Below, in pieces: positions 1 through 64,000 of a stretch of DNA of 64,000 nt; the first letter of the stretch is position 1; the number at the start of each line of letters is the position of its first letter. Location of the stretch: contig OZ241889.1 of the NCBI GenBank assembly GCA_965203355.1, forward strand, positions 2,112,001-2,176,000, read 5' to 3'. The position numbers and the translations under genes are program-made. Origin of the DNA: Candidatus Latescibacterota bacterium (GTDB lineage: Bacteria; Latescibacterota; UBA2968; UBA8231). The notes under the pieces are model-generated. The model worked only from the letters and a program-made list of their open reading frames with translations. It had not been told where the DNA came from and searched no databases.

Positions 1-6
1 CAGCAG

Positions 7-993
7 TTGGCCGATATGAAAACCGACGGCAATATCGTACCGCCGCCCTCGTTGACAGTGGAGAAGCACCGACTGCAAGGCAGGGAAGTTGCGGTTATCA
101 CCGTGCAACCTTCGAACTCGCCGCCCGTGCGCTTCAAGGGAGCCATCCACATTCGCATTGGCCCGCGCCGTGGCATTGCCTCCGCTCAGGACGAGAGGAT
201 TCTCAATGAGAAGCGGCGATACGGAGACCGCCCTTTCGACCTACAGCCGATTCCGACCGCGAGCTTGTCCGATCTCGATCTGACCCAGTTTGAAAACGAA
301 TACTTAACCGCCGCGTTTTCGGATGAAGTACTAGCGGCCAATGACCGCAGCTTATACGAGCAACTCGCGGCGACAAAAATGATCGTCGCCGCCGACCAGC
401 CCACCGCAACTGTACTGGGCTTACTCGCAATCGGCAAGAACCCGCAGGATTTCTTGCATGGTGCCTATGTACAATTCCTCAGAATTGATGGCAACGAATA
501 CACAGACAAAATAATCGATGCCCAAAAGATAGGCGGTTCCATCCCGCAACTCCTGCGCCAGCTCGAAGAAAAACTGACGGCCCACAATCGCATCGCGGTA
601 GATATTACAACGAGCTACATTGAACAACGAACAGAACTGTATCCCGTGGCTGCCTTGCACCAGATTATCCGCAATGCCGTGATGCACAGGACGTACGAGG
701 CAACTAACGCGCCCGTTCATGTCTATTGGTTCAACGACCGCCTTGAGGTGTTGAGCCCCGGTGGCGCATTTGGGGCGGTGACAGCCGAGCGGTTTGGGGA
801 ACCGGGATTGGTTGATTATCGCAATCCAAATGTTGCAGACGCGATGAGAACTCTCGGATTTGTTCAGCGTTATGGTGTTGGAATACCCATCGCTAAAAAC
901 CAGTTGGCGGCATCGGGACATCCAGAACTTGAGTTTGATGTTTCCAACACTTTTGTGCGGGTAACAGTAAAGTCGAGGAGAGGCAAACAATGA
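7..993 (+). CDS. AlbA_2 (Schlafen-like) + HATPase_c_4 (RecG-C-like) ATP-binding protein, probably 5'-truncated by the window edge
   Basis: Motifs 'ITVQPSNSPPVRFKG..IRIG' (end of AlbA_2), 'ALHQIIRNAVMHRTY', 'DRLEVLSPGG', 'YRNPNVADAM..LGFVQRYGVGI' typical of HATPase_c_4 proteins. Confidence 0.8.
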   Translation: MADMKTDGNIVPPPSLTVEKHRLQGREVAVITVQPSNSPPVRFKGAIHIRIGPRRGIASAQDERILNEKRRYGDRPFDLQPIPTASLSDLDLTQFENEYLTAAFSDEVLAANDRSLYEQLAATKMIVAADQPTATVLGLLAIGKNPQDFLHGAYVQFLRIDGNEYTDKIIDAQKIGGSIPQLLRQLEEKLTAHNRIAVDITTSYIEQRTELYPVAALHQIIRNAVMHRTYEATNAPVHVYWFNDRLEVLSPGGAFGAVTAERFGEPGLVDYRNPNVADAMRTLGFVQRYGVGIPIAKNQLAASGHPELEFDVSNTFVRVTVKSRRGKQ

Positions 994-2000
994 CCGTTCC
1001 AGTGTTGACATTCTTCAACAACAAGAGCGGCGTGGGCAAAACCTCGCTTGTCTATCATCTGGCGTGGATGCTGTCTGACATGGGGTATCGGGTGTTGGCT
1101 TGCGATCTCGATCCGCAGGCGAACCTCACAGCGGCATTGCTGGATGAAGATCCGTTGGAAAAGCTGTGGGATGAAGATAACGAGGTCGCCGCCCATACCA
1201 TCCTACAATGCGTCTGGCCGCTGACAAAAGAGGGCGATATCAAAGCCCCGGTGCTAACGAAAATTACATCTGCGTTGTGCCTGATTCCGGGCGACTTGGC
1301 ACTGGCCAGATTTGAAGATACGCTGTCATCAGCATGGCCTAACGCATTGGATTCTGGCGGGCTGTATCGTCCCTTCCGCATGCTGACGGCCTTCTCGACC
1401 GTCATGCAGTCCGGGGCTGCACAGATGGACGCCGCGGTCGTCTTGGTTGACGTCGGTCCCAGTTTAGGGGCCGTCAATCGCTCCGCGCTGATTGCTACCG
1501 ATTACATCGTCGTCCCACTGGGCACCAACTTGTTTTCGCTCCAGAGCCTGTGCCATCTCGGTCCGACGCTGAATCAGTGGCGGCAGGGCTGGCAGCGGCG
1601 GAGGGCCCACTGGACGCCACCGGATTTTCCGCTGCCAAATGGGGCTATGCAGCCCGTTGGCTATGTAGTGCAACAGCACGGCGTCCGGCTGAGTCGTCCC
1701 ATCAGGGCTTATGACAAATGGGTCAACCAAATGCCGGCAGAATACGCCCGCAGCCTGTGCGGGGACGCCGAAGGACCGTACCCCGCAACGCCAGCGCAAG
1801 ACGAACAAAACAACCTCGCCACCGTCAAACAATACCAGAGCTTAGTGACAATGGCGGAGGAAGCACGCAAGCCCATTTTTCACCTCACCACCGCCGATGG
1901 TGCCATGGGTAGCCATGCGGCCGCGGCAAACGACGCACGTCGGGATTTTCGGGATTTGGCGCAGAAGATCGTCCAGCGAATCAATATTGGGCACACGTAA
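990..2000 (+). CDS. ParA/Soj-family ATPase (orphan, no parB)
   Basis: Deviant Walker A 'FNNKSGVGKT', 'DLDPQANLT', 'VLVDVGPSLG'; ATGA overlap with the upstream gene. Confidence 0.85.
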   Translation: MTVPVLTFFNNKSGVGKTSLVYHLAWMLSDMGYRVLACDLDPQANLTAALLDEDPLEKLWDEDNEVAAHTILQCVWPLTKEGDIKAPVLTKITSALCLIPGDLALARFEDTLSSAWPNALDSGGLYRPFRMLTAFSTVMQSGAAQMDAAVVLVDVGPSLGAVNRSALIATDYIVVPLGTNLFSLQSLCHLGPTLNQWRQGWQRRRAHWTPPDFPLPNGAMQPVGYVVQQHGVRLSRPIRAYDKWVNQMPAEYARSLCGDAEGPYPATPAQDEQNNLATVKQYQSLVTMAEEARKPIFHLTTADGAMGSHAAAANDARRDFRDLAQKIVQRINIGHT

Positions 2001-2038
2001 ACTGTGTCCCCAAGGATTAACACAAGGAAAGCGACAAT

Positions 2039-5000
2039 ATGGACCGTATAAAAGAGGCGATACGCGCCACCCTTGCGAAAATTCCGCTGGGCGATTTTGC
2101 CGCGATAGCGCAAGATTTGTTAGCGGTCCTCGGCTATCGCAGCGCGCGTACGCTGGGCGGGCAGACGGGCGATGTGGCCGATTTCATCGCGCAGTTTCCC
2201 ATCCCGAAACCAAATACCAAGACTGAACTGGCATTCCGTGAGCAGGTCCAATCGGTGCGGCTCGTCTTTCAGGTGACAAGCGACGAAATTACCGCTGGGT
2301 TTGAAGCCCATTCCTTCGACAAAGGACAACAGCAGAGCTTCCTCTTTTTCGCCGTTGAACTCAAGGAAGCAACCTATCCTCGCGGCGAGTACGCGCAGTT
2401 CACCCGCGAAATCAACAAGCGCCTGAGTCAACCCTGCGTCGTTTTGTTCAGCACGGCCAATCATCGGCTCTCGCTGTCCTTTGTCCATCGCCGCGAGCAC
2501 AAGCGCGATCAACAGCGCGATGTGCTGGGTCGCGTGTCGCTGATACGGGAGGTGGACCCGACCCATCCCCACCGCGCCCATTTGGACATTTTGGCCGCCC
2601 TATCGCTGGCCAAGTGCGCGGATTGGCTAGGCCGCCATAACAAGCCGCACAATTTTGACGGGCTACTGGCCGCTTGGCTGGACAAACTGGACACCGAGGA
2701 ACTCAATCGTCAGTTCTATGACGAGCTGTTCGCTTGGTTCAAGAAAGCAGTCGCGGAAGCGAAGTTCCCGGCGACCGCATCGGCCGAGCAGCAGGTCATT
2801 CGGCTGATCACTCGCATCCTGTTCGTCTGGTTCATCAAGGAAAAGGACTTAGTCCGCGAGGAGTGGTTCGCACCCGCCGAAATGGAAAAGCTGCTGTGCA
2901 ACTTTGGCGGGTCCGACTACTACCGCGCTGTCTTGCAGAATCTTTTCTTCGCAACGCTCAACACCGAGATAGACGCGCGTGGTTTCAGCACCCAGACCGA
3001 GCCTAGCCACCGGGTTTTTTCGCGTTTCCGCTACCAATCGCTCATCCGCGATACAGCGCGATTCGAAGAGCTGATGCAGCAGACGCCATTCATCAACGGC
3101 GGCTTGTTCGACTGTTTGGACGACGAGGAATCGACAAGCGCCGGGGGCAGACGCATGGATATGTTCAGCGATCCCGATCCAAATGACGGTCCGCGCGCTG
3201 CCCAAGCGCGCCGCGAGGCGTGGCGAGAACTGAACGTTCCTGATGCCCTGTTCTTCGACCAGAGCGATGGGCTGTTTCCCCTGCTCAACCGCTACAAGTT
3301 CACGGTGGAGGAAAACACGCCCGTAGAGCAGGAAGTCGCTCTGGACCCGGAATTGCTCGGCAAGGTCTTTGAGAACTTACTGGCGGCCTACAACCCGGAA
3401 ACGCGCGAGACAGCGCGCAAGCAGACTGGCTCTTACTACACGCCGCGCGTCGTGGTGGATTACATGGTGGAGGAAGCCTTAGTCGCCGTGTTGACGGAAA
3501 AAGTGCCGCCCGACGATGGCGAAGTGGCGTATTGGCAAGAGCGATTGCGCTATTTGCTGGATTACGAAGACGCATTCGCCGACGCCAATGATCTTTTTGA
3601 AGAGGCCGAAGCCGAGGGCGTTGTGCGAGCGATTGCCGAGATCAAGGTGTTGGATCCGGCGGTCGGCTCTGGGGCGTTTCCAATGGGCATATTGCACAAG
3701 CTGACCTTGGCGTTGCAGCGGCTTGATCCTGACAATCAGCGTTGGCAAGCACTGCAAAAGAAACGGGCCAGACAACGGGCGGACGCGACGTTTGAAACTC
3801 ACGATCGGCAGAAACGCGATGCCGAGTTGCTGGAGATTAGTAAAACGTTCGAGCGGTATTCGGGCGATTTCGGGCGCAAGCTCTACTTGGTTCAAAACAG
3901 CATCTTTGGCGTAGATATTCAGCCGGTGGCCTGCCAAATCGCCAAGTTGCGCTTTTTCATTTCGCTGGCGATTGAGCAAGAAGCCGGGCGAGAAAGTGCC
4001 GACAACTTTGGCATCAAGCCGCTGCCCAATCTGGAGACGCGCTTTGTGGCGGCGAATACGCTGTTGAGCCTTGACAAGCCAGGCCAACTTAGTCTCGAAA
4101 GGGATGTGGTGAACCAGCTAAAACGGAAATTGAATGAAAACCGCGAGCAGCATTTTCACGCTACTACGCGCCAACAAAAATTGGACTGTCGGGAGAAGGA
4201 TGCGGAACTACGCGCAGCCTTGGCGGTGGAGTTGAAAGGAGTCGTCTTTTCGCCCGATACGGCGGAAAAAATTGCACGCTGGAATCCCTACGATCAGAAC
4301 GCTGTTGCCGATTGGTTTGACGCTGAGTACATGTTCGGCGAGCGTGGGGGATTTGATGTGGTGATTGGGAATCCGCCGTACATTCAGTTGCAGAAAAATG
4401 GCGGTGAATTAGGTAATCTCTACAAGAATGCCGGCTACGAAACTTTCGCCCGCACCGGCGATATATACCAACTTTTCTACGAGCGCGGTTGCCGGTTGTT
4501 CAGGCAGGATCAGGGCCTATTGGTCTATATCACCTCTAATAGCTGGCTCAAGGCCGAATACGGCAAAGCTCTGCGGCGCTATCTATCTGAGCGGCACACG
4601 CCGCTACGCCTGCTGGAAATGGGCAAGGATGTTTTTGAGAACGCCATTGTTGATACCAACGTCTTGATCGCACGTGGGGGCCACCATAAGACAACTGGCA
4701 AGGCTATAGATATGGATCGTTTGTCCGATAAATCTTTCCCGCCTGCCGAGTCTCTTTGGGGCGAACTGCGCCCGCAAGGTGAAAAGCCGTGGAGTGCGCT
4801 GTCGGCCATTGAACAGTCGATTATGGACAAGATGGAAGCTGTTGGAACGCCGCTGAAAGAGTGGGATATTGCGATTAACTACGGAATTAAGACCGGCTAT
4901 AATGCTGCCTTTATCATTGATGAAAAGACTAAAGAATCGCTGATCGCCGAAGATCCGCGCTCGGCCGACATTATCAAGCCCGTGCTGCGAGGGCGGGACA

Positions 5001-5623
5001 TAAAACGTTACCGAGCAGAGTGGGCGGGGTTGTGGATGATTGACGCGCATAACGGATACGATAGTATTCCTGCTGTTGATATTGACGAATACCCAGCCAT
5101 CAAAAATCATTTGGACAAGTTTTATCCCCAACTGAAAAAGCGACAAGATAAAGGCAGGACACCGTACAATCTCCGTAATTGCGCTTACTACGAAGTATTT
5201 GAAAAAGAAAAGCTATTTTGGATGCACATGGCACCGAGAGGTAGATTCGCATATTCCGACTCGGAGACTATTTTCTGTAACCAAAAGGCATTTGTTGTGA
5301 TCGGACATTCTCTCAAGTACCTCTGTGCGGTCTTGAATAGTCGTCTCATAACTTGGCAGGTCAAGAATATCGCAGTAACGACCGGTATGGGACTTACTCA
5401 ATGGGATAAATTCGTGGTAGAACGCCTACCCATTCCCCAAATATCCACCACAGATCAGCAGACCTTCATCTCCCTAGTTGACGAAATCCTGAAGGCCAAA
5501 ACCGTCAACCCAAAAGCCAATACCAGTGATCAGGAAGCAGAAATTGATCGGCTAGTCTATACCCTTTACGGCCTGACCGAAAAAGAAATCGCTGCAATAG
5601 TACTAGCGGAAAATTGTGAGTGA
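2039..5623 (+). CDS. Type IIG-like single-chain restriction-modification enzyme (Eco57I-type N6-adenine MTase + TaqI_C-like specificity domain)
   Basis: Motif I 'VLDPAVGSGAF', motif IV 'DVVIGNPPY', 'KQTGSYYTPR', 'PFINGGLF', C-terminal 'EIDRLVYTLYGLT'; possible nuclease remnant 'FAVELK' near the N-terminus. Confidence 0.9.
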   Translation: MDRIKEAIRATLAKIPLGDFAAIAQDLLAVLGYRSARTLGGQTGDVADFIAQFPIPKPNTKTELAFREQVQSVRLVFQVTSDEITAGFEAHSFDKGQQQSFLFFAVELKEATYPRGEYAQFTREINKRLSQPCVVLFSTANHRLSLSFVHRREHKRDQQRDVLGRVSLIREVDPTHPHRAHLDILAALSLAKCADWLGRHNKPHNFDGLLAAWLDKLDTEELNRQFYDELFAWFKKAVAEAKFPATASAEQQVIRLITRILFVWFIKEKDLVREEWFAPAEMEKLLCNFGGSDYYRAVLQNLFFATLNTEIDARGFSTQTEPSHRVFSRFRYQSLIRDTARFEELMQQTPFINGGLFDCLDDEESTSAGGRRMDMFSDPDPNDGPRAAQARREAWRELNVPDALFFDQSDGLFPLLNRYKFTVEENTPVEQEVALDPELLGKVFENLLAAYNPETRETARKQTGSYYTPRVVVDYMVEEALVAVLTEKVPPDDGEVAYWQERLRYLLDYEDAFADANDLFEEAEAEGVVRAIAEIKVLDPAVGSGAFPMGILHKLTLALQRLDPDNQRWQALQKKRARQRADATFETHDRQKRDAELLEISKTFERYSGDFGRKLYLVQNSIFGVDIQPVACQIAKLRFFISLAIEQEAGRESADNFGIKPLPNLETRFVAANTLLSLDKPGQLSLERDVVNQLKRKLNENREQHFHATTRQQKLDCREKDAELRAALAVELKGVVFSPDTAEKIARWNPYDQNAVADWFDAEYMFGERGGFDVVIGNPPYIQLQKNGGELGNLYKNAGYETFARTGDIYQLFYERGCRLFRQDQGLLVYITSNSWLKAEYGKALRRYLSERHTPLRLLEMGKDVFENAIVDTNVLIARGGHHKTTGKAIDMDRLSDKSFPPAESLWGELRPQGEKPWSALSAIEQSIMDKMEAVGTPLKEWDIAINYGIKTGYNAAFIIDEKTKESLIAEDPRSADIIKPVLRGRDIKRYRAEWAGLWMIDAHNGYDSIPAVDIDEYPAIKNHLDKFYPQLKKRQDKGRTPYNLRNCAYYEVFEKEKLFWMHMAPRGRFAYSDSETIFCNQKAFVVIGHSLKYLCAVLNSRLITWQVKNIAVTTGMGLTQWDKFVVERLPIPQISTTDQQTFISLVDEILKAKTVNPKANTSDQEAEIDRLVYTLYGLTEKEIAAIVLAENCE
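4898..5029 (+). repeat. Long inverted repeat, copy 1 (inside the R-M gene)
   Basis: 132 bp matching the reverse complement of 6289-6420 with 3 mismatches (aat/aac, gat/gag, cgg/cga), aligned by hand. Confidence 0.95.
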
Positions 5624-5682
5624 ATCAGGATCTAACTGACTGCGAGGCAACTCTTTATGCGTCACCTTGCTAGCTGGAAGGT

Positions 5683-6449
5683 CTAAGGTAAAGGCCGTTC
5701 TTCCACTGCGGAAATCTCCATCGCCGTCAGCCCATACAATTCGTAAACCTGTAGATCAATCTCGGCTTCAGTGTCGGATATATCGGCGTTCAAATCAGTC
5801 TCTTTAGCCGTCAAGATGTGGTCAACTAAGCGGATAAATGGACGCTGCACAGCAGCGGGGATTTCAGGGATGGGTATGGTTGTAACGGAAGCATTGATCC
5901 ATCGCGTCACACCCATTCCAGAATTCAGAGCCGTTTTGCTCATAAACCAAGTTATCAGCTTTGAGTTGAGCAAAGCGCATAGATACTTGATCGATTGACC
6001 AGACATCACAAATCCTGTGTTCAAACAGAACATTCCATCTACATCGTAGGCAAATCTTCCTTGCTCTGTGAGGTCCATCCAAATCAACTTTTCTTTGGCA
6101 AAGTTCTCGTGAGTACCCGAACTGTAATAATCTACTTGTAGTTGCCACCATTCGTAAGGCACCTTTCCCGTCCTAGGGTTAGCTCCACCCCTTCGTTTCA
6201 AAAGTTGCTTCTTGTATGGCAGTAGATGCCTATGTACCGCGGGATATTCATTTTCGGCAATTTTAGAATGACTATAAATTAGCCATAGCCCCGCCCACTC
6301 TGCTCGGTAACGTTTTATGTCTCGCCCTCGCAGCACGGGCTTGATAATGTCGGCCGAGCGCGGCTCTTCGGCGATCAGCGATTCTTTAGTCTTTTCATCA
6401 ATGATAAAGGCAGCGTTATATCCAGTGAGCACCCCTCGATAAATCGCAA
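5683..6449 (-). other. Silent alternative C-terminal specificity (TRD) cassette for the Type IIG enzyme
   Basis: ORF 5683-6432 is homologous to residues ~945-1194 of the R-M enzyme and lacks the MTase; homology starts abruptly at 6449 with no evident RBS; the central TRD is divergent. Confidence 0.88.
6289..6420 (-). repeat. Long inverted repeat, copy 2 (5' part of the silent cassette)
   Basis: Reverse complement of 4898-5029. Confidence 0.95.
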
Positions 6450-6481
6450 AATATCACATTGCTCAAATAGTCATATTTTGC
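6446..6481. promoter_or_regulatory. Dyad GCAAAATAT-N18-ATATTTTGC; candidate recombinase-binding site or operator
   Basis: Perfect 9-bp arms at 6446-6454 and 6473-6481, between the cassette start and the integrase RBS. Confidence 0.45.
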
Positions 6482-6520
6482 AATCGCCTAAGACACTAAA
6501 ACCCTAACAAGGAGCTACCG

Positions 6521-7489
6521 TTGAGTTCTTTAGCCATGATTGAACAAGATTTCCATACCGAAGTCCTTTCCTCCGTATTGGCGACCAATACTCGTATTGC
6601 CTATGAGAAAGGATGGTCTCGGTTTTGCGACTACTGCACAAAAGAGCATATAGACGACCCATTATTGGCTTCCCCGGAACTGGTGGCACGTTTTCTCGTG
6701 CATAGCGCGACAAGGCCAAGCGAGCAAAGCGGTACCGTGCTATCTATGGGTACCGTGACGCTTTATAAGAGTGCCATCAACAAGAAATATACCGACGCCG
6801 GAAAGTCCTCCCCGACCAATCACCCCGTGGTCCGTGCCAGCCTCAAAGGGTTGGCCCGGCTCAAAGGGACCGCACGTCGTCGAGTAGAGGCCCTGAGAGA
6901 ATACCATATTCAAGCCATGCTTTCCCAATGTGCTGATACGACCATCGGTCGGCGCGACGCCGCCATAATGGCCCTTGGTTTCGCCGGTGCGCTACGACGC
7001 TCAGAAATATGCGGCCTAACTGTAGAGGATTTTGACTTCTTGGACCCCAACGAGGAAGCCAATCAGCGCATGTTTCTTACCATCCGCCGCTCCAAAACGG
7101 ATCAAGAGGGGAAAGGACAAACGATCGCGATCTTGGACGGCCGGGTGATCCGGCCCGTTCATCGGCTGAAAGTGTGGCTTAATGCGTCGGGGATCACACA
7201 CGGCCCCTTGTTTCAGACGATGAAACGGGGCGGCCATGTGCAGGGTAAGCCGCTGCACCATTCCGATATTCCACGCCTAGTCAAGCACTATGCGGCACGG
7301 ATTGGACTGGACCCCAAAGAAGTAGCCGGGCATTCCCTGCGGGCCGGTTTTGTCACCAGTGCCGCCGTGCATCGCGCCCGACTCGACAAAATCATGGCCG
7401 TCACCCGCCATACGAATCCGGCCACAGTCATGCAATACATTCGCGACGCCGATTCATTTACCGACCATGCCGGTGAAAATTTTTTATAA
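6521..7489 (+). CDS. Tyrosine recombinase/integrase (Cre-like), candidate invertase
   Basis: Catalytic set R (ALRRSE), K (RSKTDQ), HxxR (GHSLRAG), H (TRH), Y (MQYIR); TTG start with AAGGAG at 6509-6514. Confidence 0.92.
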   Translation: MSSLAMIEQDFHTEVLSSVLATNTRIAYEKGWSRFCDYCTKEHIDDPLLASPELVARFLVHSATRPSEQSGTVLSMGTVTLYKSAINKKYTDAGKSSPTNHPVVRASLKGLARLKGTARRRVEALREYHIQAMLSQCADTTIGRRDAAIMALGFAGALRRSEICGLTVEDFDFLDPNEEANQRMFLTIRRSKTDQEGKGQTIAILDGRVIRPVHRLKVWLNASGITHGPLFQTMKRGGHVQGKPLHHSDIPRLVKHYAARIGLDPKEVAGHSLRAGFVTSAAVHRARLDKIMAVTRHTNPATVMQYIRDADSFTDHAGENFL

Positions 7490-7556
7490 GTTTGTTTCGG
7501 GCACTTTCGCTACCTTTGGGGCGTTAGTCCAACGGCATTGTCCATGTTCACGGCGT

Positions 7557-7925
7557 AAATCCCGGGAGTCCTACTACGAATGCCTCCGGCTTAGCTCACA
7601 GCACTGGCACGACGGCAAACACGAACTAACGCCTTGGTTTAACTTCCTCTTCGCGATAGTCCGCCGCGCTTACGTCGAGTTGGAGGAACGCGCCGATCAG
7701 ATCAAGGCTCCGCGGGGTACTAAGTCCGACCGGGTACTCGCCGCCATCCGCGCCCAACCGGGCGCATTCCGCCTGAGTGATATAGAGCGCGATTGTCCCG
7801 GGGTGGGCCGCGAGTGGATTCGCACCCTCTTTGCGGAACTAAAGAAATCCGGCGACCTGGTTTGTAGCGGTCGCGGCCCGGGTGCGCGCTGGCGTTTTCG
7901 CGGGAATAAGGGTAGTAATACTTGA
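7557..7925 (+). pseudogene. C-terminal remnant of a Fic-family protein
   Basis: 'SRESYYECLRLSSQHWHDGKHELTPWFNF...FRLSDIERDCPGV...GRGPGARW' resembles the Fic C-terminus/wHTH; no HPFxxGNGR core and no start codon. Confidence 0.7.
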
Positions 7926-7950
7926 GTAAGGGGAGTAATAAGGGTAGTAA
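7905..7950 (+). repeat. Short direct repeats (TAAGGGTAGTAA-like, three copies)
   Basis: AATAAGGGTAGTAA at 7905-7918 and 7937-7950, variant TAAGGGGAGTAA at 7927-7938. Confidence 0.7.
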
Positions 7951-8041
7951 CTGAAGTGGCGAGCAGCAATATCCGCGCTAAAATCTGCGCCGAGTTGTCT
8001 GTTTTTCCGTATATTATCATAGCAACAGGTAGAGGTTTAAT

Positions 8042-9436
8042 ATGAAAATAAGCGTGAAAAACCTAGGCGTTCTGAAACAGGCGGAATTTGAGCTGGGCGA
8101 GTTGACTCTTATTTGCGGCTGCAATAATACGGGCAAAACCTACGTGACGTATGCCTTGTTTGGCTTTTTATGGCACTGGGAGCGTTTGTTAGAAGCCAAG
8201 ATTCCCAATAGGACCATCGAGGCTTTACTAAAGAACGGTGTAACGCGGGTTGATATTGAGCCCTATGCCATGAAAGCAGACGACATCCTTAAACGAGGTT
8301 GCCTAGAATATACCCGGAATCTACCGAGAGTCTTTGCCTCGAAACAGAGCCGCTTCAAAGGTGCCAAATTCCAAGTGGCTCTTAAGCCAGCAAAGATGTC
8401 ATCGATAAAGAACCGTGATTTTGAACGTAAAGTACAATCTGCTGAAGACGATATTCTCTTGCTGTCCAAGGCTAAAGGAGAAAAGGACTTAGTGGTCTCA
8501 CTGCTGATGGAGAAGGGGAAAAGAGCATTGCCTTCTGAAATGATTGAGGCAGTAATCTCAAGAGGAATTATTGAATTACTCTTTGGCAAGTTTCTCCCTC
8601 AGCCTTTTATTGCCAGTGCAGAACGCACTGGAGCGGCAATTTTTCGTAAGGAATTAAATTTTGCCCGGAACCGTTTGTTGAAAGAAATGATTCGGTCGGA
8701 TAAGAACATCGACCCGATGGAATTATTGTTTAAGTCCTATCAAGACTATCCCTTGCCGGTCGAAGTAAATGTAGACTTTATCCGGAAACTTGAAGATATT
8801 GCTAAAGAAGATAGTTTTCTTGTCGAAAAGCATCCACAAGTCCTGGATGACTTCGCTGCTATCGTCGGCGGAGAATACGTCGCTGGAAGTAATGACACGA
8901 TTTACTTCAAGCCCACACAAAAACAACTAAAACTGACAATGGACGAAAGTTCCAGCGCGGTACGTTCCTTGCTGGACATTGGCTTTTATTTACAGCACGT
9001 CGCAAAACCTGGCGATCTGCTGATGGTAGATGAGCCTGAATTAAACTTGCACCCGGAAAACCAGCGTCGCATGGCTCGGCTCTTCGTGCAGTTGGTTAAT
9101 CTGGGTATCCGCGTCTTCGTGACCACACACAGCGATTATATTGTTAAAGAACTAAATACCTTGATCATGCTTAATCAGGGCAAGCCCTATCTGAAGAAAA
9201 TCGCCGAACAAGAAGGTTACCAAGCCGAAGAGCTTGTAGCCGCTGAAAAGATCCGGGTCTATATCGCAGAAGAAGCATTGATGGAACAAAGGGAAGAGAG
9301 TAGGAGAAGTCAGTATCAAACACTTGTTTCGGCCAATATAGACCCAGAGCTGGGGATTGAAGTACGCAGTTTCGACCAGACGATCAATAAAATGAATGAG
9401 ATTCAGGAAGCCATTGTGTGGGGCGGAGATGAATGA
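8042..9436 (+). CDS. AAA_15/AAA_21-type ABC ATPase (defence-associated type)
   Basis: Walker A 'GCNNTGKT', signature 'SSSAVRSL', Walker B/D-loop 'LLMVDEPELNLHPENQ', H-loop 'VTTHSDY'; visibly AT-richer. Confidence 0.88.
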   Translation: MKISVKNLGVLKQAEFELGELTLICGCNNTGKTYVTYALFGFLWHWERLLEAKIPNRTIEALLKNGVTRVDIEPYAMKADDILKRGCLEYTRNLPRVFASKQSRFKGAKFQVALKPAKMSSIKNRDFERKVQSAEDDILLLSKAKGEKDLVVSLLMEKGKRALPSEMIEAVISRGIIELLFGKFLPQPFIASAERTGAAIFRKELNFARNRLLKEMIRSDKNIDPMELLFKSYQDYPLPVEVNVDFIRKLEDIAKEDSFLVEKHPQVLDDFAAIVGGEYVAGSNDTIYFKPTQKQLKLTMDESSSAVRSLLDIGFYLQHVAKPGDLLMVDEPELNLHPENQRRMARLFVQLVNLGIRVFVTTHSDYIVKELNTLIMLNQGKPYLKKIAEQEGYQAEELVAAEKIRVYIAEEALMEQREESRRSQYQTLVSANIDPELGIEVRSFDQTINKMNEIQEAIVWGGDE

Positions 9437-10032
9437 TGTCGGACTTTGACATATTACGGGATTTGATCCGGGATGAGGCATTGGCCTCGGTTGAGGATGA
9501 ATACGGCAAGGAGACTATTGTCCTGGAGGAACCTGGCAATCAACAACAATCAGCATATTCTCTGAAGATACGCAACGTGCCGGACGACTTTATCGCGTTC
9601 AAAATAGATGCTTTTCCGGCTCCAAGAAAAATCTTTAAAAACGATAAAGGAGAATGTAAACGGGCTGATTTTGTTATTATTGCCAGTGATGATAAGATAA
9701 ACTGGATTATTCACATTGAAATGAAAGGTGGCAACACAGGTTCGGGAAAAGAGATCAAGCAACAATTACGCGGGGCACGATGTCTCGTTGCCTACTGCCG
9801 CGCCATTGGTCGAGAATTCTGGCAAGAACCGAATTTCCTCAAAGAAAAAAATTACCAACAGCGTTTTATTAGTATTAAAAATATTCGGATACCAAAACGG
9901 CCAACACGGCCAGATTCAAAATCCGGTCAACACGACATGCCGGAAAACATGCTGAGAATCGACGGGTTGGCTAAAGGGAAATTACAATTTAACGAACTGG
10001 TCGGAAAAGCCTTAAAGAGACAAGGCCCATGA
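9433..10032 (+). CDS. Hypothetical protein with putative PD-(D/E)xK nuclease motif
   Basis: 'KRADFVII...IIHIEMKGG...IKQQL'; ATGA-coupled to the ATPase. Confidence 0.6.
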   Translation: MMSDFDILRDLIRDEALASVEDEYGKETIVLEEPGNQQQSAYSLKIRNVPDDFIAFKIDAFPAPRKIFKNDKGECKRADFVIIASDDKINWIIHIEMKGGNTGSGKEIKQQLRGARCLVAYCRAIGREFWQEPNFLKEKNYQQRFISIKNIRIPKRPTRPDSKSGQHDMPENMLRIDGLAKGKLQFNELVGKALKRQGP

Positions 10033-11039
10033 CCACCCTATTCGTCACCGGCGGCGCCGGCTTCATCGGCTCCAATTTTATTCGCTACTGGCTATCGACC
10101 TATCCCGACGACCGCATCGTCAACTACGACTTGCTCACCTACGCCGGCAACTTGGCCAGCCTGCAAGACGTGGAAGAAAGCTACGGCGACCGCTACACCT
10201 TGGTCCGCGGCGATATTCAAAATGTCGATCTGACCCGCCATCTCTTTGCGATCCACCGCCCCGACTACGTGGTCAACTTTGCCGCTGAATCGCACAACAG
10301 CTTGGCCATTGTCAATCCCTCGGCCTTTTTCCAGACCAATGTCGTGGGGACGCAAAAGCTGTTGCAGGCCGCGGCCGACGCCCAAGTGCCGCGCTTCCAC
10401 CACATCTCCACCTGCGAGGTGTACGGCGATTTAGCCCTGGACGCGGACGAGTCCTTCAGCGAGGAATCGCCCTATCGGCCGCGCACCCCGTACAACGCAG
10501 CCAAAGCCGCGGCCGACCTGGCTGTGCGCGCTTATGGCAACACCTTTGGCTTGCCGGTGACGCTGTCGAACTGCGCCAACAACTTCGGCCCCTATCAATT
10601 CCCGGAGAAAGTCATTCCCTTCTTCGTCGTGCGTCTGCTCACCGGCCAGAAGATGCCGCTGTACAAATCGAGTCAGAATCGCCGCGAGTGGCTCCACGTT
10701 GATGACCACTGTCGGGCCATTGACCTCGTGCTAAAAAAAGGCGAAATCGGCCAGACGTACAACGTTGGCAGCGGCATTGAAAAAGACGTTGAAACCATTG
10801 CCGACCTCATCCTCGACGCTTTGGGGATGGATGCCGGGCACAAAACCTACGTCGAAGACCGGCCCGGCCACGATCGGCGCTACCTACTCGATTCGCGCAA
10901 GATTCGCGCCGAGCTAGGTTGGCAACCGCAAGTCGATTTTGCCGCTGGCTTCCGCGATACGGTCCACTGGTACCGCGACAACGCAGCTTGGTGGCGTCCC
11001 CTGCTCAAGAAAATCCAAGTCCGCGAAGAGAGCTGGTGA
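10029..11039 (+). CDS. rfbB: dTDP-glucose 4,6-dehydratase
   Basis: '[12 protein letters not shown]', 'LTYAGN', 'NFAAESH', YxxxK 'YNAAK', 'FPEKVIP', 'DRPGHDRRY'. Confidence 0.93.
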
Positions 11040-11044
11040 AGACC

Positions 11045-13027
11045 ATGAGTACTGATTCCTTTGCCGCAATCGTCGGCGAGACCGATGAGAAAATCTATCA
11101 AGTCCGCACGCGCGCACCCGGCCCCAGCGGCAAGCTGCCGTTGACCATTGAGCAGGTCGTCGAAGCGCCGAGCGGCCACATCTTTGGCTACAGCCAAAAC
11201 GCGGGTATGGGCTGGGACCCCGACGAGTTGGGGCGAGGCGAGTTCCTCATCGTCAGCACGCAGGGCGGCATCCGCGCCCCAGATGGCCGGCCGATCGCGC
11301 TGGGCTACCACACGGGCCACTGGGAAATTGGCCTGCTGATGGAGGCCGCAGCCGAGGAAATCCACCGCGGCGGCGGCATTCCCTTTGCCGCTTATTGCTC
11401 AGACCCATGCGATGGCCGCTCGCAGGGCACAACGGGCATGTTCGATAGCCTGCCGTATCGCAATGACGCGGCCATGATCCTGCGCCGCTTGATCCGCTCG
11501 TTGCCAACGCGGCGCGGCGTGATGGGCGTGGGCACCTGCGACAAGGGCTTACCGGCGGTCCTCATCGCCCTCGCGGGTACGCCGGACCTGCCGGTCATTG
11601 TCGTGCCCGGCGGCGTGACCCTGCCGCCAGAAGAAGGCGAGGACGCGGGCAAGATCCAATCGGCGGGTTCGCGGTTGGCGCGGGGCGAGTTGGATATCGA
11701 CGACTTTCAGGTGCTCGGCTGCCGAGCCTGTGCCACGCCCGGGGGCGGTTGCCAGTTTTTGGGGACTGCGGCCACGACTCAAGTTGTGGGCGAGGCGCTG
11801 GGGCTGTCGCTGCCGCATTCGGCGCTGGCGCCTTCGGGAGAAGCGGTCTGGCGCGATATGGCCGTGCGCTCGGCGCGGGCCCTGATGGCGCTGGAGGCGG
11901 CCGGCATTCGCTCGCAGGAGTTGATCACCGATCCGGCGCTGCACAACGCCATGGTCGTCCACGCGGCCTTTGGCGGCTCGACGAACTTGATCCTGCACGT
12001 GCCCGCCATTGCCCATGCGGCCGGTCGCAAGCGGCCAGCAGTGGGGGATTGGGATCGGATCAATCGCGCGGTGCCGCGCTTGGTCGATGTGCTGCCCAAC
12101 GGCCCGGAGTTCCACGTTACGGTGCGCGCCTTTTTGGCCGGTGGGGTGCCGGAGGTCATGTTGCACTTGCGCCGCTTGGGGCTGTTGGAAGAGGACGCGA
12201 TGACGGTTACGGGCCGGACGCTGGGCGAAAATCTCGACTGGTGGGAGCAGGCGCCGCGCCGGCACCGCTTCCGCGAGGAACTGCGAAAGCTAGACGGGGT
12301 GGAGCCAGCCGACGTGATCATGGACGCCGATCGCGCCCGCGCCAAGGGCCTGACCAGCACCATCTGTTTCCCGGTCGGCAACCTCTCACCCGAGGGCTCG
12401 GTCGTCAAAAGCACGGCCATCGACGCGGCGCTGCTCGACGCGCAAGGGGTCTATCGGCACACCGGGCCGGCGAAGGTTTTTACCACCGAACGCGATACTA
12501 TCGCCGCGATTAAGAACGGCCAGATCGAGCCGGGCGATGTCTTGGTGATGATTAGTTGCGGGCCGATGGGCACGGGGATGGAGGAAGTGGCGCAGGTTAC
12601 GATCGCGCTCAAATACACGGACGTTGGCCAGCGCGTGGCCCTGCTCACAGACGCGCGGTTTTCCGGGTTTTCCTCGGGTCCTTGCATTGGGCACATCGGC
12701 CCGGAGGCTTTGGCTGGCGGGCCGATCGGCAAGCTGCAAGACGGCGACTTGATCGCCATTGAAATCGACTGCCAGAGCCTGCGCGGACGCATCGATTTGG
12801 TCGGCTGCGATGGCGCGGAGTTCGGCGCGGAGGAAGGCCAGCGGGTGCTGGCCGAGCGCCCCTTGCGCCCCGACTTGGCGCCCGAAGCAGCACTGCCCGA
12901 CGACACTAAGCTGTGGGCGGCACTGCAAAACGTCAGTGGCGGCACTTGGGGCGGTTGCGTCTATGATGTAGAGGCGATTGTCGCCGCGCTCGAAGCGGGC
13001 CGCAAAGCCCTAAAGGAGGCGTTGTGA
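11045..13027 (+). CDS. YjhG/YagF-family D-xylonate dehydratase (IlvD/Edd family)
   Basis: '[10 protein letters not shown]', '[22 protein letters not shown]', 'TCDKGLPA', '[12 protein letters not shown]', 'TDARFSG', '[11 protein letters not shown]'; start moved to ATG 11045. Confidence 0.92.
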
Positions 13028-13650
13028 GCGGCAAGCAAATCGTCGTCGGCGTTACCGGAGCGAGTGGGGCGCTCTACGCGGGCCGCCTCCTGCGTGCTCT
13101 GCTGATCGGCGGGCACCACGTGCATCTGGTCCTATCCAAATACGGGCGCTATCTGCTCGTCGAAGAGTTGGGTTTCCGTCCCGATAAGGAGAGCTTGCGC
13201 TCGTTTATAACGCGGTGCTACGGGGAGGAGACCCAAGCAGGTGAATTGTGCGAGTACAACGCCAGCGACCTAGCGGCTCCCATCGCCAGTGGTTCGGTGG
13301 CCGTCGACGGTATGGTGGTGGTGCCTTGTTCGGTCAAGACGCTGTCGAGCATTGCGCGCGGGGCCGCTGCGAGCCTGATTGAGCGCGCGGCCGATGTCAG
13401 CCTCAAGGAGCAGCGGCCCTTGGTGCTGGTGGTGCGCGAGACGCCGCTCAACCTGATTCAGTTGCGCAATATGACGGCCGCCGCCGAGGCCGGGGCCATC
13501 ATGCTGCCGGCCATGCCAGCCTTCTACCAAAAGCCGCAGACCTTTAGCGATTTGGGCGATTTTATCGCGGGCCGCGTCTGCAACGCGCTGCGGATCGAAC
13601 ACCAACTCTTCCCGCCTTGGCCGGGGCCAACCGGAAAAAAGCAACCCTAA
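13024..13650 (+). CDS. ubiX: Flavin prenyltransferase UbiX
   Basis: 'GVTGASG', 'APIASGS', 'PCSVKTL', '[20 protein letters not shown]', 'PAFYQKP'. Confidence 0.92.
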
Positions 13651-15110
13651 ATCAGCGACGTTAGCTGGGTGCGAAACAACGCGCGCGGCAGCATGGCTTC
13701 GATCAGGCGACCTTCCTCTTTGGCAATGGCGCGACAGACGGTCCACGGTCCAAAGCGACAGAAAATTTCGCCTTTGAGGCTGGTGGGCGGATCGCAGTAG
13801 AGTGGACGCCCGGCGAACAAGTCTTGTAGTTGAGGCCAGTTCAGCTCGACGCTGGGGCCCTGCATGAGATGTCCCCACAGGGCAACGGTTTGCTGGGACA
13901 GGTAGTGGTACCCTTTGTGGGGGCGGGCCACCTTCATGCCGCCGCGAACAAAGTGGGGCAGATGCGCTTGGATGGCCGGCCCGAGCGCCGGTTGTCGGCA
14001 TAGGTGGCGGTTGCTGAGGGTAAAGATCTGATCCGAAGGGCAGGGCAAGGTGCCACTCCACCGCGCTTCGATGGCGCGTCTGGACTCGGCGGCCGCGGGA
14101 TCGGTCGTTGCGAGCTCCCAATCAGGGGCGTCTTCGAGGCTTGGCGTTGGCGTGCGTTTGGCAAGGCGCGCGACGAAAGCCCCTTCGGTGTCGTGGTGGT
14201 GGGGCCAAATGCGGACACAGCGGGCGAACTCGGCCGGGAATTGGCGGGCCAGCGCATCCGGTAGCGGCGGTCCGGCGGGCGCGGCGATGGGGAGGATCGC
14301 GACCTCTTCCTTGTAGCGGCGCAACAGCCCGAGCAGCACTTCTTCGTTTTCCTCCAGCGAGAGCGAGCACGTCGAATACACCAAGGTGCCGCCGGGGCGG
14401 AGCATCCGATAGGCGGCGTATAATAACCCCTTTTGTTGCTGGGCGAGGTTTTGGGCGTCTTGCGGCGACCAGTAGGCGAGCATGTTTTGGTCTTTGCGCA
14501 CGATGCCGTCGCCCGAGCAAGGCGCATCGACGAGGACGCGGTCGAAAAAGTTGGGAAAGTAGCGCGCCAGCATGGTCCCTGGGGCTTGAGTCAAGACGCA
14601 ATTGGCCACCCCGCAGCGCTCCAAATTGCCCACGAGAGCAGGCATGCGCTTGCGCTGGAGTTCGTTGGCTAGTAGCAAGCCGCTGTTCTGCATGTGCGCG
14701 GCAATCTGAGTGGCCTTGCCGCCTGGGGCGGCGCACAGGTCGAGGACGCGCTCGCCGGGCTGGGGGGCCAAGACCTCGACCGCTAGCATGGGGGCCTTGG
14801 CTTGGACGTAATACGCGCCCATAGCGTGTTCGAGGGTCTGGCCGAGGCTGGCGTCGCTTGCCGGCCAAGCGAAGCCCTCGCTGCACCAAGGTACGCTTTG
14901 GCCGCGTTGGCGGACGTAGGGTTGCACGTGTTGCGCTTGGGCTTGAAGCGGGTTCAAGCGCAGCGAAATGGGGGGCGGCGTACGCGCGCATTGATAAAAG
15001 GCCGTGCGCTCTGGGTCGTTGGGCAGCAGGCGACCGAGGTACTGGAGTAGTGCCTGTAACTTATCCGGGTCGTACGCTTTGCGCCTAGGTGGGGTTGTCT
15101 GTTTATTCAT
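13647..15110 (-). CDS. RsmB/RsmF (NOL1/NOP2) RNA m5C methyltransferase
   Basis: 'VLDLCAAPGGKAT', 'VLVDAPCSGDG', 'LVYSTCS...ENE'. Confidence 0.9.
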   Translation of the reverse strand: MNKQTTPPRRKAYDPDKLQALLQYLGRLLPNDPERTAFYQCARTPPPISLRLNPLQAQAQHVQPYVRQRGQSVPWCSEGFAWPASDASLGQTLEHAMGAYYVQAKAPMLAVEVLAPQPGERVLDLCAAPGGKATQIAAHMQNSGLLLANELQRKRMPALVGNLERCGVANCVLTQAPGTMLARYFPNFFDRVLVDAPCSGDGIVRKDQNMLAYWSPQDAQNLAQQQKGLLYAAYRMLRPGGTLVYSTCSLSLEENEEVLLGLLRRYKEEVAILPIAAPAGPPLPDALARQFPAEFARCVRIWPHHHDTEGAFVARLAKRTPTPSLEDAPDWELATTDPAAAESRRAIEARWSGTLPCPSDQIFTLSNRHLCRQPALGPAIQAHLPHFVRGGMKVARPHKGYHYLSQQTVALWGHLMQGPSVELNWPQLQDLFAGRPLYCDPPTSLKGEIFCRFGPWTVCRAIAKEEGRLIEAMLPRALFRTQLTSLI

Positions 15111-15153
15111 CGGGCGGTTATTCAATAATATAATAAGGCATACAGCAAGGAGC

Positions 15154-15828
15154 ATGGGCGTCACACGCTGCTTCGTCGTCAGCGATTTGCATCTCGGATC
15201 GGCTTACTTTTACCATCGCCACTTTTTGTCTTGGTTGGATGCTTTGCCTAAAGGGGTGCCGCTCGTGCTCAACGGCGATGTCATAGATGATCCGGGCCAA
15301 GCCCTGCCCGCCGCCCATCGGGCCGTGCTGGAGCGTCTCGTGCGCGAGTCGCAAGCCCGGCCCGTGGTTTGGGTGTGCGGCAATCGCGATGCTGAGTTTA
15401 AGCTGGCTGATTCCGGGCAGATTTGCTGGGTTGATAGCTGGCGACTCGACCAGCGATTGCTCGTAGTCCACGGCCATCGGCTCGACCGGCTGATGCCTAG
15501 GCATTCGGCGTTCAAGTGGGCCTTCCGCCGCTTGCACCGTTGCCGCATTTGGTTGGGCGGGCGCGATGCCCACGTAGCCGAGTACGCCAAGAAATGGCCT
15601 CTGTTCTACCGGGTGCTCAACGAGCACGTAGCGCGCAATGCCCTGCGCATGGCGCAACAGGTGGGGGTTGAAGCCGTAGCCTGCGGGCACACCCACGCGG
15701 CCATGGCGATTGAGCGACAGGGCCGCTACTATTTCAACACCGGCGCTTGGACCGAAAAACCCTTTCACTTTCTCGAAGTGGCCGCGGACCGCATGACCCT
15801 ACATACATACGAGGACGATTGTGATTAA
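15154..15828 (+). CDS. Calcineurin-like metallophosphoesterase (LpxH-like)
   Basis: 'VSDLHLG', 'LNGDVID', 'GNRD', 'VHGH', 'CGHTH', 'NTGAW'; AAGGAG RBS. Confidence 0.8.
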   Translation: MGVTRCFVVSDLHLGSAYFYHRHFLSWLDALPKGVPLVLNGDVIDDPGQALPAAHRAVLERLVRESQARPVVWVCGNRDAEFKLADSGQICWVDSWRLDQRLLVVHGHRLDRLMPRHSAFKWAFRRLHRCRIWLGGRDAHVAEYAKKWPLFYRVLNEHVARNALRMAQQVGVEAVACGHTHAAMAIERQGRYYFNTGAWTEKPFHFLEVAADRMTLHTYEDDCD

Positions 15829-18010
15829 ATGGACACTCTTATGGACGGCGGCTTTGGGGCTGCCAGCCAACGCGGCAGAAGGGGAGTTCACTTGGCCGCT
15901 GCGCCTTGCGCCCGCCCTGTCTTCCACCTTCGGCGAGTCGCGTTCCCGCGCTTTCCACGCCGGCATAGACCTCAAGACTTGGGGCGAAACCGGCCATCCC
16001 GTCCAAGCCCTGGCCGATGGCTATGTCTGGCGAGTGAGCACCTCACCTTGGGGCTATGGCCGGGCCTTGTACCAGAAATTGGCCGATGGTCGCATTGTGG
16101 TCTATGCCCATCTAGCGGGCTTTGCCGCGCCGGTGGCCGAGCGCGTGCAGCAAGCTCAGCAGCAGAGCGGACGCTACAGCGTGGAGTTTTATTTGGAGGA
16201 AGGAGAAATCCCAGTGCGCGGCGGCGCGGTCGTCGCTTGGAGTGGCGAGAGCGGCGCCGGTCCGCCTCATTTGCACCTAGAACTGCGCGACGCCCATAAC
16301 GCAGCGATCAATCCTCTGTTGCATGGGTTCGCCGTGGCCGATGCGATTGCGCCGACTTTGCAACGAGTCGCGATCACGCCGCATGGCCGCAAGGCCCAAG
16401 TCGAAGGAGGGCACGACCCCTATGTGCTGAATTTGCGCTGGCAGCCGAGTCCGGGGGAGTTTGTCGGCGGGCGGCCCGTGCAGGTGCTCGGCCCGGTGAG
16501 CATCAGTGCGCTGATGTACGATCGCGCCGATGCGGCGCCCAACAAGTTAGCGCCCTATCGCGCGGAATTGCACATCAACGGCGAGTTGGTTTTCGCGGCG
16601 CGCTACGAGCGGGTGGGCTACGGCGATATGCACCAGATGTATTTGGACCGGCCGCTGGCTGCTTTTAAGGGCGGGGTGGGCCGCTTTTACAACTTGTGCC
16701 GCCTGCCGGGCAATCGCCTCGAATTCTACGAGGGGCCTAGCGATGGCATACTAAACTTGGCCAAGGGGCGGCACGAGGCCGTCGTCGTCGCCGCGGATGT
16801 CAACGGCAACGAGAGCCGAGCGCGCTTTGGGTTGGTGGTTGATGAACCGCCGGTCCTTGCCGGGGCGCGGATTGCGGCAACCGCGAATGGAACCTTTATC
16901 GAAGCGCGGCTGAGCGATGCGGACGACCCGCTCATAGAAGTAGAATTGGCCAGCTCGCGCAATGGCGAGGACTGGCGGCGCGTCGATCGGCGGCAGAGCC
17001 GCTCGGGGCCGCTCAAGTGGCAGATCCACCGCAACGCTTCCTATTGGCGGATCCAAGCGCGGGATCCAGCCGGTGCCACGGCTTTTGCCGTTTGTCGCCT
17101 GCCCGAGACCGCGGTGCCGACCTTTGCGCTGGAACGCCGTCCCCACGCGGATTTCGTGGAGCTTGTGATGCGCTATGAACGAGTACCCAGCGCCGCGCCC
17201 TTAGTCCGCACGGATACCGTTAATATCAGCCCCCGCCAGACCGGCTTGCGCGAGTTCCGCGTCGCCGTGCCGCTCGATTCGAGCGATCGAACGGCGGGAT
17301 CGGTTTTGCTGCGGACGCCAGGGGCGGCCGTGCAAAGGGTCGTCCTCGATAGGCAATTCGTGCGGCCGGGGGTCCCGGCCAACCTGACCTATGCCAACGG
17401 CGCGGTCGAATTGGGCTTTGCCGCGACGAGCGCGTACGCGCCGTTTTTCCCGCAAGTCGAGCGATTTGAGCCGCAAGTGCCTGCTGCGCTCGTCGCAGCT
17501 GGGCCGGCTTTTGCCTTGGGGCCGGATGTTAGCTTTGACAGCCGGGTCGAGTTGCGGTTGCGCTACGACCAGCGGGAAACGCTGTCGCCGGAGAAACTGG
17601 GCATCTACCGAGAAGTCGCCGCTGAAAAGTGGGCACTGGTGAGCAATGAGTGGGATGCTGGGGGGCGGCAGGTGGTGGCGCGGGTGCGGCGCTTGGGCCG
17701 CTATGCGCTGTTGGCCGACTTGGAACCCCCTGAGATCAGCCGTTTGCAGCCCGCTGAAGGAGCCGTCGTTGGCGTGCGTCCAGCAATTCGCGGCACCGTG
17801 CGCGATCCGGGTGCGGGCATTGGGCAGGAGACCGACATTGAATTCGCGCTCGACGGACGCCGGCTGATCGCCGAATACGATCCAGAAGCCGGGCGCGTGC
17901 ATGGACATTTGCTGGAAGATTTGTTGCCGGGCGTGCATCGCCTCGTGCTGAGGGTGCGGGATATGAGCGGCAACCAAGCCGAGAGCCAGGCTGAATTTAC
18001 CGTGCGTTAG
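15821..18010 (+). CDS. Secreted M23-family metallopeptidase with long C-terminal extension
   Basis: Signal peptide; 'FHAGIDL', 'YAHL', 'PHLHLELR'. Confidence 0.85.
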   Translation: MIKWTLLWTAALGLPANAAEGEFTWPLRLAPALSSTFGESRSRAFHAGIDLKTWGETGHPVQALADGYVWRVSTSPWGYGRALYQKLADGRIVVYAHLAGFAAPVAERVQQAQQQSGRYSVEFYLEEGEIPVRGGAVVAWSGESGAGPPHLHLELRDAHNAAINPLLHGFAVADAIAPTLQRVAITPHGRKAQVEGGHDPYVLNLRWQPSPGEFVGGRPVQVLGPVSISALMYDRADAAPNKLAPYRAELHINGELVFAARYERVGYGDMHQMYLDRPLAAFKGGVGRFYNLCRLPGNRLEFYEGPSDGILNLAKGRHEAVVVAADVNGNESRARFGLVVDEPPVLAGARIAATANGTFIEARLSDADDPLIEVELASSRNGEDWRRVDRRQSRSGPLKWQIHRNASYWRIQARDPAGATAFAVCRLPETAVPTFALERRPHADFVELVMRYERVPSAAPLVRTDTVNISPRQTGLREFRVAVPLDSSDRTAGSVLLRTPGAAVQRVVLDRQFVRPGVPANLTYANGAVELGFAATSAYAPFFPQVERFEPQVPAALVAAGPAFALGPDVSFDSRVELRLRYDQRETLSPEKLGIYREVAAEKWALVSNEWDAGGRQVVARVRRLGRYALLADLEPPEISRLQPAEGAVVGVRPAIRGTVRDPGAGIGQETDIEFALDGRRLIAEYDPEAGRVHGHLLEDLLPGVHRLVLRVRDMSGNQAESQAEFTVR

Positions 18011-19017
18011 CGCAGCGGTACCGGGGCACCGGCTTGGCGCAGCGACGCCTGTGCGGCCTCTAAGACGCGCACGACGCGCAGGCCGTCGCGGCCATCGCTG
18101 CGGGGTGTTTGGCCGGTGCGTACGCACTCGACGAAATGCTGGCACTCCAGCTTGAGCGGCTCGGCCATTTGCAGCCGCGGAATGACGACATCGCCAAAGC
18201 GCAGCGCAATGGAGTCGCCATAGGAATCGCATTGCGGCCGCTCGGCCGATTTGTCGTAGATGCGCACCTTTTCCGTGCTTTCTCCATCGTCAAAGACCGC
18301 CATCTTGCGGCTGCCGACCACGGTCAGGCGGCGGATGCGGTGCGGGTCGAGCCAAGAGAGTTGCATCTGCGCCATCTTGCCATCGGCAAAGTGCAAATTG
18401 GCAAAGACCACGTCTTCGATGGCGGGTTGTAGATAGCACTCGCCGCGGGCACTGACCGCATCCGGCTCTTGGCCGAGCAGGTACAGGATGACCGATATGT
18501 CGTGTGGTGCCAAGCTCCACAAGGCATTTTCGTCTCGGCGGACAATGCCCAAGTTGACGCGCTGGGAATACAGGTAATACAAGTCCCCGAGCGCCCCTTC
18601 TTTTACTAAATCGCGCAACATTTGCACGGCGGGATGGTACTTCAGCAGGTGCCCGACCATCAGCACCCGATCCCGCTCGGCGGCTAATTCGACCAAGTGG
18701 GCCGACGTGGCCGCGTCGAGGGTCATGGGCTTTTCGACGTACACATGCTTGCCCCGCTCGAGGGCGCGTCGAGCTAATTCGTAGTGCTGGGCCGCCGGGA
18801 CGGCCAACACGACGGCGTCGAGTGCGTCGTCGCCGAGCACTTCGTCGCAATGGGCGGTGGTGGGAATCGCTGGGTGCTGGCGCTGCATGGCGCGGCGGAT
18901 TTCCGGGCTGGCGTCGCACACTTGGCGCAGATGCACGTCGGGCAAGTCGCGGAAGACGCGGACTAGGTTTTTGCCCCAATACCCCGCGCCGATGCAGGCG
19001 ATTTGGACGCGGTTCAC
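18007..19017 (-). CDS. Gfo/Idh/MocA-family oxidoreductase
   Basis: 'IGAGYWG', 'HVYVEKP', 'SLAPHDIS'. Confidence 0.9.
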   Translation of the reverse strand: MNRVQIACIGAGYWGKNLVRVFRDLPDVHLRQVCDASPEIRRAMQRQHPAIPTTAHCDEVLGDDALDAVVLAVPAAQHYELARRALERGKHVYVEKPMTLDAATSAHLVELAAERDRVLMVGHLLKYHPAVQMLRDLVKEGALGDLYYLYSQRVNLGIVRRDENALWSLAPHDISVILYLLGQEPDAVSARGECYLQPAIEDVVFANLHFADGKMAQMQLSWLDPHRIRRLTVVGSRKMAVFDDGESTEKVRIYDKSAERPQCDSYGDSIALRFGDVVIPRLQMAEPLKLECQHFVECVRTGQTPRSDGRDGLRVVRVLEAAQASLRQAGAPVPLR

Positions 19018-19805
19018 GGGTGCTGGAAATAAGCGCCGATGTCGGCGGCTAAGTGCGCGAGGGCTTGGCTGCCTTCGGCCTGGGGGTGCGCTTTGGCGAT
19101 CGGCTCGCCCGCGTCGGCTTGGCTGCGGACGAGGGGGTCGAGCGGAATTTCGCCCAGATAGGGAATGTCCAAGCGGCTAGCGGTGGCGCGGCCGCCGCCG
19201 GCTCCGAAGATGGGGTCGGCATGGCCGCAGTGGCCGCAGCGGAAATAGCTCATGTTCTCGACTAAACCGACGATGGGTACCTCGGTCTGGCGGAACATCT
19301 CGACGCCGCGCCGCACGTCTTCGAGGGCAATGGCCGAAGGCGTAGTGATGATTAAGGCCGCAGTCAAGGGGGCCACTTGGGTCAGCGTGATTTGTACATC
19401 CCCGGTCCCAGGAGGTAGATCTATGAGCAAGAGGTCGAGTTCGCCCCAAGTGACGTTGAAGAGGAATTGGTGCATCATCTTGGCCAGCATGGGGCCGCGC
19501 CACACGACGGGGGTGCCCGGGTCGATTAGCAGCCCCATGGAAATGGCTTGGAGGCCGTGTGCGGACAAGGGGTGGATGCGGCCATCGGTTGCAGTCGGCC
19601 GGCCGGCTAGGCCGAGCAAGCCCGGGATGTTGGGGCCATAGATGTCGGCGTCGAGCAAGCCGACGCGCAGCCCTTGGTCGGCCAAGATCACGGCCAAGTT
19701 GGCGCAGAGCGTGGACTTGCCGACGCCGCCCTTGCCGCTGGATATGGCTAGTGTATCTTTAATGCCGGGAATGGGTTGGCGGTTGTGGGTCTGTGGGGCG
19801 TTCAC
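19014..19805 (-). CDS. Mrp/ApbC (NBP35) Fe-S cluster carrier ATPase
   Basis: 'SGKGGVGKST', 'DADIYGP', 'WRGPM', 'DLPPGTGD', 'ENMSYFRCGHC'; GTG start inferred. Confidence 0.9.
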   Translation of the reverse strand: MNAPQTHNRQPIPGIKDTLAISSGKGGVGKSTLCANLAVILADQGLRVGLLDADIYGPNIPGLLGLAGRPTATDGRIHPLSAHGLQAISMGLLIDPGTPVVWRGPMLAKMMHQFLFNVTWGELDLLLIDLPPGTGDVQITLTQVAPLTAALIITTPSAIALEDVRRGVEMFRQTEVPIVGLVENMSYFRCGHCGHADPIFGAGGGRATASRLDIPYLGEIPLDPLVRSQADAGEPIAKAHPQAEGSQALAHLAADIGAYFQHP

Positions 19806-19888
19806 TGAGGTTCCTGCTGCGTAGTGGAAAAGCTGAAGTATAGAAGAAAGACTTCCTCGCGGCAAGGGGATAGACAAAGGAGCTAGCC

Positions 19889-20734
19889 ATGTATGGAGTC
19901 GCGCTTTTGGCGGTCGTTTTGATCCCCTTGGGTTGCACGAATGTCAACCAGATGCACCAGCTCTATCGGGCGGGCGACCACTCGCAGTTAGAGCGCATTA
20001 TGGAGATCGTCTCCCGCCAAGACTATCCCTATGCCACGCGACGCAAGGCCGCGCGCATTCTCGGCGAGATCGGCGATCCGCGCGCCGTGCCCGTGCTGAA
20101 AATGGCGCTTCAAGACTACGATCAGCGCACGACGCTCAAGCAGGACGCGCTCCGCGCCTTGGGCACCATCGGCGAGCAGAGCGCGGCCTTGGATATAGGA
20201 AGGCTGCTCAACTACTCGCTCAACACGGCCGACTCCGAGTTGCGGATGGCCGCCATTGAAGCGCTCGGGCAGATGGGGGGGGCCAAGGCGGCTGAAATTT
20301 TGGTCAATGCCCTCGACTACTACGACATGCTTACCCTGCGCTCTGAGCAGCGAACCCGCCGGGGGGTGTTCACCGGCGAGGAGCTATCTCCCTATCCCTA
20401 CGGACTGATGCAGCCGGACTCCACGGACGGCCCACGACGCTATCCAAATGTGGGATTGGATCCCTTTGGGGCGGGCGGGCAGCCGCGGGTGAGCATGTTC
20501 GGTACGCCCATTGAGCCGACGCAGATGGAATACGACCCCACGCCCGAAGAGCACACCCTGACCCATCAGGCGCTTACAGCGGTGGGGGCAGCCGCCATTC
20601 CAGTGATTGAAAATCACCTAGATGGCCTGCGCGTGAGCCGCCCGACCTTGCGCAAGGAGTTACTGACCATAATAAGCGAAATCACCGGGGTGCCGCCGGT
20701 GGTAGAAGCCGATTCCACAGCCGCCGATCTGTAG
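19889..20734 (+). CDS. HEAT-repeat lipoprotein
   Basis: Lipobox 'PLGC'; HEAT-like 'AARILGEIGDPRAVPVL', 'ALRALGTIG', 'AIEALGQMG'. Confidence 0.75.
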   Translation: MYGVALLAVVLIPLGCTNVNQMHQLYRAGDHSQLERIMEIVSRQDYPYATRRKAARILGEIGDPRAVPVLKMALQDYDQRTTLKQDALRALGTIGEQSAALDIGRLLNYSLNTADSELRMAAIEALGQMGGAKAAEILVNALDYYDMLTLRSEQRTRRGVFTGEELSPYPYGLMQPDSTDGPRRYPNVGLDPFGAGGQPRVSMFGTPIEPTQMEYDPTPEEHTLTHQALTAVGAAAIPVIENHLDGLRVSRPTLRKELLTIISEITGVPPVVEADSTAADL

Positions 20735-20735
20735 T

Positions 20736-20764
20736 TTGACAAGGGTACGCCGAGCGCATATACT
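20736..20764 (+). promoter_or_regulatory. Sigma70-type promoter
   Basis: TTGACA-17bp-TATACT. Confidence 0.7.
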
Positions 20765-20847
20765 AGGGCGTTTCTATCCGAAAATCACCGAGACATGCGC
20801 TAGGCCCGCCTTGTTGAAGCGGAATGTGCAGACGCTTGGTTCGCCTG

Positions 20848-20877
20848 TTTACCCCCGGCCGGAAGGCCAAGTATAAT
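20848..20877 (+). promoter_or_regulatory. Second sigma70-type promoter
   Basis: TTTACC-18bp-TATAAT, 18 nt before ATG 20896. Confidence 0.5.
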
Positions 20878-20895
20878 TCGAGGTTTTCACCCATT

Positions 20896-21666
20896 ATGGA
20901 ACGCGATATCGGCCCGATCCTCAGCGACTGGAAATACGCCCCAGGCGAGTTGAGCGTGCGCAAGATACGAGGCGGCAATGGCAGCACCAAGCTCCAAATC
21001 CGCATGGATATGGGCTTGATGCAGTTAGAGTGGCGGGGCCGTCCCGACGCACTCCGGCCGCACGGCTATGGGTCGCTGTTGGATTACTACTGCCAAAAGC
21101 GGCGCGAGTGGGAAAAAGCACACGGCCCGGGCACCTTTCGCCTCTCGCACGAGGATTGTTCCGATCTGGCCCAAGAGGCCATGAAATACTACTGGCGGCG
21201 GATTGGTTTTTTTGAACTAAAAGAATACCAGCGCGCCGAAGAGGACGCCAAGCACAACCTCGCCATTCTCGACTTGTGCTACGAATACGCCGAGGAGGAC
21301 GAGGATCGTCAGTTAGCCGAACAATACCGCGTCTTTGTCACAGCGCATCGGGTGCAGGCGCGGGCCCTGGCCTATCTAGAGGCCGAAAACCACGCTGAGG
21401 CCCTAGCCGAGATCCGCCGAGGCGTCGTCGAAATTGAGGAATTTCTCGCCAAAATTGGTCGATTGGATCAGCTCGACGCATGCCCTGAGCTGCTCTTTTT
21501 GCGCGAGTGGGAGAGCGAGGTCGAAAGTACTCGACCGCGCACGTTGCGCGAGCGACTGACGGCCGATCTACAGGCCGCAGTAGAAGCAGAGCGATTTGAA
21601 CTGGCCGCTTCGCTCAGGGATCGCTTGCGCTCGCTCGAGGCCGAGCAAGCTGGCAGGCTGTCTTGA
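20896..21666 (+). CDS. UvrB/UvrC-motif-containing protein (paralogue 1)
   Basis: C-terminal UVR motif 'LQAAVEAERFELAASLRDRL'; conserved 'LQIRMDMGLMQLEWRGRPD..RPHG'. Confidence 0.8.
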   Translation: MERDIGPILSDWKYAPGELSVRKIRGGNGSTKLQIRMDMGLMQLEWRGRPDALRPHGYGSLLDYYCQKRREWEKAHGPGTFRLSHEDCSDLAQEAMKYYWRRIGFFELKEYQRAEEDAKHNLAILDLCYEYAEEDEDRQLAEQYRVFVTAHRVQARALAYLEAENHAEALAEIRRGVVEIEEFLAKIGRLDQLDACPELLFLREWESEVESTRPRTLRERLTADLQAAVEAERFELAASLRDRLRSLEAEQAGRLS

Positions 21667-23429
21667 AGGAGTGCTCATGGTCGAGGCGTGGGCTGAGGGG
21701 CACTGTCTCCCAGCCCTTTTACTTTGCCCTGTTGGCCTTGTTAAGTGCTTGCGGGCAAATGGCTCCCAAGACGACGCCCGATGTGCCGACGGTCCAGATT
21801 ACCCAAGAACAGCTACCCATAGTAGGAGACAACCTGCTCGACTTGCAGTTGTTCAGGCCAGGTACAGGTTCGCGCCACCTGCTAGCTCGGCTGACGTGGG
21901 AAACCCCTTCGGGCGCGCAGCGCAAGGTCGAGCACCGGCTACAGGTACCGCAGGGGCGTCTAGTGCGTTATGCGCTGCCGTATCGGTTGGCCGAGGCCGG
22001 CATACACCGCGCGGCCCTGCGGCTGTACGATCCTGAGCGCGACACGACTATCCATGTAGTTGAAGCGTTGCGCCTGTTTGCCCGGCCGGCTTGGGAGCTT
22101 TCGGGCGATCGCTCGTATTATACCGTAGAGGACGAGATCCGCTTCCGGTTGCGGCGCAATCGCCGCGCTGATACGACGGTCCCGGTGACGGTCGAGTTGC
22201 GGCGCGGCGGCGCGGTCTTGGATCGCTTGGCGGCAAACGTGGTTGGGCAGGAGGTCACTGGGGCCTTTGCCGCCGATACCTTGCCCGCCGGGCGCTATGA
22301 GTTAGTGGCGCGGTGGCTGGATCCGGTCGGCGGCGCGGACTCGCTGATCGCGGTCTGCGAGAAGTTTGCACCAGCCGCCCGAGAGGTGAAAATCGACCTG
22401 TTCAGCCAGTCCTTGCTCGTCAATGGCGAGCCGTTTTTTCCCATTGGGCTGTACTGGCTGCGGGAGGAGGTCCTCGCTCCAATGCGTCAGCTGCATTTCA
22501 ATGCTGGGGATTACTACTACAAGCTGCGTGGCGAAGAGGTCGCCGCGCTGATGGACGCAGCCGCCGTAGAGGGGATGCAGATACTCCTAGAAATGACCGA
22601 GTACGCCCGGCGCAAGCCCGAGCCGGATTATCGGGCCATTGCCGCCCTCGTCAAACGCTATCGCCAGCATCCGGCACTCTTGGCGTGGTATCTGGTTGAC
22701 GAGCCAGACGAGACCAAAATGGATCCTGCGTCGGCTTTGGCGATATACGAGTTAATTCGGGAACTCGATCCCTATCACCCCGTCTATTTGGTCAACAACC
22801 GACCGCACACATACGCCGCCTATTCGGACGCCAGCGATATATTGGCTATAGATGTCTATCCGATTCCGAATTATCCCATCAGTCAGGTGGGCGACTATAT
22901 GGAACGGGCGCGCTGGACTTCGCTGGAGCGCAAGCCAGTCTGGTTGATCGCCCAGGCCTTTGGCGGCGTAGAGCATTGGCCGCGCGCGCCGACGGCACGC
23001 GAGTTGCGGAACATGGTCTATCAAGGCTTGGTTGGCGGGGCCAAGGGCGTGTTGTTTTACCGCTATTGCGAGGAGAACGAACGACACATTCAGCCCCTCG
23101 CCTTGTGGCGAGAAGCACAGCACCTCGCGGCCGAGCTGGCCGAATTAGGCCCGGTGTTCTTGCAGGGGGAGCACCGCTTGGCGGCACAACCGACCAGTGG
23201 TGAAATTGCCGTGGCGATCAAAGAATACAAAGGCGCCTTTTACGTATTTGCCGTCAATGTCGCCGAAGATTCGCGGCGACTCGATTTGCGTCTGGAGGGC
23301 TTACCGCCGATGGGACGGGCCGAAGTGCTCGGTGGGCAGGCGGTGCCGACGCTGGCCAATGGGCGACTTGCTGCGGAGTTAGGGCCGCTCGGCACGGCGG
23401 TTTTTCGCTTGCAGACAGCGGGCATTTGA
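21663..23429 (+). CDS. Putative lipoprotein with glycoside-hydrolase-like TIM barrel
   Basis: Lipobox 'LSAC'; 'NGEPFFPIGLY', 'HPALLAWYLVDEPD', 'DILAIDVYP', 'KPVWLIAQAF'; start uncertain. Confidence 0.65.
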   Translation: MKECSWSRRGLRGTVSQPFYFALLALLSACGQMAPKTTPDVPTVQITQEQLPIVGDNLLDLQLFRPGTGSRHLLARLTWETPSGAQRKVEHRLQVPQGRLVRYALPYRLAEAGIHRAALRLYDPERDTTIHVVEALRLFARPAWELSGDRSYYTVEDEIRFRLRRNRRADTTVPVTVELRRGGAVLDRLAANVVGQEVTGAFAADTLPAGRYELVARWLDPVGGADSLIAVCEKFAPAAREVKIDLFSQSLLVNGEPFFPIGLYWLREEVLAPMRQLHFNAGDYYYKLRGEEVAALMDAAAVEGMQILLEMTEYARRKPEPDYRAIAALVKRYRQHPALLAWYLVDEPDETKMDPASALAIYELIRELDPYHPVYLVNNRPHTYAAYSDASDILAIDVYPIPNYPISQVGDYMERARWTSLERKPVWLIAQAFGGVEHWPRAPTARELRNMVYQGLVGGAKGVLFYRYCEENERHIQPLALWREAQHLAAELAELGPVFLQGEHRLAAQPTSGEIAVAIKEYKGAFYVFAVNVAEDSRRLDLRLEGLPPMGRAEVLGGQAVPTLANGRLAAELGPLGTAVFRLQTAGI

Positions 23430-23473
23430 ACAGGTAATCCACTGGCGTTGGAGCCAGTTAAAGGGAGAAAACG

Positions 23474-23962
23474 ATGGCTAAAAAGATGGCGCTCAATAAG
23501 CGAGAGCGAGAGCGGATGAAGAAGATTCTCTTAGTGCGCCGCGCTGAATTGCTCAGCGATTTGGACGGCACCGAGCACGAGATCGACGAGTTGCAAGATC
23601 CCAAGGCCGACGATCTCGACCGCGCAGTCGAGGCCGGAACCATGGAGCTTTTGGTGACGCTAGGGGATACTGAGCGCCGCGAGTTGGAGGAGGTCACGCT
23701 GGCGCTCGAGAAGCTAGAAAGCACGACGTATGGCAAGTGTGAAGCCTGTCTCGAACAGCCCTTAAACCTGTGTTCGACCTGCCCGTTTATTCCCAAGCCG
23801 CGCTTGGAGGCCCTGCCCACGGCGCGGCTGTGCGTGTCCTGTCAGGAGGCCGAGGAGCAGAACCAGATTCCGTCTTATACTCGGCTGCGCCCCCGGCGGA
23901 TGTTTGGCGAGGAAATAGAAGAATTCTCGCATCCGCTGATGGATTCAGAAGACGACAAATAG
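23474..23962 (+). CDS. DksA/TraR C4 zinc-finger protein
   Basis: DxxDxA 'DDLDRA'; 'YGKCEAC...RLEALPTARLCVSCQ'. Confidence 0.88.
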   Translation: MAKKMALNKRERERMKKILLVRRAELLSDLDGTEHEIDELQDPKADDLDRAVEAGTMELLVTLGDTERRELEEVTLALEKLESTTYGKCEACLEQPLNLCSTCPFIPKPRLEALPTARLCVSCQEAEEQNQIPSYTRLRPRRMFGEEIEEFSHPLMDSEDDK

Positions 23963-23983
23963 GCGCGTGATCCGCGCCGATAG

Positions 23984-24010
23984 CAAGGCGGCGCAGCTTG
24001 GGCCGCCTTG
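23984..24010. terminator. GC-rich hairpin between convergent dksA-like and tolC genes
   Basis: CAAGGCGGC-N9-GCCGCCTTG, preceded by a GGCGCG/CGCGCC hairpin; no U-tract. Confidence 0.45.
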
Positions 24011-24027
24011 GCGTGAGGATTGGGAGA

Positions 24028-25467
24028 CTAAGGAGCCAGCTCTTTTAGCTCGGCCATAGTGGCTAGCCGCACGTTTTTGAGCTGGCGCTGGTAGCCTATG
24101 ACTGCGGCTAAGGCGTTGATCTGGGCTTGCGTCAAGTTGCCTTGGGCCTGGAGCAATTGCTGGCTGTCGGCCAAGCCGAGTTCAAAACGGCTCTGCTCGA
24201 CGTCGTAGGTGCGCTGGGCAAATTCGAGGGCGGCTTGGCGCAGGTCGATCTGGCGCTCGGCCTCGTGGACGCGGCGCGTGGCGTCGCGAACTTGCTGGAT
24301 GATTAGACGGCGTTGGTGCTCGCGGCCGAGGCGGCTTTGCTCCAAGGCGATGCGCGCTTGGCTGACGTTGGCCCGCCGTTGGCCGCTGTCGATCAGCGGC
24401 AGCCTTATCTGCAGATCGACGCCCCAGCGATTGCGCTCGAAATTGTCGCTGACCGCGCTGATTTCGCTGCCGCGTCCCTGCATGCTGACATTGGCACCCA
24501 AGGTCGCGTTAATGCCGTTGCGGCGGCGGGCCTCCACGAGATTCAACTCGTTAATTTCCTCGGAAATTTCCGCTCGTTTCATGTCGGTGCGACGCGCCAA
24601 GCCTATTTCAAGGGCGCGTTGGTCGTCGATGGGGTGAATCTCGTATTGGACCTCAGCGTCGATTTCGAGCGGTTCCCACACGTCGAGTCCGAGGGTTTGG
24701 CGGAGCAGGTCGCGGCGCGATTCGATGTCGGTCTGCGCTTGGTCGTACGTGGCTTCGGCCTGCAGCATCTCCACCTGTAAGCGCAGGGCTTCCACTTCGG
24801 CGATGAGGCCGACCTCAAATTTTCGTTGAGCCAGTTCCAAGTTGGCGCGCGACTGGGCTAGGCGCTGTTCCTCTATTGCGAGTTCTTGGACGCTCTGTAC
24901 CAAAGCGTAGTAATCGTCGATGACTTGGCCTTCTAATTGGAGCCGCTGGCGGTCGAAGTTGAGGCGGGCGCTTTGCAGGCGGTACTCGGCGCGCTTGAGC
25001 GCGATTTCTTCGCTGGGCCGAGCGAGTAGCTCGCGCTCGTAAGCCAGGCGCGTCGAGCCCGAATAGTCGAGGAAGCCCTCGCGGCGATTGGACGAAAAGT
25101 CGCGGCGTAGAGCCACAGAGGTCAGCGTGAGTTGGCCGAGGTGGCGCAGGCGCTGGGTCATGCGCAGGTTGCCCGAGTAGGAGACATCGGTATTCTCTTC
25201 GCGGACTCGAGTTTGGAGGGCGACGTTTTCTTGGATGTCGCGCAGTGCGGTGAAACTAGGGGCGGTGAAAGAGGCGTCCATGTTGAAGGTAAAAGGCGCT
25301 TGGGCCGCCGTTAGTTGGACGCGACTGTTGTCTAGGGTTTGTTGGTCCATTTGGTGTTGTAGGTTGTTTTGCATGGCCAAGTCGATGCACTCTTGCAGCG
25401 AGAGCACCTCGGCCGTCGAACAGGTGGCGGCGATTAGCAAACTGACGAGTGCCCATTGGTGTTTCAT
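24028..25467 (-). CDS. TolC-family outer membrane efflux protein
   Basis: Signal peptide, 'LSLQECIDLAMQNN', 'RKFEVGL', 'RFELGL' OEP repeats. Confidence 0.88.
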   Translation of the reverse strand: MKHQWALVSLLIAATCSTAEVLSLQECIDLAMQNNLQHQMDQQTLDNSRVQLTAAQAPFTFNMDASFTAPSFTALRDIQENVALQTRVREENTDVSYSGNLRMTQRLRHLGQLTLTSVALRRDFSSNRREGFLDYSGSTRLAYERELLARPSEEIALKRAEYRLQSARLNFDRQRLQLEGQVIDDYYALVQSVQELAIEEQRLAQSRANLELAQRKFEVGLIAEVEALRLQVEMLQAEATYDQAQTDIESRRDLLRQTLGLDVWEPLEIDAEVQYEIHPIDDQRALEIGLARRTDMKRAEISEEINELNLVEARRRNGINATLGANVSMQGRGSEISAVSDNFERNRWGVDLQIRLPLIDSGQRRANVSQARIALEQSRLGREHQRRLIIQQVRDATRRVHEAERQIDLRQAALEFAQRTYDVEQSRFELGLADSQQLLQAQGNLTQAQINALAAVIGYQRQLKNVRLATMAELKELAP

Positions 25468-25633
25468 CGCGGGAGCTCCTTCTCATGGATGGCGAGCGAA
25501 AGGCAGCGGTTGTCTGTAATTATACAATACGGGTTTTACCACGCCAACCGCGCCGCCATTTTTCGCCAGCGAGTTTAATGGTTAATTTTAATTAATAGAC
25601 TTAAGCCTGTCGCGAATCCAAAGGAGCCATGCC

Positions 25634-26383
25634 ATGACGACCCTCACTTCGCAAGTGCTGGCGTACGAAAAAACCGCCGCCGACCTTGCCGTTAAAATCT
25701 TTGCCGACGGAGCCGACCGCGCCAGTATGCTGGCGAGTTATGCCAACCCGCTAGTCGCTGGATTTACGACCAATCCCACCTTGATGCGCCAAGCCGACGT
25801 TGCCGATTACCGGGCCTTTGCCCACGACATCGTCGCGGCCATTCCCGACCGCCATATTTCCTTTGAGGTCTTTTCAGACGAGTTTGACGACATGGAGCGC
25901 CAAGCCCGCGAGATCGCCACTTGGGGTGAAAACGTGTACGCCAAAATCCCGGTCAGCAACACCAAGGCCGCGGTCAGCTACGACTTGGTCCATCGGCTGT
26001 CTCACGCTGGGGTCAAGGTCAATGTCACGGCGATATTTCTGCTCGACCAAGTGAGAGAAGTGGCGGCCGCGGTCGAGGGCGGAGCACCGTGCTGCGTGTC
26101 GGTTTTTGCCGGCCGCATTGCCGACGCCGGGCTGGACTACATGCCGGTCATGGCCGAGTCGGTCGAGCTGCTCGCGTCCAACCCCCGAGCCGAGCTCATC
26201 TGGGCCAGCCCCCGCGAGGTGTACAATGTCGTCCAAGCCGATAGCATCGGCTGCCACATCATCACCTGCACCAGCGACATCATCAAAAAGCTGCCGACCT
26301 TGGGCAAGGAATTGGGGCAGTTCTCGCTAGAGACGGTGCAGATCTTTTACGCGGATGCGGCGGCGGCTGGGTACAGCCTGTGA
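25634..26383 (+). CDS. tal: Transaldolase (short TalC/FSA type)
   Basis: 'IFADGA', 'GFTTNPTL', 'VYAKIP', 'VNVT', 'SVFAGRIAD', 'WASPRE'. Confidence 0.88.
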   Translation: MTTLTSQVLAYEKTAADLAVKIFADGADRASMLASYANPLVAGFTTNPTLMRQADVADYRAFAHDIVAAIPDRHISFEVFSDEFDDMERQAREIATWGENVYAKIPVSNTKAAVSYDLVHRLSHAGVKVNVTAIFLLDQVREVAAAVEGGAPCCVSVFAGRIADAGLDYMPVMAESVELLASNPRAELIWASPREVYNVVQADSIGCHIITCTSDIIKKLPTLGKELGQFSLETVQIFYADAAAAGYSL

Positions 26384-26392
26384 ATGCGGCGG

Positions 26393-26977
26393 ATGAGTTA
26401 CACCCAACAATACTTGGCCGCGGCGGCGCAAGTCATTGAGCAGCTAGATCGCAAGGCGATTGAGGCGATAGTCCAACTCGTCGTCGAGACCCGTCAGGGC
26501 GACGGGCGGCTCTTTATTCTCGGCGTGGGGGGGAGCGCGGGCAATGCGAGCCACGCGGTCAATGACTTTCGCAAGATCGCGGGCATTGAGTCCTACGCCC
26601 CCACGGACAACGTCTCGGAACTGACGGCGCGGATCAACGACGAGGGCTGGGAGACGGCCTTTGCCAAATGGCTGGAGGGCAGTCGGTTAAACGAAAAGGA
26701 TCTGATCTTGGTCTTGTCCGTCGGCGGCGGCCATCGCCCACTGAATACCAGCGTCAACTTGGTTGCAGCACTGGAATACGCCAAAGAGGTCGGAGCCAAA
26801 ATCTGCGGCATCGTGGGGCGAGATGGCGGCTTTACGGCCCAAGCCGCCGATGCCTGCGCGATTGTGCCGACGGTCGCGCCGGATGCGGTCACGCCGCTGA
26901 CGGAATCCTTCCAAGCCGTTATATGGCATTTAATTGTTTCGCATCCCGAAGTACAAGTGGAGCGCACCAGATGGTAG
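26393..26977 (+). CDS. SIS-domain phosphoheptose isomerase (GmhA-like)
   Basis: 'GVGGSAGNASHAVNDF', 'LTARINDEGW'. Confidence 0.85.
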   Translation: MSYTQQYLAAAAQVIEQLDRKAIEAIVQLVVETRQGDGRLFILGVGGSAGNASHAVNDFRKIAGIESYAPTDNVSELTARINDEGWETAFAKWLEGSRLNEKDLILVLSVGGGHRPLNTSVNLVAALEYAKEVGAKICGIVGRDGGFTAQAADACAIVPTVAPDAVTPLTESFQAVIWHLIVSHPEVQVERTRW

Positions 26978-27008
26978 ATGCGCGCGCCTCTTCAACGAAA
27001 GGTTGAAC

Positions 27009-28061
27009 ATGTCTGCGGTCCCCCGAGGCCTGCGCCAGTTTTTGCACCGCTATATTCCAGACTTAGAAAAAGAAATGTTCTCGTTCCTCGCCGTGCGCGA
27101 ACCCGAGGGCTTCCTGTACCGGCTGATGCGCGACTACCCTGAGCGCGGCGGCAAGCGATTCCGCCCGGCGCTGGTGCTCTTGGCGTGTCAAGCCTGCGGC
27201 GGCGACGTGGAGAAAGCCATGCGGACGGCGGTGGCCTTTGAGATGTTCCAGTCGTTTGCCGTAGTGCACGACGATATTGAAGACGATTCGGAGATGCGGC
27301 GCGGCAAGCCCTGTTTGCACAAGTCGCACGGGGTCCCATTGGCTATCAACGTCGGCGATGCCCTGTACGCCAAGGTCTTTGAAATCCTCAGCGCAAATCG
27401 CGCCGCTTTGGGGGCGGATGTCGCGCTCGATTTGATGGAGGAGATGATCCGCGGCTCGTGCGAGACGTTTGAGGGACAGGCATACGACGTGGGCTGGATT
27501 CGCCAGCACTACATTCCCAGCGAGGGCGAGTTTATGACCATGCTGCGCAAAAAGACCGGGTGGTACACGGGCCGGGGGCCGTGTACGGCCGGGGCGATTA
27601 TCGCGGGTGCCAGCGTGGGCTTGCGAACTCGTATCGGCGATTTCGGCGAGTCCATGGCCATCGCGTTCCAGCTCCGCGACGACCTGCTGAACTTGAGTTC
27701 TTCCGCCCAGGACGCTGGCTCCGCTCCTGGCGTCACTTCCGGGGCCTACGGCAAGGAGCGGGGTGGAGATATTGCGGAAGGAAAGCGGACCTTGATTATC
27801 ATCGACCTCTTAGGCAAATGCACGGCTGAGGAACGCAAAGAAGTGCTGGCGATCTTGCACCAAGATCGCCAACGCAACACAACCGCCGATATCGAGCGGG
27901 TCATCGCCTTGGTTGAGCACTACGAATGCGACCGCTACGTCGAGCGCGTGTGCCAGCAGAAGGTCGCCGAGAGCTTGGGGCATCTGGGGAAACTTCCGGC
28001 CAATCCCTCGCGCGATATGCTGGGAGAAATGCTGGACTTTTTGGTCCAGCGTGCCTTTTAG
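27009..28061 (+). CDS. Polyprenyl diphosphate synthase (GGPPS-like)
   Basis: 'GGKRFRP', FARM 'HDDIED..RRG', 'GQAYD', 'KT', SARM 'FQLRDDLL', 'DIAEGKRT'. Confidence 0.9.
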   Translation: MSAVPRGLRQFLHRYIPDLEKEMFSFLAVREPEGFLYRLMRDYPERGGKRFRPALVLLACQACGGDVEKAMRTAVAFEMFQSFAVVHDDIEDDSEMRRGKPCLHKSHGVPLAINVGDALYAKVFEILSANRAALGADVALDLMEEMIRGSCETFEGQAYDVGWIRQHYIPSEGEFMTMLRKKTGWYTGRGPCTAGAIIAGASVGLRTRIGDFGESMAIAFQLRDDLLNLSSSAQDAGSAPGVTSGAYGKERGGDIAEGKRTLIIIDLLGKCTAEERKEVLAILHQDRQRNTTADIERVIALVEHYECDRYVERVCQQKVAESLGHLGKLPANPSRDMLGEMLDFLVQRAF

Positions 28062-29113
28062 TCCACTACTGGATTTTCCAAATAAGCGAGCAGTAACTGC
28101 GCGGTGTTGACGATGCCGTCCCACGCGCAGATTTCGTACCCGTGCGTGTTGTCGCCTGGGTAGCCAATCAACGCCGCGCGGGCAATGGCCCCGGACGTTT
28201 TGGCAATTGACGAGTCGCTGGAGTACGAAGTGAGGACGGCCGTTTGCGTACCGAACCCGCAAGCGGTGGCCAGGGCGTCAAAGCGGTCGATGATGCGCGC
28301 GTCGTACAGACCGCGACTGTCGCGGACGCCGATGATGGGATTGCCGCTATTGGCCGTGCCGTATTCGGTTGCCGCGGGTGCGATGTCAACGGCAACGGCC
28401 GCGTCAACCGGCAGCCGCCCGAGCGCGTAGATCGCGCCGTGACCGCCGATTTCTTCGCTGGAGCTGGCCACGAGATATACGTCTTGAGCGGGTCGGCTCT
28501 CCCGCAAGTGCCAGCCCACTTCGAGCATGGCCGCCAAGCCGGCGCGGCAATCGAGATTGTAGCCGCAGATGCAATCGCCTAGCCGCCAGAGCGTCTTGTG
28601 TTTGCCAGCGATGACGACCCGAGTGCCGGCGCGGATCCCGCGCTGAGCCAGTTCCTCGGCCGCGAGCCTCGTTTCAATCCACATCTGTTCCCACTTGATG
28701 GGTTGACCGTCTTTGAGTTGCCCGGCTGGACTTTCTGTGGAGACGTGTTTGGCACCGATGGAGAGCACGCCCGGGCAAAGGCCGTCCCGCGCTAGAATTT
28801 CTACTGGACTCTCGCCTAGTGCCCAAGGGTGCAAGCCGCCCAATGGCTGTATCCTAATTTTGCCGTCGGATTCAATGCGCTTGACGATTAGAGCGATCTC
28901 GTCCTTGTGGGCGACAGCGGCCACGGGCTGGTCGCGGCTTTGGCCCTTGATGTGGATGATGATGTTGTCGGCTGCGTCCTGCCAGACAGCGTCGCCGATG
29001 GGGGCGGCGAGCTCGGTGACGAGGGCGTCCATTGCGGATTCCGCGCCCGAGGGCGCGTGTGCGGCGAGCAGTTGCTCGACCAAGCCGTAGAGGCGTTGGG
29101 CATCAATGGTCAT
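28058..29113 (-). CDS. M42-family metallopeptidase
   Basis: 'PSGAE', 'AHKDEI', 'LDCRAG', 'SEEIG', 'THGYE'. Confidence 0.85.
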   Translation of the reverse strand: MTIDAQRLYGLVEQLLAAHAPSGAESAMDALVTELAAPIGDAVWQDAADNIIIHIKGQSRDQPVAAVAHKDEIALIVKRIESDGKIRIQPLGGLHPWALGESPVEILARDGLCPGVLSIGAKHVSTESPAGQLKDGQPIKWEQMWIETRLAAEELAQRGIRAGTRVVIAGKHKTLWRLGDCICGYNLDCRAGLAAMLEVGWHLRESRPAQDVYLVASSSEEIGGHGAIYALGRLPVDAAVAVDIAPAATEYGTANSGNPIIGVRDSRGLYDARIIDRFDALATACGFGTQTAVLTSYSSDSSIAKTSGAIARAALIGYPGDNTHGYEICAWDGIVNTAQLLLAYLENPVVD

Positions 29114-29201
29114 AGAGTGCTCCTAATGGAAAATGGACCAAGATAATTAGGAGCAACCTGCTGTGCAATGAAAACGCCGCTACGGGAAACTGGCCAAGCG
29201 A

Positions 29202-29810
29202 TCAGGCGGCCGCAGCGAGCGATCCGATTACTTCTTCGGCCAGCCCGCGCAAGGTCTTTTGCAGCCGCAGGCGGCCCCGGTTGACGCGCGATTTGACCGT
29301 GCCTACCGGGCAGTTGATGATCTTGGCAATTTCCTCGTATGAGAGTCCTTTCAAATCGCGGAGGAGCACGGCGGCGCGAAATTCTGAGGGCAGGTTCTCA
29401 ATGGCGGCGACGACGAGGGACTTGACGCGGTTGCCGTCGGTTTGTTCTCCGGGGAGTGGGTCTTTGGCCACCGGTTCGTAAAAGGCGGTTGTCTGTTCGT
29501 CGTCGCTGGGACTGATCGGAATCCAATTCCAGCGCTTGCGGCGGCGCAACTCGGTTTTGGCTAAGTTGCCGGCAATGGTGTAGAGCCAAGTGGAAACTTG
29601 TTCGATGGCTGGGTACTGGTGGCTGTGGCGCAGGCAGCGGAGAAAAGTCTCTTGCACGATATCCTCGGCTGTTTCTTTGTCGCCGACAAAGCGATAGACA
29701 AAGTTGTACAAGGGGATGCGGTAGCGTTTGACCAGTACGTTGAGGTGGCCTTGGTTTTCGGCCGCCCGCAGCAAGATTTCCCGATCCGTGAGTTCATTCA
29801 TAGCTATCAT
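29202..29810 (-). CDS. ECF sigma-70 factor (RpoE-like)
   Basis: 'AEDIVQETFLR', 'STWLYTIA.N', 'LSYEEIA..INCPVGTVKSRVNRGR'. Confidence 0.92.
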   Translation of the reverse strand: MIAMNELTDREILLRAAENQGHLNVLVKRYRIPLYNFVYRFVGDKETAEDIVQETFLRCLRHSHQYPAIEQVSTWLYTIAGNLAKTELRRRKRWNWIPISPSDDEQTTAFYEPVAKDPLPGEQTDGNRVKSLVVAAIENLPSEFRAAVLLRDLKGLSYEEIAKIINCPVGTVKSRVNRGRLRLQKTLRGLAEEVIGSLAAAA

Positions 29811-29870
29811 GGTTGTGCTCCTTTCTGGTGCGATTCAAGCGCCTATCGTCCTGATGGCTCTGTGTACATA

Positions 29871-29886
29871 TGCAATAATCGTGCCA
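29871..29886 (-). promoter_or_regulatory. Sigma54 (-24/-12) promoter for the ECF sigma gene
   Basis: Minus strand reads TGGCACGATTATTGCA, matching TGGCACG-N4-TTGCW. Confidence 0.8.
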
Positions 29887-29963
29887 TTCATGTATTAAGG
29901 TGAAAATATGCGCCTTATTGCTCGTTTTTAGGGGTAATTGGCGACAAAAAGCTGGATATAGCA

Positions 29964-29995
29964 CTCAAAAATCTGAGAATTCTCAGATTTTTGAG
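29964..29995. promoter_or_regulatory. Perfect 32-bp palindrome; candidate enhancer (UAS) or operator
   Basis: CTCAAAAATCTGAGAA|TTCTCAGATTTTTGAG. Confidence 0.65.
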
Positions 29996-30004
29996 GCGCG
30001 TCTT

Positions 30005-30033
30005 TTGACAGGTACCGGGGCAAGCGGTAGATT
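30005..30033 (+). promoter_or_regulatory. Sigma70-type promoter for the SEC-C gene/rfbC
   Basis: TTGACA-17bp-TAGATT. Confidence 0.65.
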
Positions 30034-30081
30034 TCGCCCCGGTAAATTCACCCGCGTACTTGCTGAAAATGGAGTGCTTTC

Positions 30082-30699
30082 GTGCAAGAGTTGGCCACGC
30101 GCTTGGAGGCCTTGTGCCAAGCCAAGGGGGCGGAAAAATTCTCGGCTGAAGAAATAGTCGAGTTGTTGACAGATGGCGAAGAGGTAGGTTGGATCGTCGA
30201 TCAAATACTACCAGCGGCCACTGAGGCCGATCGCAGCGAAATGGGCCAAGTGCTGGCCGAGATTGCCGCGGCGGCGGCGTCTGCTGATGTCGCAGATACC
30301 GACGATGAAGAACCGGCCGCCGTGGCGGATTTGGACTTGGCCCAATTCCAGCAAGCCCTGCCGCCCGGAGTTGACGTGCAGCAAGTCGAGCAAATGCTGC
30401 GCTCGCCCCGGGGAGCTATGCTGGCCGATTTTAGTGCCTTTTGCCAAGAGCGCGGGTTCGATGGCGAGTTGGGTCAAGCAGAGATGAGCGAGGCCATGCG
30501 GGCATTGCACGAGGAGTGGTTGCAGACGCCGCGCCCGGCGTTAAAAGGGAAAAAACCGGCCGACGCACTGGAGGGCGGTCGGCTCTTTCCCGGCAAGGTA
30601 GAGACCTTCCGCCGCGAAACCCCCAAGGTCGGACGCAACGATCCGTGTACCTGCGGCAGCGGCAAGAAGTTCAAAAGATGCTGCGGCAAGGCCGCTTGA
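30082..30699 (+). CDS. SEC-C metal-binding motif protein
   Basis: C-terminal '[21 protein letters not shown]'. Confidence 0.85.
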
Positions 30700-30700
30700 G

Positions 30701-31243
30701 ATGGCCCAGATCGGCCCCTCCACGGCCATTGAAGGCGTCTATATCGCCGAGTTACAGTCGCACGGCGACGAGCGGGGCCGCTTTACCGAAGTGTACCGCA
30801 AAGAGTGGTTTCCCCAGCGCGGCTGGGATGCCTTGCAGTGGAGCCGCTCGGAGTCGCAGCAGGGGGTGCTGCGCGGCTTGCACTATCACCACCACCAAGT
30901 TGACTACTGGCACTGTGGCATGGGCAGGTTGCGCGTCGGGCTGCTCGATCTGCGCTGTAGTTCGCCGACGTGTCGGCAGGGGCAAGTCATCGAATTAGAC
31001 CAAGAGGCATTGCGGGGCGTCTTTATTCCGGCGGGGGTAGCGCATGGCTTTTACGCCGTCACCGACGCCATGCTTTTCTACTTAGTCGATGCCTACTACG
31101 ACGGCACGGACGAGTGGGGCGTGGCTTGGGACGATCCCGATGCGGGGTTGGACTGGGGTATTGAAGGGGGGCCGATTCTCTCGCCGCGAGACCAAAACAA
31201 CCCGAGGTTGCGGGATATTCCACTAGAGGAGTTGCCGAATTAA
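30701..31243 (+). CDS. rfbC: dTDP-4-dehydrorhamnose 3,5-epimerase
   Basis: 'HGDERGRFTE', 'GVLRGLHY', 'DLRCSSPT', 'IPAGVAHGF', 'WDDPD'. Confidence 0.9.
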   Translation: MAQIGPSTAIEGVYIAELQSHGDERGRFTEVYRKEWFPQRGWDALQWSRSESQQGVLRGLHYHHHQVDYWHCGMGRLRVGLLDLRCSSPTCRQGQVIELDQEALRGVFIPAGVAHGFYAVTDAMLFYLVDAYYDGTDEWGVAWDDPDAGLDWGIEGGPILSPRDQNNPRLRDIPLEELPN

Positions 31244-31280
31244 ATTACTGTAGCAAACAAAAAAAGGATATATCACCCAA

Positions 31281-32759
31281 ATGGAAGTCACCATCTCATC
31301 GTTCACAACACTGTGCATCGGCTTCGTACTTGGCGGGCTCGTTATAGGCTTAATTGTGAAACTCCGCACCCGCAGCAGCGATGCTCTCCGCGCCGAAATC
31401 AACACAGCTCAAAGCCGCATTCAAGATATTCTAGGCACCGCCGAGCAGCACAAAAAAGAAGCCGCACAATACCGGATTCAAGCTGCCGAAAGCGAGAAAG
31501 AGCAGGTGCGTCTTCAAACCCGCTTTGAACTCACTCAAACCGACTTAAAAAAACTCCAGTCCGAAAACTCAGATCTAAAAAAACGAATCGAGGATAATCA
31601 AAAAGAAGCGACAGCGATTGCCACCACTAACGCCGACCTCAAAGCCAAACTTGATGCGACCAACAAACAACTCGTGGAAAGAACTGACATCGAAAATACC
31701 CTTCTTGCCCAATTCAAAAACATCGCCACTGATGCTATTACCAATAACAACGAACAATTCCTCAAAAACGCTGACGACAAAATCGGAGCACTCGTCAAGC
31801 AAGCCAGCTCCGACTTTTCTCTCAGTAAAGACGCAGTACAAGAGATCATCAAGCCTTTGTCCGACGAACTCAAGCGCATCGAAGAAGCTCGCAACCAAGC
31901 TCAAGGGAGTCTCAAAGAGCAGATTTCAACTCTTGTCGAAAACAATAGTGCTCTGACGCGAGAAACCCGCAATCTCACTAACGCCCTCAAACGTCCAGAA
32001 GTCCGCGGAGCATGGGGCGAAGTTCAACTTCGCCGCGTAGTGGAACTAGCTGGGATGGTCAAGTACTGCGACTACGAAGAACAGATCAGCATTGAATTAG
32101 ACGATGGCAACCGCGAGCGTCCCGACATGGTCGTCCGTATGCCCAACCAACGCACTATCATCATTGACGCCAAAGCTCCCATGAACGCATATCTCGAAGC
32201 CATAGAATCCGACAATGACACAGATCGTGCAGAAGCCATGAAAGAGCATGCCCGTCAAGTCCAAGATCGTGCCCGTGCTCTGGGCCAAAAATCCTACCAA
32301 GAAAAATTCAACTCTCCCGACTTCGTAGTTATGTTTATACCTGGCGAAGCCTTCCTACAACCCGCCCTTGAAATAGATCGCGGACTCATTGACAAAGCCA
32401 TGCAACGAAAGGTGGTAATTGCCACGCCTAGTACGCTCATGGCGCTCCTCAAAGCCGTCGCTATGGGCTGGCGCGAAGCGCAGGTTGCCGAGGAAGCCGC
32501 CAGAATAGCCGCCCTTGGACAAGAACTTCATGACCGGATCAATACATTCGCAAATCATATAAACGACATGAGAACCTCTCTCACTAGAACCGTCGAATTT
32601 TTCAACAAAAGCGTTGGTTCCCTCGAATCAAGAGTCCTCATCTCTGCCCGCCGCTTCAAGGAACTAGGCATCGCCTCCAGCCAAGACATACCCGAACTCC
32701 AAGAAGTCGAAGTCCAAATACGCGAACCCCGTTCCTTTCCTGCCGGTGAGGAAAATTGA
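31281..32759 (+). CDS. rmuC: DNA recombination protein RmuC
   Basis: N-terminal TM + coiled coil; 'RGAWGEVQL', 'RPDMVVRMP', 'IIIDAK', 'DFVVMFIPGE', 'ATPSTLMALL'. Confidence 0.92.
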   Translation: MEVTISSFTTLCIGFVLGGLVIGLIVKLRTRSSDALRAEINTAQSRIQDILGTAEQHKKEAAQYRIQAAESEKEQVRLQTRFELTQTDLKKLQSENSDLKKRIEDNQKEATAIATTNADLKAKLDATNKQLVERTDIENTLLAQFKNIATDAITNNNEQFLKNADDKIGALVKQASSDFSLSKDAVQEIIKPLSDELKRIEEARNQAQGSLKEQISTLVENNSALTRETRNLTNALKRPEVRGAWGEVQLRRVVELAGMVKYCDYEEQISIELDDGNRERPDMVVRMPNQRTIIIDAKAPMNAYLEAIESDNDTDRAEAMKEHARQVQDRARALGQKSYQEKFNSPDFVVMFIPGEAFLQPALEIDRGLIDKAMQRKVVIATPSTLMALLKAVAMGWREAQVAEEAARIAALGQELHDRINTFANHINDMRTSLTRTVEFFNKSVGSLESRVLISARRFKELGIASSQDIPELQEVEVQIREPRSFPAGEEN

Positions 32760-32768
32760 GGAGCAAAA

Positions 32769-33632
32769 ATGCCCTTTGACCTTCTAACCGCGCTTTTAGA
32801 CACGCAAGCGTTGCGCCTTGCCCCACCGGGCGAGGTGTTTTGGTACACCTCGGGTACCGTCGGCCCCTATTACATCAATACCGAATATCTCTATGGCGGG
32901 CCAGAGCAAGCGCAGCTACTGCTCGCCTTCATTGACGAGCGCAAAGAGGACGCGGATTTTCCGCAGCGTTTGCAGGAACGGGTGGAAAAGCAATACGCGG
33001 AAAATGCCGTGTATCGCCAAGTCGTCGATGGGTTGGTCGCGCTGGCGCGAGAAAACGGGGCGGATTTTAACGGCGTATCCGGCGGCGAGCGGCGCGATTG
33101 GTTTTTTTCTCTCGCCGTAGCCGAGCGGTTGGGAAAGCCGGCGCTGTTGATTTACAAGGACGGGCGCACGGTGGTGCTGGATGGCCAAACGCTGCGACCC
33201 GGGTGCGCCAACGACATGGACGTGCTGCATGTGGCCGACTTGGTGACCGAGGCGTCGAGTTACGTGCGCGATTGGCTCCCGGCCGTGGCCGCAGGTGGGG
33301 GGCGGATAGCGTATGCGGCCAATGTGATCGACCGGGGCCAAGGTGGCCTTGAGACGCTCGCCAAGCAGGGCGTTGCGGCCGGAGCGCTCATGCGGATCGA
33401 CGACGCCCTGTTTGACCGCTTATGCGCGATGGGGCAGATTGACGCGAGGCGCCATGCCTTGCTCATCCACTACCGCCGCGACCCACACGCGGCCATGCGG
33501 GCCTTTCTCCAAGATCATCCCCAGATTGTGCGAATGGCTCTCCAGGGAGACGATGCTAAGGCCGCTGCGCGCGCGCGCTTATTGGTGGCTGAAAATCCCT
33601 ACGCGCTCGACGAGTCGCGCTGGCGGGATTGA
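32769..33632 (+). CDS. Type I phosphoribosyltransferase (orotate PRTase-like)
   Basis: 'FWYTSGTVGPYYIN', 'SGGERRDW', degenerate PRPP loop 'HVADLVTEAS', 'VIDRGQGG'. Confidence 0.7.
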   Translation: MPFDLLTALLDTQALRLAPPGEVFWYTSGTVGPYYINTEYLYGGPEQAQLLLAFIDERKEDADFPQRLQERVEKQYAENAVYRQVVDGLVALARENGADFNGVSGGERRDWFFSLAVAERLGKPALLIYKDGRTVVLDGQTLRPGCANDMDVLHVADLVTEASSYVRDWLPAVAAGGGRIAYAANVIDRGQGGLETLAKQGVAAGALMRIDDALFDRLCAMGQIDARRHALLIHYRRDPHAAMRAFLQDHPQIVRMALQGDDAKAAARARLLVAENPYALDESRWRD

Positions 33633-33633
33633 G

Positions 33634-36600
33634 CTATCCCGCTGCTGCAGTTTCTAATTCTTCGCCCTCGACCCGCACCGAAACAAGCTGAGAAACCCCT
33701 TCCTCGGGCATGGTGACGCCGTGCAGAGCGTCGGCGGCCGCCATGGTGATCTTGTTGTGCGTCACGACGACGAACTGGGTCTCGCCGGCAAATTCCTTGA
33801 GCACGCGCACGAAGCGATTGATGTTGGCGTCGTCGAGCGGGGCATCGACTTCATCGAGGATGCAGAACGGGCTGGGTTTGACTTGGTAGATGGCAAAGAG
33901 CAGCGCGATGGCCGTCAGTGCCCGCTCGCCGCCCGACAGCAGGGCAATGTTTTGCAGGCGTTTGCCGCGTGGACGGGCGATGATGTCGATGTGAGCCTCT
34001 AGCGCATCGACGTTTTCTTCGAGATAGAGATCGGCTTCGCCGCCGGGGAAGAAGCGGACAAAGGTCTCTTTGAACGTCGCGCGGATCTGCTCGAAAGACT
34101 TGAGGAACATTCGCCGCGCCGTGCGGTCAATGAGGCCGAGGGTTTTCTTTAAATCTTCGGCGGCGATGACTAGATCATCGCGCTGTTGGCGGAGAAAGTC
34201 GTAGCGCTCCTTTTGTTCTCGATGTTCTTCCAAGACGCCTAAGTGTACCGAGCCTAAGCGATGTAGGGACTGCCGCAACTGGTCAATGCGCTGTTGCGCC
34301 GCTTCCTCGTCGATGGCTTCGTCGAGAGGCCCTAGGGCCGAGACATCGCAGTGATACTCCTCCTGCAAGCGCGTGCGAAGGTGCCGAGCCTGTAGCTGCA
34401 ACTCGGAGATGCGCACTTCGAGGCTCGTGCGGCGCTCGCGCTGCTCGTTGAGTTGCCGCTGCAAGTGGCTGATGTTTTCCTGCAACTCGCGGTTTTGTGC
34501 ATTGGCTGCGGCCCAGTGCTGGCGACGCTGGTCTTGCTCGGTAGCCAAGGTCTCGCGGCCTTGATGCAGCCCCTTGAGTTCGTCGGCCAAGGCCGTGCGA
34601 CGCGCACTGCACTCGGCCTGTTGACGCTCGGCCTCGGCCCCTTCAGCCGCTAGCCGCTCGATGTTATTGTGCAGATTCTCGTCGATGTTTTGCAGGCGGG
34701 TGGCGTCGCGCTCTAGCCCTTGGACTATTTCGGCGGTGCGGGCGTGTTCCACCTGAAGGGTGCCGAGTGCCTCGCGCTGCGTGCGGCGGCGGGTTTCGCT
34801 CTTTTTGAGCTCTTCTTCCAAGGAACTGCTTTCCTCGCTGAGACGGGTGCTCTCGGCCTCGTTGTGGCGTAGGTGCTCGGCTTGTTCGGCGATGCTTTGG
34901 TCTAGTGCTTGGCCGCGCTTGGCTAAGCTGGTGCTTTCACGGTGGAGTTGCTCGAGGCGTACGGCGAGCCGCTCGGCGTCGGTGCTGGCGCGCTGGTGCT
35001 GGTGGACCTGCTCGCGCTCCTTGGCGCGCCCAGTTTCGCTTTCAGCGGCTAGGCTCTCTAGGCATTGCGTGAGCGCGGCGAGTTGCGCGGCGAGTGTGTC
35101 TAGCCGGGGGCCGAGGGCTGCGTAGCGGGCTTTTTGGTGGGCGACGAGCGAGCGCAGGGTGCGGATTTCCCGCCCGCGGCCGAGGACGCCTGAATCCTCG
35201 GCTTGACTCTGGCCGCCCGATGCGAGGCCAAAGAGATCGACGGCATCGCCGTCGGGCGTGACGCAGCGCACGTAGGCATCCGGGTAGCGGCGCGTCAGAG
35301 CCAATGCGGTTTGCAGGTCATCTACTAGAAAGGTGTTGTGCAAGAGGCCGGCGATTAGGGAGGTGATGGAGGCTTCGGGTTGCACGTAGTTCAGCAGCGG
35401 GCCGCGCAGCCCGGGCATGGGCTCTGGGGTTAAAGCCGGGCCGAGGGTGCGCGGGGGAGCCGCTAGCGAGAGAATGCCGACGCGCCCGCAACGCTCTCGG
35501 AGATGGGCAATGCCTTTGAGCAGGCCCCGGTCCGAGTCGGCGATCAGGGCTTGTAGGGCCTCGCCGAGGGCGACCTCGACCGCGCGGGCGCATGCTGTTT
35601 CGACCTCGACTAGATCGCCTAATACGCCGCGGAAGAGAGCGGCGTGGGGCGATTCGAGCATCAAGGTGCGAACCCCGCTTTGATAGCCTTCGTAGCTAGC
35701 GCGGACTTTTTCGAGGACTTGGAGCCGCGCTTGGTTGGCCTCAGCGGCGCGCCGGGCCGCATCGCGTTGTGCGCCGAGGTCGCCGAGGTCCGCCTCGGTT
35801 TGGTCGCGGGCGGCGAGGGCCGTGGTGCGCTGTTGTTGGCCGGTGGATAACTGCTGGCGAGTTTCGGCGAGAGCGGCTTCGGCCGCTTCGGCCGCTTGCA
35901 GTGCTTGGTCGCGCTCGGCTGTGGCAGCGTCCTCTTCGGTGCGGATGGCAACGGCGCGCTCGTCGAGGGCGTCGCGCTCGGCCTGTTGGCGCTCGAGCGC
36001 TCGGCTTATTTCGCTTCCTTGGCGCAGGTGATCCATGCGCCCGCGCTGGCGTTGGTCTAGCGCGGCTCGGCCGCGGTCGTATTCCGCTTCGGCTTGGGCG
36101 GTGCGCTGCTGGTGGGTCTGCAATTTTTGCTCTATTTGCACCAAGGTCGCGCGCGCTTCATCGCGGTGCGCGATATTGTCGCGGTGCTGTTGCTGCACGG
36201 CTTCGAGCTGGCGGCTGTAATCGGCGTGCTCGCGGGCCGTGCGTTTGCGGATTTGTTCGGCGGCCTCGCGCCGCTCGCGCACGGCTACAAGACGCTGTTC
36301 GCGCTCGTGGATGGCTTCGATGCGGCGATTGAGCTCAAGGCCCGCTTCCTGCATGGCCTTCTCGGCTTCCGTCAGCACGAGGCGGGCCTTTTCGAGCTCG
36401 GCCTCACGGCCGGTGAAACGGGTATAGCCTTCTTCGGCCGCTTGGCTGAGTGCGGCGAATTCGTCTTGCAGTGGGTTGATTTGAGTGTTGAGGGCGAAGA
36501 AGCGCTGGCGCCCTAAGCGCACGTCGATCTGGTCCAATTCCCCTTTGAGTTCGCGGTAGCGGCGCGCGCGGCCTACTTGGCGACCGAGATAGTCAACTTG

Positions 36601-37200
36601 GCGTTTGACCTCGGCGATGATGTCTTCAATCCGCTGTAGGTCGGCTTGGGTGGCTTCTAGGCGGTTCCGCGTGGAGCGCCGGCGCACTTTGTACTTGGTG
36701 ATGCCGGCGGCCTCTTCGAGGATGCGGCGGCGGTTCTCGGTCTTGTCGCTGATGATTTCATCGACCATGCCCTGCTCCATTACCGCATAAGCACCTTGGC
36801 CCAAGCCGGTATCCATGAGCAGGTTGGTAATGTCTAGGAGGCGGCAGGGAATCTTGTTGAGCAGATAATCGCTTTCGCCGGAGCGGAAAAGACGCCGGGT
36901 TAGCACGACCTCGGCGAATTCGACGGGCAGCGCGTTGTCGCGGTTTTCAATCGCCAGCGCGACTTCGGCCATGCCGAGGGCCTTGCGCTGGCGCGTGCCG
37001 GCGAAAATCACGTCTTCCATGCGCTGGCTGCGGAACGTGCCGGTGCGCTGTTCGCCTAAGACCCAGCGGATGGCTTCCACCACATTGGACTTGCCACAGC
37101 CATTGGGGCCGACGATGGCGGTGATGCCCGGTTCAAAGGGAATGACGATCTTTTGGGCGAAGGACTTAAAACCGAAGATCTCAAGTTGATTGAGGCGCAC
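33634..37200 (-). CDS. smc: Chromosome segregation protein SMC
   Basis: 'GFKSFA', 'GPNGCGKSN', hinge, 'LSGGE', 'LDEVDAPLD'. Confidence 0.96.
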   Translation of the reverse strand: MRLNQLEIFGFKSFAQKIVIPFEPGITAIVGPNGCGKSNVVEAIRWVLGEQRTGTFRSQRMEDVIFAGTRQRKALGMAEVALAIENRDNALPVEFAEVVLTRRLFRSGESDYLLNKIPCRLLDITNLLMDTGLGQGAYAVMEQGMVDEIISDKTENRRRILEEAAGITKYKVRRRSTRNRLEATQADLQRIEDIIAEVKRQVDYLGRQVGRARRYRELKGELDQIDVRLGRQRFFALNTQINPLQDEFAALSQAAEEGYTRFTGREAELEKARLVLTEAEKAMQEAGLELNRRIEAIHEREQRLVAVRERREAAEQIRKRTAREHADYSRQLEAVQQQHRDNIAHRDEARATLVQIEQKLQTHQQRTAQAEAEYDRGRAALDQRQRGRMDHLRQGSEISRALERQQAERDALDERAVAIRTEEDAATAERDQALQAAEAAEAALAETRQQLSTGQQQRTTALAARDQTEADLGDLGAQRDAARRAAEANQARLQVLEKVRASYEGYQSGVRTLMLESPHAALFRGVLGDLVEVETACARAVEVALGEALQALIADSDRGLLKGIAHLRERCGRVGILSLAAPPRTLGPALTPEPMPGLRGPLLNYVQPEASITSLIAGLLHNTFLVDDLQTALALTRRYPDAYVRCVTPDGDAVDLFGLASGGQSQAEDSGVLGRGREIRTLRSLVAHQKARYAALGPRLDTLAAQLAALTQCLESLAAESETGRAKEREQVHQHQRASTDAERLAVRLEQLHRESTSLAKRGQALDQSIAEQAEHLRHNEAESTRLSEESSSLEEELKKSETRRRTQREALGTLQVEHARTAEIVQGLERDATRLQNIDENLHNNIERLAAEGAEAERQQAECSARRTALADELKGLHQGRETLATEQDQRRQHWAAANAQNRELQENISHLQRQLNEQRERRTSLEVRISELQLQARHLRTRLQEEYHCDVSALGPLDEAIDEEAAQQRIDQLRQSLHRLGSVHLGVLEEHREQKERYDFLRQQRDDLVIAAEDLKKTLGLIDRTARRMFLKSFEQIRATFKETFVRFFPGGEADLYLEENVDALEAHIDIIARPRGKRLQNIALLSGGERALTAIALLFAIYQVKPSPFCILDEVDAPLDDANINRFVRVLKEFAGETQFVVVTHNKITMAAADALHGVTMPEEGVSQLVSVRVEGEELETAAAG

Positions 37201-37328
37201 GGTCGAGCTCCTGCCGGGCGCTGGGGAAGGGCGCTCCGCTGGGGGAGAGGGTGAGATGTGGGCGATGCTAGGGGAGTTGGTTAGTACTCAAAACAAAACG
37301 AGAAACGCTGTCAAGGCCATGGCCGCGC

Positions 37329-37817
37329 TCAGAAGTCCAAAGCCGAATCATCGACCGTGGTTGGATCGTCTTCCTTGCCCATGGCGATGATGTGCTCGGC
37401 CGCGATTTCTTGGCGCCCGGCGTACCCGGCGTTCAGTTCGTGCCAATAGGCGACTTGGGGTTCGCCGCGCTGCCAGCACAGCAGCACCCAACGGCCTTGG
37501 TAGGTGGTGGGGAAGTCGAGGAGGCCGCGATCGAGACCGCCGACCGGGAAGCGGATGCCTTCGGCTATGATTTCCTCGGTGACGATGCGCTTGATGTCGA
37601 TGATTAGGTCGTTGACGCGGCAACGGTGCTGGTCGAAGGCAGCGCGGTCGGGGTTGGTGCTGCGGGTGACCGCTTGGCCCCAGAGCGCGTCGAGAATTTG
37701 CAATTGTTGGTCGTGATAGCGGACGGCTCCCTTCTTGACCTCTATGCGCTGGAGCGCGTCTTCTAGCTGAGGCAGTTTGGCGTTGGCCTCTTCAATGGTA
37801 AATGCCTTGCGCGTCAT
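37329..37817 (-). CDS. DUF2203-family protein
   Basis: 'FTIEEANAKLP', 'GLLDFP', 'LLCWQRGE..VAYWHE..GYAGR'. Confidence 0.8.
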   Translation of the reverse strand: MTRKAFTIEEANAKLPQLEDALQRIEVKKGAVRYHDQQLQILDALWGQAVTRSTNPDRAAFDQHRCRVNDLIIDIKRIVTEEIIAEGIRFPVGGLDRGLLDFPTTYQGRWVLLCWQRGEPQVAYWHELNAGYAGRQEIAAEHIIAMGKEDDPTTVDDSALDF

Positions 37818-38003
37818 GGGGTTTTGTCGGCTTTGTCGGATGGGCGCCGTTTGCTTGTCATGCGGCAAAGTATAGGCATTGAGATGCCGCGCTACAAGCC
37901 CTTGCGCTGCTTTTGGCGATGCGTGATATTTAGCCCTGTTTTGCAACGTGGAAGGGGCCGGCGCAGCCAGTCCCGTCTTTTTATTTCAGGTTGAAGTTCA
38001 CCT

Positions 38004-38291
38004 ATGGCGGTTACTATAGAAGAGGTCCGCGAGGTCGCCGAGTTAGCGCGGTTGCGCTTTTCGCCGGCCGAGGAAGAAAGGCTCGTCGGAGCCCTGAACC
38101 GCATCTTGCGCTACATGGACACGCTCAACGAGCTAGACACCACCGGCGTAGAGCCAACGTCCCACGTGCTGCCTCTCGCCAACGCGTTTCGCCGCGACGA
38201 GGCCGCGTCCTTTCCCGCCGCGGCCGAAATCGTCGCCGCAGCCCCGCAGCGCCAAGAGGATTACTTCAAAGTTCCGAGCATCATCGATTGA
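38004..38291 (+). CDS. gatC: Asp/Glu-tRNA amidotransferase subunit C
   Basis: 'VAELARL', 'LNELDTTGVEPTSH', 'YFKVP'. Confidence 0.93.
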   Translation: MAVTIEEVREVAELARLRFSPAEEERLVGALNRILRYMDTLNELDTTGVEPTSHVLPLANAFRRDEAASFPAAAEIVAAAPQRQEDYFKVPSIID

Positions 38292-38297
38292 CTATTG

Positions 38298-38335
38298 AGC
38301 CGCGGAGGCAGGGCCCTGTCTCCGCGGCTGTTTTT
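38298..38335 (+). terminator. Intrinsic terminator between gatC and pyrG
   Basis: AGCCGCGGAGGCAGG-GC-CCTGTCTCCGCGGCT followed by GTTTTT. Confidence 0.75.
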
Positions 38336-38359
38336 GGGCGGCTCGAAGGAGCGCACAAC

Positions 38360-40150
38360 GTGGCCACAGAATACAAAGGCCCCAAATACGTCGTCGTGAC
38401 CGGCGGCGTGATAAGCGGCGTGGGCAAGGGCTTGACCACTGCTTCCATCGGCAAGATCCTGCAGCAATACGGCTACAGCACCACGGCCGTCAAGATCGAT
38501 CCGTATATCAACTACGACGCCGGCACCATGCGGCCCACCGAGCACGGCGAAGTGTGGGTGACGGACGATGGCGGCGAAATCGATCAGGATTTGGGCAATT
38601 ATGAGCGCTTCTTGGGGTTGGACCTGCCGCGCTCCAACAACCTGACCACCGGGCAGATTTACCTCACGGTCATCGAGCGCGAGCGCCGCGGCGAATACCT
38701 CGGCGAGACCGTGCAGCCGATCCCGCACATTACGGACGAAATCACCCGCCGCTTGCAGGAGGCGGGGGCGAGCTACGACATCGTGTTGGTCGAGATTGGC
38801 GGCATTGTCGGCGACTACGAAAACGAGCCGTTTCTCTTCGCGGTGAAGACCTTGGAACGCGACTTGGGCGAGGAGCACTTTGCCCACCTGCTAATCACCT
38901 ATCTGCCGATACCGCCACACGTCGGCGAAATGAAGACCAAGCCCACGCAGCAGGCCATTCGCATGCTCAGCGAGCACGGCATTTTTCCCGACTTCATCGT
39001 CTGTCGCGCCGAGACCGCCACCGACGAAGCGCGCAAGAAAAAGATCCAGATCGGGGCCAACGTGCCCTACGACCACATTATTTCGGCCCCGGACTCGGAG
39101 ACGATCTACAACATCCCGCTGGTTTTGGAAGAGGAGCGGCTCGGCGAGAAGATCCTCAGTCGGCTCGGCTGCACCCCCAAGAAGACGCCAGACTGGCGGC
39201 CTTGGCTGGAATTGGTCAAGCGCAGTCGGCAGCCGCGCCAGTGCGTCCGCGTGGCCATGGTGGGCAAATACGTGGTCACGGGCGACTTTCAACTTACGGA
39301 CTCGTACATCTCGGTCAACCAATCGCTGATACACGCTGGCGTGGCGTCGGACGCGCGGGTCGAGATCACTTGGATTGACGGCCATCAGTTTGAGCGCGGC
39401 GAAATGGAGCTCGCTGCGCTCGCCGCATTCGATGGCATTATCGTCCCCGGGGCCTTTGGCGCTGGGGGGGCGGAAGGCGTGATTGCAGCCATTCGCTACG
39501 CCCGCGAGCACAACATCCCCTATTTGGGCTTGTGCTACGGCTTGCAACTGGCCGTGATCGAATACGCCCGCCATGTCGCCGGGATCGCCGAGGCTACTTC
39601 CGAAGAGTTCGACGCGGATTCCGAGTGGCAGGTCATCTGCGTCCAAGACGCCGAGCAAAAGAGCGCGCTAAAAGAAAATCGCTACGGTGGCAGCATGCGC
39701 TTGGGCGCGTACGCGGCCGTGTTCAAAAGCGACAGCCGCGTCCACCAGATTTACGAAGCGTCGGGTCGCCTCGATGAAGACGCCCGCCGCATCGAACAAC
39801 TGCTGGCCAATCCCGACCAAGCGTTCCGCGTTGGCTTGGTCATGCTGGAGCGCGACAAAGTCGCCCTGGAGCGCCACCGCCATCGCTACGAGGTCTCGCC
39901 CCGCTTCGTCGAATTGCTCGAAGAGGAGGGGTTGGTCTTTTCGGGGTATCACCGCCGCGGAGACGGCACGCGCTTGATGGAGTTTCTCGAATTGTCGGAC
40001 CACCGCTTCTTTATCGCGACCCAAGCCCATCCCGAGTTCAAGTCGCGGATGGACAATCCTTCGCCCCTGTTTGCCGGGTTTGTCGAGGCCGCGCTGGCCT
40101 ACCAACAGGAGGTCGCAAACCATGGGGAGGGGCAGGCGGCGGCCTCCTAA
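38360..40150 (+). CDS. pyrG: CTP synthase
   Basis: 'TGGVISGVGKG', 'KTKPTQ', 'GLCYG', 'ERHRHRYEV', 'QAHPE'; GTG start after AAGGAG. Confidence 0.95.
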   Translation: MATEYKGPKYVVVTGGVISGVGKGLTTASIGKILQQYGYSTTAVKIDPYINYDAGTMRPTEHGEVWVTDDGGEIDQDLGNYERFLGLDLPRSNNLTTGQIYLTVIERERRGEYLGETVQPIPHITDEITRRLQEAGASYDIVLVEIGGIVGDYENEPFLFAVKTLERDLGEEHFAHLLITYLPIPPHVGEMKTKPTQQAIRMLSEHGIFPDFIVCRAETATDEARKKKIQIGANVPYDHIISAPDSETIYNIPLVLEEERLGEKILSRLGCTPKKTPDWRPWLELVKRSRQPRQCVRVAMVGKYVVTGDFQLTDSYISVNQSLIHAGVASDARVEITWIDGHQFERGEMELAALAAFDGIIVPGAFGAGGAEGVIAAIRYAREHNIPYLGLCYGLQLAVIEYARHVAGIAEATSEEFDADSEWQVICVQDAEQKSALKENRYGGSMRLGAYAAVFKSDSRVHQIYEASGRLDEDARRIEQLLANPDQAFRVGLVMLERDKVALERHRHRYEVSPRFVELLEEEGLVFSGYHRRGDGTRLMEFLELSDHRFFIATQAHPEFKSRMDNPSPLFAGFVEAALAYQQEVANHGEGQAAAS

Positions 40151-40175
40151 CTGGGTGGGTAATACCATCGTCTCA

Positions 40176-41984
40176 ATGGGCCGCGCTTTCCCCAGGGGAG
40201 CGCGGCTTTTTCGCGCCGGGTGTTGCGGGGCGGTGCTTTGGGCCTGTGGCGCGGGAGACGGGTCCGAAGAGCCGTTGCAAATTCCCGAAGTTGATGGGGA
40301 AGCATGGGACGCGCACATCGAGATGGGCCGCCCCGGCTACCGCATCCAGATCCGCGCCGCTTATTTGCGCGAATTTTCCAAGTCAGAGCAGGTCGTCGCC
40401 ACGGGCGGCGTAGAGGTTGCGTTCCGCGGCGACGAGGCCGTTTCAACGCTGAGGGCCGAGCGCTTGGTGCTAGAGCACAAGCGGGATCGCTTTGGCGTAG
40501 CGGGCGGCGTGGTTTTGCACGCTGGGGACAGCCTAGAGGTGCAGGCCGATACCCTGTTGTGGGAAAGTGCGCACGAGCAGTTGCGCATTCCGGGTGCGCT
40601 GCGCGTGGAGGTGAGCCAAGGACGGGAGTGGGGCCGCAATCTCACGAGCAATTTCGCCGTGGATGCGTGGTCTTTGGAAGCGGTCGAAGGGCTTTGGCGC
40701 GGCCGGGATGGGATGATGGTGGAGGTGCGCGCCCAACGCGAGGAAAGCCGCCGCGTCGCCGGGGTGCAAGAGATCGCCTACGACAGCGTCGAGGTGCGCT
40801 ACGATGGCGTGCGATTGACCGGGCCACGCGCCGCGTTTTTTCCCGAGGCTCGTCGCTTTGACATCAGCGGTGGAGTCGAGGGCGTCGATTCGCTGGCGCA
40901 GTTTGCCGCCGCCGAAGTGGTGGTGGATGCAGCAAAGCAGCGGCTAGTGGCGCAGGGCGCGGTCCGCTACCGAGAAGAGGGCGTTGAACTGCGGGCTACA
41001 AAAGTAGAGGAAGATCGCAACGCCGCGTTATTGCAAGCCCTCGGGGAGCCAGCGATCTTTGTGCAGGGGGAGCGGCGGGTCGAGGCGCGCCAGTTGGCGT
41101 ATTCGCGTTCCGAGCGGGAACTGACGGCGCAGGACGGGGTCGTCTTGCGCGATGGCGCCCGCGTGCTGACGGCCCAAACCCTCGGCTATACGCGCGATGG
41201 CCAAGTCCACGCCGAAGGCGCGGTCGCGCTAAAGGCACCCGAGCTGGATGGCTCGCTCGCTGGCGATTCGCTCTTTTTTGACTTGGAGCAGGAGGCTGGC
41301 TGGTTGCGGGGTGCTCCTTCGCTGCGCCAGCGTGCGCTCGTGCTCGCGGCGCCTGTACTGCGGTTTGATCTCGTGCGGAGCCGGTTGGCCGGGACGGGCG
41401 GTTTTGCCCTGCGCGCCGAAGGGGTAGAGGTTGCGGCCGCACGCGGTGCGTACGAAGCGGATTCGGCACGGGTGCGGGTCGCCGAGGGCGTGGTGTTGGA
41501 AGAACGGGACCCCGAGCGCGACTATCACAGCCGCCTGATGGCCGATTCGATGATCGTCGCCTTGGCGGACAGCCAAGTCGAGTGGATCGCCATACCCGGC
41601 CAAGTGAGCGGCCAAATTGAAGTGGGCGACCGCCATAGTTGGATCGAGGGGCAGGGCGGGCAAGTCTTTATGGCCGATGGCGACTTGGAGCGGGTTGAAG
41701 TGCGTGCCGCAGCCGACGTGACGCACCGCCGAGCCGAAAATGAAGAGATCAATCGCTTTCGCGGGCAGCAGATGACCCTGTACTTTGACCCGGCGGGGTT
41801 GCACCGTGCCTTGGTAAAGGGCGCGGCCGAATTGGTCACGCGCCTGCAAGAGGGCGACGAGGTTTCCGTCAACGAGGTCAGCGGCGAAGCGTTGGATATC
41901 CGCTTTGTCGAAGGATCGCTGGCTGAGGTGCGAGTTGGCCCGGAGATTGAGGGCCGTTATTATCCGCCCGCAGAGGAGCCGTAA
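40176..41984 (+). CDS. LptC/LptA (OstA beta-jellyroll repeat) LPS-transport protein
   Basis: Lipobox-like 'LWAC'; repeated beta-rich 'A.G.V' units; 'ADTLLWES', 'LMADSMIV'; directly upstream of lptB. Confidence 0.72.
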   Translation: MGRAFPRGARLFRAGCCGAVLWACGAGDGSEEPLQIPEVDGEAWDAHIEMGRPGYRIQIRAAYLREFSKSEQVVATGGVEVAFRGDEAVSTLRAERLVLEHKRDRFGVAGGVVLHAGDSLEVQADTLLWESAHEQLRIPGALRVEVSQGREWGRNLTSNFAVDAWSLEAVEGLWRGRDGMMVEVRAQREESRRVAGVQEIAYDSVEVRYDGVRLTGPRAAFFPEARRFDISGGVEGVDSLAQFAAAEVVVDAAKQRLVAQGAVRYREEGVELRATKVEEDRNAALLQALGEPAIFVQGERRVEARQLAYSRSERELTAQDGVVLRDGARVLTAQTLGYTRDGQVHAEGAVALKAPELDGSLAGDSLFFDLEQEAGWLRGAPSLRQRALVLAAPVLRFDLVRSRLAGTGGFALRAEGVEVAAARGAYEADSARVRVAEGVVLEERDPERDYHSRLMADSMIVALADSQVEWIAIPGQVSGQIEVGDRHSWIEGQGGQVFMADGDLERVEVRAAADVTHRRAENEEINRFRGQQMTLYFDPAGLHRALVKGAAELVTRLQEGDEVSVNEVSGEALDIRFVEGSLAEVRVGPEIEGRYYPPAEEP

Positions 41985-41985
41985 G

Positions 41986-42717
41986 GTGGCATTGGAAACG
42001 CACGTATTGAGCAAGCACTACGGGGGGCGCGCCGTCGTCGACAAAGTCAGCATCCGCGTCGAGCCGGGGGAGGTCGTCGGCCTGTTGGGCCCCAATGGCG
42101 CGGGCAAGACCACGACCTTTCACAGCATAGTCGGCTTTGCCGCGCCGGACCGGGGCCGCATTTTGCTCAACGATGCGGATATCACCGGGCTGCCAATGTA
42201 TCGCCGGGCGCAGATGGGCATTGGCTATCTGCCGCAGGAGACCTCCATTTTTCGCAAGTTGAGCGTGGCCGACAACATTCGCGCCGTATTGGAAGCGCGC
42301 GGGCTCGACAAAGCGCACATTGCCGCACGCCAACGGCAACTGCTAACCGAACTGGACTTGCTAGAACGCGCCAATCAGCGCGCCGACACGCTTTCGGGCG
42401 GCGAAACGCGCCGGGTTGAGATCGCGCGGGCCTTGGCCGGCGAGCCGCACTACATGCTCCTCGACGAGCCTTTTGCCGGTATTGATCCGCGCACGGTCGA
42501 AGACATCCAAAACATCATCGCCGCACTGAGAAACCGGGGTCTCGGCGTACTGATTACCGACCACAACGTGCGCGAGACCTTGGAGATCGCCGCGCGCGCC
42601 TATATCCTGGTGGATGGTAAAATTTTAACCGCGGGCACGGCCGAGGAGCTAATTGCCAACGAGCAGGTGCGGCGGATCTACCTCGGCGAGCGCTTTAGTT
42701 GGCGGGTCGATCGGTAG
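41986..42717 (+). CDS. lptB: LPS export ABC transporter ATPase
   Basis: 'GLLGPNGAGKTT', 'YLPQE.SIFRKL', 'LSGGE.RRVEIAR', 'LDEPFAGIDP', 'ITDHNVRETL'. Confidence 0.95.
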   Translation: MALETHVLSKHYGGRAVVDKVSIRVEPGEVVGLLGPNGAGKTTTFHSIVGFAAPDRGRILLNDADITGLPMYRRAQMGIGYLPQETSIFRKLSVADNIRAVLEARGLDKAHIAARQRQLLTELDLLERANQRADTLSGGETRRVEIARALAGEPHYMLLDEPFAGIDPRTVEDIQNIIAALRNRGLGVLITDHNVRETLEIAARAYILVDGKILTAGTAEELIANEQVRRIYLGERFSWRVDR

Positions 42718-42817
42718 GCGCGTTTGCACCTTGACTTTTCGCGCTGTACGGGCTTGTTTTTATAGCTGCAGTCAAGACAGGATTTTTCATTAAATGATTA
42801 ATTTACAATAATTTATA

Positions 42818-44272
42818 ATGATTCGTTCCGGGCAAAGTGCCAGCTTACGCCTCCAGCACAGGATGGCGCCGCACCTCATCAAGTCTCTGCGGCTTTTGCA
42901 GATGTCCACCTTGGATTTGGCGCTGGAGGTCCAGCAACAACTCGAAGAAAACCCCTTGCTTGAAGAGGTCGTTGAACTGGGCGAAGAGGAGGTGCGCGAG
43001 CGCGAGGAGGGGATCAAGGAAGAGGAGGAACTGCCCGCGGACTTGGAGGAGGTCGATTGGGACGCGCTGTTGGACGACCAGTTCGACGCGGGCGCGTACA
43101 ATAGCGAGCGCACGGAATACGATTCCAACTGGGAGGCCAACCGCGAGCCACAGGAAAACCGCATCACCGCCATGCCGCCCCTCTTAGAGCACCTGTACCG
43201 TCAGCTAGGTGAGATTGGCGATTTGGGACCGGAAGATCGCAAAATCGCCGAGTACATCATCGGCAGTATTGACGAGCGCGGTTACGTTGGCTGTTTGCTT
43301 GCCGAAATCGCCGATGATCTACAAGTGGAAGTGGCTGCGGTCGAAAGAGTACTGCGCGTCATTCAGTCTTTTGACCCGCCTGGAGTCGGCGCACGCGACT
43401 TGCGCGAGTGTCTGATGATCCAGTTGAGCCAGCGCGACGATTTGCTCAGTGCGCTGGCCTTTCAGGTGGTGCGCGACCATTTAGAGAATCTGACGCAGCG
43501 GCGGCGGCGGCCCATCACCCGCGCCTTGGCCATCTCCGACGAGAAGCTCAAAGAGGTTTTGCAGGTTATTGAGCACTTACAGCCGCATCCGGGCCTATTG
43601 GCCAGCAGTGCCTACGACAATCTTTTGACGCTGGACAGCGAAGTCGAGTACATCACGCCGGACTTGATCGTCGAAAAAATTAGCGAGGAGTGGCAGGTGT
43701 GGCTGGCCGATGGGTCCATGCCGTCCTTACAAGTCAATTCTGAATACCAGCATCTGCTCGACAATGCCCGTGGCGACGGGGTGGTCAAGGACTACGTGGC
43801 CAAGCATCTCAACGACGCCCGCTGGTTCATCCAGGCCATCCATCAGCGCCGCACGACCATACTCAAGGTGGGTAACTACTTGTTGCAGGCGCAGTTGCCC
43901 TTTTTCGAGCAAGGGCCATCGCGGTTGCGGCCCTTGGTCTTGCAGGACGTGGCTGACGCCGTGGGAATGCACGTATCGACGATTAGCCGCGTCAGCAACG
44001 GCAAGTACATCCAGACGCCGCACGGGGTTTTTGAACTGAAGTACTTCTTCGACAACAAGCTCAGCACGGACGAGGGCGAAGATGTGTCCGTGCGCTCGGT
44101 GAAGGAGAAAGTTGCCCAGCTCGTCGCCGAGGAGGACAAGGTCCGGCCGCTTTCGGACCAACAGATCGTCGAGGAGTTGAGCAAGAATGGCTTGAAAATT
44201 GCACGCCGCACGGTGGCCAAATATCGCGGTCAGCTAAAAATTCCGGCGCAGCGTTACCGGCGGGAGTTGTAG
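42818..44272 (+). CDS. rpoN: RNA polymerase sigma-54 factor
   Basis: 'LEENPLLE', 'DPPGVGARDLRECL', 'MHVSTISR', RpoN box 'ARRTVAKYR'. Confidence 0.96.
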   Translation: MIRSGQSASLRLQHRMAPHLIKSLRLLQMSTLDLALEVQQQLEENPLLEEVVELGEEEVREREEGIKEEEELPADLEEVDWDALLDDQFDAGAYNSERTEYDSNWEANREPQENRITAMPPLLEHLYRQLGEIGDLGPEDRKIAEYIIGSIDERGYVGCLLAEIADDLQVEVAAVERVLRVIQSFDPPGVGARDLRECLMIQLSQRDDLLSALAFQVVRDHLENLTQRRRRPITRALAISDEKLKEVLQVIEHLQPHPGLLASSAYDNLLTLDSEVEYITPDLIVEKISEEWQVWLADGSMPSLQVNSEYQHLLDNARGDGVVKDYVAKHLNDARWFIQAIHQRRTTILKVGNYLLQAQLPFFEQGPSRLRPLVLQDVADAVGMHVSTISRVSNGKYIQTPHGVFELKYFFDNKLSTDEGEDVSVRSVKEKVAQLVAEEDKVRPLSDQQIVEELSKNGLKIARRTVAKYRGQLKIPAQRYRREL

Positions 44273-44339
44273 AGAGGCGGGCGGGCTGAGGTGGTTACAA
44301 CGCGCATCTTCTATTAATCCCCATCTCGTATTTTTCGAC

Positions 44340-45593
44340 TTAGCGCAATCGCCCCGCGCTGTCAAAAGCCATATCGGCCAGTGCGCCGATTTGCTCTAGG
44401 TCGGGGTGCGCGCCGAACTCTCGCAGCAAACTTGCGGATAGGTGGATGTGGCCGATGTCGAGGGTGTTTTTGATGCGGACGACGCGCGCCTGTTCGGGGT
44501 TGGGCAGGTTTTGCACCGAAAGCGCGGCTTCAATGGCCTCGCGGTCGGTTGCCATGACGACGGGGATGTACGCGCGATTGAGGAAAGTGGTGGTGAAGAC
44601 GTTGGCGTACGTGGCCGCGAAGTCGATGCGCTCGTACAGGCGGCGGGTGATGATGTCGGCGAGGCCGACGCCGTTGGCATTGCCGTGGGTTTCGTCGGTC
44701 AGATCGAGTACCGCGATGCGGGCCGCGCTTGGGGATTCTGGTTCTTTGACGCCGGGCAGGAGCATGCGGCCGACGACGTTGGTGTCCATGCCCGTGCCCG
44801 AGATATTCTTGCCGATTTGTTCGATGATCAGCAGGTCGATGCCTTGGACTAAGATGCGGGGCATGGCGCGCCGTGCTGCGGCCAAAAGCTGCGGCTCGCG
44901 GCTTGGGAACTGCCGAGGTTGTAGTGCTTCGACGCAGAGCGTCTCTTCATAGGCGTTTTCGACGATGGCTAAGCCCATGAGAATCGGCGCTTGCTCGAGG
45001 ATGCAGCGGCCCCAAGCCGGGATCAGGCGGGCGAGGCCCTCGGCGCCGCCGGCGTGGGCCATAGTCGCGCCTTTGTGGCTACCTAGGCCAATGGTCATCA
45101 TCTTCATCAGGCCGCTTTCAAAGGTCCCGCGGAAGGAGGTGTGCGGCTTGACGCGATTGATGAGCACCACGCCATCGGCTTCGGTGGCGAGCCGGTTGAG
45201 CAGCACCGGGGTGCCGTCGTCGAGTTGGGCGACCTCGACGACATCCATAGTGGCCTCAACCGGGCAGCCCACGCGCTCAGCGTCGAGACCGTAGCTAGCC
45301 AGCACCTGCTTTTGGCCCTCGGCAGTGGCGCCGCCGTGGCTGCCCATAGCGGGCAGCAGGAAGGGCGCGCCGCCAGCCTCTTTGATGCAGTCGATAACAG
45401 TGCGGGTGATGAGCTGGATGTTGGCGATGCCGCGGCTGCCGCCCGTAACGGCGATTCGCGCACCGGGGGCGATAGCGTCGGCCAGACCGGCTTGCGCTAG
45501 CTGGCCGCGGACCTCGCCCGCCACGTCGTCGAGCGAGTCGCTGGCAAAGTGCTGCTTGACCGGAGCCATTTGCGGTAGTTGCATGGCCGGCAT
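44340..45593 (-). CDS. Lactate racemase (LarA)-like / DUF362-type protein
   Basis: 'GSRGIANI', 'PAMGSHGGATAEGQ', 'INRVKPHT', 'ESGLMKM', 'GKNISGTGMD.NV', 'GNANGVG.AD'. Confidence 0.75.
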   Translation of the reverse strand: MPAMQLPQMAPVKQHFASDSLDDVAGEVRGQLAQAGLADAIAPGARIAVTGGSRGIANIQLITRTVIDCIKEAGGAPFLLPAMGSHGGATAEGQKQVLASYGLDAERVGCPVEATMDVVEVAQLDDGTPVLLNRLATEADGVVLINRVKPHTSFRGTFESGLMKMMTIGLGSHKGATMAHAGGAEGLARLIPAWGRCILEQAPILMGLAIVENAYEETLCVEALQPRQFPSREPQLLAAARRAMPRILVQGIDLLIIEQIGKNISGTGMDTNVVGRMLLPGVKEPESPSAARIAVLDLTDETHGNANGVGLADIITRRLYERIDFAATYANVFTTTFLNRAYIPVVMATDREAIEAALSVQNLPNPEQARVVRIKNTLDIGHIHLSASLLREFGAHPDLEQIGALADMAFDSAGRLR

Positions 45594-45595
45594 CG

Positions 45596-46162
45596 CTAGC
45601 TCTCAACTAGGGCGGTGCGCAGGCGCTGGGCGCGCTCGAGGATCGGCCGGGCCGGTTTGGGCACCGGCTCGGTAGCCGGGGCGATTTTCCAGATAAAGAC
45701 GACCGGGCCTTCTTCGGCAAAATGCTGGTCGAGCTTGGCGTCGAAGTCCTCGTCGGTGTCGATGGTATAGACGCGCTGAAGGCCGGCCCCACGGCAAATT
45801 TGCTCGTAGTTGATAAAGGCAGCACCGGGCACCGGCTGACTGCCGGTTACTTCGTACGTGCCGTTTTCAGTGATGACGAGGGTCAGATTAGGAGCCGGGC
45901 GCTGGGCCAAGGTGACGAGGACGCCCAGCGACATGAGGGTGCTGCCGTCGCCGTTGATGCACAAGACCCGGCGCTCGGGCTGGGCAATGGCCAAGCCCAA
46001 CGCAAAGTCGGCGGCGTGGCCCATGGCGCTTTCGACGTGGGCAAAGTCCAGCGGGCCGTCGGAGTGCGCGGCCCAAGGCATGGCCACGCTCATGGTGGTG
46101 ACCACGACTTCGTCCGTGCGCTGGGCGGCTAGTTTTGCGAGACAGGTGTATTTGTCGAGCAT
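45596..46162 (-). CDS. ThDP-dependent decarboxylase beta subunit (ComE/phosphonopyruvate decarboxylase-like)
   Basis: ThDP motif 'GDGSTLM...EN..Y..TGSQP'. Confidence 0.82.
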   Translation of the reverse strand: MLDKYTCLAKLAAQRTDEVVVTTMSVAMPWAAHSDGPLDFAHVESAMGHAADFALGLAIAQPERRVLCINGDGSTLMSLGVLVTLAQRPAPNLTLVITENGTYEVTGSQPVPGAAFINYEQICRGAGLQRVYTIDTDEDFDAKLDQHFAEEGPVVFIWKIAPATEPVPKPARPILERAQRLRTALVES

Positions 46163-46163
46163 C

Positions 46164-46658
46164 TTATGCGGTCTCCGCGACCAGTAGCACAGCCGTTGGC
46201 TGCGAAGTCTCTTGGGCCTTGGCGAACGCGGCGTCGATTTGGCCGCAGTCGCCATCGGTGTGCATGGCACTGTAGGGGATGTTCCAAGCCTTGAGCGTTG
46301 GCTCGAAGAAGGTGGCGGCCGTATCGACCCGGGGGGCATCTGGGGCCAAGGTCGCGTAGCCTCGGTAGCCGACGAGCATGACGAGCGGAATGCCCATGTT
46401 GTAGGCCGTGCCGCGAAAGGCGTCGCCGGCCTCCAAAAAGCCGGTGTTCTGGATAAGCACCAGCGGATGGGCACCACCCAAATACAGGCCGGAGGCCAAG
46501 CCATACGCCTCGCCTTCGCGGCTGGTGAGGATCACTTCGATGGTGTCGTGTTCCCACAGGCGCTCGTACAGGACGCACGAGCCGTTGTCTGGGACTCCTA
46601 ATACATGCGTAATGCCGTGCCGTTCGAGGGCAGCGATGATCTGGGCGGCGCTGATCAC
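46164..46658 (-). CDS. ThDP-dependent decarboxylase alpha subunit (ComD-like)
   Basis: 'GVPD', 'REGEA.GLASG.YLGG', 'LIQNTG', 'IPLVMLVGYRG'. Confidence 0.82.
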   Translation of the reverse strand: MISAAQIIAALERHGITHVLGVPDNGSCVLYERLWEHDTIEVILTSREGEAYGLASGLYLGGAHPLVLIQNTGFLEAGDAFRGTAYNMGIPLVMLVGYRGYATLAPDAPRVDTAATFFEPTLKAWNIPYSAMHTDGDCGQIDAAFAKAQETSQPTAVLLVAETA

Positions 46659-46662
46659 GGGA

Positions 46663-47859
46663 CTACTCGGCGAAGATCGCACGGGTGGCGATGCCGCTCT
46701 GATGGCCTTGCTGCTGGATGCCGCCGATGAACTGGGCGGTGCGACCCGCAGGTGCGGTGCCGGCGTAGTACGCGCTGAAGGACTCGTTGAAGGCGACCAA
46801 GCCAGCGCGATTTTGCGCGGAGTCGGCCCCGGCGACGATGTAGGCGTTGTTGAAGACGCCGTCCGCTTTGAGGCCCGCGCCGCCGGCTTCCTTGATCCGG
46901 GCGTCGAGTGCGCCGAGCTGTTGGCCGGCGTCGTTGCCGCCGACGGCTGAGACGTGGACTTCGCGCACGCCGTGGTGGCGCAGGGCCGCCCAGGTCGAGA
47001 AGCCGTCCTCGATCTGCCCCGAGCGGACGATCTCGACTTCGCCGGAGACCACGCGCGGCTGCGGCTCGATGATGCCGTCGAGATTAGGGATGCGCGACAC
47101 CGGGTAGATCAGGCCAGCGGGCCGGTCGTCGCCGTAGTAATCCGCAAAGACTTGGCGGGTGGTCTCGATGCGCTCCCAAGTTTTGGCTGGCGCGTCGTCC
47201 ACGGCCACGAGGATTTCCATGAATACGGTCTGCTTTTTGAAGTCAACGCCTTGCTCGGCAAAGGGCTTGGCGTATTGCTCGTCGAGTATAAAGCGCATTT
47301 CCTCGGCCAAGTCGGAGCCGAGTGTGGTGATCATTTTGCCATTGCGCTGGTGCATGACGGACGCGCCCGAGGGCTGGTGGTCGACCCAAGTACCGTAGTC
47401 GATTTTGCCGCTGCTGATGGCGACGGTCTCGCCGACACAGGCTTTGATCTGAGTTTCGAAGAGGGCCGCTGGATCCGGGAAACCTTCCGGGTGGGTGAAG
47501 CGGGCCATGCGGTTGGAGCGCAAGGGGCCGCCGGTGATCGCGGCGATCATAGGTCCGTAGCAGGCGTTGAAGTCGTTTTTGCGCTGGTCGCACTCGTCGC
47601 GGTCGGCAGAGGGGGTGGTCCACAGGACGTCGGTTTTGTACACATCCGACCAATGGACGCCGCAAATTTCGAGGCCCTTGTTGAGATTTTCGATGGTGCC
47701 GAACCACTCCGAGCCGACATCGTTGGCATATTGGGTGCCGACGTTGCCCGAAGGCTCGACGAGGCGCACGACGTGGCCGTTGTCGTCGGTGATAATTACT
47801 TCAGTGGGGTTGGAAAAGATGGCGATGGGGTTGTGGCGCACGATATTGACTTGGGCCAT
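46663..47859 (-). CDS. Hypothetical protein with three apparent RidA/YjgF-like repeats
   Basis: Three segments of pattern 'FN/F..Y....P.R....(I/F)P...(L/I)xE'; RBS GAGGAG. Confidence 0.55.
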   Translation of the reverse strand: MAQVNIVRHNPIAIFSNPTEVIITDDNGHVVRLVEPSGNVGTQYANDVGSEWFGTIENLNKGLEICGVHWSDVYKTDVLWTTPSADRDECDQRKNDFNACYGPMIAAITGGPLRSNRMARFTHPEGFPDPAALFETQIKACVGETVAISSGKIDYGTWVDHQPSGASVMHQRNGKMITTLGSDLAEEMRFILDEQYAKPFAEQGVDFKKQTVFMEILVAVDDAPAKTWERIETTRQVFADYYGDDRPAGLIYPVSRIPNLDGIIEPQPRVVSGEVEIVRSGQIEDGFSTWAALRHHGVREVHVSAVGGNDAGQQLGALDARIKEAGGAGLKADGVFNNAYIVAGADSAQNRAGLVAFNESFSAYYAGTAPAGRTAQFIGGIQQQGHQSGIATRAIFAE

Positions 47860-47947
47860 GAGCTCCTCGATTGATTTTGTGAAAGGTTGCCGCGAATTAT
47901 ATTGCAAAAAATAGGCGGTCTGCCGACGATAGACAAGGGAGGGGTGG

Positions 47948-48628
47948 ATGTCCACCTGCGCCGTGCTCTTTGCCAAAAAACCAACGCCTGGAGCGGTCAA
48001 GACCCGGCTCCAGAGCCATTTGAGTGCCCGCGATGCCGCGCGTCTGTACGAGGCCCTACTGCTCGATTGCGCCACGGCACTACGCGCCACACAGGCCGCT
48101 GCCCGGGTCGTGGCCTTTACTCCGGCCCATGCCGAAGACGCCCTCCGCAGTCTGCTGGCCCCGATTGGCGTCTTCGAGTACGTCCCGCAGCCCGAAGGCG
48201 ATCTAGGGCAGCGGATGGAGGGCCTGATGCAGTGGGCCTTTGCGCGCGAGGCCGAGCGGGTGGTCCTCGTCGGCTCGGATAGCCCTTCGCTGCCCGCTAG
48301 CTACATCGACGAAGGGCTGGCCTTGTTGGGCGCGAAAGAAGTGGTCTTAGGCCCCAGTACGGACGGAGGCTACTACTTGGTGGGTCGGCGAAAAGGGAAA
48401 AGCCGGATATTCCAAGACGTGGCTTGGAGCACTGAGATGGTACTAGAGCAAACCTTAGCGCGCTTGGGAACGCAGACCCTCGGCCTGCTGCCGCCTTGGT
48501 ACGATGTGGATACGCCGACTGAAGCTGGGTTCTTAAAAGTGCATCTCGAAGCCTTGGCTCGGGCGGGCAGTACTCAAGGGCAGCACAGCTTGGCCGTGCT
48601 GCGCGACCTGGCCCTACCGCGGCCTTAG
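47948..48628 (+). CDS. DUF2064/TIGR04282-family CofC-like glycosyltransferase
   Basis: 'FAKKP.PG.VKTRL', 'Q..GDLGQRM', 'GSDSP', 'LGPSTDGGYYL', 'WYDVD'. Confidence 0.88.
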   Translation: MSTCAVLFAKKPTPGAVKTRLQSHLSARDAARLYEALLLDCATALRATQAAARVVAFTPAHAEDALRSLLAPIGVFEYVPQPEGDLGQRMEGLMQWAFAREAERVVLVGSDSPSLPASYIDEGLALLGAKEVVLGPSTDGGYYLVGRRKGKSRIFQDVAWSTEMVLEQTLARLGTQTLGLLPPWYDVDTPTEAGFLKVHLEALARAGSTQGQHSLAVLRDLALPRP

Positions 48629-49254
48629 CGATCGGTTTTCTTGCGGAACAGGGCTTCCCAGTAGTCGATTTCGCTGGGGTTGAGTGGTGGGTGAGGTTCG
48701 GTGCCATCGCGGGCGGGCGCCGGCGTACTCGGAGCCTCGTCGGCTTTCTCGCGGAACAAGGCTTCCCAGTGATCGAGGTCGTCTGGGTCGAAAGGTGGGT
48801 GAGGTTCAGTGCCGTCGCGGGCGGGTGCTGGCGATGGCTCGGGTGGGGCTTGGACCGGTCCGGTGAGTTCGTCGAGAAAATCCTCAGAACAGGTCGAGCG
48901 GATCTTATGGCGCGTTGCGCTGCGCTGGACGGCGCGGTCCGAACTGATGACCCGCAGCCATTTGGCGCCGTGTTTTTTTTTGACTGCTTGCGCGATCAGA
49001 TCGTCGGCCTGCTGAGGGTAGCGCGAGAATTCTATGGTGACGCGTGGGCCACTTGCGCTGACTGCGCTCGGCTCGGCGCTGTTGCCGTCGTAGTACAGCG
49101 TAACGTGCTTGCCGGTGCGACCGGCATAGGTGGCGAGTGCCTTTTGCAAGCGGTTGCGCGCCTGTTCCAGTGAGTCGCCTCGGCCTTGGAAAAGCGGACT
49201 CACTTTGATGAGGTTGTAGCCGTCTATGAGCAAGTGCTCGCTCTTGGTAGTCAC
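48625..49254 (-). CDS. NYN-domain (YacP/Rae1-like) RNase
   Basis: 'LLIDGYNL', 'YYDG', 'ADDLI', 'VISSD'. Confidence 0.82.
   Translation of the reverse strand: MTTKSEHLLIDGYNLIKVSPLFQGRGDSLEQARNRLQKALATYAGRTGKHVTLYYDGNSAEPSAVSASGPRVTIEFSRYPQQADDLIAQAVKKKHGAKWLRVISSDRAVQRSATRHKIRSTCSEDFLDELTGPVQAPPEPSPAPARDGTEPHPPFDPDDLDHWEALFREKADEAPSTPAPARDGTEPHPPLNPSEIDYWEALFRKKTDR
48632..48833 (-). repeat. Two-copy 108-bp-period intragenic tandem repeat
   Basis: Encodes PAPARDGTEPHPP.....D.WEALFR.K.D twice (48632-48725, 48740-48833). Confidence 0.85.
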
Positions 49255-51092
49255 GCGAGATGGATGCCTTGGGCGTTGAACTGATAGGCGACCACGCGGC
49301 TTTTGGCAAAGGCCGCGCGTTGGCGCAACTTGTCGAGCCTAGCGCACAACGCGGCTGTTCGCCCTTCAGCGGCGATGAGCAGGGCAAATCCGCCGCCGCC
49401 AGCTCCCGTGAGAAGCCCGCCCTCGGTTAGGTCGGTGATCTGGGGATTTTCGAAAAGGTGTTGCAAAGCGTCGTTGGTGGCTTGGGGGTCGAGGATGCAG
49501 CGCAACTGCCAGTAGCGGTCGGCCAGCCGACCGAGGTCGGCGTATGCGCCCGCCCGCAGTGCCGCCACCATTTCATCGTGAATGGCCAGCGATTCGCCGA
49601 TGGCGGCATAGCGCAGGTGGTCGCGCGACAGATAAGCATCGAGGACGGCGTTGAGGCCGCGGGTGGCCGAGCGCGCGATCCCGGTGTCGAAGAGCACGAC
49701 TCGCTCGGTGAACAAGTGCTCATCTATCTCGGTGAGGAATGTGCGCTCGGGCGCGGGCAGACCCTGGGTCGGAGGTGCGTAGAAGTTCTTGATGGCCGAG
49801 GGGCCGCCGCTGGCACCACGCGCATCTTGCCAACCGCTGTTGAGGCCGAGGCTTTGTTCGAGCATGAGGCTCTCGTCGTAGAGGCCGGGGTACTCGTGTG
49901 CGGGCGCGGCGTAGGGGTGGCCGGAGAGGTGGTAGAGTATTTTGAGAATGGCGGCGGACAAGATGCCGCTGGTCCCCAAGCCGGACCCTTGGAGCACTTT
50001 GCTACTGGTGGTGATTTCCAGGCCGCCGCCGCCGGTAAAGGCGGCGATGTCTTGGATGACGTCTGTGGAGTTTGGCCGGACGATGCCCGCGTGGACTAGC
50101 CCTTGCTTGACCAACCGCAGGGCTTCGTCGCCACTGCGGCGATAGGCAAAAAACAGCTCGCTGACGGTTGCAGCCGAGCTGTGTTTGTTCACCTCAAAGT
50201 CGGCCTTGAAGCCCCGCGAGCGCGAGCGGAGGATGAGTTGGGGTTCGGGTAGCCTTCTCGCGGTGACTTTGAGCGGCGGTTGGGCGTGCTTTTCTCGGTC
50301 CTGTTGCAGATCGACGGCGATGTTGAGGGTTTTGCCGCCCTGTTCCTTGCTGCGCAAGTGATTGTCCGAGGCATTGGCGCTGGAGAGGCCCAAGCGCAGG
50401 GGCGACTGAATACAAAAGGCCTGCTCGTAAGCCGCTTCGCTCATGCGCGGCGCAGCCATGCGACCCTGGTCGAGGGCGGCCAAGCTGTGCCGCAAGTCAA
50501 GGCTCTGTAGCTGGTTGATCCGCGTCTCGTAGGCGGCGGCCAGCTCGTCAATTTTCTTGGCTTCTTTGAGCTGGACGATGGCTTGGCCGTCGATGCAGCA
50601 GGGTGGCAGTACGCGTCGCCAGCCCCGCGATTCCTCGGCAAGCGTCCGGTAGATGTCGGCCATGATGCGGGCGACGCGCATCCCGCGCAGATAGCGGTCT
50701 GAGCCAGCGCATTCTTCTAGATAGGCATTGAGGTGTTTGAGCACCTGCAAGAGCACCTTGGAGGATTTGGGGGGCAAAAGCCGCAGCAGTTGGCGGTGGT
50801 CGAGATCGACCAAGCCGTCGACTAGATCGACGGTTAGCTGCGGCAACTCTTGGGCAACCGCCGCGCCGAAGCGTGCTTCCCACTCGCCGGGCGCGGTTGA
50901 CGCGAGGAGCGCGTCGATAGCCGCCGGAGTTTCCGAGCGGGACAGCAGGGCCTGATTGAAGAGCAGGTCGCGGAGGAAGCGGCGTTTTTGCTCGGATTTG
51001 CCGGTCCGCGCTGCGCCGAGGATGTGATCGACGAGCGATTGGACTTCGCGTAAATCAGCGGCTTGTTCGAGCCGTTCGAGGAATGCTTTCAT
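49251..51092 (-). CDS. GHMP-family sugar kinase with N-terminal helical extension (fucokinase/HddA-like)
   Basis: 'QGSGLGTSG', 'SGWQD', 'DTGIARSA', 'LTGAGGGGF'. Confidence 0.75.
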   Translation of the reverse strand: MKAFLERLEQAADLREVQSLVDHILGAARTGKSEQKRRFLRDLLFNQALLSRSETPAAIDALLASTAPGEWEARFGAAVAQELPQLTVDLVDGLVDLDHRQLLRLLPPKSSKVLLQVLKHLNAYLEECAGSDRYLRGMRVARIMADIYRTLAEESRGWRRVLPPCCIDGQAIVQLKEAKKIDELAAAYETRINQLQSLDLRHSLAALDQGRMAAPRMSEAAYEQAFCIQSPLRLGLSSANASDNHLRSKEQGGKTLNIAVDLQQDREKHAQPPLKVTARRLPEPQLILRSRSRGFKADFEVNKHSSAATVSELFFAYRRSGDEALRLVKQGLVHAGIVRPNSTDVIQDIAAFTGGGGLEITTSSKVLQGSGLGTSGILSAAILKILYHLSGHPYAAPAHEYPGLYDESLMLEQSLGLNSGWQDARGASGGPSAIKNFYAPPTQGLPAPERTFLTEIDEHLFTERVVLFDTGIARSATRGLNAVLDAYLSRDHLRYAAIGESLAIHDEMVAALRAGAYADLGRLADRYWQLRCILDPQATNDALQHLFENPQITDLTEGGLLTGAGGGGFALLIAAEGRTAALCARLDKLRQRAAFAKSRVVAYQFNAQGIHLA

Positions 51093-51151
51093 GCGCGTCA
51101 GTGGGGGCGAGAGTACGCTAGAAATTATAGGCAAAAAACGCCCATCGCGCA

Positions 51152-51772
51152 TCAGGGCGGGACGGCATCGCGCATTAGTTCGCCGGCTTCCACGGCGAAA
51201 TCGAGGTGGTTTTGTCGCGGGGGCAGCGGGCAAATATAGGCGGGATTGTACGCACAGTATGGGTTGTACGCATTATTGAAATCAATGACGTACATGCCAT
51301 CGTCCTCCCGCCCTAGGCGTGCGTAACGCCCACCCCCATACGTGGTGTGGCCGTTGGTCAAATCCTTGAAGAAGATTTCCGTTTCGCCGGTTTGCGGGCT
51401 GCGGTACACCTCCAGCCAAAAGTTTTTTTCGCCAAAGGCCGCAACAAAGCGCCCAAATCGCTCCAACTCGGTGGTGGTGCCATCGGTATTGGGGATTTCG
51501 ACGATGCGCTGGCGGCCGTAGACATGCAACTCGCCCCGCAGGCGATAGCGGAGGTCAATGGGATAGTACGCAAGCTGCTCAAAGTGGGCGCGCTGGGCTG
51601 GCAGCAGCGGCGAATCCTCGCTTTTGAGCAGGCTATCCTTGGCGGCGCGGAGTGCCTCGATCTGGGCGCGGATGGCGTCGTCGGCTGCGGCCGATCCAAA
51701 GGCTAGGCATAGATAGCAGGCGATGGCGCAAGCGCTTATCTGGCTGGTTCCTTTGACAAGGGGATTTTTCAT
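51152..51772 (-). CDS. DUF1684-family protein
   Basis: 'FKDLTNG.TTYGGGRY', 'IDFNNAYNPYCAYN..YICPLPP.QN.L'. Confidence 0.9.
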   Translation of the reverse strand: MKNPLVKGTSQISACAIACYLCLAFGSAAADDAIRAQIEALRAAKDSLLKSEDSPLLPAQRAHFEQLAYYPIDLRYRLRGELHVYGRQRIVEIPNTDGTTTELERFGRFVAAFGEKNFWLEVYRSPQTGETEIFFKDLTNGHTTYGGGRYARLGREDDGMYVIDFNNAYNPYCAYNPAYICPLPPRQNHLDFAVEAGELMRDAVPP

Positions 51773-51824
51773 TTTTTGCCTGTATGCTCGGTTGACGACG
51801 CGGCTGTTTTCTGGCCGGGGCGAT

Positions 51825-53000
51825 CTAATGATGAAAAAGCCGCGTTCCCGAATTAATCATCAACATTCCGTATTCGTCGGCCGCCTCAATTACCCGATTA
51901 TCCCGCGTTGACCCGCCCGCTTGGACTACGTACTCCACGCCTGAACGCCGCGCTCGGTCGATGTTGTCGCGGAAGGGGAAAAAGGCGTCTGAACTCAGGG
52001 CCACGCCCTTGAGCTGGTCTAGCCATGCCCGCTTCTCCTCGGGGCTGATCCGCTCTGGGACCGCGCGGAAGTTGGCTTCCCAAGCCCGGAGTTCGGCTGG
52101 GGTGACGTCGTCTTGCAGATAGAGGTCGATGGCGTTGATTTTTTCCGGGCGTTTGAGGCCCTTGGCGAATTTCATGCCCAACACTTTGGGGTGTAGGCGC
52201 AGATACCAGTTGTCGGCCTTGGCGCAGGCCAAGCGCACACAGTGGATGCGCGACTGCTGGCCAGCCCCCGTGCCGATGACTTGGCCGTCGCAGGCTAGGC
52301 ACACCGAGTTAGATTGGGTGTACTTGAGGGCGATGGTTGCCACCGTGAGGTCGCGGCGGGCACTGGCCGACAAGTCCTGGCGGGCCGTGACGATGTTGTG
52401 GAAAAAGGCGTCGTCCGGGATGAAGTCGTTGCGTTGCTGCGCGAGTTGGACGCCGAATATCTGGCGTTGCTCGGTCGCCGCTGGCGCGTAGTTCGGGTCG
52501 ATTTGTAGGATGCGGTACTGACCGCCCTTTTTCTTTTTTAAGATCGCTAAAGCCTCCGGCTCATAGCCGGGGGCGATGATCCCGTCGGAGACTTCGACGC
52601 GGATGAGGTCGGCCGTAGGGAAATCCACCACGTCGCTCAGGGCGATCCAGTCGCCGAAGGAAGCGAGGCGGTCGGCACCGCGGGCGCGGGCGTAAGCCGT
52701 GGCCAGCGGACTGAGGTCGCGGTCGGCCACAAAGTAGGACGCGCTCAAAGTTTCGTTGAGCGGTGCGGCGATGGCAGCACCGGCTGGAGAGACGTGTTTG
52801 AACGAGGTGGCGGCTGGCCGGCCGAGGGCCTGCTTGAGGTCTCGGACGAGCTGCCAAGCGTTGAGCGCGTCCATGAGGTTGATGTAGCTAGGGGCGTCGT
52901 TGAGCGGCTCGATGGGCAAGTCGCGGCCATCGGCCATTGAGCAGCGGGCGCCGGTTTGGTGGGGGTTGCAGCCGTAGCGCATGTCGATTGTCGCGGGCAT
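51825..53000 (-). CDS. purH: AICAR formyltransferase (stand-alone PurH C-terminal domain)
   Basis: 'RYGCNPHQ', 'SFKHVSPAG', 'KYTQSN', 'GAGQQSR', 'SSDAFFPFRD', 'RLFHH'. Confidence 0.92.
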   Translation of the reverse strand: MPATIDMRYGCNPHQTGARCSMADGRDLPIEPLNDAPSYINLMDALNAWQLVRDLKQALGRPAATSFKHVSPAGAAIAAPLNETLSASYFVADRDLSPLATAYARARGADRLASFGDWIALSDVVDFPTADLIRVEVSDGIIAPGYEPEALAILKKKKGGQYRILQIDPNYAPAATEQRQIFGVQLAQQRNDFIPDDAFFHNIVTARQDLSASARRDLTVATIALKYTQSNSVCLACDGQVIGTGAGQQSRIHCVRLACAKADNWYLRLHPKVLGMKFAKGLKRPEKINAIDLYLQDDVTPAELRAWEANFRAVPERISPEEKRAWLDQLKGVALSSDAFFPFRDNIDRARRSGVEYVVQAGGSTRDNRVIEAADEYGMLMINSGTRLFHH

Positions 53001-53022
53001 GGTTCCTCCTCGATGAGACTAT

Positions 53023-53052
53023 TTGACAAGAGTTGGGGCAGCGTATTATGTT
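53023..53052 (+). promoter_or_regulatory. Sigma70-type promoter for dapA
   Basis: TTGACA-18bp-TATGTT. Confidence 0.45.
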
Positions 53053-53122
53053 CGGCAATCGCGGTACAAAGACAATCGCCAATCCACCCGTTTTTGACAA
53101 GCTAAGGCGAGGTAAAAAGACC

Positions 53123-54160
53123 ATGTTCAAAGGTTGCAGCACGGCCCTAGTGACGCCCATGAACGCAGACGGTAGCATTGACTACGGCGGCTTAGAGCAA
53201 CTCGTAGAATTCCAAATTGCCAACAATATCCAAGCGGTACTCGCGGTTGGCACGACCGGCGAAAGCCCGACCCTGTTGTGGGAGGAGCACAACGAAGTCA
53301 TCGAGCGCACGGTCGCGCTGGCTAAGGGACGCACCTTATCGATTGCCGGCACAGGTAGCAACTCCACCAAGGAGACCATGGTGGGCAGCGAGCACGCCGC
53401 CCACCTTGGCGCAGACGCCGTGCTGCTGGTCGATCCCTACTACAATGGGCCTAGCTCCTTGGAGATCCGCCGCGAATACGTCGAGCCGGTGGCGCGGGCC
53501 TTTCCCGAAGTGCAGATCATTCCCTACATCATTCCCGGGCGCACCGGCTGCATGATGCAGGTGGAGGATTTGGCCATCCTCGCCCACCAGTATCCCAACG
53601 TGGCCCAAGTCAAAGAGGCCACCGGCGACTTGGACAATATGGCCAAGACGCGCCGGCTCTGCGGCGATGATTTTACCATCCTCTCAGGCGATGACGACAA
53701 GACCGTGGCCATGATGAAGAGCGCGGAGATCCGGGCCGCTGGCGCGATCTCGGTGATGTCCAACGTCATTCCGGGTCCCATCCAGCGGCTCACCGAGCTG
53801 CTCAACGCCGGTCAGGCAGACGAAGCGGACGGTTTGGCCGCGAAGCTAGCGCCGCTTTTTGGCATCGTCGGCGTTGCGACCACTGAGCAGAGTGCTTATG
53901 GTCCGGTCGAGTGCAAAGTCCGCAACCCGGTGCCGATTAAGACGCTGATGAATATTCTCGGTATGCCGGCCGGCCCCGTGCGGCCGCCGCTGGGTAAGAT
54001 GACGCGCGCGGGCGCGCAAGTGGTGCTGGCCGCCGCGCGCCAAGTGCTCGCCAATGACCCCACGGCGTTTGCGCCGATCGCCGAATTTTTCGGAGTGGAT
54101 GTGGAAGCGCGTCTATACGACGACTCGCTTTTTGAGCGCGCAGTGTATCCATCGTATTAA
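53123..54160 (+). CDS. dapA: 4-hydroxy-tetrahydrodipicolinate synthase
   Basis: 'TALVTPM', 'GTTGES', 'PYYN', 'YIIPGRTG', 'KEATGD', 'LSGDD'. Confidence 0.93.
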   Translation: MFKGCSTALVTPMNADGSIDYGGLEQLVEFQIANNIQAVLAVGTTGESPTLLWEEHNEVIERTVALAKGRTLSIAGTGSNSTKETMVGSEHAAHLGADAVLLVDPYYNGPSSLEIRREYVEPVARAFPEVQIIPYIIPGRTGCMMQVEDLAILAHQYPNVAQVKEATGDLDNMAKTRRLCGDDFTILSGDDDKTVAMMKSAEIRAAGAISVMSNVIPGPIQRLTELLNAGQADEADGLAAKLAPLFGIVGVATTEQSAYGPVECKVRNPVPIKTLMNILGMPAGPVRPPLGKMTRAGAQVVLAAARQVLANDPTAFAPIAEFFGVDVEARLYDDSLFERAVYPSY

Positions 54161-54174
54161 GCGAGGCTAGCGCG

Positions 54175-54978
54175 ATGACCAAAATCGCAATCTGCGGGGT
54201 GGCCGGGCGCATGGGCCAACGGCTGGCCCATTTGACTTTGGCGGCGGCTGACTTGGAGCTGTGCGGCGGCAAGGAACACCCGGCTCACGAGGCCGTGGGA
54301 CGCGACATCGGCGAAGTCGTCGGCGCGCGGCCCCTCAACCTAACCGTCAGCGACACGTTGGCGGGCCTCATCGAACCCGACCAAGTAGTAGTCTGTTTTA
54401 CGACCCCGGAGGCCACGCTTGAGGACGCGGCCCTCTGCGCGGTGCGCGGGGTGCCTATGGTGGTGGGAACCACGGGTTTTACCCCGGAGCAACTAGCGGA
54501 GTTTAAGCAGACCGTAGCGGGCATTACCTGCGTGTTCGCGTCGAATTTTAGCACAGCCATGAACGTGTTGTTCAAATTGGTCGAAGAGGCGGCGCGGATC
54601 TTGGGCGATGACTACGACGTGGAAATCATTGAAGCGCATCATCGGCACAAGGTCGACGCGCCCTCTGGGTCGGCGCTGACGCTGGCCGAGCGGGTCGCCG
54701 CGGGCTTGGGCCGCAATTTGCGCGAGGTTGCCGTACACGGGCGCTCGGGCGCGGTCGGCCCGCGCCCGAGCCAAGAGATTGGTATGCACGCGATCCGCGC
54801 CGGCGATTTGGCTGGCGATCACACGGTGCTCTACGCGGCTTTAGGCGAGTGCCTCGAACTCCAGCATCGCGCTACGAGCCGCGATTCGTTTGCTTTGGGT
54901 GCGTTGCGTGCCGCGCGTTTTGCCGCGCAAGCTGCGCCGGGGATGTACTCGATGGGAGACGTGTTGGGGCTGGGCTGA
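54175..54978 (+). CDS. dapB: 4-hydroxy-tetrahydrodipicolinate reductase
   Basis: 'GVAGRMG', 'VGTTG', 'EAHHRHKVDAPSGSA'. Confidence 0.95.
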   Translation: MTKIAICGVAGRMGQRLAHLTLAAADLELCGGKEHPAHEAVGRDIGEVVGARPLNLTVSDTLAGLIEPDQVVVCFTTPEATLEDAALCAVRGVPMVVGTTGFTPEQLAEFKQTVAGITCVFASNFSTAMNVLFKLVEEAARILGDDYDVEIIEAHHRHKVDAPSGSALTLAERVAAGLGRNLREVAVHGRSGAVGPRPSQEIGMHAIRAGDLAGDHTVLYAALGECLELQHRATSRDSFALGALRAARFAAQAAPGMYSMGDVLGLG

Positions 54979-54982
54979 CCGC

Positions 54983-55750
54983 TCAGCGCTTGGGGCGGAG
55001 GAGGTGCTGTGGCGTCGGCCACAGGGTCTGAATCTGGTCGCGCAGCCGCGCGGCTTCCTCAAAATTTTCCGCCTCCACAGCCACCTGTAGGTCGCGCTCT
55101 AATTGTTCGCGCTGGGACAGCGGGCGCTCCTGCTCTAATTCCTCGTACCATTCGCGCAAAAAGGAAATCTCGGGCAAATCCTCGTCTAGCTCGGATTCCC
55201 ATTCCTCGACAAAGCTCTCGATGTGGGCAATGCCTTCTTGCACGGCGTGCATGGCCGCTGGATAGTCGTCGTTTTGCAGCGCGAGCATGGCGTACGCCCG
55301 GGTCTGCATCATAATCGCGTGTGGATAGTACTGCTCAAAGTACCAGCGGATTTCGTCGTTGGGCGCGCACTGATCGACCAATTCAAAAATCTGTAGGGTG
55401 TGCTCGGTATCGGCGACGACCCCTTCGTAGTCCTCTAAGTTGAACAGACTTAAATAGCGGTGGTAATACTGCCACGCCTCTTGGAAGAGTTCTTCGCACT
55501 CGTCCTCGTTTAGCGCGAAGCCTGCTGGCGTGTCGTGCGACTTGATGAGGTCTTGGTAGTAGTTGAGCAGCGAGGGGCAACCGTGCGGTTGTTGGCCGTC
55601 GGGACGGCCATGCAACTCGAGCTGAAGGAGCCCCATGTCGATGCGGATCTGAAGTTTTTCCTCGCCCTTGCTGGTGCGGATGCGCCGAGCGAGGAACTCG
55701 TCGGGCTTGAAGTCCCAACTGTTGAGCAAGTCGCCGATATCGCAATTCAT
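54983..55750 (-). CDS. UvrB/UvrC-motif-containing protein (paralogue 2)
   Basis: 'LQIRIDMGLLQLELHGRPDGQQPHG'; C-terminal 'LQVAVEAENFEEAARLRDQI'. Confidence 0.8.
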   Translation of the reverse strand: MNCDIGDLLNSWDFKPDEFLARRIRTSKGEEKLQIRIDMGLLQLELHGRPDGQQPHGCPSLLNYYQDLIKSHDTPAGFALNEDECEELFQEAWQYYHRYLSLFNLEDYEGVVADTEHTLQIFELVDQCAPNDEIRWYFEQYYPHAIMMQTRAYAMLALQNDDYPAAMHAVQEGIAHIESFVEEWESELDEDLPEISFLREWYEELEQERPLSQREQLERDLQVAVEAENFEEAARLRDQIQTLWPTPQHLLRPKR

Positions 55751-55938
55751 GGGCGCGCTCTCTGCAAAAAAATAGAGTGAAGAAACTCAAGCCCAAGGAG
55801 GCTGAGGGAACACAAGGGACAATATAGGGCAGAACCTAGTACTGCGCTACTAATGGACGCATTTCTCGTCAAGTAGTTGGCCCAGGCAAAAAGCGCCAAG
55901 TTACAAGCCCCGCGCTTATCGTGTTATGTACATTATTA

Positions 55939-55967
55939 AAAATACGAAAAAAGAGATAACATGTCAA
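55939..55967 (-). promoter_or_regulatory. Sigma70-type promoter for paralogue 2
   Basis: Minus strand TTGACA-17bp-TATTTT in an AT-rich intergenic region. Confidence 0.5.
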
Positions 55968-56017
55968 AAAATATCATTTAAGTGTATTATAAATAATGAG
56001 TTAGAAAAAATTTCATC

Positions 56018-56046
56018 TTGACCCAAACCACGGCCTAACCTACCTT
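56018..56046 (+). promoter_or_regulatory. Sigma70-type promoter
   Basis: TTGACC-17bp-TACCTT with AT-rich upstream tract. Confidence 0.55.
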
Positions 56047-56086
56047 AAGATCGCCCCCAATTTCAACACTCCACAGAGGAGGACCT

Positions 56087-56854
56087 ATGTCCCAGCACGA
56101 GAACGATGCGCTGCAAGTGCAAGGCGACCGGGTGGTGCTAGGGGAGTGGTCGGGCGATCTGGAAGAATTGATTGCCAAGAATGTGACTTTGCGCCAGATG
56201 TTGCGCGAAGGGTGCGCCGAAGCGGCCGGTGCGCTGCTCAAGGCGCAGGCCGTGGAGGAACAAGCCGCGCTGGTGGCCATAGACGAAAACCCCGAGGAGG
56301 TGCTCTCGCTGACCGGCATGGATGCCCAAGGTCGCCCGGGCTACTTGCCCGCTGTGGTCGATAAGCTGCCGTCGGAGATCATCGCCGAGTTAGTCGCCCC
56401 GGGCGAGGACAAACTGGCGAGATTCAACACGGTGCTGTTGCAAACCATGTCGGCCGAGTCGTTTGCCCGCGCCGTGGAGGACACGCTCGATCCGGTTTAC
56501 TACCTCGGCAACCGCACTAAGGTGTCGTGGGAATGGCTCGAAGCGGTCGCGGCGCTAGACGATCCCAACAAGTGCGCCGCGCTCTTGTCCAAGGTGGATC
56601 AGGGCCTGTTAGAGGACGCCTTCCTCGATAAGGTTGATAGCATCGACATGCACGCCCAAGTCAGTGCGCTAGAGGATGTGGGTGCGGTGTCGGCCTTCAG
56701 CCTGCTGTCGGAATCGGGTCAGGCGGTGATGCTGCCACCGATTGACGATCCAGCGGTCCGCGAGGTCGTCTACGTCTTGCACCAAGCCGCGCCCGAACTG
56801 CTGGCAAGGGTGCTGCGCGGTGCTTGGGAACGGGCGACGGGAGGGGCTTTGTGA
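56087..56854 (+). CDS. Hypothetical helical protein
   Basis: Long ORF, GAGGAGG RBS, host-like codon usage. Confidence 0.7.
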   Translation: MSQHENDALQVQGDRVVLGEWSGDLEELIAKNVTLRQMLREGCAEAAGALLKAQAVEEQAALVAIDENPEEVLSLTGMDAQGRPGYLPAVVDKLPSEIIAELVAPGEDKLARFNTVLLQTMSAESFARAVEDTLDPVYYLGNRTKVSWEWLEAVAALDDPNKCAALLSKVDQGLLEDAFLDKVDSIDMHAQVSALEDVGAVSAFSLLSESGQAVMLPPIDDPAVREVVYVLHQAAPELLARVLRGAWERATGGAL

Positions 56855-57786
56855 ACCGGCTAGTGCGCGTCGATCTCAACCAAGTTCCGCTGGACCGCCA
56901 TAGTTTTATTGGCCAAGTGGTCGCTGCGGGCCTCGAATACGAGCAGTTGCCGCCGCGCTTTATGGATTCGCTGCGGGCCTATCTGCAAATCCGCGGGCTG
57001 GGCTTTGCTCAGGGCAACCGCACGGGCATCGCTCTTGGCCGCGATCTGTTGCGCCGAGGCATGGAGCAGGGCTTGGCGTGTATGGACTTGGCACTAGAGG
57101 AGGCAAGCGGTGGCGATCTCAACGCCGCTGTCGCCCAGCTAGCCAGCGACTCGTTTGACGCGCTCTACAAGCAGGGTTGGGAGTGTGCTGCCCAGCGCTT
57201 GGCCGAGATGCGCGCGCAGGCCCGCGCCTTGGTCGGCTGTCCCGAGCTGGACTTTTGGCCTGATCGGCAGCCCAGAGTCGCCGCCTTGGCAAAGCTCGTG
57301 CCCGAGACGTGGACCGGCCCCAGTGCCATCGACCTGCGCACCGACGGCCAAATGCTGCAAGATCTAACCGGCAAGGTGGCCTTTGTGCGCTCGTTGCCAC
57401 CGCCGTCGATGGCCGATTTGCTCAAGCAGGTCAAGGAGGATTTCGCTGGCGTGATGGATTTCGCCGGCGTGCTGCACCGCGTCATTTTGGCGTTGGCACT
57501 CGGGCGCGTCGAACTCGTTGCCAAAAAGGAACACGTGTCGCGCTTTGGTGCCGAGTGCTTTGACGCGCGTGGGCTGCGCCCTCACGTGCGGCGGCAGGTG
57601 TTAGACCAGTTCGGCGGGCACTTAAAAGATACCGTGGGGGATGCGGATGTTCGGGCGCGGATGGCCGACGAGTTAGGCGCGGAAATTGAGGTGCTAGAAC
57701 AGGCCGCGAAGCGGGACGACCTAGTGGCGTTTTTTTTACCGTCTCCGCCGCCGGGGTCGCTTTTTTCGCCGGAGGAATTTGAGTAG
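56851..57786 (+). CDS. Hypothetical protein
   Basis: GTGA overlap with the preceding ORF; long ORF. Confidence 0.7.
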   Translation: MNRLVRVDLNQVPLDRHSFIGQVVAAGLEYEQLPPRFMDSLRAYLQIRGLGFAQGNRTGIALGRDLLRRGMEQGLACMDLALEEASGGDLNAAVAQLASDSFDALYKQGWECAAQRLAEMRAQARALVGCPELDFWPDRQPRVAALAKLVPETWTGPSAIDLRTDGQMLQDLTGKVAFVRSLPPPSMADLLKQVKEDFAGVMDFAGVLHRVILALALGRVELVAKKEHVSRFGAECFDARGLRPHVRRQVLDQFGGHLKDTVGDADVRARMADELGAEIEVLEQAAKRDDLVAFFLPSPPPGSLFSPEEFE

Positions 57787-57828
57787 CTTTGCCAATCCCC
57801 CGGTACTCCACACCTTCTGCGAGGTCTT

Positions 57829-58749
57829 ATGGCTCATCTCGAATTCACCCCCACCCACTACCACAATACCATCGGCTGGCACGAGCCCGTGCTGGCCATT
57901 GCTCCCGGCGATACGGTCTCTACCACGACCGTTGACGCCCGCGGCCAAGACCAGCACGGCGCGCGCGTTGCCGAGCGCGGGAACCCGATGACGGGTCCTT
58001 TCTACGTAGAAGGGGCCGAGCCGGGCGACACCTTGGTCGTTCGCTTCGACAAGCTCTACCCCAACCGCGACTGGGGCTGGACCGCTAGAGCAATCGCGCC
58101 CAATGTGCTCGACCCGGGTTTTGCGACCGGGATTGAGCGCGACGATCGGCCGCTCCGGTGGCCGATTGACCTAGCGGCCGGTACGGCAACGCAGCCGGAT
58201 GTGTTGCCGGGCTTGGTGCTGCCCCTCAATCCGATGGTCGGCTGTTTTGGGGTGGCCCCGCCGCGCGGTCAGGCCATTTCCACGGCGACCTCTGCGACCC
58301 ACGGCGGCAACATGGACTACCGGGGTTTTGTCGCCGGTGTGACCGTCTATTTGCCGGTCGCGGCCCCGGGCGCGCTCTTTTACTTAGGCGACGGCCACGC
58401 CGTCCAGGGCGATGGCGAGATCGTCGGTACGGGCGTGGAAACTTCCTTTGACGCGACATTTAGCCTAGATGTGATCAAAGGCCAGCCGATCGGTTGGCCT
58501 CGCGCTGAAAACGACACGCACCTTCTCGCGGTCGGCAATGCGCGTCCCTTAGACCAATGCGTACAACACGCGACCAGCGAGTTGGTGAATTGGCTCGTTG
58601 CGGACTACGGTCTCAGCGAGTTGAGTGCCCACGCGCTTTTGGGACAGTGCGTGGAATACGATATGGGGAATGTGTACGACCCGGCCTATACGATGGTTGG
58701 CAAAGTCGCCAAATCGTTGCTCGAGGCTATGGGGGCCGAGTGCTCATAG
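57829..58749 (+). CDS. Acetamidase/formamidase family protein
   Basis: 'NPMTGPFYVEGAEPGD', 'GGNMD', 'GDGHAVQGDGE..GTGVET'. Confidence 0.92.
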   Translation: MAHLEFTPTHYHNTIGWHEPVLAIAPGDTVSTTTVDARGQDQHGARVAERGNPMTGPFYVEGAEPGDTLVVRFDKLYPNRDWGWTARAIAPNVLDPGFATGIERDDRPLRWPIDLAAGTATQPDVLPGLVLPLNPMVGCFGVAPPRGQAISTATSATHGGNMDYRGFVAGVTVYLPVAAPGALFYLGDGHAVQGDGEIVGTGVETSFDATFSLDVIKGQPIGWPRAENDTHLLAVGNARPLDQCVQHATSELVNWLVADYGLSELSAHALLGQCVEYDMGNVYDPAYTMVGKVAKSLLEAMGAECS

Positions 58750-60228
58750 ATCGGCGATGGAATCCAAGCCTTCGGGCGGCGGTAGGACGTAGCGGACGGG
58801 TTGGATGGTGCCGTCGCGGCGGTGCGCCTGTTCGACTCGTTTGCACTTGATGACCGAGTGCTCGATGAGCAGGTCGTCGTCGATTTGGCAGCCGTAGAGG
58901 TAGCTGGTGCCCTTGATGGTTACGCGCGCGCCCACGCGCATGGGATGTTCGTCGCTGCCTGTCAGGAGCACGCCCGACTCGATGCGGCTGTGCGCGCCAA
59001 TCCGCAGGTTCCCCTTGATGATATTGCGGCTGAGTACTTGGACCTCCTCGTCGAGCGCGAGGGTTTGATTTGGATGCGTACTCAGCTCGACGCCCACGCC
59101 AATTTGTACTCCCTCACCGAGCACTATGTGGCCGCTCAGATGGCTGCGGTCCCCGATGGTGACGCGGCGGTTGAGTTGGACTTGGGGGCCGATGTACGTG
59201 CCCTTGCCGATGACAATGTCCAAGGGGCCGCGCTCCGCGTCGAGGTTGAGTATCTGCTCGACGACCTCGTCGGCGATGAAGAAGTCCTCCTCGTCGGCGA
59301 TGGTGATGGTGTCCTTGAGCTTATCGTAGGCCCAGCGGCGGGCGATGGCCTGCATCTGACGCCAGACGCTTTTGACGTTGAAGGCGAGGAGTTCCTCTTC
59401 GCTGTCGGCCGGGGCGGCCCGCACCACGAGTTGGTGCTGATTGAAAATTTGCACCAAGTCAGTAAGCAGCAATTCGCCTTGGGCATTGTCGGTGTCGAGA
59501 TGCTCGATGTACGTCCGCAGCGCGTGTTCTCTAAAGGCGACGACGCCGGTGTTGATCTCGCGCGTTGCCAGCAGCTCTTGGCGCGTGAAGGCATAGGTGC
59601 GGCCATTGTACGCGGCCTCGTAGGGCGTGTCCGCGTCGAGACTGAGGATGTCCTTGTGCTCTCTGATTTCAATGACCTTGTCGCGGTCCGGTCCCGCCGC
59701 ATCGGTGGCTGGTACGCGCAGGATGCGGCCATAGGAGTTGGTCTCGGCCGGGCCATTGTACAGGGCCGTGAGCACCATCATGTCGCAGTCGGTGCTTTCA
59801 AAACTGGCGCGAAATTGGGCGACGACCTGCTCGGTCAACAGCCCCATGTCGCCTAAAAAGACGTACACGTCGCGGTCGGCCGCCGTGGCGGGCAAGGCTT
59901 GGAGGCCAACGCGCACGGCGTCGCCGGTTCCGGCCGGCCGGCCGAGGACCGGGTTTTCTTGGTAGGCGAAAAGACGCCCTAGTTGGGGGCCGGCCGCGCG
60001 GGCGACGTCTAGGCCCTTGATGCCCACGACGATGACCTGATTGGGGCTGTCGAGCCCTTCTTGCACGGCGCGGGCCACGCGCACGGCCGTTGGCTGGCCC
60101 CAAATTTCGTGCAGCATCTTGGAGGTCTCCGAGCGGATGCGCTTGCCGTGGCCAGCCGCCAAAACGAGGCCGATGCGGTGGATGTCGGCTAAAATGGGCG
60201 AGTTGATTTCTGCGAGTAGGTCGTGCAT
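58744..60228 (-). CDS. GlmU-like nucleotidyltransferase with left-handed beta-helix
   Basis: 'LAAGHGKRIRS..SKMLH', 'GTGDAV', 'YGRI', 'EINTGV', 'NAQGELLLTD', hexapeptide repeats; start 60228 or 60249. Confidence 0.8.
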   Translation of the reverse strand: MHDLLAEINSPILADIHRIGLVLAAGHGKRIRSETSKMLHEIWGQPTAVRVARAVQEGLDSPNQVIVVGIKGLDVARAAGPQLGRLFAYQENPVLGRPAGTGDAVRVGLQALPATAADRDVYVFLGDMGLLTEQVVAQFRASFESTDCDMMVLTALYNGPAETNSYGRILRVPATDAAGPDRDKVIEIREHKDILSLDADTPYEAAYNGRTYAFTRQELLATREINTGVVAFREHALRTYIEHLDTDNAQGELLLTDLVQIFNQHQLVVRAAPADSEEELLAFNVKSVWRQMQAIARRWAYDKLKDTITIADEEDFFIADEVVEQILNLDAERGPLDIVIGKGTYIGPQVQLNRRVTIGDRSHLSGHIVLGEGVQIGVGVELSTHPNQTLALDEEVQVLSRNIIKGNLRIGAHSRIESGVLLTGSDEHPMRVGARVTIKGTSYLYGCQIDDDLLIEHSVIKCKRVEQAHRRDGTIQPVRYVLPPPEGLDSIADL

Positions 60229-60263
60229 TGGGTCTCTTTCTTCGTGCATTGGGTTCCGGTGCG

Positions 60264-62351
60264 CTAGCACTCGACGTCAAGGTCTTCACCGAGGGCTAGG
60301 CGCATGAGCAGATTCTGCATGCTGTCGCCCGGGGCGTCGCCTTCGGGCTGGCGGCGGATGTACGCGCCGTCTGGGCGCATTTGCCGAGATTTGGCGCGAT
60401 CGGCGAGCGCGAAGACGAGGAGCTCGCGATAGACGCGCTGCTTCAGGCCGGGATCCAAGATGGGGAAAACGACTTCGACCCGGGTACGCAGGTTGCGATT
60501 CATCCAGTCTGCGCTGCCGAGCCAGATTTCTTCGTCGCCGCCGTTGGCAAAGTAAAAGACGCGGCTGTGCTCTAGGAATCGGCCAATGATGCTGTACACG
60601 CGAATGTTCTCGCTGATGCCGTCGAGGCCGGCGCGCAAGCAGCAAATGCCGCGCACAATCAGATCGATTTCGACGCCGGCTTGCGAGGCCGCGTACAGGG
60701 CCTTGATGATCGCCGGGTCCATGAGGCCATTCATCTTGGCGATGATGGCGGCTGGCCGACCGGCGCGGGCGTGTTCGCTTTCGCGCTCGATGCGGTCGAG
60801 CATGCCTTGCATCAGCCCGGAGGGCGCGACTAGCAGTTTTTCAAATTGACTGATGCGGCTGTGGGCGGTGAGCATGTTGAAAACCTCGGCCACCTCGGCG
60901 GTGATCGTTGGCTCGGCCGTAATCAGCCCCAGATCTGTGTAGAGCCGCGCCGTGGTGTGGTTGTAATTGCCGGTGCCCAAGTGGGCGTAGCGACGCAGGC
61001 GATCTTGATCGCGGCGCACCAGCATCGACAGCTTGCAATGGGTCTTCAGGCCCATGATGCCATAGATCACGTGGATGCCGCTGTTTTCGAGGCGCTTGGC
61101 CCATTCGATGTTGGCCGCTTCGTCGCCGCGGGCTTTTAGTTCGACGAGCACGGTCACTTCCTTGCCGCGCTCGGCCGCGTCGATGAGTGCCTGCCCCACC
61201 TCTGAGTCGTCGCCCGTGCGGTAGATGGTCTGTTTGATGGCCAGCACTTTGGGGTCATTGGCCGCCATGCGGATGAAATCGATCACCGTAGAAAACGACT
61301 CGTAGGGATGGTGGAGGAGAATGTCGCCCGCGCGGATGGAGTCGAAGAAGGCGTCGGAGTCCGCGGGTACATCGCGCTCCACGGGTGTGAAGGGCGGATC
61401 CTTGAGGGCCGGCCGCGAGACCAGGCCGTAAAGAGCCATGACCCGATGGAGGTTGACCGGCCCGTTGACCCGAAAGACTAGGCTGTCGTCGAGATCGAAT
61501 TGCTGTTGCAAGAGCGATACGAGTGGGTCGGGTGCGCCCAGCGCGATCTCTAGCCGCACGGCGTCGGCTTGGCGCTGTTTGGTGACCTGTTCCTCGATTT
61601 CTTCCAGCAAATTGTCGGCGTCTTCTTCGTTGACATATAACTCGCTGTTGCGGGTGATGCGGAACGGAGCCGAGCCGATGACCTCGTAGCCGAAGAACAG
61701 TTCTTCGACCTGTATATCCATGATCCCGGCCAAGGTCACAAAGTGGAGGCCGTCGCTTTGGTCGGGCAGGCGCAAGATGCGCGGTAGCACGCGCGGCACG
61801 GTTGCCACGCCCATCATCGTCTGTCCCTGTTCTTCGAGCAAGGCCCCGATGCACAGGGCCTTGTTGAGCACGTGGGGGAAGGGATGGGCCGGATCGACGA
61901 CGATGGGCGTGAGGATCGGTTCGAGTTCTTCTTCCCAGTACTGACGCACAAAGTCGAGATGTTCGTCTTTGAGTCGGCGCGCCTCCCATAGGTAGATGCC
62001 TTCGGCGGCTAAGGCCGGGATGAGGTCCTCGTTCCAGCAGCGATACTGTTCGGCGACTTGCTCGTGGGCTTGTTGGGTGATGCGCTCGAGTTGCTCGGCC
62101 GGAGTTAAGCCATCGGGGCGGCTGGGATTGGCCCCGGATTCGTGCAATTGCAGCAGACCGGCTACGCGGATTTCGTAGAACTCGTCGAGATTGCTGGCGA
62201 CGATGGCCATGAACTTGACGCGCTCTAACAGGGGATTGCGCGGATCTTGGGCTTCTTCGAGCACGCGGGCGTTGAAGTTGAGCCACGAGAGTTCGCGGTT
62301 GATGTAGAGTTCGGGACGATCGTAGGTGGGCGGGGGGGCCATTTCGCTCAT
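60264..62351 (-). CDS. ppk1: Polyphosphate kinase 1
   Basis: 'YINRELSWL.FN.RVL', 'NLDEFYE.RVAGL', 'HHPYESF', 'KTHCK', 'GTGNYN', 'GRFLEHSR'. Confidence 0.96.
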   Translation of the reverse strand: MSEMAPPPTYDRPELYINRELSWLNFNARVLEEAQDPRNPLLERVKFMAIVASNLDEFYEIRVAGLLQLHESGANPSRPDGLTPAEQLERITQQAHEQVAEQYRCWNEDLIPALAAEGIYLWEARRLKDEHLDFVRQYWEEELEPILTPIVVDPAHPFPHVLNKALCIGALLEEQGQTMMGVATVPRVLPRILRLPDQSDGLHFVTLAGIMDIQVEELFFGYEVIGSAPFRITRNSELYVNEEDADNLLEEIEEQVTKQRQADAVRLEIALGAPDPLVSLLQQQFDLDDSLVFRVNGPVNLHRVMALYGLVSRPALKDPPFTPVERDVPADSDAFFDSIRAGDILLHHPYESFSTVIDFIRMAANDPKVLAIKQTIYRTGDDSEVGQALIDAAERGKEVTVLVELKARGDEAANIEWAKRLENSGIHVIYGIMGLKTHCKLSMLVRRDQDRLRRYAHLGTGNYNHTTARLYTDLGLITAEPTITAEVAEVFNMLTAHSRISQFEKLLVAPSGLMQGMLDRIERESEHARAGRPAAIIAKMNGLMDPAIIKALYAASQAGVEIDLIVRGICCLRAGLDGISENIRVYSIIGRFLEHSRVFYFANGGDEEIWLGSADWMNRNLRTRVEVVFPILDPGLKQRVYRELLVFALADRAKSRQMRPDGAYIRRQPEGDAPGDSMQNLLMRLALGEDLDVEC

Positions 62352-62352
62352 G

Positions 62353-63156
62353 TCATTCGAGTTGAGAAATGGTTTCGCGCACGAATTGCACCGACTGTTT
62401 GAGTGCGTCGCGGTGCGCGCCTGCGATGCCGCATTCGTAGGCCAGATAGCCGCTAAAGCCGATGTCCTTGAGGGCCTGTAAGCCCGCGCGCCAGTCAATG
62501 TCGCCGGTGCCCGGCTGTAGGCGCGTGTTGTCGGCCAGGTGGACGTGGGCGACGTGGTGGCCCGCTTGGCGGAACGCGGCCGGGGTGTCGGTCTCTTCGA
62601 TGTGCATGTGGAAGAAGTCGCTGAGCAGGGCCACGCCTTGGGGGCTACCGGCGCGCTCGATGATTTCGACGCCGTCGGCTTGGCGGCGCAAGAGGTGTTG
62701 TTCGTAGCGGTTGAGGGGTTCGAGCAGGAGTAGGGTGCCTTGGCCCGCGGCATGGGCGGCGAGCTCTTTGACCAACTCGACGAGCAGGGCCTTTTCTAAG
62801 GAAATGGCGTCTTGGAGCGGCGAAAGGTCGGGTATGCGCGGCGGCCCAAAGATGGGGGGGACGATCTGACCGACGGCTTGAAAGTGCCCGCAGGCTTCGA
62901 GTTGGCGGCGGGTCTCGGCGAGGCTGTTGGCGCGCTTGTGCGGGTCGGGGTCGAGCCAGTCAAAGGTTTCTTGGCCGCAGATGGAAGCGATCTGGATGGA
63001 GCGACCGGCGAGGGCCTGTTCGTATTTTTCAACGCGATCGTACAGGCGTGTGCGGCCGCTGACTTCTAGCCCTTCGACGTTCAGCGATTCGGCGAAGTCG
63101 AGCTTTTCCGCGAGGCTTTCTCCGGGCAGCAGCCCTTCCTGTAAGGCAATTTTCAT
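62353..63156 (-). CDS. Sugar phosphate isomerase/epimerase (xylose-isomerase-like TIM barrel)
   Basis: 'LEPLNRYE', 'DFFHM.IEE', 'HVHLAD..R..PG.G', 'YEC'. Confidence 0.88.
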   Translation of the reverse strand: MKIALQEGLLPGESLAEKLDFAESLNVEGLEVSGRTRLYDRVEKYEQALAGRSIQIASICGQETFDWLDPDPHKRANSLAETRRQLEACGHFQAVGQIVPPIFGPPRIPDLSPLQDAISLEKALLVELVKELAAHAAGQGTLLLLEPLNRYEQHLLRRQADGVEIIERAGSPQGVALLSDFFHMHIEETDTPAAFRQAGHHVAHVHLADNTRLQPGTGDIDWRAGLQALKDIGFSGYLAYECGIAGAHRDALKQSVQFVRETISQLE

Positions 63157-63234
63157 GGCGTCCTTTCTTGACGTTGGGTGCGTTTTTTGGGTTTATAGCG
63201 GGCCAGAATATACACTGACAAGGAAGGATATGCC

Positions 63235-64000
63235 ATGCCAGAACGCGTACAGATCGTAGTACCCGGCGACAATCCAAGCCAGATTGCCGGTTCGCCGCAT
63301 TTGCAGCGGCTCGCGCCCTACGGGGATGTCGCGCTTTTTGAGGATACGCCGCAAAGCGCGGATGAGAAAGTCGCGCGTGCCGAGGGCGCACACGTTATTA
63401 TCAACACGCGCGGAGTCGTCACGTGGCGCGAGGAAATGCGCCGTTTGCCCGCGCTCAAGATGATTGCCACCTGCTCCATCGGCACGGATATGATCGACCT
63501 AGAGCTGGCCAAGCAGCTCGGAATTGTGGTGTCGAACCAGCCCGGTCGCACCGCGCCCGTGGTGGCCGAGCACATGTTCGGGCTGATGTTCGCGCTGGCC
63601 AAGCGCGCCTATTTCCAGACCGCCGAGCTGAAGGCTGGCCGCTGGACGCGCAAGATGAACACCATGTTGCAGGGCAAGGTGTTGGGCGTGGTGGGCACCG
63701 GGCCGATTGGCGCGGAGATGGCGCGGTTGGGACGGGCCATCGGCATGGAGGTCATTGCGTGGACTTTCCGTCCGTCGCCGGAACGCGCTGCTGCCTACGG
63801 AGTGCGCTTTGTCGAGATCGACGAGTTGTTACAGGCCGCGGATGTGGTCAGTCTACACGTGAAGTTGACCGAGGATACTCGGCATTTGCTCGGGGTGCGC
63901 GAGTTTGGCCTGATGAAGGAGGGGGCGCTGGTGTTGAACGGTGCGCGCGGCGATGTGCTGGACATCAACGCCTTGCGCGCGGCCCTGTTGTCTGGGCATT
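63235..64000 (+). CDS. D-isomer-specific 2-hydroxyacid dehydrogenase, 3'-truncated by the window edge
   Basis: Not in the ORF track; translated by hand from ATG 63235 (MPERVQIVVPGD...): 'VAEH', 'GKVLGVVGTGPIG', 'ADVVSLHV', 'NGARG'. Confidence 0.88.
   Translation, partial: MPERVQIVVPGDNPSQIAGSPHLQRLAPYGDVALFEDTPQSADEKVARAEGAHVIINTRGVVTWREEMRRLPALKMIATCSIGTDMIDLELAKQLGIVVSNQPGRTAPVVAEHMFGLMFALAKRAYFQTAELKAGRWTRKMNTMLQGKVLGVVGTGPIGAEMARLGRAIGMEVIAWTFRPSPERAAAYGVRFVEIDELLQAADVVSLHVKLTEDTRHLLGVREFGLMKEGALVLNGARGDVLDINALRAALLSGH

What the first reader, a model, noticed from the sequence alone, without database searches (positions are those of the whole stretch)
2039..7489. Invertible specificity switch (shufflon-like) on a Type IIG restriction-modification enzyme, with adjacent tyrosine recombinase
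Seen: the R-M gene is followed tail-to-tail by a second copy of its last ~250 codons, which has no evident RBS. The two copies share a 132-bp inverted repeat (3 mismatches) and then diverge across the TRD (WMIDAHNG...YNLRNCAY...WMHMA versus WLIYSHSK...WWQLQVDY...WMDLT). Recombination in the repeat inverts the intervening DNA and gives an in-frame 1198-aa enzyme instead of 1194 aa, with the other C-terminus. An intact tyrosine recombinase starts ~70 bp from the cassette. Known: recombinase-driven TRD inversion phase-varies specificity in Type I hsdS loci (e.g. pneumococcal SpnIII). Inference: this is a phase-variable methylome/anti-phage switch on a single-chain IIG enzyme driven by a Cre-like recombinase, a much less described arrangement.
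Basis: partly seen in the sequence, partly recalled or inferred. Interest (0 to 1): 0.92.

Follow-up and report, generated by a model that had tools for sequence, protein, structure and literature searches.

The report
Invertible specificity switch on restriction-modification gene
A DNA-methylase/restriction gene carries a spare, backwards copy of its DNA-recognition end and a neighbouring recombinase that can flip the two; related bacteria carry the same locus in both orientations, but this kind of switch was already described in 2023.

Summary
A 1194-aa methyltransferase-specificity gene (2039-5623) is followed tail-to-tail by a start-less 249-codon copy of its C-terminus (5683-6432). The two share a 126-150 nt inverted repeat. 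A tyrosine recombinase with the catalytic residues in place follows (6521-7489). Inverting in silico gives an in-frame 1198-aa protein.

The best evidence is comparative. Six complete relatives in sponge-type MAGs of several phyla keep the same architecture. Their roughly 1.5-kb segment lies in both orientations (L005 versus L012 and L008; the window versus sister species L001). Silent cassettes evolve at dN/dS about 0.15, and the repeat arms evolve in concert within a locus.

- No nuclease domain could be shown in the protein. In all six complete relatives an HKD(PLD)-SNF2 gene sits upstream, so it is probably not a self-contained Type IIG enzyme.
- Relatives have a second repeat, and two specificity modules reassort.
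- The arrangement is in print: Milman et al. 2023 confirmed programmed inversions on Type II R-M genes with long reads, including ones with an upstream PLD-SNF gene.

Flipping within this population was not testable. Verdict: real, a new member of a known kind, moderate interest.

The parts
2039..5623 (+). Expressed methyltransferase-specificity gene, 1194 aa. Domains: DUF4391-like N-terminus (aa 58-172), MmeI-type helical spacer, gamma-class N6-adenine MTase (motif I DPAVGSGAF at aa 539, NPPY at aa 778; Eco57I domain aa 620-866), TaqI_C-type TRD (aa 980-1132).
   Evidence: (PADLOC REase_MTase_IIG PDLC03601, E 3.6e-147).
4892..5041 (.). Left arm of inverted repeat IR1, inside the expressed gene. 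Near-exact core 4904-5029. The 19-nt segment 4914-4932 is the only stretch exactly shared by both arms in all 7 loci compared, so it is the likely crossover site.
5030..5197 (+). Variable module A of the expressed TRD (type A1, 'IDAHNGY...LKKRQDKGRTPYNLRN').
5198..5253 (.). Left arm of the second repeat IR2 ('FEKEKLFWM' region). It is degenerate in this window (56 nt, 71%) but well kept in relatives.
5254..5623 (+). Variable module B (type Ba) plus the C-terminal helix of the expressed TRD.
5683..6432 (-). Silent, start-less C-terminal cassette (249 codons, TaqI_C domain; modules A2 + Bb). Its frame is closed upstream by TGA at 6454-6456.
   Evidence: dN/dS 0.16 against the expressed L008 cassette.
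6047..6102 (.). Right arm of IR2 (degenerate in this window).
6277..6426 (.). Right arm of IR1. The core 6289-6414 and the 19-nt segment 6386-6404 mirror 4914-4932.
6521..7489 (+). Tyrosine recombinase, 322 aa, with R159, K192, H271, R274, H297 and Y306. AAGGAG lies 6 nt before the TTG start.
   Evidence: (PF00589, E 4.9e-16).

Best explanation
This is a programmed, gene-altering DNA inversion switch.

Mechanism. The adjacent tyrosine recombinase pairs the two inverted IR1 copies. The likely site is the 19-nt core at 4914-4932 and 6386-6404. It inverts the roughly 1.45-kb segment between them. That swaps the expressed C-terminal target-recognition domain (modules A1+Ba, 1194-aa protein) for the parked one (A2+Bb, 1198-aa protein). 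The DNA sequence that the methyltransferase recognises changes, and with it the methylome and whatever restriction depends on it.

The target protein. It is a DUF4391-like / helical-spacer / gamma-N6A-MTase / TaqI_C-TRD fusion. It most likely works with an HKD(PLD)-SNF2 nuclease-helicase encoded upstream, as in its relatives, rather than cutting DNA itself.

Shown: the anatomy, the in-frame product, conservation of the architecture, both orientations among relatives, purifying selection on silent cassettes, and concerted evolution of the arms.

Inferred: that the neighbouring recombinase is the catalyst, that the two TRDs read different sequences, that this copy still flips, and that restriction is provided in trans.
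For: Anatomy and in-frame 1198-aa product.

Conserved architecture. The genome-contig scan with the recombinase gave 14 loci.
- 6 (L002, L004, L005, L007, L008, L012) show MTase gene, then inverted cassette, then recombinase in full.
- 3 more (L001, L003, L006) are cut by a contig end but show the cassette directly upstream of the recombinase.

Both orientations.
- L005 8382-9931 aligns to L012 9896-8349 reversed (87.7%, 1550 nt) between collinear flanks (79.6% and 83%).
- L005 against L008 shows the same (70.9%, 1599 nt reversed).
- Window 4886-6096 aligns reversed to L001 1243-32 (79%, 1217 nt), while the recombinase and downstream DNA are collinear. L001 is a syntenic sister species: flanks are 88-90% identical and the GMD gene downstream is 94% identical in protein.

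Module positions. Module A1 is expressed in 3 of 7 complete loci, counting the window, and silent in 4 of 7.

Site-specific crossover. In L005 and L012 the arms share only 19-20 exact nt, and the swap maps there.

Concerted evolution. Arm identity within a locus is 91-100% in 5 of 7 loci, against a between-locus mean of 75.7% over 98 pairs.

Selection. dN/dS was 0.13-0.19 in the 7 of 10 cassette pairs that gave a value, including silent-silent pairs.

Recombinase. The catalytic motifs LR.SE and H..R.GF are present in 120 of 120 listed family members.

Partner gene. HKD+SNF2 lies upstream in 6 of 6 complete loci.

Precedent: Milman 2023.
Against: No direct evidence that this population holds both orientations. 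The four runs laid are k=31 contigs that break at the repeat.

No near-identical protein with the flipped C-terminus is on record; the best match is 72% identical. The metagenome scan found nothing above 49%.

The window's IR2 is degenerate, so only two states are possible here.

The long repeat (126 nt, 2 mismatches) would also allow RecA-dependent inversion.

No nuclease domain was found in the protein: Foldseek gave 0 PDB hits at E<=0.001, and the 'ELK' motif is not conserved.

The upstream partner gene cannot be seen, because the window starts inside the AlbA_2 gene.

In L005 and L012 arm identity is only 65-67%. L005's two cassettes look frameshifted.

dS is saturated (above 1, or undefined in 3 of 10 pairs), so the dN/dS values are rough.
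Confidence: 0.8

Rival explanations
1. The inversions seen among relatives come from general (RecA-type) homologous recombination across the repeat. The neighbouring recombinase would then be a bystander, for example an island integrase or a resolvase.
For: The window's arms are 124 of 126 identical, long enough for homologous recombination. IR1 and IR2 share no obvious common motif. The nearest plasmid homologues (<=42.6% identity) are annotated only as site-specific integrases.
Against: The recombinase is linked to the cassette in 9 of 14 loci, across several phylum-level lineages as labelled in the records. In 3 further loci it is linked to a different inverted gene pair. In L005 and L012 the arms share only 19-20 exact nt, yet the segment is swapped exactly there.
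Confidence: 0.08
2. Frozen relic. The locus flipped occasionally in evolutionary time, but this copy no longer switches and the cassette is a stored remnant.
For: No within-population evidence. No flipped protein on record. IR2 has decayed in the window, and module A2 is an orphan type (<=36% to all other modules).
Against: The cassette is open over 249 codons. The recombinase keeps its six catalytic-type residues over a full-length 322-aa frame. The arms are 98% identical, while synonymous sites between loci are saturated. Silent cassettes elsewhere are under purifying selection.
Confidence: 0.1
3. The protein is a methyltransferase only, a phasevarion-type epigenetic switch without restriction. 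The inversion would then change gene regulation rather than phage defence.
For: No nuclease fold or motif was found in the N-terminal 430 aa. No partner nuclease is visible in the window.
Against: HKD-SNF2 nuclease-helicase lies upstream in 6 of 6 complete relatives. The locus sits beside another defence pair, PD-T4-4/PDC-M47. PADLOC Type IIG models match at E 3.6e-147.
Confidence: 0.2

Closest known systems
Gene-altering programmed inversions on Type II R-M genes (Milman, Yelin and Kishony, NAR 2023, PMC9881135). Class (b): Cj0031 homologues, e.g. B. ovatus CP083813.1 with an upstream PLD+SNF CDS, and the 'solitary' NZ_CP082886.1.
   Same: A large MTase-containing R-M gene is the inversion target, through inverted repeats and a truncated inverted paralogue. 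In relatives of this window a PLD+SNF2 gene sits immediately upstream, as in their Table 3. Eco57I-domain proteins are enriched among their predicted targets (odds ratio 15.98). I read passages only.
   Different: Their confirmed loci are in Actinobacteria, Bacteroidetes, Firmicutes and Proteobacteria. This family, by the record titles, is in Latescibacterota, Gemmatimonadota, Rhodothermales, Caldilineaceae and Binatia MAGs. I could not fetch their sequences, so homology to their loci is untested. Their supplementary tables, which may already list such loci, were closed.
Type I hsdS inversion systems: S. pneumoniae SpnD39III with CreX/PsrA, and the B. fragilis system. Details are recalled; only the search listings of PMC7641763 and PMC7672463 were seen.
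   Same: A tyrosine recombinase lies next to silent, promoter-less specificity cassettes. The repeats lie in the conserved stretches that flank the variable TRD modules. Two modules reassort.
   Different: Here the TRD is the C-terminus of the roughly 1200-aa MTase protein, not a separate HsdS. No HsdS, HsdM or HsdR genes are present.
BREX type 1 PglX inversions in Lacticaseibacillus (Milman 2023, passages read).
   Same: An inversion with an adjacent recombinase changes part of a roughly 1200-aa Eco57I-type adenine methyltransferase of a defence system.
   Different: P0001 scores 89.8 bits against a 500-bit cut-off for BREX-1 PglX. No brx or pglZ genes were seen. In PglX a middle part is swapped by nested inversions; here it is the C-terminal end.
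C. jejuni Cj0031 Type IIG enzyme (Anjum et al. 2016; seen only as a citation).
   Same: A phase-variable enzyme of the Type IIG kind with an effect on the methylome.
   Different: Its switch is on/off slippage of a polyG tract, not an exchange of TRDs by inversion.
MmeI-family Type IIL/IIG enzymes.
   Same: The domain order is N-terminal domain, helical spacer, gamma MTase, TRD. The MmeI_hel domain is found in 8 of 28 family members.
   Different: There is no MmeI_N hit, only an Atlas lead at 0.84, which is below its 0.9 line. The N-terminus is DUF4391-like.

Membership tests
Gene-altering programmed inversion locus | Inverted repeats that overlap a CDS and a truncated inverted paralogue | tested here: met
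Gene-altering programmed inversion locus | Recombinase gene in or beside the invertible region | tested here: met
   The linkage is conserved in 9 of 14 loci.
Gene-altering programmed inversion locus | Both orientations exist in nature with breakpoints in the repeat | tested here: met
   (L005 versus L012 and L008; window versus L001).
Gene-altering programmed inversion locus | Both orientations coexist within one clonal population | not testable with these tools
   Only k=31 Logan contigs were available. They break at the repeat, and the inverted state creates no new 31-mers.
Type IIG restriction-modification enzyme | N6-adenine MTase motifs and a TRD in one polypeptide | tested here: met
   Eco57I domain E 8e-34, TaqI_C E 8.2e-14. 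DPAVGSGAF at aa 539 and NPPY at aa 778.
Type IIG restriction-modification enzyme | Endonuclease domain in the same polypeptide | tested here: inconclusive
   AF2 model of aa 1-430: pLDDT 82.3. Foldseek against the PDB: 0 hits at E<=0.001. The 'ELK' motif is not conserved. There are only sub-threshold DUF4391 hits (11 of 28 members) and an MmeI_N lead at 0.84.
Type IIG restriction-modification enzyme | DNA cleavage by the single protein | not testable with these tools
   This needs an enzyme assay.
Tyrosine recombinase (Xer/Cre type) | Catalytic R-K-H-R-H-Y set and the Phage_integrase domain | tested here: met
   PF00589 E 4.9e-16. Alignment to XerD 1a0p. R159, K192, H271, R274, H297, Y306.
Named DNA-invertase families (FimB/E type, NCBIfam NF007371) | Score at or above the curated cut-off | tested here: not met
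   17.2 bits against a 222-bit cut-off. All 7 NCBIfam hits are below their cut-offs.
Type I hsdS shufflon | A separate HsdS specificity subunit with HsdM and HsdR | tested here: not met
   No Methylase_S, HsdM or HsdR hits among the 8 proteins scanned.
BREX-1 PglX | NCBIfam BREX_1_MTaseX at its cut-off, and brx/pglZ neighbours | tested here: not met
   89.8 bits against 500. The neighbours are AlbA_2, ParA, a recombinase and PD-T4-4.
HKD(PLD)-SNF2 + methyltransferase two-gene system | HKD-SNF2 gene next to the MTase gene | tested here: inconclusive
   Present in 6 of 6 complete relatives. It is not visible in the window, which begins inside the AlbA_2 gene, and no whole genome is held.

The most novel reading that the evidence does not exclude
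The recombinase plus its repeats may form a portable inversion module that has spread across phyla in sponge-type microbiomes and serves more than one kind of target gene. In most loci it would shuffle two independent specificity modules (A x B, through IR1 and IR2) of an HKD-SNF2-linked methyltransferase, giving up to four specificities. In Binatia, a 66%-identical recombinase sits beside inverted pairs of porin-like outer-membrane genes instead. Together these would be a shared toolkit for varying both defence specificity and a possible phage receptor.
Probability: 0.35. Interest if true: 0.6.

Novelty: new member of a known kind. Interest (0 to 1): 0.45.

Why it matters
It gives a well-documented natural example of specificity switching on a large methyltransferase-TRD protein in uncultured, host-associated bacteria. 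Both states are caught in sister genomes, and the crossover maps to about 19 nt. That makes a testable recombinase/site pair, and a set of natural TRD modules (A1, A2, A3; Ba to Be) whose recognition sequences could be read from long-read methylomes. It extends the range reported by Milman et al. 2023 to other lineages. It also suggests that the 'Type IIG' label for this protein family hides a two-gene system with an HKD-SNF2 partner. It does not open a new category.

Tried and rejected
Direct test of flipping. The look-up of sequencing runs gave 5 runs from 3 studies. I laid 4 of the 5 (X1, X2, X4, X5), all of them Logan contigs.
- In X1 and X2 the contigs end at 4933, 5000-6318, 6289-6414 and 6385. 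Those are the edges of the exact repeat, as any k=31 graph would give.
- The depth of the 126-nt contig fits a collapsed repeat.
- None of this carries orientation information.
- X4's G>A at 4996 is best explained by bubble-popping of the two arms.
- X5 has one contig running unbroken from 5623 to 7511 and little cover over 4517-5622. That may mean a strain with a different expressed C-terminus, but a part without cover is no finding.

Looking for the flipped allele.
- P0003 searched against longer proteins: 5723 hits at E<=0.001 among 6905 candidates, best 72% identity. No flipped allele.
- Metagenome contigs with P0003: 43 loci, best 42% over the full length and 49% over a part.
- Megablast of 2039-7489 against plasmids: no match.

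Other negatives.
- No whole genome is held.
- Nuclease search: PDB by sequence found only MTases (BseCI, CamA-type, TaqI). Foldseek of the N-terminal model gave nothing significant; six tRNA-splicing-endonuclease chains at E 0.26-1.7 are noise-level.
- The 19-nt IR1 core was sought in the porin loci L009-L011: no match of 13 or more of 19.
- Rfam: 0 matches in the window.
- The promoter and terminator scans were at chance level.
- Literature searches found no paper on this family in sponge symbionts and nothing useful on DUF4391. Absence of print rests on these four searches only. Supplements were closed.
- I considered BREX, DISARM and Type I membership and rejected them (see the membership table).
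Full report
OBSERVATION.
- The 1194-aa ORF 2039-5623 (+) is followed, tail to tail, by a 249-codon ORF 5683-6432 (-). A 322-aa ORF 6521-7489 (+) comes next.
- The two convergent ORFs share an inverted repeat. Its arms are 4892-5041 and 6277-6426, 150 nt, 94% complementary. The other 12 inverted pairs in the first 12 kb are 20-56 nt at 70-85%.
- In register, 4898-5029 has three mismatches and 4904-5029 has two.
- Reverse-complementing the segment between the arms in a script gives an open frame of 1198 aa in place of 1194 aa.
- The silent copy has no start of its own in the homologous region. Its frame is closed by TGA at 6454-6456, seven codons before the GTG that the ORF finder picked.
- No further cassette exists in the window.

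WHAT THE GENES ARE.
The large protein.
- It has an Eco57I-type methylase domain (aa 620-866, E 8e-34) and a TaqI_C specificity domain (aa 980-1132).
- Motif I is at aa 539 and NPPY at aa 778.
- It matches PADLOC 'REase_MTase_IIG' models at E 3.6e-147.
- It is far below the NCBIfam cut-offs for BREX PglX: 89.8 bits against 500.

The silent ORF is a TaqI_C domain too (E 6.6e-17).

The third ORF.
- It is a tyrosine recombinase (PF00589, E 4.9e-16).
- It aligns with XerD and, more weakly, with Cre.
- It has R159, K192, H271, R274, H297 and Y306.
- AAGGAG lies 6 nt before its TTG start.
- None of the 7 NCBIfam models it touches reaches its cut-off, so the family has no curated name.

COMPARATIVE EVIDENCE. 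This is the core of the case.

The recombinase family is strikingly conserved. The 120 best clusters are 67-100% identical and nearly all are 322 aa long.

A scan of one genome per species found 14 loci. By their record titles, all are MAGs of Latescibacterota, Gemmatimonadota, Rhodothermales, Caldilineaceae, Binatia, Poriferihabitaceae and a betaproteobacterium. By tblastn they sort as follows:

| Loci | What they show |
|---|---|
| L002, L004, L005, L007, L008, L012 (6) | Full order: MTase gene, inverted cassette, recombinase |
| L001, L003, L006 (3) | Cut by a contig end, but the cassette lies right before the recombinase |
| L009, L010, L011 (3) | No MTase gene |
| L013 (1) | Broken recombinase |
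| L014 (1) | Contig stub |

The window's chromosome is 88-90% identical to the genomes holding L001, L002 and L003. The same GMD gene follows the recombinase there, at 93-94% protein identity. Those loci are therefore orthologous.

Both orientations occur.
- L005 against L012: collinear up to 8476/8483 (79.6%). Then L005 8382-9931 matches L012 9896-8349 reversed (87.7% over 1550 nt). It is collinear again from 9785/9790 (83%).
- L005 against L008 shows the same.
- Window 4886-6096 matches sister-species L001 1243-32 reversed (79%, 1217 nt), while 6277-7553 and the downstream DNA are collinear.

At protein level the TRD has two variable modules separated by a second conserved stretch.

| Locus | Expressed | Silent |
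|---|---|---|
| window | A1Ba | A2Bb |
| L004 | A1Ba | A3Bd |
| L005 | A1Bc | A3Bb |
| L002 | A3Ba | A1Bb |
| L007 | A3Bd | A1Be |
| L008 | A3Bb | A1Bc |
| L012 | A3Bb | A1Bc |
| L001 | ?Bb | A1Bc |

Identity within a module type:

| Module type | Identity within the type |
|---|---|
| A1 | 66-89% |
| A3 | 73-93% |
| A2 (window's silent copy only) | at most 36% to any other module |
| Ba | 83-86% |
| Bb | 73-86% |
| Bc | 77-92% |
| Bd | 66% |
| Be | single member |

- A1 is expressed in 3 of 7 complete loci and silent in 4 of 7.
- A and B modules are not linked. A1 is found with Ba, Bb, Bc and Be. That fits a second exchange point.

THE REPEATS.
- IR1 lies at the same codons in L002 (183 nt, 85%), L004 (176 nt, 88%), L007 (177 nt, 94%) and L008 (171 nt, 91%).
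- Over the 126-nt block, arm identity within a locus is 98.4% (window), 100% (L007), 95.2% (L008), 93.7% (L004) and 91.3% (L002). It is only 65.1% in L005 and 66.7% in L012. The mean between loci is 75.7% over 98 pairs.
- The arms therefore evolve in concert in most loci.
- The only stretch exactly shared by both arms in all seven loci corresponds to window 4914-4932, 19 nt. In L005 and L012 it is almost the whole repeat, and the swap between those two genomes maps to it. This favours a site-specific crossover there.
- IR2 (the 'CAYHE.F.KEKL.WM' region) carries locus-specific codons shared by both arms. Exact runs are about 49 nt in L001, 37 in L002, 36 in L004 and 33 in L007.
- In the window IR2 is only 56 nt at 71%, because module A2 is of another type. 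The window probably has two states, while relatives may have up to four. That IR2 exchange is by inversion, rather than by conversion or transfer, is inference.

SELECTION. Outside IR1, cassette pairs give dN/dS of 0.13-0.19 in the 7 of 10 pairs where dS was defined. These include silent against silent: L012 with L008 gives 0.14, and L012 with L001 gives 0.16. dS is saturated, so the figures are rough, but silent copies clearly evolve as proteins.

IS IT A TYPE IIG ENZYME?
- The N-terminal 430 aa is a widespread unit: 1704 cluster representatives at E<=0.001, mostly in proteins of about 1200 aa.
- An AlphaFold model from 28 sequences is confident (pLDDT 82.3, pTM 0.78). It has no PDB match at E<=0.001.
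- The one PD-ExK-like motif ('AVELK') varies among members.
- Pfam sees only sub-threshold DUF4391 (11 of 28 members) and the MmeI helical spacer (8 of 28).
- The Atlas gives MmeI_N as a lead at 0.84, below its own 0.9 line.
- In all six complete relatives an HKD(PLD)+SNF2 gene lies upstream of the MTase gene. Its Pfam hits are PLDc_2, NgoFVII-type PLD, SNF2 and Helicase_C; PADLOC 'HKD+Snf2' matches at E 1.5e-100.
  - It is directly upstream in L002 and L007. In L004 and L008 it ends about 150 and 940 nt before the MTase gene.
  - In L005 and L012 it lies further up, after insertions.
  - In L013 it is next to the broken recombinase.
- The window starts inside an AlbA_2 gene. With a ParA-like gene, that gene separates the MTase from whatever lies upstream. 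L012 shows the same two genes, and there the helicase lies further up. The partner cannot be checked here.
- I therefore treat the protein as the methylation/specificity component of a two-gene system and leave 'Type IIG' unconfirmed.

COMPARISON WITH WHAT IS KNOWN. Milman, Yelin and Kishony (NAR 2023, PMC9881135; passages read) report:
- Eco57I-domain proteins enriched among predicted inversion targets (odds ratio 15.98).
- 22 loci confirmed by long reads, 11 of them with Type II R-M enzymes.

This is the same kind of system. I could not fetch those sequences or see their supplementary tables, so whether it is the same family remains open. Four literature searches found no description of this family in sponge-associated lineages.

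VERDICT. The finding is real and well supported at the family level. Flipping in this very population is untested. The class has been in print since 2023. The additions here are:
- natural genomes caught in both states;
- a crossover mapped to 19 nt;
- two-module reassortment;
- the HKD-SNF2 partner;
- spread across phyla;
- a second target for the same recombinase family.

I rate it a new member of a known kind, with interest 0.45.

Noticed in passing
L009:4543-7777, L010:6196-9972, L011:6535-9876 (recombinase at 10001-10969 in each): In three Binatia loci, a recombinase 66% identical to the window's sits beside an inverted pair of 457-519-aa genes instead of an R-M gene. The pair has no Pfam family. 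The two L011 proteins I translated carry a signal peptide and end in ...EYRF, which is porin/OMP-like. The genes are joined by very long repeats (L011: 942 nt at 99%) that include the terminators. This may be a second target class for this recombinase family. The IR1 core motif is absent there.
   Followed up: partly
window:8042-10032: A two-gene defence pair matches PADLOC PDC-M47A/B and PD-T4-4_A/B (E 1.3e-217 and 2.1e-66). Its GC is 0.44, against about 0.62 for the rest of the window. It is absent at this spot in the sister loci L001-L003 and present after the recombinase in L006. It looks like a recent insertion.
   Followed up: partly
window:1-2000: An AlbA_2/HATPase_c_4 gene (5'-open) overlaps a ParA-like ATPase gene by 4 nt, directly before the MTase gene. 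Only L012 shares this pair (63% and 75% identity). It is not a conserved partner.
   Followed up: partly
L002:2491-5511: The HKD-SNF2 ORF runs on in frame into a PemK/MazF-type toxin domain (aa 894-996, E 1.2e-26). This is either a fusion or a missed stop.
   Followed up: no
L005:1673-3292 and L012:1180-2756; window upstream of base 1: A separate ORF carries a paralogue of the MTase protein's N-terminal DUF4391-like domain (47-48% identity), fused to sigma-70 regions 2-4 (PADLOC MzaA, E 2.8e-35). In runs X1 and X2 a 2645-nt contig joins a 38-nt match of window 2260-2297 to DNA about 470 nt before the window's start. This hints at a similar paralogue upstream of the window.
   Followed up: no
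L013:7049-10611: A decayed version of the locus. The HKD-SNF2 gene is followed directly by a recombinase that lacks aa 144-256, and there is no MTase gene.
   Followed up: no
L005:3814-4980 and L005:8337-9931: An IS transposase (DDE_Tnp_1_4, E 2.2e-132) lies between the helicase and the MTase gene. Both TRD cassettes end early (223 and 225 aa from the common register start, where the other full cassettes run 247-284 aa) with split tblastn hits. These are either frameshifts or assembly errors.
   Followed up: no
L001 versus L002 and L003: The record holding L001 is titled Gemmatimonadetes. Its genome nonetheless matches the window's flanking DNA at 89%, just as the two Latescibacterota-titled genomes do. 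One of the taxonomic labels is probably wrong.
   Followed up: no
window:7520-7925: The 191-aa ORF 7350-7925 overlaps the recombinase's end. Only its last 135 or so residues are conserved (78-80% identity) before the GMD gene in L002, L003 and L006. The real gene is probably shorter.
   Followed up: no
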